A stretch of DNA of 64,000 nt from Octopus sinensis. Taxonomy: Eukaryota. Made by a program: the position numbers and the translations under genes. Shown one piece after another: positions 1-64,000 of the stretch (positions are counted from its first letter, which is position 1; each line of letters opens with the position of its first letter). The stretch covers positions 45,384,001 through 45,448,000 of the forward strand of contig NC_043003.1 in assembly GCF_006345805.1 (NCBI RefSeq), written 5' to 3'. The notes beneath the pieces were generated by a model. It worked only from the letters and a program-made list of their open reading frames with translations, ran no database searches and had not been told where the DNA came from.

Positions 1-88
1 GTCGACCTTGGCCGAATGTGAACTCAGAACGTAAAGATGGACGAAATACTGCTAAGAACTTTGCCTGGCTCGCGCTTCCGCACCACCT
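1..88 (-). mobile_element. SINE family A, partial (cut by the window edge)
   Basis: gtcgacct...tgaactcagaacgtaaag...gaaatactgctaag matches the other family A copies. Confidence 0.75.
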
Positions 89-1617
89 GATATTATTTCG
101 CGATAAGTTGAGTGCCATGGAAGCAAAATAATTACTACTTATTTAGAGTGAACTAAATTTAGGTAAAATTTATCATTAAAAGCAGCAATGGCAATATTTC
201 ATTATCTTACGTTGCTGAGTTCAATTAATGACATCTACATTGAGAGGTGACAGAAGCTCGCCCTTGAGACTTCGTCCCTCAAAATTTCTTAGATGCTCTT
301 ATCTTCAAAGGCAACAGTTATCAATCGATTCATTGACTCATAATCGTCTTTATGAACATTACTATGATTTCAAATATTTTGGATTGAGACTATTGAAAAT
401 TGCTTTAGATTAATGGCTTCATTCGTCAGACTTCATGCAGTTTGTCAGACTTTATAGTAACACTGCTTTTTATGTGTTTACAACATGGGCTTACACTATA
501 ACCAATTAATGAAACACAATAAGTTTGTAAAAGAAATATGAAGAAAATATTTGCTTCTCTTAAGGCCCTAAATTTTCATTCCACTATAATATCAGCTACA
601 TATCTCATAAATAAGAGAATTTTGGAATTTTTGCACTTTTTTGCCGAATGAAAAAACAGCACGTCAATGTGGTTGAAAATTCAGAATATCATTCTCCAAC
701 CATATTACTGACTCAGTCAAAATTATTGTAACACGGTTCAAACGGGTTTATTTCGGTATGTTTTCAAGGTTCAGATTGCAATATCCACCATACGGATGAA
801 TTAGTCGTGTTTCTTGTTTTGTTTTGTTAGCTTAAAGTTAATTGCATATTTTAAATACTAACTCACTGACCTTTCGAATCCGTATTAACTGGTAACTATT
901 TAAAATTCAATTTGTATTATATCAGTTCGTTCAGAAACTTAAGACTTATAGCTTCATAACGTATCACACATTATGCACCAGAATATATAAACCAACTTAA
1001 TACTTTATATTTCGCTGTAACATAACTTTACAACTCATTAACAAATGGTATGTAACCTGGGGCGATATTATATTTCTTCATATTTCTCGTTGTTATATGT
1101 TAAAATCGAATTGGTGACACTGTAATAGCAGCAGAAATATCTGAGTGCATGAAATCGAGTCCAGCAAGCAGTAAATAAGCAGAAGAGACATAACAAAAAG
1201 AAAAAGAAAAAAAGCAAGAACACATAAAAGCACTTCACTAAATAACTTACTCCGTCTATGTTCATTGTTCAAATGCTATCGGGTTCAGCTTTATATTGCA
1301 AAACTCAGAGATCGATCAAATAAGTGACTAATAATTTGGCTAGTGTTGCATAAAATGACTATACTATATCCATTATCCATAAAAAGTTCCTCTGTACCCA
1401 ATCTAGTAAAAATAAATATAACTGCGTTTCTCTCGGAGGAAGATATTGAGATGACTATTGGCACACATGACAACAAAGCAAGAAAATAAATACCATAAAA
1501 CATGTCGGTGAAGAAGTAATAAACTCAGTGAAACTAAAGTATAAGTGAGCTGAGGTACGATCGCTGTGTTTTAACTTACTTCAGAAATTAAATAAGAAAT
1601 CGACGCCATATATGTGT

Positions 1618-1740
1618 GGCGGCGCCTGGTCTAATAGTAATGCAACTTAATTCTTCAATATATTGTCTTGTGTTCGATTCGCGGTCATGTAAGGTAATTT
1701 ATTTTAGTAACCCAGTTCACCAAGCTGGCAACAAAGAGTC
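1618..1740 (+). mobile_element. Old tRNA-derived SINE head
   Basis: A-box-like tggtctaatagtaa and B-box gttcgattc (1672-1680). Confidence 0.4.
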
Positions 1741-2561
1741 TGGAAATTGATAGAGAACTGCTCAGTGTCAAATCAGTGCACCAGCGCCAAGGATTCAGTG
1801 GTAAGTCCTAAAAACTACAGTGGAGAAGAAGGATATGTCTGCGTCTACTAATGGAATGCTATATCTTAGCTTTCCCTTTTTTTTTTGTTTATAAATGCAA
1901 GCAATCTTCTCTCAAATTGAAATTATGTATTGTAGAATCGTAAAAGAGGATTAGGGAGGAAGATATCCTGAGACCAAAGACCTGGTTCGAATGCTTGAAA
2001 TAGAGTGGAGACATCATCAATAGCAGTCAAGGTACGGATGTTGGTGATAAACCAGGTAATGGGTCAGGTCTATCACCCAAATATGCAAAGTTGGGATTTA
2101 AAATCTGAATATAAGAGACTAAATGTACATCTTGGCATTATTTTCGACATTCATGCCGATCCACCAATTCACCACCCTGGACGGGTGTTTCTTTTTGTGT
2201 TCTTTGCGAAAGAATCAAATGTAAAGATGACCTCGGAGGGATTTGAGCACGTTACATCTTTCTTCATTATGCGTTTGCATTTGTGCAAAACGTAAATATT
2301 GAACTTTTTACTTAATGATATCGATGATAGCTGATGGATGATTTAATTCCTGGCTTGGTGTTAAAAAAAAAGCATCACTTGACCTTTTGATTGACTTTAG
2401 TGGAGTTCAATCTGTCAAAAAAAAAAAACGTTTAGGTCATGTCTGTGATCTGAGTTGAACTTCCTGCCTTTTTCTCACCGGTTTCAGAGGCTCTGAAAAC
2501 CGTCACGAGGGGGCTGTCCTGTTTTCTCTGACAAAGCAATTACAAAATTCATATGACAGCA

Positions 2562-2727
2562 TTAAGTGGTGGTGCTGGGAGATGGTGGTAGTAGTGACAG
2601 GTAGTAGTAATAGTGATGATGGTAGGAGATGGTGGTGGTGGTAGTAGTAGTAGTAGTAGTGAGAGGTAGTAGTAGTGGTGGTGGTGGTAGTTGTAGTAGT
2701 AGTAGTGGTGGTGGTGGTGGTGGTGGT

Positions 2728-2775
<48 letters not shown>

Positions 2776-2880
2776 ATGGTAGTAGTAGTAGTGGTAATGG
2801 TAGTGGTAGTAGTAGTAGTGGTAGTGGTAGCAGTAGTAGTGAAGGTGGTGGTGGTGGCGGTGGAGGTAACAGTTGTCAAT
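2562..2880. repeat. (GTA)n/(GTG)n compound microsatellite
   Basis: Directly visible; explains the poly-V and poly-T ORFs. Confidence 0.95.
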
Positions 2881-3639
2881 GTTCCTCGAAAGAGGATCTA
2901 CGTTTCCGGTGGAACGCTAAAGAAATGAGCCAGAATGTGATGAAGAGTGCCTATTCTTTTAGTAGAACTCTCACTTACTTGTAAATCTGATACAACCGAT
3001 AGATAGCCAGCGTGAAGAGGTACAGGTCAATATCACCAGGTTGAACATTAGCTAGACAGGGTTCTTACTAAGGGCGTGCTGGTAAACTAAGCAGGCTTAC
3101 AAACAGCAGCTAAACCCCCTCTCAACTGATACCTACTTCTTCTTAAAATACTGTACCTCTTATGTTTATGTTGTTAATGTAGTTATCATTTCTTTTATTG
3201 CTATTGTTATTTTTTGTTTTCGTTGCTACTGTTGCCCTTCTTCTAACATACTATTCTTCTACCAAAATAAGATAACAAAAAATTCGCTTTCATTTGAACC
3301 TACCGTCATGTTATGCAATAAAACGTATATAAATAACACACCCGTTTACATGAACCGTTCTGGGTCCTTTAGCAGAGAGAGGCGTGGAATCTAAGAAAAT
3401 AGCAAAGTTATGTTTGGCATTTTACCAATGTATATGATTTGTTTAACATTTCATACAAATGCTGCTGTATTTCGCCACAGTTGCTTCATTTATAACCAAA
3501 CTCCGTTTAAAATGGAAAACCTTTCATTTTTTTTCCTTCTTACATTTCTTAAGATATTTTCCTCTGTCTAAAGTTAGATGTCTTAAAAACCATACTCTAG
3601 TTTGAATCACACCTTATCACCTAATCTGCTTACATAATA

Positions 3640-3842
3640 CGAGGAGGTGCTGAAAAGTTCCTGGCTTTAAGGTTGTTACGAAAGGCCTGGCTGGAATCCC
3701 AAACTTCCTGGTTCTTTTACAAGGCATAGAAAATCTGAAGGACCGCTGAAACAAGTGTCTGAATCTGAGAAGGGAATATGTTGAGTAAAATTATAATTGA
3801 CTGATCTTCCTATGTTTTCTTTAATCCAAAGCGAGGAACTTT
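3640..3842 (+). mobile_element. Internally deleted mariner element (MITE-like)
   Basis: TA|cgaggaggtgctgaaaagttcctggcttt left TIR; partial right TIR aaagcgaggaacttt. The interior encodes a decayed transposase C-terminus GIENLKDR*NKCLNLRREYVE*. Confidence 0.75.
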
Positions 3843-4435
3843 GGGTAAAAGTATGTGTGCAGTCAGGAACGTGATAGTTGCTTCAATATATATTCTGAGA
3901 ATTTAAGGAGAGATGGATTTTGTATAGTTCGAATTCTATTTCGATCAATTAGAATTATCAACAATGAGAAATTGTATATGCTGGAATTGAAAATCCTTTC
4001 CTTGAAGGACAGTCGAGAGACTATATTCACCAAAACATATTTCCTGTCAACAGTTTTGCAACAAGGATTTGTTTTGATAAAGAACGCCTACACATACTAC
4101 TACGTGGTGGAATAAATTTGCTTATTTTGTTTTGTGGGAGAGAAGTGATGGCTCAAGAAGAGGAGAAAGGGCACCGTCCAGGAAGCTTTTGTAGAGTCTG
4201 TTCTAGTGGGAGAAGGTATAAGGAAGATATGGATATTCTTAGATTGAAAACCTGGATCGACTGCTTGCAACTGAGATAACTCTCATATAGAGAGGCATAT
4301 TTACAACCAGTCCTCAAACGCAGGTGAATACGACTATATTTTATGTTTTAATCGCCTATGCAATCGCGAGAAAGCACAGACACTCTCTCGGCTCTTGTGT
4401 GTGCTTGTGTGTGACGTTATGTATAGCAGTCTATA

Positions 4436-4472
<37 letters not shown>

Positions 4473-4715
4473 AGATGTATGTATAGCAATATAATTAGGA
4501 GGAGGAGAAGACGAAGAAGTGGAAGTAAAAGTACGTTATCGAGCAATACTTTTTTATTTTTGATGACTTTCACACTATGCATTGAGTCATGTCCCTTTAA
4601 TTGTTTTTATGTATTCAGAATGTATGTTTTAACATAAAACATACTCTCACATGAATGTGTGCATGTGTGCATACACACGCACAAGCATGTGTATATGTGC
4701 GCATGTGTGTATGTA

Positions 4716-4718
4716 TAC

Positions 4719-4790
<72 letters not shown>

Positions 4791-5072
4791 ATCCAAACAA
4801 GAAAACACAAACAAACAAAAAAAAAAACACAACGCGAGGACGTGGAACAAATAAAGTATTATTGGACGCTCAAGAAAGACACACACACACACACACCACA
4901 CACACACACATATATATATATGTATATATATATATGTATATATAATATGTATATATATATGTATATGTATATATATATATGTATATATATATATGTATAT
5001 ATATATATGTATATATATGTATATATATGTATATGTATATATGTATATGTATATATATGTATAATATATATG

Positions 5073-5105
<33 letters not shown>

Positions 5106-5188
5106 GTATATATATGTATATATATATATATGTATATATATGTATATATATATATATAATGTATATATATATATGTATATGTATATAT

Positions 5189-5241
<53 letters not shown>

Positions 5242-5248
5242 ATATATA
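4716..5248. repeat. (TA)n/(TATG)n compound microsatellite, representative of dozens in the window
   Basis: Directly visible; explains the IYIY ORFs. Confidence 0.95.
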
Positions 5249-6227
5249 TGCATAAAGATTGATATTTGTATAGAAGATCAAAGCTCTGACCATTGATCTC
5301 CTTTCTTCCTATACGATAAATAAAATCCAGTGATATCCGATAGACCACTGACGAGTATCGTCGCTTGTGAAGAACATTATTTTTGTCTAAAACCTTCGTA
5401 TTTTGATTACTTCTTTGAGTTGCTGCCTTTTTCTCTTCCGCCTAAACCGTCTTATCAGGACATTTCTTTCTCCCCATAGACAGAAGTTCTAAACCATATT
5501 ATTCTCTTGCAAAATTAAAAAAAAAATGAAAAGTGTCCAGTGTTTTATCGACGTTGCATCACACAGTCCATAACACACAATATAATTGTCTTTCTGTAAA
5601 CTTGTAATTGTCTTTCAGATATAAGGATTGACTATATTAGCAGCGGATAAAATGAAGGAAACAAACTTTCTATAGACATGTGAAGTACACCCTTTGATAT
5701 ATACCTGATACTCACATATCAGCCGAAAGTATCTATTGGCTAAAGTTGTTCTTGGTCTGCAAACGGTTGACAATCACCATGGCTACGATCTACTCATAAT
5801 AGTCTCTAAAAAAGAATGATGAATTATATTATAAAATATGCATAGAGCAGAGATTCTTTAAACAAGGGCAGAGTATAAGATACAAAGCAATACTGAAAAT
5901 AATTCGTATTTTTCTTTTTTGGCTGAGCAAGGCTATTTTACGAGAGAATGGAGTGATGTTTTAGCGGCATATATAATATCATTGCAATTTTTATGAGTAG
6001 ATCACAAAACAGAAACAAGTATATCGACAAAGACATAGAACTGTAACGTTAACATATACATATATGCATGCATGTATGCATATGTGTTGATATATGTGTA
6101 TGTATTATTTAGTTACACACACCTATCCATATATATACATATATATATATATATATACGGCATATATATATTTGTATATATATACTGCATATATACATAT
6201 ATATGTATACATTACATATATATGCAG

Positions 6228-6277
<50 letters not shown>

Positions 6278-6278
<1 letters not shown>

Positions 6279-6667
6279 GTTTAAATATTTGTTGTGCAAG
6301 ATTTTTTATGTGAAGTCGTGTGTTGAAACAGATATTGTTATATTTCGGAATGGTCATATTGCCAGTTTAGCCAATAAAACACACGCACTATATATTTGGT
6401 GTTATTTTGCTTCAGTGTTATTTATTTTTTACATTAATCTTAATCTTATTTCGGCTGACGGTTAGAAAGGAGAGACACAAATAAGAAAGAAGAAAACAAA
6501 GGACCACTGATGCAGTCACAGGAGTGTGACGAAAGAACTCTGGCCGAAATAAGATTAAGATCAATGTAAAAAATAAATAACACTGAAGCAAAATAACACC
6601 AAATATATAGTGCGTGTGTTTTTATTGGCTAAACTGGCAATATGACCATTCCAAAATATAACAATAT
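6278..6667. mobile_element. Fold-back element (family X) embedded in (TA)n; about 124-bp inverted arms with a hammerhead in the spacer
   Basis: Arms 6332-6455 and 6543-6667 are near-perfect reverse complements. Related sequence occurs at 61168-61269. Confidence 0.7.
6501..6546 (+). ncRNA. Minimal type I hammerhead-like motif, slightly degenerate
   Basis: GGACCA-CUGAUG(C)A-GUCAC aggagu GUGAC-GAAA-GAAC-UC-UGGCC. It has a 5-bp stem II, GAAA, A-G/C-U stem III, a CUC triplet and a stem I with one mismatch. There is one core deviation (C at or after position 9). Confidence 0.6.
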
Positions 6668-6685
6668 ATATATATATATGCAGTA

Positions 6686-6969
6686 TAACATCGTCTGTTT
6701 TTCCGTCATTGTTTCGTATATATTCGATGCTTTTTCTAAGGAATCTAATGCTCTTAGCTTAGTTTTTTTCTTGGGGCTGGCTAGATTGGAGCAATCTCAA
6801 GATTAATCAGCCGAAATTGCGAGGATGATCCGGTTCTTGACTGAAGTTACAAGGCTTCGAATGACCCGTCCGTGATTTGTTTTTGTATCATCTGTCTGGT
6901 TGTTTCGTTGTCCCCTTTTGTATCACCTGATTGTCCGGGGTTTTTTTGCATTCTTGTTCCATTTTGTAT
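6686..6969. repeat. Unclassified (TA)n-associated dispersed repeat (family Y), copy 1
   Basis: High identity to 7491-7768; its 3' half recurs at 61031-61123. Confidence 0.85.
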
Positions 6970-7000
<31 letters not shown>

Positions 7001-7490
7001 TATATATAGATATATATATATACATAGTGGCGTACGTACATTTTGTTCTCTTATATGTAAGTACACATTTCACTAAATTTTGTACGACTTTTTCAAATTT
7101 TTCTCCCCACTCTCTCTCACATTTCTCTGCGTTTCTTACTCGCTGTGCACTTCCCTATGTCCCTGCCTCTCTTATTTTTTTGCCACTCCTTGATTCTTCC
7201 GTCTATCTACTTCTACACTCTCTCTCTCTCTCTCTCTCTCTTCTCCCTTCCTTAATTCCTTTGTTCATCTTTTTCTCTCTCTTCTCTTCTCACGTGACCT
7301 TTGGCCAACTGCTAGCCCTTTTGTGTTTGACCGTAGTCACTGCCACAACGATATTCTTCCCTCTGCCGTAAGGCTTCATTTCCATACACGCCAGTTGAAT
7401 TCAATTCGTCCCCAGTCGAAAGACGCCTGTTGTTATGTCCTGTTGTTTTTATTATTGTTTTTTTATTGTATTTTTGTATTTATATTCGTG

Positions 7491-7768
7491 TAACATCGTC
7501 TGTTTTCCGTCCTTGTTTCGTATACATTCGATGCTTTTTCCAAGGAGTCTAATGCTCTTGGCTTAGTTTTTCCTTGGGGCTGGCCTGATTGGAGCAATCT
7601 CAAGATTAATCAGCCGAAATTGCGAGAATGATCCGGTTGTTGACTGAAGATAAAAGGCTTCGAATGACCCATCCGTATTTTTTGTATCGTCTATCTGGAT
7701 GTTTTGTTGTCCCCTTTTGTATCATCTAGTTGTCCGGATGTTTTGCGTTCTTGTCCCATTTTGTATTT
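7491..7768. repeat. Family Y, copy 2 (direct repeat of 6686-6969)
   Basis: Same start taacatcgtctgttt and same end cccattttgtatt followed by (TA)n. Confidence 0.85.
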
Positions 7769-7840
7769 TATTATATATATACACAGTATATATTATATAC
7801 AATATATATACTGTATATATATGTATATATTTATATATAT

Positions 7841-7871
<31 letters not shown>

Positions 7872-8805
7872 GCACATATATACATATATATGTGTATGTG
7901 TGAGTGTGTGAAAATATATATGTGTGCATATACACACATATGTTTATATACCTCTAGAGACATAAGTACCCACATACACACACACATGTATGCACATATA
8001 GATAAATATATGGATAACTCGCGAGTTTGATAGTTAGACACAGAGACAGACAGAAATATAGCTAGACAATGTTTTTTTTCCCAATTTCTAATATTAGCAA
8101 ACTAATTGAAGAAAAACTTGTACGCATAGACAAATATAGTTTATTGCAAAAGAAACTAGGTGTATTTTGAAACTAGTCGCAAATGTATCGACATGTATAC
8201 ATAAGCGCACAACATATATGTGCGTAAATCACCTAATTAACGAAACAACAAATCTCAAATATTTTCTTGACTAAATCAAATGTCTTACTATGTTGTGACT
8301 CACCTGTATGAATACTGCAATGAATAAATAAACACAATAATTACATCAAATAAATCACAAATATATACGCCTGCATTTAAACAGGTTAAATCACATATGT
8401 ATATAAGCGATGTACGTGCGCCTATCTGTATGCATGCATATATGTATGTATGTTTCCTTGAATCAAGAAAATATTTGACACTTGTCTTTACCTTTACTGT
8501 GTGATCTATTTATCTATCTATCTATTATAAATTTATCAATAGTTTATATATCATTTATATAAATACATTTTACATTTAAACACAAGAGAGGTATCCATCA
8601 TAGGACTACCTGCAGGCTAGAGAGGACATAACCCAGTTTGGTCGCAGTCTGATGACTGAAAAAAGTCTAAAGATAAATAATTGATTGTGCGCAAAGTTCG
8701 TCCAGATATCTCAAATTGAGAACCCCTGAAATGGTTCAGAAATGTTAATTTTTACCTCCTATCAATTATATCAGGATAATGCAAATCAGACTTCTCAATT
8801 TTATT

Positions 8806-9039
8806 TATTTATTTGTTGCCCACAAGGGGATAAATATAGAGGGGACAAACAAGGACAGACAAAGGGATTAAGTCGATTACATCGACCCCAGTGCTTCGCT
8901 AGTACTTATTTAATCAACCGCGAAAGTATGAAAGGCAAAATCGACCTCGGAGGAATTTGAACTCAGAACGTAACGGCAAACGAAACACCACTATGCATTT
9001 CACCCGGCGTGCTAACGCTTCAGCCAGCTCGCCGCCTTA
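8806..9039 (-). mobile_element. SINE family A
   Basis: Reverse complement of the 33913-34145 element along its full length. Confidence 0.9.
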
Positions 9040-11577
9040 AACTGAGACATATCAATTTTATTGTCGAAGAAACTATCTTAGCATCGGTAGTAAACACAAA
9101 AAGAGGGAACAGTATTTCTATGGTTATGTGCCTGATGTGTGTCTGAGTAAAGTAATTTTATCCGTCTCGAGGGAAGGGTCTTTCTCTGGATGCCGTGTAG
9201 TTTGTCCGTGAGCGTACAACAGCAGCACCATAAATGATAATGTTGCATTATTTCAATAAGATTCTACTTGAGCTTTGAGATGCGTCAGTAACCGCCAGGG
9301 GCTGAATTGCTTTCTTTCTATTAGTAGACTGTCTCGCCTTTTAGACGCCGGTTTAGCTATGTTAAGGAAGTTCTTCCACCGTCAGATATTTTGGGCGATA
9401 ATGAACTTTAACTTTTGGAGCGACCCTGATGTATAACCCATTGCTACTCATGTATAACGCGGCTGTAATACGCGATGTTTTCACAAATGACCTCTCCTGG
9501 TACTCAATGAGACGTCTTATTTTAGCGTGTATATGTGTATTCTTGCGCGTGTGTATGTGCGTAACTTTATGTATGTATTTGTGTGTATGTGTGCGGAAGG
9601 CGTCTGTGATATTGTATATAGAGGTTTGAGACATGGCTAGAGTATTTTCAAATTTCCAAAGGAAAAGACACAGAGACAAAAGTACAAATAAATTCTTTTG
9701 TCGATAACTGTATACACATAACAGCAAAGTAATATGGAGGCCATTATATAGAAAACAGACATTTACACATATGTGTATATCTCTTTTATGTAGATGGCTT
9801 TATGACTATGGAAGCATGAATGTTTGCTCGCGCGCTCGCGCGTACAGACACACACAAAGCATACACATATACAAAACATACACAGGCAGCACACACTCAC
9901 ATATACGCATATATGTATACATATGTATATATGTGTGTGTATGTGCGTGTGTGTATACATATATAAATTTACATAAAACAATGAGTAATAGAACGTGTAT
10001 GTGTATGTGTATAAATATACATATATATATATATATATATGTACATATATATATGTACACGTGTTTATTTACACATGTATAAGTGCGTGTGTGTGTGTGT
10101 GAGTGTGTGTGTGTGTGTGTGCGGGCGTTTTTGTATGTGTAATAAGTGTATTTATGGCAGCACATTTTCTACGATATCTTTATTGAAAAATGAAGACCAT
10201 AAAAATGGTTAATGTTTTTATTGTTAAGATTCTCCAAATGCCGCGGTTACATTGACGGTTTATACTGCTAGATTAAATATAGAACTTCTCCGAATCTCTT
10301 CTTTCTAATGTTTCGCCTGACTGAAATATATTTTTAAAGAAATATTGAGAGGAACAAAGTCTACAGAGAAGACACTTATGAGTTGAAACGATAAATATTT
10401 TTGTTTATCACATTTCGTTGTGTGATAAACACATAAAATGCTTGACCTTTCGTGAGCAGTCATATCCATCAGTGGGCCATCAATATTTATGACCTCCGAA
10501 AGAGGAAAAGTGAAACAGAATTATGTTTCACATGTCTTGCTCTAGACTAAAATATTCTAAGTACTTTACAACAACTACTAGATATCTTTTATTAAGCCTA
10601 AACGACACCACTTCTAAGACTGTAAAAACTATTCAGAAATTCCCACACTTTATGGTTTGGGATGAAATATTGTCAGTCAAATAACTTCTTTTTGATGTGA
10701 AGTAACTTGCCCAGGATTTAATTTCTTACACCATCGCACAAACAAAACGATATCCTTACAGAGCTGGATTGTGACGACACTTGCTCCAGTTTATAGGTAC
10801 TTAGAAATAGACGGCGCCATTTCATATTTAAATATCAAAGACATGTGAACGAGTTGAACGCCTGAAATTCGAACTTGTCCGCCCATTTTAAATATTTGAG
10901 ATTTTAGAGTAGTCAACAAGTACATTTTAGATCAGATTTAAGAAATGACCGTGTGTCTAAATCTGACATATTTAGTGAGAATTTTAACTGGTTTAATCAT
11001 TCTTGCTCCGTGTATACGAAGACAACTTAACTAGGATACGTTTTCAACGCAATCGATTGAATAACATCTGGTTAATTGTTTTTATACTGGCTATTATACA
11101 TACATAGATATACACATACATACATACCGGGTCACACACACACTCATACACAAACATATCTGTTGTTGTTGTTGTTGTTGTTGTTAGTGGTGGTGGTGGT
11201 GGTGGTGGTCGTCGTCGTCGTCGTGGTCTTCGTCGTTGTCTTGCTGCTGCTGCTGTTGTTCGTGAATAAGAATACATTTGTTTCATCAACTAAATAACTT
11301 GCTCCGAAATTATAGGTTAAGCGGGCAAACATTCCACCATCACATGCACCCTTGACGTAAAGCTAAGAGAGAGACAGCATATGGAAATGCAATAATTTCC
11401 AAATTACATGGACTGGCATCTTTATATTTCCCGACCTGAAAATTTACCATATGACATTTATTTAAGACACCACGACTGGGGACAGAACTCCAGATGTTAT
11501 CGATGACGAGATTGGCGATCGACCTCAAGATTTGTTGACGAGATGTGTGTGTGTGTGTTAATATAAGATAAATAGAA

Positions 11578-11702
11578 ATTAATTTCAAATTTTGACACAA
11601 AGCCAGCAATTTCGGGGAAAGGGGTAAAGTCGATTACATCGAACCTACTGCTCAACTGATGCTTATTTATCGACCCCGAAAGGGCAAAAGGCAAAGTCAA
11701 CA
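11578..11702 (-). mobile_element. SINE family A, 3' fragment
   Basis: gtcgattacatcga...tttatcgaccccgaaagggcaaaaggcaaagtcaac. Confidence 0.75.
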
Positions 11703-12914
11703 CGACATGATGCATATATATTCATACGTCCATAATTGCATGTATGTATGTATGTATGTATGTATGTATGTATGCATGTATGCATTGTGTTTGTGTGCGT
11801 GCTCAACTACATTTGCTATAATTTACTAGCGTAGAAGAATCGCTTTACAAAGTTTCAAAAAAATGGCTCTGCGTATAATGCAACCGTGTGTTATAAGCTA
11901 GGATGCTTGACATGCATAGGCTCTAAGCAAAAAAAAAAATGAAAGAAGGAAAGAGAAAATTGTTATTGATAATAAAATATTGAAAACAAGCCTCACTTCC
12001 AAAGCTTGTTACCAAAAACTTACGGAAACTTAGTTATATGTTGACCATAATGTGGAGAGGTCACATTATTTCATTATACCGCCATTCCCAACATGCATAT
12101 CACTCAGCTGATAGGAATGATGTTTCATTTAATGAGTTCTTAAGGTTAAGAAACATTTTCAGCTATCTAAATTAAAACCTAGAAAGAGAAAAAGGATATT
12201 CAATCCTCCAGCGCATGTCAGATATTTGTAATGAATTGATGACAACAAAAACGTAGCGGTTACGCAGCACCTTAGCGGCCGATTGCAGTAAAGCATGATA
12301 CTGCAGTGAGACGGTGTGTGGGAGGTGGTGAGTGTGTGTGTGAGTGTGAGAGAGAGTCAGAGAGAGAGAGAGAGAGAGATTTTCAGCGTGTATGGCAAAA
12401 TTATTGACCAAAATGTATATAACTATAAAGGGGGGATCTCAAAGAAGTTATAGTTGAAATACAGAACTCGGGTAACGTTGTTTATATTTGATAAATTTAT
12501 GGTTTCAAATTTTATTCTAGTATACGCTCAACATTATGTATTTACACGCATAGGATAATAAAATTCGTCCGCCAAAACCACTTCAAAATATATCTGAATA
12601 AGTATGATATAACGCAGTAATATTTTTTCCAACAAAATATGCTTGTAATATAGGGTGCGTATTATGCAAGAGTGCGTCAGATGCGCCGGCAAATATGATA
12701 AGTAAACAGAATTAACTGTTCATCTTTGATATAATAGACATACTTACCTGTATTGATTCGATGTCAGACAATGTTTGCATATGTAAAATGTATTTGTAAA
12801 TATATTTTGCAACTTTTACATTAGATATATACATATATACCCCACCACACGCACACACGCCCAAAAGCCCACTCGCCCACACATACATATTTATATAAAT
12901 TTATCCACACACAC

Positions 12915-12989
<75 letters not shown>

Positions 12990-13081
12990 TATATATATAT
13001 ACACATATCTTTATATAAATACATAAACGCATATATATATATACATACATATATACACATATCTTTATATAAATACATAAA

Positions 13082-13123
<42 letters not shown>

Positions 13124-13280
13124 CATACATATGTGAGTATATGTATATCTATGTGTATATGTGTAGAGGCATGTACATATATTTTATATCAATTAGTATG
13201 TGTTGTGTTGTGTGTACATATGTGTACATATGAGTGTGCATATTGTATACTATATATATGAATTTTGTGTATGATATTCG

Positions 13281-13320
<40 letters not shown>

Positions 13321-13622
13321 ATATATATGCGTGTGTATGTATATGTATGTATGTAGAGTGAAATATGTATGTATATATGCACTGTTTTATTTTATTTATT
13401 TCACTTAGAGGATGCGGCCATACTGTAGCATAGTATCGATGGATTTGGCGGAGCGTATCGTCCCAAGTGTTTATTTCACTTTGCACATATCGAAATCTAT
13501 TTGTCGGACTGTTTCTTTGCGGAACGTTAGCAGCAATAGTGATGGAAGCATAAGCAGACACACGCCCACTTTCCTCGCTTCCGCCAAATTCACACACACG
13601 CACGCACGCACGCACGCGCACA

Positions 13623-13662
<40 letters not shown>

Positions 13663-13811
13663 ACAAGTTACCGAAAATACAAACATTTTCATTTATACGC
13701 ACAGGAATAAATACACACATTGATAATATATATATAAAACACATACATATTTTCATACACATGTATAAACATCTTTTGTGAACAGAAAATTATGATATAC
13801 CTATATGTATT

Positions 13812-13845
<34 letters not shown>

Positions 13846-14039
13846 TGTATGTATGTATGTATGTATGTATGTATGTATGTATGTATGTATGAATGTATGT
13901 ATGTATGTTTGTATGTACGTATGTGTGTACCTATACGTATTCATATATATACCTATGTATATATGTGTGTATATATTTATATGTATGTAAGTATATAAGT
14001 GTGCATGTGTATATATATATGCATGTATGACATGCCTTC

Positions 14040-15040
14040 AATTGCTACGATGACCACCCTTGCTAGCTATGCAGATGACACAAAAGTCTCCCACGCAATA
14101 CAAAACCTGAAAATATTGCGCATCTGCAACATGAGCTGGACACAATATACAGGTGGGCTGAGGACAACAACATGCAGTTTTATGCAGGTAAGTTCCAGGC
14201 CCTGCGCTACTGGCACACAAAGTAAATGACGTGAAGACTGGATACACTGGCCCAGGAAGAATTGCAATCCCTGAGTCAAAATCAGTGCGTGACCTGGGCA
14301 TTGACATGAGCAATGATGCATCTTTCCAAATGCATATTGCTAATCTGGTGAAAAATGCAGACGGCTAGCTGGATGGATTCTCCGAACTTTCAGAACAAGA
14401 GAGAAGGAGACACTGATGGTCCTATGGAAAACATTTGTCCTCAGCCGCTTGGACTACTGCTCCCAACTTTGGTCACCACACAATATAAAACAAACAGCAG
14501 AACTCGAAGCAACTCAGAGAAGCTACACAAAGAAAATCGTCTCAATGCAAAATGTCAGCTACTGGGAAAGACTGAAGGTATTAAACTCTTCTCCCTGGAG
14601 CGGAGGCGGGAGAGATATGCAGTGATATACATCTGGAAAATCCTGGAGGGTCTTGTCCCGAACTTTGGCATTCAAAGTTACCCAACCGCAGAACGGGGCG
14701 CCGCTGTGTGGTGGTGCCAAGGATTCCAACATCACCATCAAAATACAGGTCCAGATACTGCAACAGCTTGGGTTTCAGAGGACCACAGCTCTTAACATCC
14801 TCCTAAATGCCTGAGAGACTTACATGGTGTGGATGTGGGTTCTTTAAAACTAAACTGGATCTCTTCTTGTTGGGAGTCCCAGATGAACCTACCTCACGAC
14901 AGAGACAAGGATGCGGGCAGCAGCATCGAACTCCCTTGTTGATCAAGTGCCACGTTATCAGAGGTGGATTCACAAACTAGTGGCTCATTCAGCGGTGGTG
15001 CCCCAGCATGGCCGCGGCCTTCGGGCTAAAACATTTTTTT
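14040..15040 (+). mobile_element. 5'-truncated CR1-group LINE (RT C-terminal part and 3' end), frameshifted
   Basis: Encodes YADDTKV, VRDLGIDMS, LSRLDYCSQLWSP, YWERLKVL..SLERRRERYAVIYIWKIL. Ends ggtggtgccccagcatggccgc. Confidence 0.9.
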
Positions 15041-15365
15041 TAAGGATATATATATATATATGTAGACATGTAGATTGTATTTATATATGTAGATATATAT
15101 GTATGTATTTATATATATGTGTGAATTTATATGTGTATATGTATGTATATATGTATGTATATATATGCATTTATGTATATGTACGTATATCTCTGAGTAT
15201 ATACATATGTATATATATATACATGTATGCATATGTCTTTTTGAATTCATATATATATATGTATTATGCATGTGTATATGCATGTATATATATACACATA
15301 TGTATATGCATGTGTATATGCATGTATATATATATGTATATATAAACAATAAATGTATATAGATA

Positions 15366-15415
<50 letters not shown>

Positions 15416-18400
15416 GTGTGTGTGTGTGTATGTATGTATATGTGTGTGTGTGTTTGTGTACCTGTATTTATGTTAATTATGTATATCTCTGTATATAAAA
15501 CCATCTATCAATTTTTTTATATTGATTATTTATATTATTTCACTGTTTATCTTCATATGCATCGTTTGTCAAAAATGTTAGTATTCTATAACATTTTGCT
15601 TTGTTTCTCTTTTTGTGTTTTTTTTTCCTTGGGTGGGCTGCAGTGTGATGGGGTCGATCAACTAATATTCATTTTTAATGATACGGTATTTATGGGTTGG
15701 CATTCTCCTTCGAAACTTTAGTTAGCATTGCCTATATTTTACCGATGCTTTCTCCAAACATCTCCTACATCATCGTTTTCTCTATTGTTTATTTGTTTGG
15801 TTGTTTATTATACGAACAAACAATTCAGAAATTATAGTATTTTACTGTAAGCCACTTTACCCCGGCATTGTTAATTTACTCATTTAGTTCTAGGCTAAAT
15901 CGATTTAAATCCGTGTGGAATACACCAATTCTATCTAAATTGGTTTACGCTTTGCTAGCCTTTTATGTTTCATATAAAATCATCGTCCAATTTGTTGTAC
16001 TACTTTATTTGTTGGTTTTTTAATTATATACATATAATTTTTATTTGATTTCATATCATAAAAAGGTATACAATAACGTCGTTCGTTACAGGTTATAAGA
16101 GAGCAAATCATTATTTCACATTGGCTACAAAGAGAATATTCTACAGTAAAAGTTTCGTGGCAGAACAAATATGTCCAAGGACTTCTTACATATACCATAT
16201 TTTCTTTTTCCGTATTCGTAACGGCTTCATTCGCCATTGCATACCAGCAAAGGACAAGCGCACTTTTGTGTGTGTGTGAGTGTGTTTGTATATGTGTGTG
16301 TGAGTGTGTTTGTGTATGTGTGTGTGTGTGTGTGTATATGTGTGTGTATGTGTGTGTTTGTGTGTGTGTTGTGTGTGTGTTATGTATTATGACAGTGTAC
16401 TTAGCGATACAGCTAAAAACTCGATACATATAAATGTTACTTACACGAGCATGCCCCGCAAGTTACTTCAGCAGCTGGCGAACGAAATATCTAAGTTCAG
16501 AATCCTTTATACATACATACATACATACATACATACATACATACATACATACATACATGTTCTGCCCTTACCTTCGAAACACGCATTGAGTCGAAACAGG
16601 AGCTGCTGATGAAGGGGGATATTTCTTGTATTGTTTGTCTTGTATTCTGTTTATTCGTTGTTAAAAAAGTCCGTTTCCTTGTTTGATTTTATGTTTTCGT
16701 TTCTCGTTATGTTCTACGTTTATTTGTGGTGTCCTGTACTCATATATGCATGTATATATACATATAGATGTACGTATGTACATATATGTATGTATGTATG
16801 CATATGTTTTATTTATTAAATTGTTATTATATGATTGAACGCCACGCGTTGTTTTCTTCTTCTTCTCCAAGTAAGTTTTTATTTACATACATACATACAT
16901 TGCATTTCTCTCTACATCGTGTATACGGTGTAGGGAGAAATGGGAATCGAGTGCACAACCACTCGTGTCCATCGGCTGAATTCAAAGAACATGAAACTAA
17001 GATACACTTGTAGCTTGAAAGGGGCATTGGTCCGGAAGTCAACAGAATTTGTCATAACATTTGTGTACAGTAATCACTCAGCTATCACAGGTGTTATGTT
17101 CCACAACGCACCGCGGTTGGTGAAAATCCGCGAAGTAGAAACAGTACTGTACCGCATATTTTATTATTATCATTTTCATAATTTGTATATATTTATCTTG
17201 TCATAAATGCAAAAACAACACCACTGAAGATTCGACGTAAGCTTAACTAATAAAACCGCGATAGGTGAACCGCGATACGGTATCGCAAATTATATATCTT
17301 GAGCGCAAAATAATGCTTGAGGAATGCATAGACATTTAATCATAATAGCCTGTGTCGATTATAAGGGAATGAAGGGAACGAAGATCAACCAGGCTGACGG
17401 TGTAATATAGTTACGTGTAGCTAATACACGGTAGTTTAGTGTATTTTTTAAAAATCTGAAATCGTTTACATAGAATAACATCAATTTTATATAGCTCATA
17501 AATATTTTCGCTAATGCGTGTGTTATATCTTATAAAATGCTATCGCTATTTGTTGTGATGTCTTGGGTGTTAATATGTTGTATCGAATTTTAAATGTGTA
17601 TGGTTTATTATTAATGATGTCAAGGAACAAAATGTTGTCCTATTGAGGGAAAGTGGAATTTTCTTACATTTCTAGAGAGTATTTTTTATACAAAAACAAA
17701 TGGTTAAAGTTACTTGATTCTTAGTCAAGTTCAATATTGTGAGTAGACTTTTAGGAAATTAGATTTATGATACTTAAAGGTGATATATGACTCCCATTGT
17801 GATTCGTTGAAATCAACTATACTTAAGTTAATTGCTGTCTGCCTTGCTTCTAAGTTAATGACAACTAATATCATTATGGCTTATGTGTGTGTATGCGCGT
17901 GTGTGTGTGTTGTGTGTGTGTGTGTGTGTCAATGGCACTATTAAATAAAAGTGTGAGCATATACACCGTAAAAAGTTTAACTGTGGGCTGATGAAACGAA
18001 ATTGATAGATTTTTTTTCAATATTTATTCATTTGTTTGTCTTTTACGTATTGAATATTGTTTGAATATGTGTGTGTTAATTAAATGGTTTAAAAAGTTTC
18101 AATGAGTTTTTTTTTTTACTGCTTCTAATAATTTATCATGGCTGGGGGAGGACCCTTAATCTATCAAACGGACCCCGGCCGTGCTGTAGCTTTAATTTTC
18201 ATTATTCTCTGCATGTATTTGCAATGTAAGAATATCTAGTGTCTATATAAATATACTTTCTATACTATCGTGCTAGAATTCACCAACGTGTGTTTAATAA
18301 TATACGCACTAACACACAGACGCACAAACCCACACAAATACTTTCATCCACTGAATCAAACACACACAATAACTAAAAATAAGAGTCAAAGTAACTCAAT

Positions 18401-18716
18401 AACTACAGAAGCAACATCTTAATGACTGACAAAGGAAACAAACTCCCTAGCGGACATAACGAGACCACCGATGATATCAAATTCTGATACTAAAGTATCT
18501 TGATTCTCATCAGTGGCTCTTACCGTGCCAAGGATTAAACTTAACTCACCTTGTAGGCTCATAAGCAATCTGTTGAACTCATACGCCGATTTAAAAAATT
18601 GGTAAAAGTGAAAACAGCAATTGCCCAGTAATCTCTGTCACTCTAGTGACGTGTATGAATTTGCCTTTAGGCTGTTAAATTGCTAATACGTAAGCTACCC
18701 ATGTTAATTGTGTGTG

Positions 18717-18771
<55 letters not shown>

Positions 18772-18780
18772 ATATATATA

Positions 18781-18804
<24 letters not shown>

Positions 18805-18820
<16 letters not shown>

Positions 18821-19330
18821 TAAGAGAGTGGTCACTATGTGGCTCACTCTAGCACTAGAAATAGATCCAATAGGTTTCAACCACAAAATAAATGTTTCCC
18901 ATGAAGTCAGCACGATTGTTAGCTCAAACGAACAGGGCAAATAAAAATAACAAAAATACAGATTATTTTGGCTGTTGATAAGGGCATTTGAATTATAACG
19001 GCGGATATAATCGATTAAACCACACGTGTATTTATCGTTACGGTAAAATCTGGCGTGTGATTGAGTAGATTGTGTCCAGATAGTTTTGGCTGAGGAGCTA
19101 CAAGTGAATTTTGTGTGAGTAAAATTACATTTAATTCAGTAATAGCGAAACAATTTTTTAGACCAAAATAATCTGTATTTTTGTTATTTTTATTTGCCCT
19201 GTTCGTTTGAGCTAACAATCGTGCTGACTTTCATGGGAAACATTTATTTTGTGGTTGAAACCTATTGGATCTATTTCTAGTGCTAGAGTGAGCCACATAG
19301 TGACCACTCTCTTATATTTATTTATGTATA
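18805..19330. mobile_element. Fold-back element beside (TA)n; about 167-bp inverted arms with a hammerhead-like spacer
   Basis: Arms 18805-18971 and 19163-19330 are reverse complements differing by about one substitution and one 1-nt indel (gaagtc vs gaaagtc). Confidence 0.75.
19083..19169 (+). ncRNA. Type I hammerhead-like motif with extended stem II, degenerate at the cleavage triplet
   Basis: GUUUUGG-CUGAGGA-GCUA...(UGAAUU/AAUUCA)...UAGC-GAAA-C aauuuuuua G A-CCAAAAU. The core, stem I and stem II are intact. U16.1 is missing (GA where GUA is expected). Confidence 0.5.
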
Positions 19331-19450
19331 AAATATTATAAAATATTATAAAATATTATAATAATCCAGGTTTCTCTGTGCACTGGGCCACTTGGTGTTG
19401 AATCGGGATACTATTAAATTAGTATCTAATTCTCTCAACCTTATTATTAA

Positions 19451-19494
<44 letters not shown>

Positions 19495-19584
19495 ATCTAT
19501 ATATCTATCTATATATCTACATATCTATATATCTACATATCTATCTATCTATTTGTATATATATATATATACATATATATATAT

Positions 19585-19740
19585 AGTTGTGTCGTAATAA
19601 GTTGTTTGACCTACAAGGTTTCGGGTTCCACAGCGTGACAACAAATTTCGTAGATGTTATTTACAATACCTCCGGGTCAACCGAAAGTATGTGAATAGAT
19701 TTCGTTGCCGGAAACCGAGAGAAGACTGCCGTGCGCGCGC
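19585..19740 (+). mobile_element. SINE family C head fragment, diverged
   Basis: ggtttcgggttcc...ccgggtcaaccgaaag...gccggaaaccgagagaag. Confidence 0.55.
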
Positions 19741-19928
19741 ACGTAGTTGTCTGTTTGTCTTCATCCGCAGCGTCATAAAAGGTATTGGTTTGTTTGTCTG
19801 CGAGTAACCTATTACTTTCTCAAAGGAGTACGACTAGAATACATACCAGAATTTAAAAATATAAATTTCTAAGTAGAGTGATCTTGGACTACAACTTTTT
19901 GAGATGCTGCCTCAGTATTACTGCAGAA

Positions 19929-19969
<41 letters not shown>

Positions 19970-20005
19970 TATGCGTGTGTACGTGTGTGTATGTATACAT
20001 ATACG

Positions 20006-20039
<34 letters not shown>

Positions 20040-20224
20040 ATATATATATACTATACTTACACACACACAAACATATGTGTGTGTGCGTGTGTGTGTGTTT
20101 GCTAATAGTAAGGCATTAGTTCAAATATCTATCGGTTTGCACTCAGGTAGTCAAAAAGGCTATTATACATTTAATAGATAAATCAACAAATATTTTCTTA
20201 TAGTTAAGAATCTAGAGATATATT

Positions 20225-20412
20225 CAGTTATTGGTTCAGTCATTTGATCGCAGCCAAGCTGGGGCACCGCCTTGAAGGGTTTTAGTCGAAGAAATTGAAC
20301 CCTAGGAATTTTTAAAGCCTGGTGTTTATTCTATCTTTCTCTTAAGTTGCCGCTAAGTTACGAGGACGTAAATACATCAACACCGACTGTCAAGCACGGG
20401 CACAAAAACGCA

Positions 20413-20485
<73 letters not shown>

Positions 20486-20590
20486 ATGGGCTTCTTCCAG
20501 TTTCCGTTGCCAGATACATTCAACAAGATTTTGGTTGGCCAGTAGCTTAAGTAGAAGTCATTTGTGCAAGGAATCGTGCAGTGGCATCAG
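20225..20590 (-). mobile_element. Composite SINE family C/B, diverged
   Basis: cagtcatttgatcgcagccaagctggggcaccgcc...ccgctaagttacgaggacgtaaa...(TA)n...ccagtttccgttgccaga. Confidence 0.75.
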
Positions 20591-21399
20591 GTTGAATAAG
20601 TAAGGCAGACATCTACACTTTTATAACTTGCCGTGCAAGATAAAATCACAATGCATTGAATTTGTTTTTCTTGCGAGGGAACATTTAACAATTGTCTGTG
20701 TGCAATCAGGAACAATTGAATGAGATAAACAAATTAACTTTACGAATCAGGAACTGATCAACAGCAGTTGTCCTACCTCTAGCCTAATCTAGTTTTTTTT
20801 TTATTTGCATTTTTTTCTCCTTCTAGACCTAACCTGTTCCAGAGGGTTTGAATCAATGATATTCAAGCTGCCTATTTTATCCTGTATTTTATATTCAGAC
20901 TGGACTATATCACCTAACGTGTCCTGCACTTCATTTCAAAGATAATTTACACGTGAGAGAATTTTGTTTTTGATGTTGGTTATGGTATAACTAAGTGAAT
21001 ACTTAGTGACCCCTGCCTACCTATCATGCCTGTGAAGTGGTAAAGAAATGATGGAGGTGTGATCATTGTGTCCAACACAGAAATATCCTTTTAATAGCCA
21101 TGATATCACTGAGAGTTTCGTGGTGAGAATAAAGCTGTTGCTGATAATAATAACAAATTTGGCATGAATGTTCATTGTAGCACAATCCTTATTATTGTTG
21201 TTTTTGTTATTGTTTTCTTTTTTTTTTTGTTCATTTCATCTTGTTGGCGTTATCGCTGCTATATTGCTACCATCCTCATTTGAAAGAATTTGTTTCGTTT
21301 CTTCTGTTATCACTATTATTTATTTTCAACTGCACTCAGTAGCCTTGGATTTCACGACCGCACCGTATTCTGAACAATGCCACCTCCAACAGCTCAGTA

Positions 21400-23400
21400 T
21401 ACCAACCACGCCACCACCTTTTTTTTTTTTTTTTCTTTGAATGCCACCACACTACTTCCTACCTATCACCGCATTTAATGAATATCAGGATTACATCTCA
21501 TTTCCGCAATCCCCATCGCACCTTCACCATCGCTATCTTTGCTTGCACCCTCAATAAAAACCTTCGCAAACATGACAAAGGATGTACCACCAGAACTATG
21601 CAACCTCCATCATTCTACAACCACCGCCACCACTACAGACACAACAGACACCATCCTCTTTCCATTCCTTTTTCACTTTATCATCATCATCGTCGTCGTC
21701 GTCGTCGTCATCACCATCATTTCCTTTATAACTATCGTCATCATCACAATTGCCATCGTCCCCACCACCACTTCCAAGACGGAAGTCTCCTCTCATCGCC
21801 GCTATCTTCACTGTATTATAAACATTGCCGTTAACACCTTTACTACTACCGATACAGTTGCTGCGACCGCTACTACTACTACTAATAATAATAATAATAA
21901 CACCACATACTCAACTATCAGGACCAACACTATCACCAATACATTTATTACCATCAGCAGCGCCACCAACGGCACGAACTAGGTTACCAACACCTACACC
22001 ACTACGCGTACGACCCTTGTGGCTAATAAAGGAAAGATTATTATAACCCACCATCATTGCTACTACTACTGCTGCTGCTATTACTACTAGTAGTGGTAGT
22101 AATACTAGTACTACCACCACCACCACTACTACTATCTACTACTACTACTACTACTACTACCACTACTACTGCTTCTTCTCCTGCTGCTAGTTCTACTTCT
22201 AACTTCAGTAAACTTAATTACATATCACCTTCAGTTCAGTTATCACTACTACTACCACCAATACCGCCTGCACCACCACCACTAATTCCAGTATTTCTGC
22301 TATAAAAACATGCCACTGTTTCAGTAACCACTCCCACGCCATTACCAATAACCCATTTACAACTACCACTACAAACACGACCACCCACACCACCATCACT
22401 GCCACAACCTCAACCACAACACTACGATGCTCTCGCCACTACTACCATACTGCCACCACTACTATCAGCATCACTACCGCTACTAAGACATCCATCACTA
22501 TTGGCCACTAACACCACCAATACTAGAGTCACTGCTCTCAACAAGACTGCCAACTAAACACCCGCCACGTCAGCCACCCCCCGTCACAACCACCACTATC
22601 ACCACAACTAGCATTATCACTACCATAGCTACCACAACAACAGCCACTACCATCATCGCTACAGCTGTTACTACCACCATAACCACCACCAACTCTACCA
22701 CTAACTACTACCACAATCACCAACACCACCATAGCTATCACCATCACTATCACCACTACCACAACCACCATTATCACTACCAGCAGCACCATAGCCAACG
22801 TCATCACTACCCCAACACCACAGTCACCACCATCACTACCATAGCTATTACTACCACTACAACCACCACTGTTTCTACCACTAACATCACAAACCACCAC
22901 CATCACTATAGCCACTACCATCACTGCCACCACCACCATAGCCACCACCATCACTACCACCAAAACCATAGCCAGCATCTTCACCTAAGCCATTACCATC
23001 ATCACCACAGCTATTACTACCACAACAACCACCACTGTTTCTACCATTAACACCACAACCTCCACCACCGCTACCACCATCACTATAGCCACCATCATCA
23101 CTACGACCACTATCACAGCCACTACCGTTACTACCACCAATACCTAAAGCACCACCATCACCACCACAGCTACTAACACCACCAAAACCACCACAGTCAT
23201 TACCACCAACACCATAGCCACCACCACAACCATCACTATCACCACTACCACAACTAACACCATCACTACCGCCACCACCACCACCACCACCAAGACGTCC
23301 GCCACCGCAACTGTTCCCATTAACTTCACTAATACCACCACCACCAGTACAGTACCACTACCCACACCACCACCACTGACACCACAACTAACTCTTCCAC
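21400..23400. repeat. About 2-kb trinucleotide low-complexity tract (CAC/TAC/CAT/AAC)
   Basis: Continuous acc/act/atc-based sequence with recurring sub-blocks such as atagctattactaccac and accaccactgtttctacca. Confidence 0.9.
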
Positions 23401-23974
23401 CAATATCACATAAAACAATCTAACAAATGTCCTTTCTCTACGGTTTAGTGTCTATATCAAGATTACAACAGCAAAGCACCCACCACCACCCACCATCAAA
23501 TATCACGGCTCACTTCACACAGACTATCCTATCGGCCTTATTGAATCATACGAACAAAAGAAACGAAAAACTCCTAAATTCAATCAGTCATTGCAATTAT
23601 TTTTCTTTTTAATTTTATATGTAACATTTTTTTTTTTTTTTTTCTTCTGTCACTGTATTGTCGTTCCACTGCATCGCTGTACCTTATCATTCCCTTTCGT
23701 TCAAGACTGAAAACTGACACGATTTTTCAAACGTGTCCCTGATGATAGGAAAAAAAATACTGGTGCCCAAGACATGTACAGCACTAAACAACTTAAATAT
23801 CCCAACCACATCTACTTCTCTCTTTCTTTCTCCTTCCCTCCCTTCTCCCTCCCTCTCTCTCTCTCTTCCTCTTTCTCTCTCTTTTGTCATTTACATCCCT
23901 TTAAGTCTATGTTTGTGCGTATGATAAAACTATAAATATATTCCCCGCATGTCCGCATAAACACGAACACATGA

Positions 23975-24350
23975 CTGACTGTGTGGTAAGAAGTTTATTC
24001 CTCAACCACATGGTTCCGGGTTCTGTCTCACTGCGTAGCACTTTCGGTAAATGTCTTCCACTACAACCACGGGCCGATCAAATTCTTGTGACTGGATTTA
24101 GTAGACGGAAACTGAAAGAAGGCCGTCGTATATACACGTGTATGTATTCCTATGTCTTTTTGTCCAATTCCACCGCTTAACGACTAGTGTTGGTATGTTT
24201 ACGTATACGTACTTAGCGATTCAACATAAGAGCCAGAAATAATAAGTACTAAGCTTAAAGGCAGTATTGTTGTCGATTCGTTCGACCAAAATAGATCTCT
24301 TCAAGGCGGTGCACCAGCACGGTTACAGTCAATTATTTGTAACAAGTAAA
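23975..24350 (+). mobile_element. Composite SINE family C/B, diverged
   Basis: ctgtgtggtaagaag...ggttccgggttc...gacggaaactgaaagaag...aaggcggtgcaccagcac. Confidence 0.8.
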
Positions 24351-25124
24351 AAGAAATGGTAATATATATTTAAAGTGAGTGATTTAGAGAGAGATAAAGA
24401 AGAAAATTATTAAAAACGCAGGTGAATACATTTTAAGCACTCTATACCTATCAAACTTGGCTAACTAAATAGTCCACCAAAAGTCATTGTAATTCCACGT
24501 AGGCTGGAAAATTATTTTCCGCTGCTTGTCTAGTTTGTAAGTCCGAAATTCAAACATCGGATAAATTTACTATTAGCTCAAAGAGTATAGTAAAAACACA
24601 CAAAAGAGTTGAGGATTATTAATTCTTTAACCAGCTTAGACACATTTCGGATAGCTTGGTGAATTTCGAAATTCTGCGATGCAGTAATCATACGTATTAA
24701 GATTCTACAAAGATAAGAACTTTGACACCTATCCTTCAATATCAAAGCTATACCGCAAAGCTTGGAACACAGGGCATTTAAAGGGAGATAAATATTAGTA
24801 AAACTAACGTGATCTGATAAATTACGCTCCTAAGTAGGTTTACTGATATGCCTCCTTAACCCTATTATGGGTCAAATATTATTAGATTTACTATGTAACT
24901 CCCTTCAAATACTTTCTATTCCAAGCTTTGATAAGGATAACCTGATGTAGAATCTTAGTCTATCAAATATGAGATCGATAGATATGCATGATTACTACGG
25001 AGAACAATTTTAGAATCTTCCAATGTCAAAACGTTTGTAAGTTGATTCGATTATGTATAATTCTCTATTCTTTTGTGTCTATGTTTGTGAGTGTGTACTC
25101 TTTTACTCTTTGAATATTTTACTT

Positions 25125-25618
<494 letters not shown>

Positions 25619-27100
25619 ATATCAGTTAAATAAACTTATAACCTGGTCTGGTTTTCAGGGTTTTTTTTTTATTAAATTATATTTTAGAAAAACAATTTTA
25701 CAATGTTGAAGTGTGTTACTGTGTGAATCGGGAAGTGTGCCATTTTCCTATTTATATAGAATTTTGTTTTTTAGATATGTGTACAGTAACATAAGTGGTG
25801 TGAAGCTTTTCAAATATCGTGCCTTTAGTATGCATATTTGCTACTTCAGGGTTATGGTTTATGTTTGGTATCTATTTTAATGAAGTTTGCAACATAGTGA
25901 TTCATACCGTAACTAAAATGCATGTGGTTCATGCAGCAAACTGTACGTGATGTGTATGCGTCAGTGTTTAATAAGCGTTGAAGCTGTTATATTTGTGATG
26001 AATGAATTTCATTTTGCAATGTCCAAGAGCGAAGTTTGCCAGCGTCTTCCTCTACCAGTATTTAATTATTTGTCTCTGTGTATATATATATCATGTATGT
26101 ATGTATGTATGTAAGTAAGTACGTATGGATGTATGCGAGTATTGCATTTACATGTATGTATGAATGTATCCATATATGTGTATGTATGCATGCACAAATT
26201 TTGAGTTCTCTGCCTTGCACCAATGAAATTTTGTACGAAATTTTTTAACCTTCATTTATATATATCTATATAGTTGCTTCTCCTCTTTGTACTTCTAACT
26301 TTAAATGTGTGTGCACGCGTGCCTATATCTGTATGTAGATAAAAGTATTTTGTTTTCAACAGATATGGTGTTCGATTTCCGCTAGCGATGTTAAAACGTT
26401 TTTCGTTTTCCTGCTGCATTAGATTCATTTACATTCATTTTATATGTACACATCCGCTCACATACAGGCATACATATAAAACCGGTGTGCAGATAATGGT
26501 GATGAACGTTCATTAGTAAACCTAAAAACATTAGCACCTCGACAATAATTCTCAGCAACAAGGTAAATATCGATTTCTGACATTGGTACGATGTAGCACG
26601 TTTTTAAGGGCATGGTTATCATGCATTAACTAGAACTAAAGTATATTATTCGTAATTAACTTATCACACCACAAAGTTGAAAGTCAAAGACACCCGGGAG
26701 GATTTTGAAAATAAAAAATGTAATACTATATAAGTATTTGTAAAGTGTTGTAATGACGCTTCCATCCCTACCCCACAATATTTGAATTATGAAGAGTCAA
26801 ACTAGTGCATCGCAATTGATCTTTGTTGTAAATGCGTGATGAGCCGGCGGTGGTATATTCTATGCAACTAATGATCAATGGGATTTACTTATTTTACTGT
26901 ATTACTAAATGTTGCAAATATCTTGACAGTAACTGTTATATTTGATATGTTCAGCACTTACCCCGGGCTTACTATGCATTTCCAACACGAAACAATTAGT
27001 AATGCACTTTAAAACACGGGATAAAATAAAAATGTGATCGTAAAACATTATTATACAATATATTTGTCTTATACAGAATACCCGATAAAGTTTTAGAGGT

Positions 27101-27436
27101 TAAGAAGAGCACTCAGAGAGCGCAAACCTCCACCAAGGCAGCACCAACGTCCTCCCAACGATTAGTCAAAGAGGATTATTAAAATGAGAATATCTGAAAT
27201 AAACTCGACTGCTCTCACAGACGAGAATACTAAAAATGAACCCAACTCCTCTGAAAATTAAGTAAAAAAAAAAAAAAACAGGAAAAATAATTCCGAATCC
27301 TTGTTCGGCGCCCGATCGATCCCAAAATCTAATCGGTTTCATTCGAATCCATCCAGTGGTTCTTGAGATATCTTGTCCACGGACAAACAAACACGACAGA
27401 AAACAATACCTCCGCCTTCGCTAAAGCGGAGGTAAT
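27101..27436 (+). mobile_element. Helentron-associated (HINE/DINE-1-like) non-autonomous element
   Basis: 5' aagaagagcactcagagagcgcaaacctccaccaagg. The 3' hairpin acctccgc-cttcgctaaa-gcggaggt (27408-27433) has a right arm complementary to the 5' subterminal acctcc(a/g)c. The classification is inferred from structure. Confidence 0.55.
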
Positions 27437-27984
27437 AATGGCAGCGGTACTAATAGCGCAGTACAGTACAGAGAAAGTACGTTAGTTATTATAACACTCA
27501 CTCTGGCATACAATGAATACAGTCAAATAATCTCAACACTGTAACCATAAACACATTACCGCAGCCTCCAAGAAAATAACAATAATTAACCACGCCACCA
27601 ACCATGCTGTGTTGAAGAAATGTAAATGAAACCAGTGAAAACCGCGAGTAATTGTTCTCAGTATTATAGATTGGGGATAAAATTAAAAAAATTGTTGGTG
27701 TTGCCAAGCAACATCATCAACAACGAAAACATCTAGGAGCAATTGCATAGATGAACACATTTAGCACAGGACCTGTGGCATTCCTTGTTCGCTCGTATAT
27801 GGTATTTCCTTCTTATCGGGGTATTTTGTTCCTATGATTTTCTTGTTAATTATTAATGTTTTTAATGCTTGCATATGTTACGTCAAACTTCATTGTCCCT
27901 TGTATTGACATGTATATTTTACGGCCCTTTTCCCAATAAATTATTATCAATCTAGTACGTGTTAATTTAATCAATTTAATTAGC

Positions 27985-28634
27985 AATTGTTTTATCTTGA
28001 GGTTTGGTGACAAGTCTCTTCAAATCTCAAGAGCCTTCCTTTGCAGAAAATAAAGTAGTACTTTTCTGCAGGCCGAAAATGCGGGTTTCAAATCCAATCT
28101 CTTTCGGTCTTTTGTGCAGCATTTTGAATGTTGTGCCAAGTGCGCTAATTCCTGCAGGAATAAGTGTTTCCGTGGTCTCCCACAGTTTCCTCAGCTCTCT
28201 GATTAGATCCTGGTAGTTCTCAATTTTTTCAATTCCTTTTTTTAATATCGACTTTGCTATCATATGTAATTACAAAATCTATCGTTCTATACTGTTTGTT
28301 TATATAATATCCTCTATGATTATGAATGTTCTTGTGTCATTCGCATGGTTTGTCTTCATGGGGGAAATCCCACAAGATCTTGTAGCTAACATTTTCTATC
28401 ATATCATTTTTCTCTACTTTTGAAGCCATACACTCGATTAACAACTCATTACACTCTTTTGCCAACTCAGACAAATTTGCGCCTATAATCCTTTTGTGTT
28501 TGTATACTGCACCCTCTTGAAATGTGATTGCAGATTCAACATCTACTGTCTGAGTTTTTCTCGAGCCTTACCTTTATCAGATTTGTTTTTGTTACTGAGC
28601 GGCTATAATTAGTGTTTTTGTCTCATTTCAAGTT
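27985..28634 (-). mobile_element. R4/Dong-clade LINE, 3' part (restriction-like endonuclease end), decayed
   Basis: Encodes TLIIAAQ*Q, KILWDFP, KIENYQDLIRELRKLW...ISALGT...GLQKSTTLFSA. Confidence 0.8.
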
Positions 28635-30255
28635 CCCGTCGGTAAACCAGAGCAAGCGCTCTTCACTTCAGACATTTTCAGTTTGTTGCATGAATTAAAT
28701 ATACAATAAAACAAAATTATTTAGTATTTCGATTCATACCAGTACAAATACGAAGAAAATTGACTGATAGTTCATCAGAAAGTGGGACATAATCATTACA
28801 AGCAGAGTTAGAATGGGCATCACAAATAGGCTCACTACATACTGTGCATGATTTCTTTGTTTTCATGTCAAGCTTTCTCGGCCATTTTTTACGTCTTTTT
28901 CAGTTTCCTTGGGGTTGATGCAGGGATGGTCACTCTGTTTCGCCACTCTCAAAGGCTTCCATGCACACAACAACATGCTTTGTTAGTTTTGTGCGTTCTG
29001 TCAAGAAACTCCATTGGATTTGCGGTTTGTAATGTTGTTTAGACAAGTCTAAAAGGATATGCCAACGCTTTTGATGTCCTCTATATGCACCAGCTTCTTT
29101 TTCCATGAAACAAACAGTAGAATTATAATATATCCAGCAGAAAATAACTAAAGGCCATCTATTTGTTATGCGTTTACATCTGGTTTGAAATGTTCACTTT
29201 CTTGTATTTTGTTGTCATAATGCATAGTGCTGAGTAAAATAGCCTAATTTACTTTTGGAACATAACTGCACATCATAAGATGATGCTCTTTGCTGAATAC
29301 GAACGTTGTTGAAAACAATTGACGAACCCGATAAGCTTGGAATGATGGAGGTATTTTACGTTTATTCTTTCTGACGGTTCCTAATATCGTTGCATTTTTT
29401 GTAAGTAGTTCTACAGCAACATCGACATCAGTAAAAAAATTGTCTTATGTAATATTTCTAACTGATTTTAGAATAGTCTTCCTGAGATCTCGAACAACTC
29501 TTTTAACCTGCTGTCATTCTGTACCTTCAGGGCCTTTCCCTGTGTGTATCTGCGCATCAACTATAGAACAAAATTTTATCCCATATTTACTCGGTTTTTA
29601 TGTCATGTACACTTTGAATGAACATTTTCCTCTGAAGGACAACAGAGATTCATCAATAGTTTCACAAGGGCCAGCTTTGTAATTTATTTGACATGACTCA
29701 ATAAACCTGAGCAAAACTTCATCTTTAGGTGCTAACTTTCTGTGTTCACCATTTTTTTGAGCTGCACGTGTAGAGATGTCATCAAATCATATGCATCTTT
29801 ACAGTTCTTTGAACCTATTACGATTATTAGAAGTACGATAAATTGATGGGCCTGTCTTTGTGGCCTAAAGGCATTATTGTCCAACCCAGCTTTGAAATGA
29901 AGACCTATCCATGTCATTATTTCAATATAATCTATTTCTTTCCTATTTTCAGAGTATAGAACTTTCTCTTTTCGATTCGTTGCTTCAATTATAATTTCCA
30001 TTACTTCATCCGTGAGAAGAAAAAACTAAACGTAGCAAAAAGAGCATGGGAAGGTACGGCTACAATAACGCCTGCACTTTCACGAAGCACATTGTGGCGA
30101 AAAGTTTGTCAACATTTGGGAGGTTCAGTGAGCCATACAGTACATTTATGCTTACCAACCATAGTATTGCAATCTTCATGATCAATTTCACTGTTATAAG
30201 GTCTATAACCATCACTAAAATCATCATTAGATTCTTCAACATCATTTACGTCACT
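28635..30255 (-). mobile_element. Decayed piggyBac-like (PGBD-type) transposase element
   Basis: Encodes FLTDEVMEIIIEATN, ETIDESLLSFRGKCSFKVYMT*KPSKYGIK, IT*DNFFT, LGTVRKNKRKIP. A possible TIR cccgtcggt lies at 28635, without an intact TTAA. Confidence 0.85.
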
Positions 30256-30922
30256 ATTGGGCGGCATTTTTCACTTATCTCCCGAACCTGTTTTCCTCTG
30301 TTTCATTACAATCCTGGCAACTGTTCAAACCTCTCCCACTCTTTCTTCTGGACATGTACAGCCTATCGGTGTCACTTTTAAGGTGGAAGGCTCCGAGCAC
30401 TGTCAACATCATTTTTTGTCTTCGTATCCCAGTTCATCAGTTCTTTCTTTTTGCCATTTTCTAATTCCAACTCTATACCGAAGTGATGCTATCATCCAAG
30501 TATTAATTGCTTAGATTTTATTCAGCTGTTCTTTAATTTCCTTCTCCATTGTCTTGTTGAACTCTAGTTTGTCCATCTATTTGTAGCCTTCCGTTTCAAT
30601 TTGCTTAATCAGTTCTCTATTCGGTAATTCTATTACTACAAGAGTATGTATCTTTCTTCTTGTGAGCTAGATTATTCCAAACTTCATTAGGTCCGAATTC
30701 CATTCTAATATCAGTACTAAAACAGTGGGCTGTGTTCAACAAGGCTGTGTTCACTTGTGTCTCATCCTTGCCATACAGTTTCAAATCATCCATGAAGAGG
30801 AGATGGTTGATTCTTTGGGGTTTTCCTTTTAGTTGATATCACAGGTTCATTTTCTTAAGTACCAAGGTCAGAGGGATCATACAGAGAACAAAAAGCAACG
30901 GAGATAAGCTATCACCCTATTT
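30256..30922 (-). mobile_element. R4/Dong-clade LINE, RT part, decayed
   Basis: Encodes GDSLSPLLFVLCMIPL, NHLLFMDDLKLYGK, KSDTDRLYMSRRKSGRGL. Confidence 0.85.
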
Positions 30923-31744
30923 TCTTGAAACAGTCAATCGTTATAAAGCTCTAGGAATAGAATTGGATTTACTACGTTTTACCCAATGAAAAGAGTGTTT
31001 TTATTAATTATTATTTTCCAACAAAGGTCTCTAGAATATGTCTCCACCACATCACCAAGGAATTAAGCATATTGTTCTCTTTTAGAAATATTTACACTGT
31101 GTAGTTTGGTAAACGATTATTACAAGTATATCAAGATACTTTATTCTGGAGTAGAAGGAAAACGAACTATCTAGAAATGTGGAAGTATGAATATATATTA
31201 TTCTTTAAAATTGAAAATATAAAAACAGGGTTCTTTTTTATATATATATATAGATAAAACAAATCTTTAAAAACGATTTCAACGTTGCTGTGAAGAGTCA
31301 TTTTGGGAAACATATTCACACTTAAGCAATCACAAGTGCCTTATACTGCATTAGCAATTCGCTGTGTTTATTTGTATTAAATATGAAAGGAAAATATAAG
31401 AAATTTATTTGATGTAGGAAACGTTAAAAACAAAGTGTGATGGGTGTTTTACAGAAGTTACTTTTTTCGTGTCCAAGGTAAAATGCAACACATTGGTTGG
31501 AGAGAGACTTGAGGAGTTTTCATTTACTGGAAAGGTAAAAATCTGGAGAACCCCCGTTCAGTATGAGATAAGAGGTGTGCAATATCAACTGAGATAGACC
31601 ATATTAAATCTATGTTTATTTTTTAAGACCTTTAACGAGGCGAAAACACATGTGTATTTGGTACGCTAGATACCCATCCGCACGTTTGATTCAAAGTATA
31701 TAAGACAAGGGATAACAACTAGAGATATTGGCGACACTGTACTC

Positions 31745-31949
31745 TCTCTTTACTCTTTTAGTTGTTTCAGTCATTTGACTGTGGCCATGCTGGAGCACCA
31801 CCTTTAATCGAGCAACTCGACCCCGGGGCTTATTCTTTTGTAAGCCCAGTACTTATTCTATCGGTCTCTTTTGCCGAACCGCTAAGTAACGGGGACATAA
31901 ACACACCACCATCGGTTGTCAAGCAATGCTAAGGGAACAAACACACACA

Positions 31950-31990
<41 letters not shown>

Positions 31991-32155
31991 CGACGAGCTT
32001 CTTTCAGTTTCCATCTACCAAATCCACTCACAAGGCTTTGGTCGGCCCGAGGCTATAGTAGAAGAGACTTGCCCAAGGTGCCACGCAGTGGGACTGAACC
32101 CGGAACCATGTGGTTGGTAAACAAGCTACTTACCACACAACCACTCCTGTGCCTA
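31745..32155 (-). mobile_element. Composite tRNA-derived SINE (head, internal microsatellite, CR1-like tail; family C/B)
   Basis: Head ggttccgggttcagtcccactgcgtggcaccttgggcaag; internal (TA)n/(TG)n; tail ggtgctccagcatggccacagtcaaatgactgaaac. Confidence 0.9.
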
Positions 32156-33214
32156 TGTACGATATATTTGCGTCACTCTTCGAGCAATTCTTAAGTGTGA
32201 AAGAGCATGCAATAACACGTGGTTGGGTGAGGTCCACATTTTCTTGCATGTGTTGGTGATCCACAACAAACATCAGATTATACCAAAATTTCCAAAGAAC
32301 ACCATAAACACGGCCAAACAGACGAACCATCCGACAACCCAACAACGAATACTGCAACAATGAGAATAGCAGTAGCAACATCAACAAAATTTACATCACG
32401 AACAACGACAGCAGCAGTAAAAGAAGCCACAGCAAGCATAACAAGTTATGATAAAACATCAACTCAAAAACAAGAAGAATATCAGTCACAATAAAAACAA
32501 AAGACACATTAATAAGACAGCTACAAGGTAATAAACAACCACAGAAAAAATGCTATAATAAAAATACATCAAGAGCAACAATTTAATGGAGAATCTCGAT
32601 TTCTAAGTTCTTCGAATGGAGAAGGAGGAATTAATGGGGTATGTACATTCCTATGCTCGCCTTGTGAGGGACTCGTTAATGTAAGTATATATAAAAAAGC
32701 CACAAGGGATACTTCTGATGAAAACCACACTAGAAGTAGATCGACCTCCCCGAAAAAGAATTCAAAATAACGTGGCGAATTTTAAAATTATATTTTGGAA
32801 GGCTTCGAAAAAGAAGACCAGGACTCGTGACCGTTCCTTCCATAACATTATTTCTCCCACCCTACTTAACTGACTTTACTAAAATGTGTCTGATCTGGAG
32901 ATAGAATCAAAGATCTCGGGTAACTGTGCACGGATGTCGTGTTAGAGACCACTATATCCGAGACGAAATCGCGCGGCTCCTTTACAGATAAATATGGGGT
33001 CAATTCCCATCTTCAGCCGACCAGAATCGAACGGCGTATCAGTGCTGCTTAGAAATATCCTGGACACAGAGTTAAATTCGCCTTTCTAGACCCGGACACT
33101 AAGTCGGTGGTCTAGGATGTAAGCACCGCAATGGCGATGGTAGGGAGATCCGGCTAGTGGCGAGCACATCTAGAGACAATCTTAGGAACATCATTAATAT
33201 TGATTTGAAATTTT

Positions 33215-33406
33215 ATCATCAGCTTCAAGTGCAGAGTTAAGTCGATTACATAGACGCCGGTACTCAAATTGTATTTATTTTATCGACCCCAAAAGGATGA
33301 AAGCCAGTGTCCACCTCGGTGGAATTTGAACTCAGATAATAAAGAGAGATGAAATGCTGCTAAGCATTTTGCCCAGCATGCCATGCTTCTACCAACTCGC
33401 CGCCTT
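33215..33406 (-). mobile_element. SINE family A
   Basis: Same core and head motifs, diverged. Confidence 0.8.
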
Positions 33407-33912
33407 GGAAACATTATAACTATTAGTAGGTGACTGAAAGTGCATTTTGGGTGTACGTAGGGATTATGTGGTGTAGTCGATAAAGTGAAGGGAACAGTCT
33501 CACAAACCTACTCACGAGCTTCAAAATACCTGACGGGTTTCACTCTGACACAGTGCTTGTTACTAATGATTACCCTAATCAACTATCGCTCAACTTGTGC
33601 AGTAATCCGATCTCTGAACTCTCCTTCAAGTCTGCTTCACGAAATATGCATAAGAATGAAGAAACTGGTTAGGCTGAATGGGCCTACACTAGAGAGCTGG
33701 AAGGAAAAGGAAAGAGGGCACTTCGATGCGACAGATTATTCTTTGTGCTAGAGACTTGGGTTTCTCTCGAATTAATTTGGTAGACTACATATATTTTAGA
33801 GAATATTTCATATGATTCTTAATCGTTAAACATGTGTGACTTCTACATTTTAACACTCTAAATCCAATCTATTTGCGCGTAGTTGTTCTGCTGTCTTTGT
33901 ATTGTTCTCAGT

Positions 33913-34145
33913 AAGGCGGCGAGCTGGCAGAAACGTTAGCACGCCGGGCGAAATGCTTAGCAGTATTTTGTCTGCCGTTATTTCCTGAGTTCAAATTCCG
34001 CCGAGGTCGACTTTGCCTTTCATTCTTTCGGGGTCGATTAAATAAGTACCAGTTGATCACTGGGGTCGATGTAATCGACTTAATCCCCTTGTCTGTCCTT
34101 GTTTATCCCCTCTATGTTTAGCCCCTTATGGGCAATAAAGAAATA
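33913..34145 (+). mobile_element. Full-length tRNA-derived SINE (family A, Meta/MESC-like central domain) with a 17-bp TSD
   Basis: Head aaggcggcgagctggcag, B-box gagttcaaattcc, core gtcgactttgcctttcattctttcggggtcgat. TSD tttgtattgttctcagt at 33896-33912 and 34146-34162. Confidence 0.9.
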
Positions 34146-34407
34146 TTTGTATTGTTCTCAGTGACTTAGGCACTTGTGGGCAATAAAACAAATCATCATC
34201 GTCGTCATCGTTATGAGCAATAACACTAATACAACTGTAACACCATCGTTTCATCATCATCATCATCATCATCATCATTATCATGAACACCAACACCAAC
34301 AACTAACAGTAGCAACGTCTAATCGTCATCAATACTACTACTACTACTACTACTACTACTGCTGCTGCTAGTATTAGTAGTAGTAGTAGTAGTAGTAGTA
34401 GTAGCCG

Positions 34408-34446
<39 letters not shown>

Positions 34447-34960
34447 GACTACTAAGACTACTACGACTACTTCTACTACTACTACTACTAACATTATTGT
34501 TACGGTTATTGATTTTATCGTTCTTCCTGTTGTTCTTTTTAATATAATGCTTTTCTTTTTTTATGATTGCCATCTCTAGCCCAGTAGGAGTCAACGAGTT
34601 AGCATCGTATTTCTCCTATTTTCCGCTCTAATGCACACAATTCGGTAGAATTCATAAAACTTTGCCGTTTCAAATGTTAGAGTTGACTAAATCTCACAGA
34701 GCACAAACAGTGAAAGATAATGTTACCAAAAGTGAATCTTAGTAAAATTATTTTATGCAGGCTAATGGAGTTATTTTCTATAAAAAAAATATATTTATAC
34801 TATTTGGCTTAGCATCAAGGTTGGCCAGTTCATCATACATATTTGCTAAGCACATTTGCATTATAACTTTGATATTAAAGATTTATCTATCCATTAATAT
34901 ATATATATATGCATATATATATATATATATACATATGCATATATATATATATATATAATA

Positions 34961-35001
<41 letters not shown>

Positions 35002-35205
35002 TATGTATATATATATATGCACATATATACATATATATATGCACACATATATATATATGTGTGTGTGTATATATTTTTATATATATGTATATATGCATTT
35101 ATGCATATATAATATACATGCATATATACACATATAAGCATATATGTATATATTTATGCATATATATAAATACATATATATGCACATATATATGTATATA
35201 TATGC

Positions 35206-35263
<58 letters not shown>

Positions 35264-35372
35264 CATACATACATACATACATACATACATACATACGTAC
35301 GTACATACATACATACATACATACATACATACATACATACATACATACATACATACATACATACATACATAC

Positions 35373-36125
35373 ATGGTTGTTGTCTACTGCTTATGTAGAG
35401 TTTCGCAACCTCCTGTTCCTACACCTTAGCGCCATCATGGCCTCTGATGTGGCTTTTTAAACAAGACCATGTTCTGAAAAGACACCCACATAGATTGCAC
35501 ATCTGATGTGGGCCACCAAGACCTGAAGATAAATTCCGATCTTTGTGGATCTTAAGGTGTCTTTTGAGGTCTCCGTTGGATTTGCAAACCATCTAACTTA
35601 CACTGCATTCAAAGGTGTGCAGACTTATTGGCGGAATAGTTGGTGGAGGTTTGTTTTCTATGCGTTCGCAGATGAGATTTGAGGCCAGCAAAAGACAGAT
35701 TTGGTCTGTCATAAACTGTGCTCACAAAAAGATCATTATTATTCACTTTCTCGTTAGTTACATTCTTCCTTAAATCTCTTTTTAGTCTTACTTGTGTTAC
35801 CCTGGCCTCTTCAAATGCTTTCACTCCACTCTACACCTTTGTTGGCTATCCAACTTGATCCGAAGCAAGGGTCTCTATATCTTATGGAACCATTTCCAGT
35901 GACTTCATAGTACTCCTTATGCCATCCTTAAACCTTTTTTACGTTTACGCCGATAGCGTTTCCCCTGTGTAAGCTCACCCTAAAACAGCTGTTTCGGCAT
36001 ACGTTCATCTGCCATTCGCACAATATGGACACACCATCTCAATTGGTTCCTCAGAACCATAGCTTTAATTGAGGTGATGCTTGCAGATGCAAAGACAACT
36101 GTGTTTGGAGTTGTAAAAGAACTCC
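35373..36125 (-). mobile_element. RTE-clade LINE 3' fragment with three C-terminal C2H2-like fingers and a (TGTA)n tail
   Basis: Encodes HIVRMADERMPKQLF*GEL, GLKSHLRTH, CKSNGDLKRHLKIH, CNLCGCLFRTWSCLKSHIRGH, then a short 3' UTR running into (TGTA)n at about 35272-35372. Confidence 0.85.
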
Positions 36126-36271
36126 ATTTAATATATATATATATATATAATATATATATAATATATATATATGTTAATAGATAGATAAATCTTTACTATC
36201 AAAGTTACACTACAAATGTGCTTAGCACATATATATGATAAGCTGGCCAATCTTGATGCTAAGCCAAATGT

Positions 36272-36306
<35 letters not shown>

Positions 36307-36714
36307 CTTTAGTTAAATATATTCAATGAGAATATTATATACTGAATTTATATTGAGTGCTCTATTGTATCAAAGTATTAATACTATTAAAGTATTTATA
36401 TATCTAATACGAGCGATTATATATATTTTGTAATATATTATTATTAATATCAGGAAATCAATATTAGAAAATTCTTCAGAAAGATATATGCGTATGTAAA
36501 ATAATTATTGTATTAAAAATATAAATATATATAAATATATATAAATATATGTAAAAATGTATAAGTATAAATATATAATGTATATGACAGTTTAAAAGTT
36601 TTGAATTAAGTTTTTAGAGCATCTTACGATCGTTTCACAGAAGAGCTGTCCCTATAATGAAATCCTATATTGATAAGCATTTATAGACCAGTTCTGCAAT
36701 TAATTTTACACTGG

Positions 36715-37700
36715 TTAGTGACCATAGCTGGGCGCAATAGTCAATGTGGCTAAGGATAAATGTCCTCCAAACGACCATCATTGTTTCCTGTTCTCTCGTT
36801 TTAAAAGTTCTAAGAATTCATCTGGTCAGCCGCCCACATTTCATTGCCAACTTAGCAACATGCACATGGAAGGCTTTCTAGAAAGTCGATCGTGGAATAA
36901 TACGTCACGAACTGCGTGATCTCGGCAGATTCGTTAAATTTTTAGAATGTCTGCATGAATTTCTGAAAGATAGACGTCGAGCAGTAGTAGCCAACGGGTC
37001 CACCTCCAATGACATGCAAATATGAGCGGTATTCCGCAAGGCACCCTTTTGGGACTACTACTGTTTATAATGGCCCTCTCACATATGCTCTCAGCCACAC
37101 ATTCATATGAATGCCCAGGTTTCGCATTGACTGTGTCTCTGGGATTGCAATCCCTCCAAGCCCAGTGTATTTAATTGGAATTGCATTTAGTTTTGCATGC
37201 CGATAACATAGAGCTTGAAACCTTTCAACATTAAATATATTTCTTAGCCCACTTGTATATTTCATCTTATACATATTGCAGAGGCATAGCGTCTTCGGGG
37301 CTCTGTTTCACCTGTGAAACTTTTGTCTCATCTGCATAACTTGTGATCGTGGCTCTCTGTGTGGCTGAGAGCATATGTGAGAGGGCCATCTCGATGTCTA
37401 TCTTTCAGAAATTCGGGCAGACATTCTACCACTTAACGACTCTGCCGAGATCACGCAGTTTGTGACGTATTATTCCACGACCGACTTTCTCGAAAGCCTT
37501 AGCAAAATCGAGATTTATCACATGCACATTTGAGTGATAGAGCAGCTGTTTCCACACCCAGTCATAGTGTTGTAATAGCTGAGACAAGCAGCTACTTTGT
37601 AGTCGGAAACCATGTCGGGTGTCAGTTAGCAAGTAATTTTCCTCAAGGAACGTGGTTCGGTTTCTTTTGATTATTCGTTCCATGATTTTGTCGATGTATG
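36715..37700 (-). mobile_element. CR1-group LINE RT fragment with an internal inverted duplication
   Basis: The minus strand reads KPISLTS..HGFR..LDFAKAFEKV..YADETKV..NLGIHMN, then an inverted segment (36870-37100), then HVAKLAMKC..ILRTFKTRE..IDYCAQLW. Confidence 0.85.
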
Positions 37701-37720
37701 AGGTTAGAGAGATAGGTTTG

Positions 37721-37788
<68 letters not shown>

Positions 37789-40647
37789 TGTATCTACATG
37801 TGTGGTACATACGCATACGCACGTTTACACACGCGTGTGTGTGTTTGTGCGCGCGTGTGTGTGCGTGCGTTGCGTACGTGCGTGTGTGTGTTTGTTGATA
37901 TTTGTTAGCAGGGCCAATACGGCTAACGTTAAACACAGTGGTCGATACCCGAAGTCGATCTCATAATTTTTTTTCCTATGTTCCCGTATATAAAAACGGC
38001 ATCTGATACGCTATATTGACACATCGTGAACTAATGATTAGGTTACATGAACTTTATGGAAACAAAGAAAAATGGGAATTCCAAGGATTGTTGAGAGAGG
38101 AACGGCCTTAATATAATGTGAGACAAAGTCAATATCAGCTGGTTGATAAGTCCGAGAGCAGCAAAGAAAGTAGATCTTAGAAGAACTTTCAAACTCTCGG
38201 TGTTGATGGATATAGAGCGTCTTCTTGGGAATGGATATTTTCTCTGAGCAAAATCAATATTAGTCGTGACGAAACTCACAGATTTGTTTGTCTCGCAAGG
38301 CTACGAGTGGAGTAAGTAGACAGGTCGTTGATCTATGGATCAGATTTTTTTCTTTGTCACAAATGCGTATTAAGATTATGATTGGAAAGTTTGATTTTTT
38401 TTTTTTTATTTCACAAACTTGTATCAAGATTTAAGATTATCATTGGAAAACATGAAATGCCATCTGGTTTGTTGTTTAAAAGTTCAGTAGCCTAAAAATG
38501 CTATTATCTGTCTTCCAAAGCGCACATCTGATATACCAAAGGATCTCACATTATAATGTGTATGTGTGTGTGTATTGTGTGTGCCTGAGTGTGTGTCTGA
38601 GTGTGCGTGTATGCGGGGGGGGGAGTGATAGACGTGTTATTGCGTATCAAACGGGCCCGAATGAAATGTAGTGATGATTTAGGATAAAGCTGATGCTATG
38701 TTTAATGGGAATAGTCCCAGTGAGATAAAACTAGCAGGTATATCGCGTTAATAAACGAACTGCAAAATTGTATACACTATTTTTGCTCTATCTTCCTCGT
38801 TTTCTCGCGTCTTTTATAGACCTTATTCAACAAAATATAAACCTAATTCAACAACTTTATGATAAGAGTGTTTGTTTTTTTATAAAAGATGATGTAATTC
38901 ACTGTGCTTGTTAAAAATTAATGTAATACTTTGACTCCGCCTTTGTGTTTGTTTAACATACACATCCGTCGTCCTTGAAAATTCTCACTTGTCTTTTTAT
39001 TGTTTCTTCTATGAAAATGGAGAATAAACCCAAGCAATAGTATTTATGAGGTTTATGACCCTACTGGGTCATAAGCCTCATAAATATTTTCGGTTGCATC
39101 CATTTGATTCATTTACTACTACAACTGCTCAGCATGCACACTGATGAAAAGAGATCTCCTGCCATGCTGATATGGTCTAGGGAAACGATAAAAAGAATAT
39201 AGTGAAATGGATAGGCTTAAACAGTAGCTCTTTTGAAACGGGTGGTTAGAAATAAACAATGACAAATTGAACAAATTAGCATTTTAACATTATCTTGTTT
39301 AAATGTGTTATGAAACGCAGACACATGACCATATTTTAGTTTCAATATTATTATATGTTTCCTGTATGTTTTATGTGTGTGTGTGTGTGTGTGAGCAGTA
39401 AAATTTGAATTGTATCATATGTATTACCTATATCGCAATTATGAAACTATTAGCAGAAAAGGTCAATTTTTTTCTGATACTTGAAATAACAATTTTTATA
39501 CTTGTAAAAGAAAGAAAAAAAAGAAGATGGTTAAGTAGAATATTGGAAGAGAAGTGAAAAGAGAGGAAAGCAAGGACAGGTGTAAGCTAGGTATGAGATT
39601 AAAAAAACGGAAAATTGTTGAAGCCAAAATAAGATGGCAGGAATAACTACTAATTTTCATGAAATCTAAATCATAACATCAGAATATAACAACCCCATAT
39701 TTACAAAAGAGTATTTGAACATTGTGAACAACCTGAAACTCGCGGAAAAATTACAACCTACGACCATACACAAGAGCTGATCAGAATTAAAATGATCCTA
39801 CAGAGTAACGATCAACCAAAAACATAACAGCTTTCATGAGCAAAATATAAGCCTCAATAATGTTAGTCAAAACCGGTCACCATATATCTACGTTGCATTA
39901 AAACCATATGGGTGAAATTTGAAAGATAGGTAGTCCATACACAAATAGGACATTATACAAAGAACGTCTACCATTCAGTGACATGCTTCGCAAAAAGTAT
40001 CTTTAAATGGGACTATGACAAGGAACTGCGCATATTCTTCTTGTAGATGTAGCGGTGAAGATAAAGGGACTATCTGCCGCGCCCTAAATTAAGGCTAGAG
40101 AAAAATCGTAAAACTTGGCTAATGCTTTGTGGAAAGCAATGATAAATCACCAAGTCAAAATAATAGACAGAGAACAACAATTGAAGATAAAGCGAGTGAA
40201 AGACTGAGCGCGTATGCACGGCTTTTTTTGTCATCTGGTCAGGTAGAACAAGAAGATGGGTACCATATGGAAACGTTTTCTCTTTCCGCTGTGAACAAAT
40301 ATTATACCTATCACCATAATACAGTTAGATATAGAGCTCTTACTTTTCATAACATAATATTCCTAAATGACCTTTCGGAGTGACTATATACGCAATTGTT
40401 ATAGTGTAGAAGTTTAATTAGCTGGTGAGCATAAGTTCAATCCCTGGGTTAGTAATTGGGAAAGGCATACAGATCAGTACAAACTTCTGAGGTTGATTAA
40501 ATAAACGATTTGTACCAAAATTTTGAGAAAATTACCGAATATAACGGTAACCTGAAGATCGCTGGGGAATATAACAGAGAATACATACATAAACACATAA
40601 TACCTTCATAATACATACATACATACATACATACATACATACATACA

Positions 40648-40674
<27 letters not shown>

Positions 40675-40678
<4 letters not shown>

Positions 40679-40767
40679 CAAATAAAATCAAAAACAGAAC
40701 ACAAAGGATGTCGCGGTACACGTGTGCCGCACATCCTTTGTGTTCTGTTTTTGATTTTATTTGATAT
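40675..40767. repeat. 93-bp near-perfect palindrome beside (CATA)n
   Basis: Perfect 37-bp arms (40675-40711, 40731-40767) around c-gcggtacac|gtgtgccgc. Confidence 0.95.
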
Positions 40768-41917
40768 ATTCTTTCTCACCTCTGCCACTATCTGGTGTAT
40801 ACAGGTGCTTACACTTATCAAGTATTCACCCTCTACTCTATCAAGTCAACATTGTAAGACATCTCAATAAAACTCAAATCTTCATACTCGTACTAGTTTA
40901 AAACGTATTTCTTATAATTTCAATCAGCCCTTCGTGCATTTTCTTGGTCAAACGAAGCACTATAGCTCATCTTTAGAAGCAAATTCATCTTTCTTCTTTC
41001 GCGTGAAAGTCGTTGTGGAAACTGTTGTTATGTTTTCTTGCAGTTTTAAACTTTCATTACACAGGCTGCAGGCTGTCCATTCATACTTTCCCAGAGAACC
41101 CTTTTAGTCATTTCTCATCTTTATTCTTAGTATTTCTAAGTTTACCGAAACTACAAATTTTCCTTCCAGCAGAACTAACTTTCTATGTGTTGACTTATTC
41201 CCTGTAGGTTAAGAAGAGAAATTGGATTTTTTTCTTCTTCATATATGGTTTATGGATTCAGAATATATTGCGCCTGTTTAACAAAGAATAGCAATTTGAT
41301 TTCATATCCACATCAGCATGAAATTTCTTTTCTTTGAAGGAATATATATAATACAAAAGGAAACAAACCTCATTTAATCTAGCTATCCAAGTTGAAATTG
41401 GAGCTATTGACGCACAACCTTCATTTAAACATTAAAAGAATCTACTTGTACAATTCCATTTAAAAGAGAACTGAAAGTGCACTTCTTGACATTTTAAAGA
41501 TATTTTCCAGATTTTTTTTATTTACTTATTATTAAAAACAATTCCAAACAACCTTCTTATCAATTTTCCATACGGACAATTTAATCTCTTTTGCCTTTCC
41601 TATGATATTGGCCCTTAAGGATAGAAGATTAAAGTCTGAAATCAGTTGTTTTTCATAAAAATCTATAAGCGACTTTGTAAAATATATTTTCCTCTGAAAA
41701 TGCTATTAAAAGCTAAGTGTGGAGCAATATTGCGGCATTTGAAGCAAGTAACCTGTTTAAATTGCAAAATATACTACACATTACCGAACTAAATTTACAT
41801 GTTTGCCTCATTTTCATGTTTAGGTTTCAGCTACATATGCATGCACATACGTACGTATGTATGCATCTGCATGTATAGGTATATACATACATATATATAT
41901 ATATATATATATGTGTT

Positions 41918-41961
<44 letters not shown>

Positions 41962-41971
41962 TGTGTATGTG

Positions 41972-42100
41972 TGTATACATGTATGTACCTATATTTGTGT
42001 CTATATATATGTGTGTGTGGTGTGTGTGTGTGTGTGTGTGTGTGTGTGATGTGTGTGTGTGTGTGTGGTGTGTATACATGTATGTACCTATATTTGTGTC

Positions 42101-42139
<39 letters not shown>

Positions 42140-42300
42140 TGTGTATGTGTGTGTGTGTATGTGTGGTGTGTGTGTGTGTGTATACATGTATGTACCTATA
42201 TTTGTGTCTATATATATGTGTGTGTGGTGTGTGTGTGGTGTGTGTGTGTGTATGTGTGTGTGTGTATGTGTGTATACATGTATGTACCTATATTTGTGTC

Positions 42301-42351
<51 letters not shown>

Positions 42352-42415
42352 TGTGTATGTGTGTGTGTGTGTGTGTGTATACATGTATGTACCTATATTT
42401 GTGTCTATATATATA
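41972..42415. repeat. Compound minisatellite: five units of gtatacatgtatgtacctatatttgtgtctatatatat separated by variable (TG)n
   Basis: Unit starts at about 41972, 42072, 42180, 42272 and 42376. Confidence 0.9.
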
Positions 42416-43394
42416 TGTGTCTCTTTATATAAAACTACTTATATGTTCACAGAAAGAAACCTTGGTAGTTGCTGCAAGCTTTTGTGAAGTATGATTGCAC
42501 GAATTTTTTGATAATACAAAACGATGTTGTTTAACATATATAAATAAGTTAAAGATATTAAAGTTGCTAGATGTTGTGATGCTTACTGTGATGCTTACCA
42601 AACACTGGTAAAGAAGGAAGTACAGAATTAAATAGTGAAGTTTTCGGTCCAATATAGCACAAAGAAGAAACGATGTGAGGCATAATATAGCAATAGAATG
42701 AAATTTTAGTGAAATAGTGCACGGGTGCGTATGAGTATGTGCAATGTGTATTTGAATATAGATGCACACTAACGGCTTGTGAAATTAATTTTAAAAAAAT
42801 CGATATTTGAGAATTAAAATTTCTGTTTGTAACAGCGATTGTTAAGAAAAACTGATGAAAATCATATCAGACATTTAATGTTATGAAATTAATTAAAGGG
42901 TAGGATATAGAGATGATATTTTTACAAAAAGCAATTTAGATGTACAGTATACTCTTGAACATTTAAAGTATTGCTATGCTCTAATCTGCATTTTGTATAT
43001 TTTAACAAGGTATCGCTCACAATATTTTAATTTTTGTTACGAGTAAAACTATAATACAGTATACAAATTTATATAGGCATTTGCGAGCCAAAGATCTATC
43101 TAAATGATTATTCATTTCGCATCTATTGAAAGACTCTTTTGTGCCGTCAGCTTCGGAGAATAAAATTGTATTTCTACAGCGGACGATCTTTGATATTCGA
43201 ATGTACTCAAGTTACATATGATTTTACACGAATAAATTTTCCTCAACGCTGCTTCATGCGATTACTTCGTGACCCTAGTTTGACTAAATTTTACACACAT
43301 CAATATCCGTACTGTATACGTTTTCAATATAACAACGAATTCGTTTTGTTTTGTTTATTCTATATATACACAGGCATGTATTTGTATATATATT

Positions 43395-43700
43395 GTTTTG
43401 TTTGTTTCTTCTCGAGCCACGCCTGGCTCATAAGGGCTGGTTTCCCGGTTTCCTTGGCGTATAGGTTCCCCACCTGGATGGGACGCCGGTCCGTCGCAGG
43501 TGAACTGCAAGATGCAGGAGAAAAGAATGAGAGAAAGTAGTGGCGAAAGAGTCAGCAAAAGTTCGTCATTACCTTCTGCCGGAGCCGCGTGGAGCTTGGG
43601 TGTTTCGCTCATAAACACACACATCGCCTGGTCTGAGATTCGAGCCCGTGATCCCTTGACCGCGAATCCGCTGCTCTAAACACTTGGCCATATGCTTCCA
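43395..43700 (-). mobile_element. tRNA-derived SINE family D
   Basis: Reverse complement of 52916-53205, with a longer post-head segment. Confidence 0.9.
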
Positions 43701-43819
43701 CACACACACACATACACACACGCACACACACACACACACAACACACACACACACACACACCACACACACACACACAAACAAACATATATATATATGTGTG
43801 TATGTATGTATATATATAT

Positions 43820-43886
<67 letters not shown>

Positions 43887-45834
43887 ATGAATAAATTAGA
43901 AAGAGGTTAGGCAAGATTTCGGCAGATTATCGACTGCACTAACTGATGCTATTTAAAAAATGGGAATAAAATCGAAAACTAGACGCATGGTGAACTAACT
44001 GTCTGCAAAGGCACACTTAGTTTATAAATAAATGAGAAATAAGTTTTGTTTATTCAGACTAAGAAGAATAACATTGAAATATTAAATGTGGGGGAAAAAA
44101 TAATATAAATTCGTAAAGATTTGGAGCACTAGAGTATTATTAAGATTCAACCGTTTGAGAAAGAAACTCTACTAAATTCGTACTTAAATACTTAACTGTA
44201 AAAGTATTAAATGTAATACTTATATAAACAACATCATGGTTTTTAGGATTGTGTCAAATCAATTATGTTTGTGTGCAAACTGCAAGTTGTTACTAAGACT
44301 ATTTACATGCGTACCGAAACAAAAGTCTTATATAATCAAAGTAGTATAAATAAAATTATATATCAGATTTTCAGAAAATGCGTCGAAATGTTGTCATTGG
44401 AAGGAACATAAGAATGAACACATAAATATAGGCATTATAAAGAAAATAATGTGAATTAAACAAAGTCAAACAAAGAAAGGAATATTAAGTGTGTGCAAAT
44501 CTTAAAATAACGTTATCTCATACGGGATTGGGTCGTATCAGAAATACATATGTGAATAAATTACATGTTGTTATTGAGACCTATTTGAAATATGTTAAAT
44601 CCATCGTGTTATCTAATCAAAATATTTGCAAATCTTAACATAACAATATCTTTTACGGGGGTGTGTTATACCAATAATATGTACGTTTGTAAACTAGATT
44701 TTGTTACTGAAAGGAATTTCGTATATGTTGAAACAAAGGTATTAACTAATTAACATTATATAAACACGATATCAAATTAAATTGAATGAAAGTGGATACA
44801 CCGGATTATAACAAAGGATATGAAAAGTTATGATGGATTGAAATATGCAGAGATAAAGACAGTAAGTGTAAATTATAAAAGGGAAGCTTTGAATGAGTTA
44901 GTGTACAAGATTTGTATATAATTTGGTGGTGTTGTTGTGTATGAGAAATTGTAATCGGGTCAATCAGAGGTGGGAAAGACAGTAATAAATTTCATTTCGT
45001 TGATACAAATTCAATAAGTTTAACAAATTGGTTATTTAATAAGAATTTTTTCGTTATACGTTTAATAATTGAATATAAATAATGACTGCGAAATAATAAT
45101 TAAGTTTATGCTTAAATAAATAAATTTATTAAAAGATGTAACTTTACTAGAAAGTTCATCAAGAGTTTATTTGTCGCTAATGTATACATCAGTCAGTGAA
45201 TTATTAGATAATGGGAACATAGTAATCTATTGAAACCAATATTTGTTAGTGTAAGTAGACATATAGTTAGTGAATTTAAATTAAAGGTGGTTTCTATCAA
45301 GGTAATAATTATAAAATAATAATAGATTGGAAAGTTTAGATGAAATGTGCTAATAATGTCAACAAATGTTTGAGTGTGTCTGCAATAAATTTATTTATTG
45401 TTAGAAATGTAATTGATTTGAAATGTTATAACATCCTAAAACCCATGTTTCTGCAACATAAGACTAATTTGGTATGCTGTTCAATGAGGTGCAATCTAAG
45501 GTGAGGAATTTCAACGACTTCTGAGGTAGGAAGGCAATAAAGTTTTTATTTTACTGAAAGATTTTGCTTATTGGAGAATTTTGTATTGCATAATAAAAGA
45601 TATGCTGGAGGACTTCGACTTCCAAATATGGTTCGATAATGATGTATCAGCATTCCTGATAAAACGTCTGAAAGTGTGTTAATTTGTGTATGAGCCTGCA
45701 TACGAGCGCGCGTGTGGAAAACGTTTTTTTTCTTTTTAATCAATTAGTATTAAAGATATATTCGAAACCGAGGGCAAATTATAGTCGACCTTGGTACGAA
45801 AAACTAATTGTTACCCTTACAGTTTCTGTGATAT

Positions 45835-46283
45835 TGGTTTCAATTATTGGCACGGGGCCACCAATTTCGGTTGAGGTCTAAGTCGATTACATCGCTCGTC
45901 TGAAACTTATTATATTGCCCCCCAAATGGATGAAAGGCAACACCAACCTCATAGGAATTTGATCTCAGAACGTAAAGACGGACGAAATACCGCTAAGAAA
46001 TTTACTCGACGTGTAAACGAATTGGCCAGCTCACTGCTTTTGCAATTTCTGTGGTATTGATTTCAAATTTTGACACAAGGCCAGCAATTTTTGGTGATGG
46101 GATAAATCGGTTATATCGACCTCCAACCCATCCCAATGCTCAACTGATACCTATTTTATTGACCCCAGAAGGATGAAAGGCAAAGTCGACCTCCGTAGAA
46201 TTTGAGCTTAGAACGTAAAGACGGATGAAATACCGCTAAGCATGTAGTCCGAGATGCTAGCGATTCTGCCAGCTCACGGCCTT
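45835..46283 (-). mobile_element. Two head-to-tail SINE family A copies (about 45835-46040 and 46058-46283)
   Basis: The core ggatgaaaggcaa...gaatttga.ctcagaacgtaaagacgga.gaaataccgctaag occurs twice. Confidence 0.85.
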
Positions 46284-46842
46284 AAAAATTTCTTTGATAC
46301 TAATATATTAACATTCATTTATGTTATGCGTTGCAGTGCTGAATTTTTAGATTCAAGTGAACAAGAGAACTGTAATATTTGTGAAAAGTTGCTTGCAGTC
46401 AGATGTACTAAAGTGGTTCGTACAGATATGCTTCAGTAGCTGTGTGAAAAACTTAAGTTCATGGATTGATATTGTAAATAAAAGCATCGATGATACCATT
46501 TTATATGTCCCCTTCTACACTTAATAGATTTTAACTTACTTTTTGGTTATACTGTGCATTTCCTGTTTTTGATGGCCACCCCAGTTTGATAAGCTGTCAT
46601 GCTGAAAATCTATTCTTTCCAAGACGATGTATAAAGCATAGTGAATGGAGTTTATACCAAACACTTAATGCCGCTATTCGGATGATTAGATAATTTATGC
46701 AACTAATGGATCTATCAGTTTGCTTAAAGATTTTGCGTATTGAGTATTCTTTAAATCAAATTGAAGAGTTAACAACTTTTAAATGAGCAAATGAGCAATG
46801 TATTCGAGGAAACTGTATGTATGTTTGTATGTATGTAAACAG

Positions 46843-47153
46843 GCATTCCGTCCGTTACAACGACGAGCATTCCAGTTGATCCGATCAACAGAACAGTATG
46901 CTTGTGAAATTAACGTGCAAGTGGTTGAGCACTCTGCAGACACGCGAACCCTTGCAGCTGTTCTCAGGGAGATTCAGCGTGACACAAAATGTTACAAAGC
47001 CGGCCCTTTGAATTATTGGTATAAATCATTTTGCTATCTGAGTAGAATGCAGCAATATGAAATTAATTGTCTTGCTCAAGAAATCAATACTCCGCCGGGA
47101 ATCGAACTCACGATCTTACGACTGCGAGCCGAACACCCTAACCACTAAGCCAA
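46843..47153 (-). mobile_element. tRNA-derived SINE (family E-like)
   Basis: Head tggcttagtggttagggtgttcggctcgc...gagttcgattcccggc, then ttgagcaagac...ctactcag. Confidence 0.8.
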
Positions 47154-48849
47154 ATGTATATATGTATGTATATGAACGCAGACATGGTCGACTGCTTAAG
47201 AAGTGCCCTTCGCTATCAAGAGTTTCTGTGTTGGAATCAACTCATAATCATAATGAGTGAAGACAGATAGGCTGAAACTGTCCAAATGTCCTTGCAATGG
47301 GCTGTAACTGCAAATCAAAGAGCTAATTTCATACATCTTGGCATATTTATTTTTTCTGAGTATGAGAGTATTCCGTAGACAGAGTGATATATGTTTCAAA
47401 GAACAAACTGTTTTCTTCATCGATCACTTGGAGCAGACATCGCTCAATCCGACTGTGATCAAAAGATTCTAATTTACACTCATGTACATACGTATATGAA
47501 TGGAAATGAGTGGTGGATAGCAACTAACGGAAATTAATTTTGAACTTGAGCTAAAAAAAAAATCAATTATGACAATATCTCGGAAATTTTAATAATATCC
47601 AATAGCAATAATCTAGTTTATTAATTATATTTTTACAATTTCCGCTGGTTTCCCGCTGTATCGTTTTCGTGTTGTTTTTTAATGTCACATAAAACTGCTT
47701 TGGCGATATATTTCGTCTCTGACAACGTATCTTCACGAAAGCAATGATTATCATGCTAGAAGTTTGAAACTATATAAAAACCACATATATCTGCATGTGT
47801 TCATTTTTTACTTTTAATTAGTACGATGTAATAATGACGCATGCTATAAAGGGAAGCAGAGATTATCGGCATAGTAGATTGCACCTAGTACTAAACCTTT
47901 CAAGATTTAGTTCCGATACTTTACATTCTAAGTTCGAATTTTCCACCCGATTTAAATCGAACCATCCGGTGTTTGGATGACATTATTGGAATCCATAACG
48001 TTGCAAGCAATCAAGACGTCCGGCTTGGATCGTGTACTATATGTGTTTTATGATTATATTCCACACTTATTTGGTGACCTCTTGGTAAATGTCTATCGCA
48101 AATAGCAGTAGAATTGAATAAATTCCTACATCTGTGAGCTGGGGGGGGGGTTAACGTTGCTAAATATTAACGCCAACAGAGGGATGTTATTGATTATTTC
48201 CGGTTCATAACACTGCTAAAGGCAACGTTTTTGGGATTTTGGCCACGGTGTTGGCCAAGGTTGGAGCTTGTGGTTTGGTCAGGGAAGCGCATACGATTGC
48301 CATCCCCACTAGATCCGTTTACGTCTACTTCCACTTCCAGAGATACATCATAGAAGTGAATAACAAATCTGGCGTTGGTAGAGGTTATAATTAATTTGGA
48401 TCAGTAGAAAGATGTTAATATGGTCAGCAATCCTTAACCCAACCGGTTTCGGACTCAATTTCAGTGGCCGGATCACAACAACGGACTGTGGCAAAGATGA
48501 CCTTTCGGAAGCAGTTTAATATCCGGCGCTCTACCTATTAACTTTGTGTAGTGGCTGTGACAAAAGACGCCATGAGTGGGCGATGCATAAAGGAATAATG
48601 ACATACACTTTTCTCTTCGGTCAGACCCTCATCGAGTTTTTCAAGTACCTCTTTGAAAGAAGAGTTAGAATGGGAGGAGCGCTTTCCAAGAGAATTTTGT
48701 CCGAAGATGGTGACTGGCAAAAATGATAAGGCTGAATGGATCTACTCTAAATATGCGACTGTAGTTTGGAGAATGACTCGTACGCGATGATATGTGCCCA
48801 AGGGGGTTAGGTTCAACTTTGATCTGTGAGGCCTCTTTATCAGTATAAC

Positions 48850-49512
48850 TATTTTATACATAAGAGGGATCAGCCATCTGAATGTGGCTAGGGTCAGGGC
48901 GGGGTGGTGGGGGTGTTACTGATGCATTTAGCCCCAGGCAAACATCGACGTCACCAGAAGAGCTGACACCATCTCGGTGTCCTTGCCAGCCAGCAAAAGG
49001 AGATCAGCCTCCCCGAAGATACGGATACTACACACATTGCCTCTTGTCAACGTATGGTAAGCACCGCTCTTCGTTGAGGGACTTCCTCTGCAGGCTGGAT
49101 ATATATAGATTTTCACAGTAACCACAGTCACTGGCGTAGAAAATCTGTTCGAAACAATAATAAATCTCTGGGCGAGATATAAACAGTAACTGCTCTATAA
49201 CATAAGAGGGATCAGCCATCTGAATGTGGCTATAAATATATCCAGCCTGCAGAGGAAGTCCCTCAACGAAGAGCGGTGCTTACCATACGTTGACAAGAGG
49301 CAATAACCTCGAAACCGGTCCGTGTGTAGTATCCGTATCTTCGGGGAGGCTGATCTCCCTTTGCTGGCTGGCAAGGACACCGAGATGGTGTCAGCTCTTC
49401 TGGTGACGTCGATGTTAGCCTGGGGCTAAATGCATCAGTAACACCCCCACCACCCCGCCCTGACCCTAGCCACATTCAGATGGCTGATCCTTCTTATGTT
49501 ATTTTATACATA
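48850..49512. mobile_element. Short Penelope-like / retrozyme-like insertion with inverted pseudo-LTRs and a 13-bp target-site duplication
   Basis: Layout is A(48859-48890) B(48891-49104) spacer A(49201-49232) B'(49236-49466) A'(49467-49498). tattttatacata flanks both ends (48850-62, 49500-12). A hammerhead lies in B'. Confidence 0.7.
49281..49328 (+). ncRNA. Minimal type I hammerhead ribozyme with a U3-A8 core variant
   Basis: Stem I (CAUACG 49284-89 / CGUGUG 49321-26); core UUGACAA 49290-96; stem II GAGG/CCUC with loop CAAUAA; GAAA 49311-14; palindromic short stem III ACCGGU; GUC cleavage triplet, predicted cut after C49320. Confidence 0.8.
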
Positions 49513-49944
49513 TATTCAGGTATTTTGTGTGCTATATATACTTTTTATTTCATTTCCCTCTCTACTCACGTATCCTGACCTTTCTTATGTACAGCTCAGC
49601 ACAATTAACAAATTGTCCTTGTAATGTTCTGGCTCTTCACATTCTGATTTGAAATACAGCCGGGTCAAGTTTGCACTTCATCCTTTCGGGTTGATATACA
49701 CAGTCTATTGAGCACATGAGTTCATGGAATCGATTGATCCATACCTGTTTCAAACCGTTGCTCTTGTGCTTTTAAATTATCATAGTCGTCGTCATCATCA
49801 TCATTGTTTTGGTTTTGGCCTAGCGCCACCGAAATGCCAACCAGAGATGTCAAGGAAAAAGATTCTATATCTAAAGATGTTATCAGGTGAAGTGCCATGC
49901 AATCGAAGAATAACTGATATATGTGTTTTTAAAAAATTCACTAA

Positions 49945-51755
49945 TCGAGGATGATTGCAATTACATAAAGGTGAATTTACGAAAGATATATGTTGTACAT
50001 ATGAGCATGATCTTTTGCAGTTGTTTCATCTTGAAGATGTCAGGAATTTGGTCTACATATTTGTTTGCACCCTTTGATATCATTCCAAGTACCCCATTAA
50101 CAATGGGTGATGTGGGTGCTTTGAGATGACACATTCTTCTGATTTCTATCCCTACCACTTACTTTGCCCAATCTCAAAAATGTTTTTGATTGCAACATTA
50201 ATCAAAAAGCAAATATTTTAAAATGATTTTTCACATTCATATCTCGTCGATTAGCCTACTTTTCCTGGTCAGTCTCAACTCTGGAAATCTGAAGGATTAT
50301 AACTTCAGCTTTCTAGACAACTTGTGATGTTCCATGCCCCCCCCCCCAGTTATCATTGTGAGGGAGGTTGTATGTGCAGCATATTAGCCTGTATACGTAT
50401 TGAGCTGCTCTGATATGTCTTACCTTGTACACTGATGATGCCAGTCTTCTGCACTAAGACATTATGTGGTTGACTGTGTTTCGAACCTGATTTCAGCTGC
50501 CGGATCACAGCAAGGCGGTACACTGGTCTGCTTTAACGTTTCAGAATATTAATTATTCTGGTAATTCCTAGTTGGAAGGCACCAATCCTGAGCATCAATA
50601 ATATACTCCTCTGTTTCTGGATTGGGATCAGAGCTTGACAGTCAATGTTGGATAAGTGTTTGGTGAACATCAGAGCACTTTACTCCACTATATTTGGCTA
50701 TATTTTCATTTGTTTTGCCTTGAAATTTAGGGGCACAATCTCTTCGGGTACTGGTTCATCAAGGTACGTTTTTCGAAAGTATACTTTTGTTTTTCTTCAA
50801 TGAGTGCATCATTTCGGTATGTTCATCCTTAATATCCAGACATTCACTTTTTGCAAGTACGCGAAAAGTCCCACGGTTGCAACTTCCAATGAGATTTGAG
50901 ATTGTATTAACTCCTGACAATCTTCTTTCTCCGGAAGTTATAATTGGTCTATGTCAGCTTTTGAGTGAAACATACGATGAATTTTCGCGTTTTCGCATTT
51001 TGACAAAAACATTGTTGATGTCAGAGATGGACCACTTTATAAAATTGAATCTGTATGTCATTACAGGTATGACTAACGTGTTTTGGGCTTCAATTTTGTT
51101 TCCGGCAATCAACTCGATTTTCAGAATAGCACTTACTCTAAGACAGGACTTCTTTTGTATCTGTTGTCTCATCAGTGAATATTTAATTCTATCTCCTTCA
51201 CAGACTCCTTGATACTAATAACTTCTCTAATGACCTAATTCTTTTATTGCGGTAATTCTTTAGGGTGGTTTTGTATGTGTTTGATAGTTTCTCATTCACA
51301 AATATAGAATTAGCGCATTTGTCAAGCTGAAATACTATTTTAATGTCATCACTGAATTATTCAACTATGTGAAGAAGTGCTTACATTCACTGATCATTTT
51401 CGCAAACAGCTTCAAGTCGTCCATACAGAGAAGTTGTTTGATTGTTTTTCAATACATCTTGTATACGTTTGTTTCATGCAGAAGTTTATGTCAGGGAAAT
51501 AGTACACAACAAAATAACAAAGGAGATAATACGACTCCTTAGAATATTCCACAATTAATATTCACTTTTTCAGAGTTTATGATTGTTGTGTACATATTGA
51601 GAATTAATTTCGTTTTCCAAAGCTTCATGACACGTGATAAAAAAAAAAGATTCTTGATTATTCGTGAAAGTTTGAATGCCTCTAGGCATTCCTTTATACA
51701 GCTATAAGGAAGACTATCAAAGGACTTCTTGTAGTCTATCCAGGCCATTGGAATG
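49945..51755 (-). mobile_element. 5'-truncated, heavily decayed R4/Dong-clade LINE (RT to endonuclease end)
   Basis: Encodes MAWIDYKKSFDSLP, LSPLLF, NKIEAQNTLVIPVMTY, EIRRMCHLKAPTSPIVNGVLGMI, QKIMLICTTYIFRK. Confidence 0.85.
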
Positions 51756-51764
51756 GTTTTATCA

Positions 51765-51940
51765 TTATTGTTGTTGTTGTTACTATTCTGAAATCTGACA
51801 TACGTGACTTGTTGCTGGAGATGTCATTAAAGCACCAGCTGTTCATTTCTCCTAATCTAAAGGGGTACTTTCTTTTTAAGTCTCTAGAACTTTACTGAGT
51901 CTCCTTGCGCTGCCAAGTAATGCTGTTTTCTGAGTATGCT
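51765..51940 (-). mobile_element. Second R4/Dong 3'-end fragment with an (AAC/AAT)n tail
   Basis: Encodes QKTALLGSARRLSKVLET* followed by a short UTR and aacaacaacaataat. Confidence 0.7.
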
Positions 51941-52004
51941 CTGTCTTTATTTTTTCCTTGTCATTTCCAGCCACTTATTTTTATTTATTTATTTTTTGCT
52001 TTCT

Positions 52005-52711
52005 GTACATCTGGCACCTGTGTCGGTGGCACATAAAGACACCATCCGAAGACCCGGCGACGTAGACAGTCCACCTGTGCATACCTTCCTTCTTGTGACA
52101 CTTGTGAAGACCTGTTGAGGCAAGTGACACTTGTGAAGACCTGTTGAGGCAAGTGAAAATCAAATCAAATCAAAACAAATCAAAATAGATGAACATAAAT
52201 GGAATTTGTATCTTTGTGGTACCAGTGCCGGTGGCACACAAGAAAATCATCCGAACGTGGCCGTAGCCAGTACCGCATAGACTGGCCTCCGTGCTTTGGG
52301 GACGTAACAAACACCATCCGATCGTGGCCGTCCGCCAGCCTCATCTGGCCGTCTGCCAGCCTCGTCTGGCACCTGCCAGCCTCATCTGGCACCTGTGTCG
52401 GTGGCACATAAAAACACCATCCGAGCGTGGCCGTCTGCCAGCCTCGTCTGGCACCTGTGTCGGTGGCACATAAAAACACCATCCGAGCGTGGCCGTTCGC
52501 CAGCCTCGTCTGGCACCTGTGTCGGTGGCACATAAAATCACCCACTACACTCTCGGAGTGGTTGGCGTTAGGAAGGGCATCCAGCTGTAGAAACACTGCC
52601 AGATCTGACTGGCCTGGTGCAGCCTTCGGGCTCCCCAGACCCCAGTTGAACCGTCCAACCCATGCTAGCATGGAAAACGGACGCTAAATGATGATGATGA
52701 TGATGATGATG
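52005..52711 (+). mobile_element. Non-autonomous retroelement with an internal tandem array and an RTE-type 3' tail ending in (GAT)n
   Basis: Contains several copies of an about 60-bp unit (gcctcgtctggcacctgtgtcggtggcacataaaaacaccatccgagcgtggccgt) and a 29-bp tandem duplication near 52097-52155. The 3' end is ggttggcgttaggaagggcatccagc...gcatggaaaacggacgctaaa(tga)n. Confidence 0.7.
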
Positions 52712-52915
52712 TACCTCGAGCACTTTTTTACATTGACCACAGCTTTTTGATTTCTATCATCAGAGCTTTATATCATGTCAGATGTTTATTTTCCCTCCTC
52801 TTTTTTCATGATTCCAATTCACTTCTTTTTAGGTTTTGTTCTTATCCGAGCTCATTTCTCTTAGATCACTCACTGCTCCTTAAAAACTGGTAACTATTAT
52901 GCACATTACATGTAT

Positions 52916-53205
52916 AGTGAAGGCACATGGCCTAGTGGTTAGAGCAGTGGACTCGCGGTCGAGGGATCACGAGTTCGAATATCAGACTGGGCGATGTGTT
53001 TATCCACGCGGCTCCGGCAGAAGGTAATGGCGAACTTCTGCTGACTCTTTCGCCACAACTGTCTCTCACTCTTTCCTCCTGCATCTTGCAGCTCACCTGC
53101 GACGGACCGGCGTCCCGTCCAGGTCGGGAATCTATACGCCAAGGAAACCGGAAAACCAGCCCTTATGAGCCAGGCGTGGCTCGAGAAGAAGCTAAAACAA
53201 AACAA
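52916..53205 (+). mobile_element. tRNA-derived SINE family D with a 13-bp TSD
   Basis: A-box tggcctagtggttag, B-box gagttcgaat, ctgcgacggaccggcgtcccgtccagg. TSD acattacatgtat at 52903-52915 and 53206-53218. Confidence 0.9.
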
Positions 53206-55721
53206 ACATTACATGTATGCACCAGCCAAAAATAATTCATTTTATGTCCATTTTCTCTCAGATAATCTTATTATTTAAACACACACTTTCAAACACACAC
53301 AGTACTCGCGTGCGCACACGCACACATGTTGTTCATTAACAACATGAGGAAGAAATGTAAGTACCAACAACAAAGATTTGTTTAGTAAAAGTTTAATAGT
53401 ACCAAATATAGTACAATGTTTAGGTACCGCAGATTTATTTGCCACGGAGTAAATCCGGAGTAAAGAACCAACTAGTAATAGTTGGATTATTAAACAAACA
53501 AAAAAATTCATTAAAAAAAAAAAGGATATTAAAAACATTATTAACAACAAATAATATTACTGATATATTGCTTGGTGGTTTTTCGTTTTGTCGAAAATTT
53601 ATGACGAAATGTTACCGACAGGGTAGGTTAAAATGCCTTGCTGTATACAGTTTTGCAATTCTAACGTTGTGAGGGTTAACCCTCTAACGTAGACTTTACA
53701 TCTCATCATTGTGGGATCCACAAAATAAATACCAATCGAGTACAATGTTGCTTTAACTGAATGTTCTCCCACTCCAAAATTTATAGCCCTGTTCCTACGT
53801 TAGAAACAATTATTATTATTATTATTATTATAGTTGTCATTGTTGATATTGCGATGGACTGGCAAAATAGAGTGTCGGATAAAGTATTCAGCGAGATATA
53901 ACTGCGATATTTCTGCTCTGACCACAAATCCGTACGAGGCCAATTTTTTCCTTTTCCTTTCAACGTCCAAGTATTGATATGATATAATACTAGTGAACCA
54001 CTAGATTAGATTTAACGGGTTGTATCATCTTCCCCAAAGTTTCTGAGCTGATTATTATTATTATTATTATTATCAATATCATTACTGTTTTTCCCAGTTG
54101 TTGAATTTAATGTATTTACTAAGCTATATGTGTGTATGTGCGCATGTGTGCGAATATTTTTTGGTAAGTAAGTAGGTTGGTAAATAGGTGGATCAGTAAG
54201 AAGTGTTATGTAAGTAGGTAGGAATGTTGGTAAGCAAAGATGCAGGTAGGAAGATACTTTCTCTAGTGAAGTTTCAAAGCCATGACTAGATAAAGAAAAT
54301 GGCTGTCCACCAGCGTGGGCATACCGAGCTTAAAGATCCCAAACAAGTATCGCAAAGCATGACGGTTAAAGATCTAAAAGATATTCGAATTCGTCTCGTT
54401 AATCTGTTACTTTAAAAAGTTAGGAGGAATGAAAGACAATGATGACCTGCTCGAGATTTGATCTCAGAATACAAAGCACCGAAACTTGCATCGCAATGCT
54501 TTTTTGCCTGACACTCAAGCAATTGTACCAGTCCAATACACACACACACATATATATATATATATGAATGTATTATGTATGTATGCATATGTATAATATA
54601 TATATATATATCATATATCATATATCATATATCATATATGTGTGTGTGTGTTTATTTTACATGTATACATGTGGTCCGAGATGGATATTGTGCGGTGTAA
54701 TTTGAAAGTGATTTGTATGCTTTCTCTAATATGTCGAGCGACTATTTTGATTTTGGCTTGAGTAGTAGTCGTACTACTACTACTACTACTAGTAGTGGTA
54801 GTAGTTGTAGTAGTAGTATGTTGATATTACTGCTGTTGTTTTTTGTCGATCCGTTGCCATTAAAAATTCGGTGTTCAATATGCCGTATATGCTTTATCTA
54901 AATATTACATATTTTATTTCATTTTTTTTAACCTCCCATATTCTTACTTCAACCTTCTACTATAATGTTATCCTCTCAAAAATGTTACAGTACATTTCAC
55001 GCACCATTGAATTAAATTAAAATGTTATGCGAATAAGCTTTCATGTTTATATTTTTGTTCTTGTATGGTTATCCAATATGGATAAAATTTAGGGAACGTA
55101 TAGAAATATATAGTGGACACACACATACGGTAAACACTCTGTATTGTCATTTTGGATCTGTATGGAAGTTGGACGGTTATACATAAACGTGAATGCATAA
55201 TACTATTTATGTGTAATTTTCAATGTCATAAATGTGTTGGTTGGTGTATGTGCGTACGTGTTTCAATATGAACGACCGTGTATAAAGATTTAAGTACGCA
55301 TATTTATGTATATACATGGTTCTTATGAATAGATATGTATACATGCACCTTCCACCCCACCTTTCTTGTTTTTTTGCAAGTAATATTTTGCAATGAATAT
55401 GTTGGAGTGTATGATGTAATGCATAAGTTGGTAGCTATATACATATGCATATACGAGTGTAAGTATCCATGCACACATGCATATACATACATGACCACTC
55501 CAACAACAAGCATGTACACATATATATACGTGTGCACGTATGCATGAAAAATATATGTGCATCTGCATATGCAACTTCGTATATTACATATACTAATATA
55601 AATATATTTTCATACAAATGTTAATATATATATATATGTAATATATGTGTGAGCATTTATATAATATACATGCGTCTGTATTTATATAATATATATATAT
55701 ATATTATATATATATATTTTA

Positions 55722-55753
<32 letters not shown>

Positions 55754-56125
55754 ATTATTATTATATTATATATATATATGAAATATACGTATGTGTGTGC
55801 ATGTGTCTATGGGCGTATATTTGTGTGTAAATGCAAACTTCCTTCTGTTAGTGCCAAAAAGTATGCGTTTCTTAATATCTATTTATATATTTATATTTAT
55901 GCACAACACTTAATAATCCACTTTGTGCATGCATGAATTCGGAACAAAATACATCATGTTTATTTTCATATATGCATATGCATGCAATAATGCCTCATAT
56001 ACATATCTCCGTACACACACACACACACCTTAGCATGCATGTGTTCTTACATCCAGCCATCCATGTCATGTACAAATATATGTATATGTGTGTATATGTA
56101 CATACATATATATGTATGTGTATGA

Positions 56126-56207
<82 letters not shown>

Positions 56208-56596
56208 TATATATATATACATATACATACATACATACGATGAAACAAATATTTATATAAACATACGTATGCATGTTCGCCTTTTTGTACGTATATATAT
56301 TGATGTATGCGTATACAAAAATCATCGTTCTTTAAAATAGGAACCCTTCATGTTCAACAAAATAATATTCCTTATATTAATCTGAAAAATCAATAAGAAG
56401 CAGTACAACTTCATTTGTACATCCAGTTGAGGTTTACGTACGAGTAACTGAAAAAAAGTTGTAGTTTCTTTTTTTTTTTTTCTTCTTTTCTTTTGTACTT
56501 TTGTTCTGCTTTCCTTCATAAATTCATTTATTCCTCTTAAACAAACGAACAACGATTAGAAAACCATACTCAACCCAGCAAAGCAATGTACCTGTA

Positions 56597-57214
56597 TCAA
56601 GGCCATTCAAAATTCCGTTTGGCCATGCTATAAAACTTTGTGTTAAATGGTCGATAAAAGTCTCTTAACCTTTGTATTACACGTGGATCTATTACTGGGT
56701 GTTGTCGTCCTTTCGTTTTACCTAAGCAGTGCGGATGGCCGCTGCCTTCTACTTTTTTCAGACAAGGAAACCCCTTTGTTTCATTAAAGAAAAAATGTTT
56801 TTCGTTTATGACCCTTTTAAGTCCGAGAAAATCTTGTAATAACGTCATTTCTCCTGCAGGATCTGATATTAGTTTCTCTCCGCTTACAAAATGCATTTGT
56901 TCAAGTGGAAAATATTTCAACCATGACTGAAGATGTTTAGCGTAGACACCAATACGAATTGCTCCCCAAGACGTGTCCACAATTCGAGTGCTGTTATTCA
57001 CAAATGCCATTGTTCGAATTGTCTAATAGTGTGTCGTTTGGTCATAGTCTGTGTATAATCAGAAATTGCACGGGTGACCGGGTCGCGAACAACGACGATT
57101 AACTTAACATCTTTTGACATGCTGTGGATTCGACGAGGAACATCTCGCGTAATAAAATAACTTGGTGTTTTCTCCATGGTTATCTGCCCCTTAATTGTCA
57201 CCGGCATTTGGTTC
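56597..57214 (-). CDS. HS3ST3: Terminal coding exon of a heparan sulfate glucosamine 3-O-sulfotransferase (HS3ST2/3/4/6, Hs3st-B type), with a 1-nt frameshift at 57010-57011
   Basis: The acceptor ttttctttcgacag|G at 57215/57214 is followed by (R)[26 protein letters not shown]...[16 protein letters not shown] (PAPS 3'-phosphate-binding motif). After a frame change it continues [27 protein letters not shown]...KGFPCLKK...[12 protein letters not shown]...FYRPFN...FEWP*. The phase-2 intron just before MP..GQITMEK matches the two-exon HS3ST2/3/4/6 group. The upstream exon (KGGT motif) was not found in the window. The paralog symbol is approximate. Confidence 0.95.
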
Positions 57215-57494
57215 CTGTCGAAAGAAAATGAATGAAATGTATTATTAATAAATATTCAATATCAGAAGCATCGATAATACATTACAAAATAAACTAGCAG
57301 ATAAATATATAACAATAGCAGTATGACATTGGAATATAACAAGAAATTGTGAGTGAGGTTACAATAGACTGGAAATTGCATCAACACGTGACCAGTATAT
57401 AAAACGTTACATTATAATAAACTCGATAAGACTTAATTTCTGAACATATATGGGCAGCTTACTGTTAAGTAGAACAAGAAATAATAATGGTTTC

Positions 57495-57693
57495 ATATTT
57501 TGGCACCAGGCCAGTAATTTGGGTGAGGGGACTACTCGATTGCACCTATCCCAGTGCATAAATGGCGCTTATTTTATCGAACCTGAAAGAATAAAAGGCA
57601 AAGTCGACCTCCGTGGAATTTGAACTCAGAACGTAGAGATGAATGAAATGCCGCTAAGCATTTTGTCTGGCGTGCTAACGGTCCCACTAGCTC

Positions 57694-57733
<40 letters not shown>

Positions 57734-57958
57734 TAATAATAATAATAATCTTTTCAACTATAGGCACAAGGCCTGAAATTTGGGGGGAGGGAGCCAGTCG
57801 ATTAGATCGACCCCAGTATGCAACTGGTACTTAATTTATCGACACCGAAAGCATGAAAGGCAAAGTTGACTTCGGCTGAATTTTAACTCAGAACGTAGCG
57901 TCAGGGCGAAATACGGCCAAGCATTTCGCTCGGCGTGCAAACGATTCTACTAGCTTGC
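57495..57958 (-). mobile_element. Two head-to-tail SINE family A copies separated by (AAT)n, in the HS3ST intron
   Basis: Cores at about 57570-57660 and 57830-57930; (AAT)n at about 57694-57748. Confidence 0.85.
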
Positions 57959-58050
57959 TAATGATAACAATAATGATGATGATAATATTTTCAACAGTAT
58001 TGAAAAGCGGTGTTATTTGATATCGACCTCAGTACTAGCCTGGTATTTTA

Positions 58051-58919
58051 CAGGGTATTCGGACTAAATTTGATGATTTTTATGTCTGTTTTTAGAGTAA
58101 CAGCTTCCAGTATTGGTGAACAGTGTTGGAGAGCATAAAGATTAAAGTTATGGTTGATAAAATATTAGCTGACATAGAAAACTGGAATCCATGAGAATAT
58201 TATAAAAGAGTTAACTATGCCATTATGATTCACCCGGTTATCAAAACGCTAACATCATGACTTCTGCTTAAAATCTCTGTAAAATTCTAAAGGTTGTAAC
58301 ACGTAACATGGGCATCATGAAAACTAAGTTCTTCCAAACTGCGATAGTCTATGGCTGGATCTTCAGTAAGGGTGACAGTATGCCGTCCTATATGTTTGAA
58401 CGGGGCCTTATGCTGAATTCAAAATCGGTTATGTGAAGTTGCTTGAGATTGTGATCAAACCCTGACTTGAGGTAGTCGCTGCTGGAAGGCCATGTATGTG
58501 TGTGCTGCTTGTCATACCTCCGTAAAAAAGGCACAAGTGTTTATCGGAGAATTACTACTACCTCACCAGCCCTAATTTCTGGCCTCCTAATTATCCCAAT
58601 TGTAATCCAAAGGATTGCTATGTGTAAGACGCAATTGAAAAAGCCCGATCTGCTTGCAACACAAAAGCCAAGCTGTCGGCTAGGATCAATGAGATGTTCC
58701 ATGATCTTCCCAGACACACAGTTAGAATTGCATGCAGTAAGTTCCAGAGCTGTCTTGAGGACATGGTGGAAGCTGAGGCCGGCTACTCTGAGGAAATCGT
58801 TATTTCTCATCCATAATCTAGTTGATATAGTTTGGCCTTTTAAAATACATTTATTTTTAGATAGAATATTGCGTTTTATTTTCCTTTTATGCACTGTCAA
58901 ATTTAGGCCGTACAGCCTG
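58051..58919 (+). mobile_element. Internally deleted Tc1/mariner element (maT/DD37D-like) in the HS3ST intron
   Basis: TA|cagggtattcggactaaatttgat left TIR; right TIR gtcaaatttaggccgtacagcctg (19/24 match). Decayed YVKLLEIVIKP*LEVVAAGRP, TSPNFWPPNYPNCNPKDCYV*DAIEK. Confidence 0.8.
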
Positions 58920-59415
58920 TGTTTTATCGATAATGAAGAGTTCGAATGTCAAATTTCAGATCGGGAGGATTGGAATCTGGAACATAAAGAACCAGAACGA
59001 TTACTGCTTGGTAGTTTTCACACGTATTTACCATATTGTCAATCCAATAACAACAACAATTATAATGTTCCAAGACATGAGTGATGACCGTTGAGCAAAA
59101 TGTCATCCTCTCATCAACATAAGAATTGTGATTCCGTAGCATAAACATGTACCAAATCTAGTATGTGTACGACAATAGATATATCATGACAGGATATATC
59201 TGTATATGACATGAGATGCATCAGTTCAAACCGATAAAGTGATCAAACGGAACAACACATATGTCATATCAAAGCCAGGAAATGAAAATATCTGTATAAT
59301 CTGGTAGACATCTTGATCTCTTCTAAACAAGTCATTGATAGGGAAAAAAATTGAAAAGCGAGTAAAAGAACAGTAACATTGAAATGGAAATAACATAGCA
59401 TGTGAAAGTAAAAGA

Positions 59416-59476
<61 letters not shown>

Positions 59477-59532
59477 TTATCATTAGTATTATTAACAACA
59501 GCGATATACATATATGTATGTGCCTATAAGTA

Positions 59533-59568
<36 letters not shown>

Positions 59569-59833
59569 TGAATGTATGTATGTATGTATGTATGTATGTA
59601 TTTATGTATCTATGTATGTATGTAAGTTTGTATGTATGTGTGTATGTATGTGTGTGTATGTGTGTGTGCAAGCGTCCGTGTGTCGAATGGTGTAAATGCA
59701 AATAATGTTAAAAGAGAGGAAGTGAATATATTTCTGAACAAGAAAGGTGACAGGAAGATTGTCGGATATTATCAAACCTAGTCAACGAGGTGATTTTATT
59801 GGAGTTATTGCCCTTGTTTTATTACTATTATTA

Positions 59834-59889
<56 letters not shown>

Positions 59890-61030
59890 GGTTTTATTTT
59901 TATTTCATTTATATATTTGATTTTAAACAAACCTAGAGAAAGTTTTCGCCAAACAATTTTGTCAAACAGCGATAATCTCACTTAATAGAATTTTTCAACA
60001 CGATATATACGTACGTATATCGCTGGAGTAAGCTTTGATGTTTGTCCGTTTGTCATATTCTAATGTCATGACAATATGACAGGCATACACGAACAATGTG
60101 ATGTTGGTGATGGAAGAATTCTAGATCTACCATTCGCTTGGATTCCACCTCACCCAGCAACCATGCATGAGAGGAAAATGGTTGAGTTGGGTTGGGTTGG
60201 GGGAACGGTGATTCAAAGAATGAAAAAAGCCAGGAGAATAGTATTGTAATAGCTGTTCGTCACAAGAGTATACAAGGTGGTAGGAGTGCCGCAAAAACGG
60301 AAGGAATTGTGATGATAATAATGGAGATGATGTTCATGATGGTGGTGATGAAAAGTTCGAGAATGATATTCATAAAGAGCATGATGATTATGATGGGTAG
60401 GAGGATGGTGGTGATGATGATGATGATGATGTGGAGGAAGAGAACGATGAGAAGGAGAAGGATTATTGGTTTGTTGCGTAGCACACACCCATGCCATTTG
60501 TCACATCCGAGATTAAACAGGCATAATGTCGAATTGCATTCTGGCCATGACCAACACAACATTTTTACTACACTGCAGTGACAAATACAGTTCTTGGATT
60601 ATATTATCAAATAAGTCTTTTATTTCTCAAGAAATTAAGATTAGATTCTAATCAGAAAGGTAGCTGCTGTTTCTAAGAAGACGTGTAATTCCCATCTCCA
60701 CATCAATTTCGAACAACCTACATACTATATTCATACACACACATCCACATACATGCTTCTTTGTATATATACACACACGTTCTCTAACACACAAACGAGC
60801 ATACACACACACATACGTGTGCGTACGCATACATAAACACATGCTGGAGCATTTGACGGAGGCGAGGAAGTAGAAACTTCGATGTTACAGTCAATCTTTT
60901 TCCTTGTAAAAGATAAATAAATATGTGTTCTGCTAAAAATGAATAATCATTTAATTTAATAGAAAATTGCCTTTTATATATAACTGCGTAAACAAATATC
61001 TATCTCCATCAATATATATATATATATATC

Positions 61031-61124
61031 CATCCTTGTTTTGTTGTATCGTCTGTCTGGATGTTTGTTGTCCCCTTTTGTCCCTAGTTGTCCGGATGTT
61101 TTGCGTTCATGTCCCATTTTGTAT

Positions 61125-61162
<38 letters not shown>

Positions 61163-61261
61163 ATATACGTTTAAATATTTGTTGTGCAAGATTTTTTATA
61201 TATTTTTATATAGTGCGTGTGTTTTTATTGGCTAAACTGGCATATGACCATTCCGAAATAT

Positions 61262-61269
<8 letters not shown>
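61031..61269. repeat. Composite of family Y 3' half, (TA)n and a family X fragment with internal inversion
   Basis: 61031-61123 matches family Y; 61168-61199 matches 6278-6309; 61208-61269 matches the inverted arm at 6605-6667. Confidence 0.8.
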
Positions 61270-61300
<31 letters not shown>

Positions 61301-61366
61301 TATATATAAATATATATATGTCTGTCAGTTTATTTGTCTATCTATCTGTCTGTGTGTAAGTGTGTG

Positions 61367-61403
<37 letters not shown>

Positions 61404-61727
61404 AAAAACACACGCACATATTGATGAGGGGTAAGTGTGTCCACGACTTTGTGTATTTTTCCTTTTTTTGTGCGTGTGTGTATATGTGTTCCTTCGTCGT
61501 CCTCCACTGCCACATTACCATAAATATTTATATATGGAAGCAGATGAAGTTCCCTGAAACCGTCGCATCAGCATTACTTAAAGCCACACATGGAGCTGGT
61601 CTTAGAACATCCATGCAGACAAATCAGTTAGAACTCGCCACTTCCTAGAAAGATCGCTCTGAGACCTTGAATGAAAAGAAGTAAATAAAATATGCTTTAT
61701 TTTAAATAAAAATTAAATAAATAGAGG

Positions 61728-62048
61728 TACATGCCACAGTAGTTAGAGCATCGCGCTCACAATCGTGTGGATGTGAGTTCGATTCCCAGGATGTGTGTTG
61801 TGTTCTGGAGCAAGACATTTTATTTCACGTTGCTCCAGTTCACTCAGCTTTGGAAATGAGTTGCGACATCACTTGTGCCAAGCTGTATCAGTTTCTGCCT
61901 GTTCCTTGAACAACATCGGTGACGTGGAGAGCGGTGACCGGTATGTATTCGCGACTGCTTGTCTTCCAAAAACCTTGCCCAGACTTGTGCCTGAGAGGGG
62001 AAATTTCTAGACGCAATCCCACGGTCATTCGTGACTGAGGGGGGTCAT
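61728..62048 (+). mobile_element. tRNA-derived SINE family E
   Basis: agttagagcatc...gagttcgattccc...gagcaagacattttatttcacgttgctccagttcactcagc...aaatgagt. Confidence 0.8.
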
Positions 62049-62289
62049 TACTCTTTTACTTGCGGAGTTGTATAAAACAATGAGTTGCCAGTAAAGTGTG
62101 ATCCCACTGAAGCATAACGGAGAGGATATGCAAGCCAGTCTCTTTGTAGGGGATACAATATGTTGGGCATTACATGGGCCAGTGGACAGAACGTCATTAA
62201 ATCAGCAGAGATGAGGTGGTTGTAGATGTGGTGGATGTAGATAAGGAAATTTGAGAACTTGAAAGGAGTAATATTAACTGAATACAAAC

Positions 62290-62670
62290 TGGAACTGGCT
62301 GCGTGGCAAGTAGCTTGCTTACCATGTTCAGTCCCACTGCATGGCAACTTGGGCAAGTATCTTCTAATATAGCCTCGGGCCGACCAGAGCCTTGTGATTG
62401 GATTTGGTAGACAGAAACTGAAAGAATCCCGTCGTATATATCTATATTTATATAAGTGTGTGTATGTTTGTGTGTCAATGTTTGTCCCCCAACATCGCTT
62501 GACAACCGATGTTGGTGTGTTTACGCCCCAGTAAATTAGCAGTTCGGCAAAAGAGACCGATAGAATAAGTATTAGGCTTACAAAGAATAAGTCTTGGGAT
62601 CGATTTGCTCGACTAAAAGCGTTGCTCGAGCATGGCCACAGTCAAATGACTGAAACAAGTAAAAGAGTAT
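62290..62670 (+). mobile_element. Composite SINE family C/B
   Basis: Same head, microsatellite and tail order as 31745-32155. Confidence 0.85.
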
Positions 62671-63496
62671 CATTGGGTCGCCTGGATGAGAATGTCTAAT
62701 TACTGAAAGACTCGAAATACCCAATCGCTCCAGGAAACATCACTTATGATGTATTCTATGCGAGAGCTAATCTAGTAACACATGGTCTTGAAAGAAAGTA
62801 ATGCCTTTTACAGCCATATACACTGCGTACACAAACACAAACACAAGCACACACACACACACACACACCCAAGCACACACATGGACGCACGCACGGACAC
62901 ATATACACATCTCGAAGATGGAAAATAATATATCTCTAAGATAGAAAATAGCTGGTTTTAATAGCAAATCAGATTTGCTTATGCATAGGATACCAACTTA
63001 CAGTTGCAAACTTCATTAGATTCTAAGGAAATGATTGGGGGAGAGTAATAAACAAGGTATATCTGAGGAAACTCATAGATATCCGACAGTACCTGATCGC
63101 ATTGCTCCCGAGGAAGCAACTATACATGGCTGTCGCTGAACAATATTTGATTATGGAGTAATTCTAACCATTAATCTGATATAATGATATAATCATGTGA
63201 ACTCAGCAACTGAAAGCTGCTGTCCGTTGCAGAAACAAATGTGATTCGCTATTAAAGCCTGCTAATTTCCTTCGTGTTATACTATTTGTATATCCATGCA
63301 ATATCCTTACACTGTATAATTCTTATATCCCATACAATAGTGGAGTTCCACTTATTTATCCAACCTTGGGCAGTATCCTGCAGTAGAAAGGCATGTGATG
63401 TACAGGAGCTTTCAAATGCACATGTACAGGAGCTTTCAAATGAAGCTATCCAGATTATACTAAAATGTATGTGTGTGCATGTTTATGTGTGTGAAG

Positions 63497-63531
<35 letters not shown>

Positions 63532-63923
63532 GAGTTAGACAGATAGATAGAAAAGACTAAGATAGAAGCATAAGGGTGACGATAGTGGGGGGATGTCTCA
63601 GCAGCTGCTGCTAATGATAATGAGGAAGATGAATTAGAATACATTTTTAATTCTAATTCTTGTGAAATTATTTCCTTCCTCTATTATTCTATTCTTTCAT
63701 TCATTCCTACATTCCTTTATGATCCGTTCCTTTCTTTATTCGTCCAGCCATTCTAACATTCTAGAAACTTTAATCCTTTGTTCGCATATTCATTCAAAGA
63801 CTCATTGTCCTTGTTTCTTCTTTATGCCATTGAAGACCACGGTTGGTAAGTCAGAATTCATTCGCCTCTCCCACGCCATTACCAAAACTACGACTATCAA
63901 TAACGACGACGGCAACAACAAAA

Positions 63924-63963
<40 letters not shown>

Positions 63964-64000
63964 GTAGTGCCACATTCTCTAATTTTATATTAACATCTTA

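What the first reader, a model, noticed from the sequence alone, without database searches (positions are those of the whole stretch)
48850..49512. Hammerhead ribozyme with a compensatory U3-A8 core inside a short fold-back retroelement
Seen: a 660-bp insert bounded by a 13-bp direct repeat, with layout A-B-spacer-A-B'-A'. B' contains a complete minimal type I hammerhead (49281-49328): stem I, UUGACAA, GAGG/CCUC stem II, GAAA, palindromic ACCGGU stem III and GUC. Established: the hammerhead core is CUGANGA with a C3-G8 tertiary pair, U3-A8 is a compensatory alternative, and minimal hammerheads with palindromic stem III occur in Penelope-like pseudo-LTRs and are thought to act as dimers. The double covariation argues against a chance match and would be missed by searches requiring CUGANGA. 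The inverted left copy lacks exactly the 17 nt aacctcgaaaccggtcc, and that deletion ends 1 nt from the predicted cut site. Inference: this is a cephalopod Penelope-like or retrozyme-like family with an active variant ribozyme.
Basis: partly seen in the sequence, partly recalled or inferred. Interest (0 to 1): 0.9.

Follow-up and report, generated by a model that had tools for sequence, protein, structure and literature searches.

The report
Hammerhead ribozyme in fold-back octopod retroelement
A 642-bp mobile-element insertion in an octopod genome, laid down as two head-to-head copies, carries a real hammerhead self-cleaving RNA motif whose unusual U3-A8 core pair is a natural variant already published in 2011 and 2014, so this is a new example of a known kind.

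Summary
A 13-bp direct repeat (48850-62 / 49500-12) brackets a 642-bp insert. Its arms (48858-49107, 49233-49499) are 98-99% complementary. The right arm holds a complete type I hammerhead: core 49284-49326, extended helix I 49268-49343, cut after C49320. The left arm lacks exactly 49305-49321.

The motif is not chance. It is the only descriptor hit in 64 kb, against 0-0.02 expected per shuffled window. It also aligns to Rfam Hammerhead_HH9 at 26.9 bits, below the gathering score, including the UUAC internal loop and CAAUAA loop 2.

The design is the canonical metazoan type: 6-bp helix I, 4-bp helix II, 1-bp helix III capped by palindromic CCGG, which depends on dimer formation.

The architecture matches published Penelope-like insertion signatures: identical outward 3' ends, a 33-nt terminal block, a 13-bp AT-rich duplication, no poly(A) and no ORF. 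This points to priming on both DNA strands.

Natural U3-A8 covariation is already published (Perreault 2011; Cervera and de la Peña 2014, about 1,300 hits in Schistosoma). The host is an octopod near Argonauta.

Not shown: other family copies, covariation, a partner RT/GIY-YIG gene, or activity. At this locus cleavage in cis is unlikely. Verdict: new member of a known kind, modest interest.

The parts
48850..48862 (.). Left copy of the 13-bp target-site duplication TATTTTATACATA. It is 12/13 A/T. Its last 5 nt (ACATA) are also the first 5 nt of block A, so the duplication could be read as 8 bp plus 5 nt of microhomology.
   Evidence: D3
48858..48890 (-). Block A, left terminus (33 nt). Read on the minus strand it is the 3' end (A') of the left copy. 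It is identical to the internal block at 49200-49232.
   Evidence: (D1, I1)
48891..49107 (-). Body of the left copy (B), the inverted duplicate of 49233-49466 without the 17 nt.
   Evidence: (I1, I2)
49014..49072 (-). Hammerhead remnant in the left copy. It keeps helix I, UUGACAA and the 5' half of helix II. It lacks the helix II 3' strand, GAAA, helix III, C17 and N1.1. The deletion junction lies between 49035 and 49036. It gives no Rfam hit.
49108..49199 (-). Unique 92-nt 'spacer'. On the minus strand it lies between an A' block and the body. I infer it to be the 5' part of a roughly 359-nt unit.
   Evidence: the unit assignment is inference
49200..49232 (-). Internal copy of block A. On the minus strand it is an A' block directly upstream of the spacer. 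It may be the end of an upstream unit or a 'tail'.
   Evidence: (D1, I3)
49233..49466 (+). Body of the right copy (B'), with no spacer-equivalent sequence at its 5' end (inferred 5' truncation).
49268..49343 (+). Complete type I hammerhead with extended helix I. The outer helix pairs 49268-79 with 49330-43. The internal loop is UUAC (49280-83) opposite UAG (49327-29).
   Evidence: HH9 26.9 bits; MFE -26.3 kcal/mol, z -3.56
49284..49326 (+). Hammerhead core. Helix I is 49284-89/49321-26. U3-A8 sit at 49290/49295. Helix II is 49297-49300/49307-10 with loop 49301-06. GAAA is 49311-14. The palindrome ACCGGU is 49314-19. The predicted cut is after C49320.
49305..49321 (+). The 17 nt present only in the right copy (aacctcgaaaccggtcc).
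49440..49466 (+). AC-rich tract (aacacccccaccaccccgccctgaccc) directly upstream of the terminal block.
   Evidence: The comparison with the AC-rich reverse-transcription start region of a Penelope-like element (PMC11167929) is inference.
49467..49499 (+). Block A', the 3' terminus of the right copy. It differs from the other two A blocks at one position. It contains a 6-bp stem-loop that is not significant.
49500..49512 (.). Right copy of the 13-bp target-site duplication.
   Evidence: D3

Best explanation
This is one retrotransposition event of a short, non-coding retroelement that carries a hammerhead. The element is either a Penelope-like-element derivative or a retrozyme-like non-autonomous element mobilised by a Penelope-like RT/endonuclease.

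Proposed mechanism (inferred):
1. A staggered cut was made 13 bp apart in AT-rich DNA.
2. Both freed 3' ends primed reverse transcription at the same site of the element RNA, the end of block A'. On the top strand a 5-nt ACATA/UAUGU microhomology may have helped.
3. This gave two head-to-head copies with identical outward-facing 3' ends, joined in the middle, with the 13-mer duplicated outside.

The two copies differ in extent. The left copy, read on the minus strand, is A'-spacer'-B'-A'. That is slightly more than one unit of about 359 nt, as expected from a tandem, circular or terminally redundant template. The right copy (B'-A') is 5'-truncated.

The right copy keeps a complete type I hammerhead of the canonical metazoan design. 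It has a 6-bp helix I extended through a UUAC/UAG internal loop, a 4-bp helix II with a CAAUAA loop, and a 1-bp helix III capped by palindromic CCGG. It carries the known U3-A8 covariant of the C3-G8 core pair. Such motifs cleave only when two copies pair through helix III.

Shown here: the sequence architecture, the motif and its statistical significance, and the cephalopod host.

Inferred: the dual-strand priming, the unit length, and the Penelope-like partner.

Not shown: catalytic activity. At this locus cleavage in cis is unlikely. There is only one intact motif, and a read-through transcript would lock it in a 250-bp hairpin.
For: Architecture:
- The 13-bp duplication, the 98-99% inverted arms and three copies of the 33-nt block with the same boundary.
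- Both outer termini end at the same nucleotide of the same sequence.
- There is no poly(A) or simple-repeat tail, no tRNA-like part and no conserved ORF.
- The internal A block is identical to the left A, while the right A' differs at one base. This fits the two left-copy blocks coming from one template.

Hammerhead:
- It is the only descriptor hit in the window, against 0 in 300 shuffles for the strict descriptor and 0.02 and 0.005 per shuffled window for the looser ones.
- The Rfam HH9 alignment scores 26.9 bits, E 2.2e-5 for the 81-nt scan, or about 0.02 scaled to the window. It matches UUACC, loop 2 CAAUAA against CAAAAA, CGAAACC...GGUCC and GUA.
- The deleted left copy gives no hit.
- The MFE z-score is -3.56, with 0 of 200 shuffles folding as well.
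- Cofolding of two copies forms the ACCGGU:ACCGGU helix III.

Literature:
- Penelope-like insertions are 5'-truncated, often carry an adjacent inverted 5'-truncated copy, and have a 30-40-bp 'tail' (PMC8557442).
- A purified Penelope-like protein cleaves and extends both DNA strands at AT-rich sites. It starts reverse transcription internally at two sites that bound the tail, in an AC-rich region downstream of the hammerhead (PMC11167929).
- Pairs of hammerheads 100-700 bp apart on opposite strands, and U3-A8 cores, were seen in Schistosoma Penelope-like elements (PMC4209133).
- Canonical type I hammerheads sit in 170-400-nt non-autonomous retrozymes thought to be mobilised by Penelope-like elements. 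The axolotl HHR_Amex1 has the same 1-bp helix III with a palindromic tetraloop (PMC7229834).
- The hypothetical 359-nt unit folds as a circle with z about -2.9.
Against: - No second copy of the element exists in the window, and none could be retrieved elsewhere. Family membership, termini and covariation rest on one locus.
- No RT or GIY-YIG ORF of Penelope type was found in the window. The only RT fragments look LINE-like. That survey covered selected ORFs, not every frame.
- The Rfam score is well below the HH9 gathering score (26.9 against 52). The hit appears only when a short stretch is scanned with lax filters.
- The tandem arrangement that defines metazoan retrozymes is absent.
- The junction between the two copies and the role of the internal A block can be drawn in more than one way.
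- The 5-nt overlap between the duplication and the element end leaves an 8-bp duplication formally possible.
Confidence: 0.6

Rival explanations
1. The insert is a fold-back or MITE-type DNA transposon with terminal inverted repeats of about 250 bp and an 8-bp duplication (TATTTTAT). The hammerhead-like segment is a passenger, either captured from a retroelement or decayed.
For: The long, nearly perfect terminal inverted repeats and the flanking direct repeat. No coding capacity. No RT nearby.
Against: - The direct repeat is 13 bp. Reading it as 8 bp needs a 5-nt coincidence, about 1 in 1,000.
- The extra internal copy of the 33-nt terminal block and the unique 92-nt spacer are not explained.
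- The termini (ACATAAG...) do not resemble hAT-type ends (own knowledge).
- Published Penelope-like insertion structures predict the architecture without extra assumptions (PMC8557442, PMC11167929).
Confidence: 0.12
2. A single 5'-truncated retroelement copy inserted conventionally, and was later turned into an inverted duplication by replication or repair (fork stalling and template switching, or hairpin-mediated duplication).
For: The arms differ by only 3 substitutions and 2 indels. TA-rich microhomology (CTATA...) lies at the inner junctions near 49100-49110 and 49230-49240.
Against: The 13-bp duplication brackets the whole fold-back. Both outer ends stop at the same nucleotide of the same block. 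That is what one event with two priming sites would give, and an unlikely result of a later local duplication.
Confidence: 0.12
3. The hammerhead match is a chance resemblance in an unrelated repeat.
For: - It was found by eye with a relaxed core (U3/A8 allowed).
- The Rfam score is below the gathering threshold, and the hit is absent from the standard scans.
- The strict descriptor is expected about 0.5 times by chance in a genome of a few Gb (my estimate).
Against: - Expected hits per 64-kb window are 0.02 or fewer.
- Features outside the descriptor also match: the UUAC internal loop, the CAAUAA loop 2, G10.1-C11.1, an outer helix I extension, and z -3.56.
- The motif sits in a retroelement-type insertion, where such motifs are known to live.
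Confidence: 0.05
4. The locus is itself an active retrozyme source that produces self-cleaved, circularised RNA.
For: The inferred unit size (about 359 nt) and a self-paired circular fold fall in the range published for retrozymes (PMC7229834).
Against: - There is only one intact hammerhead. The second lies on the opposite strand and lacks 17 nt. No monomer can be excised by two cuts.
- Helix III needs a second copy.
- A transcript of the full insert folds into a hairpin of -556 kcal/mol that sequesters the motif.
Confidence: 0.05

Closest known systems
Canonical metazoan type I hammerheads of non-LTR retrozymes (newt satellite 2, axolotl HHR_Amex1, Schistosoma Sm-alpha; Cervera and de la Peña 2020, PMC7229834)
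   Same: A 6-bp helix I continued through an internal loop. A 4-bp helix II with a 6-nt CAA..A loop. A single-base-pair helix III capped by a palindromic tetraloop, which makes the motif dimer-dependent. The carrier is non-coding, a few hundred nt long, with GC near or below 50% and a duplication longer than 4 bp.
   Different: The copies here are inverted, not tandem. Only one motif is intact. The core is U3-A8 rather than C3-G8. No expression or circular RNA data exist.
Minimal hammerheads in pseudo-LTRs of Penelope-like elements, including the U3-A8 variant of Schistosoma Cercyon (Cervera and de la Peña 2014, PMC4209133)
   Same: The U3-A8 covariation of the core pair. A palindromic helix III region. 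Occurrence as pairs 100-700 bp apart on opposite strands and as isolated truncated copies.
   Different: Those motifs have a long helix II (6-8 bp) with a bulged base, a short helix I (4-5 bp) and no recognisable loop-loop contacts. This one has the canonical helix sizes and loops.
Penelope-like element insertion structure (Craig et al. 2021, PMC8557442; Frangieh et al. 2024, PMC11167929)
   Same: 5' truncation, an adjacent inverted 5'-truncated copy, an optional terminal block of 30-40 bp (33 nt here), an AT-rich target, an AC-rich tract next to the terminal block, a hammerhead roughly 100-180 nt upstream of the copy's 3' end, and no poly(A).
   Different: No RT/GIY-YIG ORF lies in the insert or in the window. 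The unit is only about 359 nt. The link to a particular autonomous element is untested.
Rfam Hammerhead_HH9 (RF02275), the intronic hammerhead of amniotes
   Same: The best-scoring Rfam family. It shares the UUACC, CAA.AA, CGAAACC/GGUCC and GUA elements.
   Different: The score is 26.9 bits against a gathering score of 52. The helix III hairpin of HH9 is absent, the core is U3-A8, and the context is a transposon, not a conserved intron.

Membership tests
Hammerhead ribozyme, type I | Core strand C3 U4 G5 A6 N7 G8 A9 | tested here: met
   The sequence is UUGACAA (49290-96). U4, G5, A6 and A9 are canonical. Positions 3 and 8 are U and A, the Watson-Crick covariant of C3-G8, which is documented as natural and active in vitro (PMC3088659, PMC4209133)..
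Hammerhead ribozyme, type I | Core strand G12 A13 A14, the A15.1-U16.1 pair, and H17 at the cleavage site | tested here: met
   GAAA is at 49311-14, U16.1 at 49319 and C17 at 49320.
Hammerhead ribozyme, type I | Three helices around the core, with helix I open and a G10.1-C11.1 pair | tested here: met
   Helix I is 6 bp plus an outer extension. Helix II is 4 bp, GAGG/CCUC, with G10.1-C11.1. Helix III is 1 bp in the monomer and 6 bp (ACCGGU:ACCGGU) in the predicted dimer.
Hammerhead ribozyme, type I | Loop-loop tertiary contacts between helices I and II | tested here: inconclusive
   The UUAC/UAG internal loop and the CAAUAA loop 2 align with the corresponding HH9 consensus elements. The contacts themselves cannot be tested from sequence.
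Hammerhead ribozyme, type I | Rfam gathering score for a hammerhead family | tested here: not met
   There is no hit at gathering thresholds. The best score is HH9 at 26.9 bits against 52.
Hammerhead ribozyme, type I | Site-specific self-cleavage | not testable with these tools
   This needs in vitro transcription of monomer and dimer constructs.
Hammerhead ribozyme, type I | Covariation of helices and conservation of the core across homologues | not testable with these tools
   No homologous copies could be retrieved.
Penelope-like element (autonomous) | A single ORF with a telomerase-like RT and a GIY-YIG endonuclease | tested here: not met
   The longest ORFs in the insert are 79 and 70 aa, with no homologues. 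The ORFs scanned in the window gave only a LINE-like RVT_1 fragment and a sulfotransferase.
Penelope-like element (insertion signature) | 5'-truncated copies in tandem or inverted arrangement, a 30-40-bp tail, a variable duplication at an AT-rich target, and a hammerhead near the 3' end | tested here: met
   The insert shows inverted head-to-head copies, a 33-nt terminal block, a 13-bp duplication that is 12/13 A/T, and a hammerhead 179 nt from the 3' end. The criteria are taken from PMC8557442 and PMC11167929.
Metazoan non-LTR retrozyme | Tandem direct repeats of 170-400 bp, each with a type I hammerhead | tested here: not met
   There is one intact motif. The second copy is inverted and deleted. 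A 359-nt unit is only inferred.
Metazoan non-LTR retrozyme | Expression as linear and circular RNA of unit length | not testable with these tools
   No transcriptome data are available here.
Fold-back / MITE DNA transposon | Terminal inverted repeats with a duplication of fixed, superfamily-specific length | tested here: inconclusive
   Inverted repeats are present. The duplication is 13 bp, or 8 bp plus a 5-nt coincidence. A single copy cannot show whether the length is fixed.

The most novel reading that the evidence does not exclude
The 17-nt gap in the left copy may be a fossil of ribozyme action. In this reading the template RNA had self-cleaved after C17. Reverse transcriptase ran to the new 5' end and jumped onto the upstream fragment inside loop 2. 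If the junction T is read as a miscopied C1.1, the deletion spans 49304-49320 and ends exactly at the cut site. That would be genomic evidence that a U3-A8 hammerhead cleaves in vivo during retrotransposition of a Penelope-type element. A recent in vitro study found cleavage dispensable at this step and could not detect it in RNA-seq (PMC11167929).
Probability: 0.07. Interest if true: 0.6.

Novelty: new member of a known kind. Interest (0 to 1): 0.3.

Why it matters
It adds an octopod example to the known link between type I hammerheads and Penelope-type retroelements. It also shows the U3-A8 core variant in a motif of canonical (retrozyme-type) architecture rather than the minimal Penelope type. 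The single insertion displays, in compact form, the product expected if both strands of a staggered cut prime reverse transcription. That step was seen in vitro only in 2024. On the practical side, CUGANGA-only descriptors and Rfam gathering thresholds miss this motif, so cephalopod genomes may hold an uncounted hammerhead family. None of this changes current understanding unless the family proves abundant, conserved and active.

Tried and rejected
- **Rfam at gathering thresholds on the whole window, and E-value mode on 1.4 kb:** no hammerhead hit. Only the 81-nt scan shows it. The whole-window E-value scan is swamped by more than 200 microsatellite-driven microRNA false positives.
- **Other copies in the window:** blastn with word size 9 found nothing beyond self-matches. 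The joined flanks have no paralogous empty site.
- **Copies elsewhere through called ORFs:** the 70-aa ORF and a three-frame translation of one strand of the insert, pasted as one query, found no protein homologue.
- **Metagenome scan** with TTGACAAG-N12-CGAAACCGGTCC: one hit in a TARA scaffold. It is GC-rich, bacterial-looking sequence without helices I or II, so it is chance.
- **Viral-contig scan** with a looser pattern: three hits. I read only L003. It lacks helix I on inspection. L004 and L005 were not examined.
- **tRNA-like or SINE head:** none.
- **The 16-nt near-copy of the element terminus at 49575-49590:** it lies within the chance distribution.
- **A Penelope RT/GIY-YIG gene in the window:** Pfam scans of 30 selected ORFs gave only Sulfotransfer_1 and one sub-threshold RVT_1. 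Not every frame was scanned.
- **Papers on hammerheads or retrozymes in cephalopods:** none found in the held library. Supplement searches were empty.
Full report
**1. The observation**

- The 13-mer TATTTTATACATA occurs at 48850-48862 and 49500-49512.
- Between the two copies lie 48858-49107 and 49233-49499 as inverted arms. One pair is 178 nt at 98% complementarity and the other 72 nt at 99%.
- A 33-nt block (A) is direct at 48858 and 49200 (100% identical) and inverted at 49467.
- A unique 92-nt stretch (49108-49199) lies in the middle.
- Aligning the two arms shows three substitutions, a 2-nt TA indel at the inner boundary, and one 17-nt indel.
- The right arm has aacctcgaaaccggtcc (49305-49321). 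The left arm does not. The placement cannot be slid in either direction.

**2. The hammerhead**

All parts are in place on the + strand of the right arm.
- Helix I: CAUACG (49284-89) pairs with CGUGUG (49321-26).
- Core: U3 U4 G5 A6 C7 A8 A9 (49290-96).
- Helix II: GAGG/CCUC, with the conserved G10.1-C11.1 pair and a CAAUAA loop.
- Second core strand: G12 A13 A14 A15.1 (49311-14).
- Helix III: the tetranucleotide CCGG, then U16.1 and C17 (49320).

A descriptor that allows either C3-G8 or U3-A8 finds this site and no other on either strand of the 64-kb window. The same holds when the descriptor is widened to minimal Penelope-type motifs.

Chance expectations are low.
- In 300 dinucleotide-preserving shuffles of the window, the strict descriptor never hit.
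- A relaxed descriptor hit 0.02 times per window.
- The widened descriptor hit 0.005 times per window.
- My analytic estimate for the strict descriptor is about 1e-5 per window and about 0.5 per genome of 2.7 Gb.

Rfam gives an independent check. Scans at gathering thresholds and a 1.4-kb E-value scan do not report the site. An 81-nt scan with laxer filters aligns 49271-49343 to Hammerhead_HH9 end to end at 26.9 bits. The E-value is 2.2e-5 for that search, about 0.02 when scaled to the window. The gathering score is 52.

The alignment matters more than the score. Outside the core it matches three features:
- the UUACC that opens the internal loop of helix I;
- the CAA.AA loop 2;
- the GUA on the 3' side.

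These are the elements that form the loop-loop contact in canonical metazoan type I hammerheads.

Further checks agree.
- The deleted left copy gives no hit in the same test.
- The 76-nt segment folds to -26.3 kcal/mol, z = -3.56, with none of 200 shuffles folding as well. The fold has a long helix I interrupted by the internal loop, plus helix II.
- Two copies cofold with the 6-bp ACCGGU:ACCGGU helix III.

I conclude the motif is a real hammerhead by descent. It is of the canonical kind rather than the 'minimal' kind: helix I of 6 bp, helix II of 4 bp, and helix III of 1 bp with a palindromic tetraloop.

**3. The carrier**

The insert has no conserved ORF, no tRNA-like part and no poly(A) or simple-repeat tail.

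Both outer ends stop at the same nucleotide of the same block. The left end, read on the minus strand, and the right end, read on the plus strand, both finish ...GGCUGAUCC(C/U)UCUUAUGU-3'. They differ only at the one A/A' position noted above.

The insert is therefore two copies placed head to head with their 3' ends outward, inside one 13-bp duplication of an AT-rich target (12 of 13 bases are A or T).
- The left copy, read on the minus strand, is A'-spacer'-B'(minus 17 nt)-A'.
- The right copy is B'-A'.

Because A' is followed directly by spacer' in the left copy, the simplest template is a unit of spacer' + B' + A' = 359 nt. That template would be tandem, circular or terminally redundant. 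The two A' blocks of the left copy are identical to each other and differ from the right one at one base. This is weak support for their coming from one template.

An AC-rich tract (49440-49466) lies directly upstream of A'.

**4. Comparison with what is published**
- Craig et al. 2021 (PMC8557442) describe Penelope-like insertions as heavily 5'-truncated and often in partial tandems. [quoted passage not shown]
- Frangieh et al. [quoted passage not shown] Reverse transcription starts internally at two sites that bound the tail, in an AC-rich stem-loop downstream of the hammerhead. Hammerhead cleavage is not needed for insertion in vitro.
- Cervera and de la Peña 2014 (PMC4209133) saw pairs of hammerheads 100-700 bp apart on opposite strands in Schistosoma.
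- Cervera and de la Peña 2020 (PMC7229834) place canonical type I hammerheads in non-coding retrozymes of 170-400 nt and propose Penelope-like elements as their mobilisers. The axolotl HHR_Amex1 has exactly this helix III and works as a dimer.

The locus fits these descriptions point by point. Priming from both strands of a staggered cut explains the fold-back, the identical ends and the duplication in one step. This mechanism is my inference from one locus.

**5. The U3-A8 core**

The pair is present in both arms, so it predates the insertion. It is not new.
- Perreault et al. [quoted passage not shown]
- Cervera and de la Peña 2014 found the same covariation in Cercyon Penelope-like elements. 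A U3-A8 descriptor retrieved about 1,300 hits in Schistosoma mansoni.
- A8 could also have arisen by CpG decay of C7-G8 (own reasoning). A second, compensating change at position 3 with every other core base intact argues for selection in the source element.

**6. Activity**

Nothing here tests activity. Published minimal and 1-bp-helix-III motifs cleave poorly or not at all as monomers (PMC4209133, PMC7229834).

At this locus there is one intact motif. The other is on the opposite strand and lacks half the core. A transcript across the insert is predicted to form a hairpin of -556 kcal/mol in which the hammerhead strands are paired with the left arm. The locus is best seen as a dead-on-arrival product of a possibly active family.

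**7. The 17-nt deletion**

The deletion removes the helix II 3' strand, GAAA, helix III, C17 and N1.1. It ends one nucleotide past the predicted cut. If the junction T is taken as a miscopied C1.1, it ends exactly at the cut.

A template jump from the 5' end of a self-cleaved RNA would give this result. However, there is no microhomology, the landing site is internal, and a random 17-nt deletion in a 250-nt arm would place an end within a nucleotide of the site a few percent of the time. I keep this as the most novel reading that is not excluded, at about 7%.

**8. Host and surroundings**

The window encodes heparan-sulfate 3-O-sulfotransferase-like exons at 56600-57255 on the minus strand.
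- They are 100% identical to a Logan contig of run SRR11869391.
- They are 96% identical to an Argonauta hians protein.
- A protein 88% identical clusters with one from Octopus bimaculoides.

The host is therefore an octopod near Argonauta, and 'cephalopod' is supported. The insert lies about 7 kb beyond the stop codon of that exon, on the opposite strand. The RT fragments seen in the window look LINE-like (and reading). No Penelope-type ORF was seen.

**9. What could not be done**

No second copy of the element could be obtained. There is none in the window. There is none among 5.8 billion protein clusters by translated search. One metagenome scan returned a chance bacterial match.

It remains open and is the first of the decisive next steps.

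**10. Verdict**

This is a real hammerhead of canonical metazoan design with the already published U3-A8 core variant. It sits in a fold-back, duplication-flanked insertion whose anatomy matches Penelope-type retrotransposition, in an octopod genome. It is a new member of a known kind. Interest is modest (0.3), because the core variant, the dimeric helix III, the opposite-strand pairs and the insertion architecture are all in the literature.

Noticed in passing
window 56600-57255 (-): Two adjacent ORFs encode a heparan-sulfate glucosamine 3-O-sulfotransferase-like domain (Pfam Sulfotransfer_1, E 2.5e-20). They are 96% identical to Argonauta hians GAB1600030.1, and a protein 88% identical clusters with an Octopus bimaculoides protein. 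This identifies the host as an octopod near Argonauta.
   Followed up: yes
window 37429-37824 (-); also 13999-14792 (+), 30620-30838 (-), 50957-51823 (-): Decayed reverse-transcriptase fragments of LINE type. The first gives RVT_1 at 24 bits. The others are recognised only by eye (YADD/FMDD-type motifs). None looks Penelope-like.
   Followed up: partly
window 43393-43701 (+) and 52917-53205 (-): Two copies of an unidentified repeat of about 310 bp, 84% identical and in inverted orientation, on either side of the region that holds the hammerhead element.
   Followed up: partly
window 25226-25435, 31937-32148, 62296-62475 (-), 23973-24132 (-): Four copies (76-86% identical) of another interspersed repeat of about 200 bp, next to TA/CA microsatellites.
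   Followed up: partly
whole window, e.g. 15161-15338, 13877-14031, 34894-35370: More than 200 sub-threshold cmscan matches to mir-297, mir-3149, mir-1277 and mir-466 fall on TA/CA microsatellites. These are false positives and show that E-values for repeat-like families are unreliable in this genome.
   Followed up: no
window 22001-24000: GC content rises to 44% with a GC skew of -0.64. This is a C-rich simple-repeat block.
   Followed up: no
window 49575-49590: A 16-nt near-copy (14/16) of the element's 3' terminus, CTGACCTTTCTTATGT, lies 76 bp downstream of the insert. Its score is within the chance distribution (95th percentile).
   Followed up: yes
window 49440-49466: An AC-rich tract (aacacccccaccaccccgccctgaccc) lies directly upstream of the 33-nt terminal block. 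It recalls the AC-rich reverse-transcription start region, and the C-rich telomere-complement stretches, described next to hammerheads in Penelope-like elements.
   Followed up: partly
L003 2195-2226 (-), L004 7841-7875 (+), L005 2772-2806 (+) (IMG/VR contigs): Three viral-contig matches to TTGANAAG-N(10-16)-CGAAACCGGTC. L003, from a giant-virus MAG, can form a 5-bp helix II but has no helix I. L004 and L005 were not examined.
   Followed up: partly
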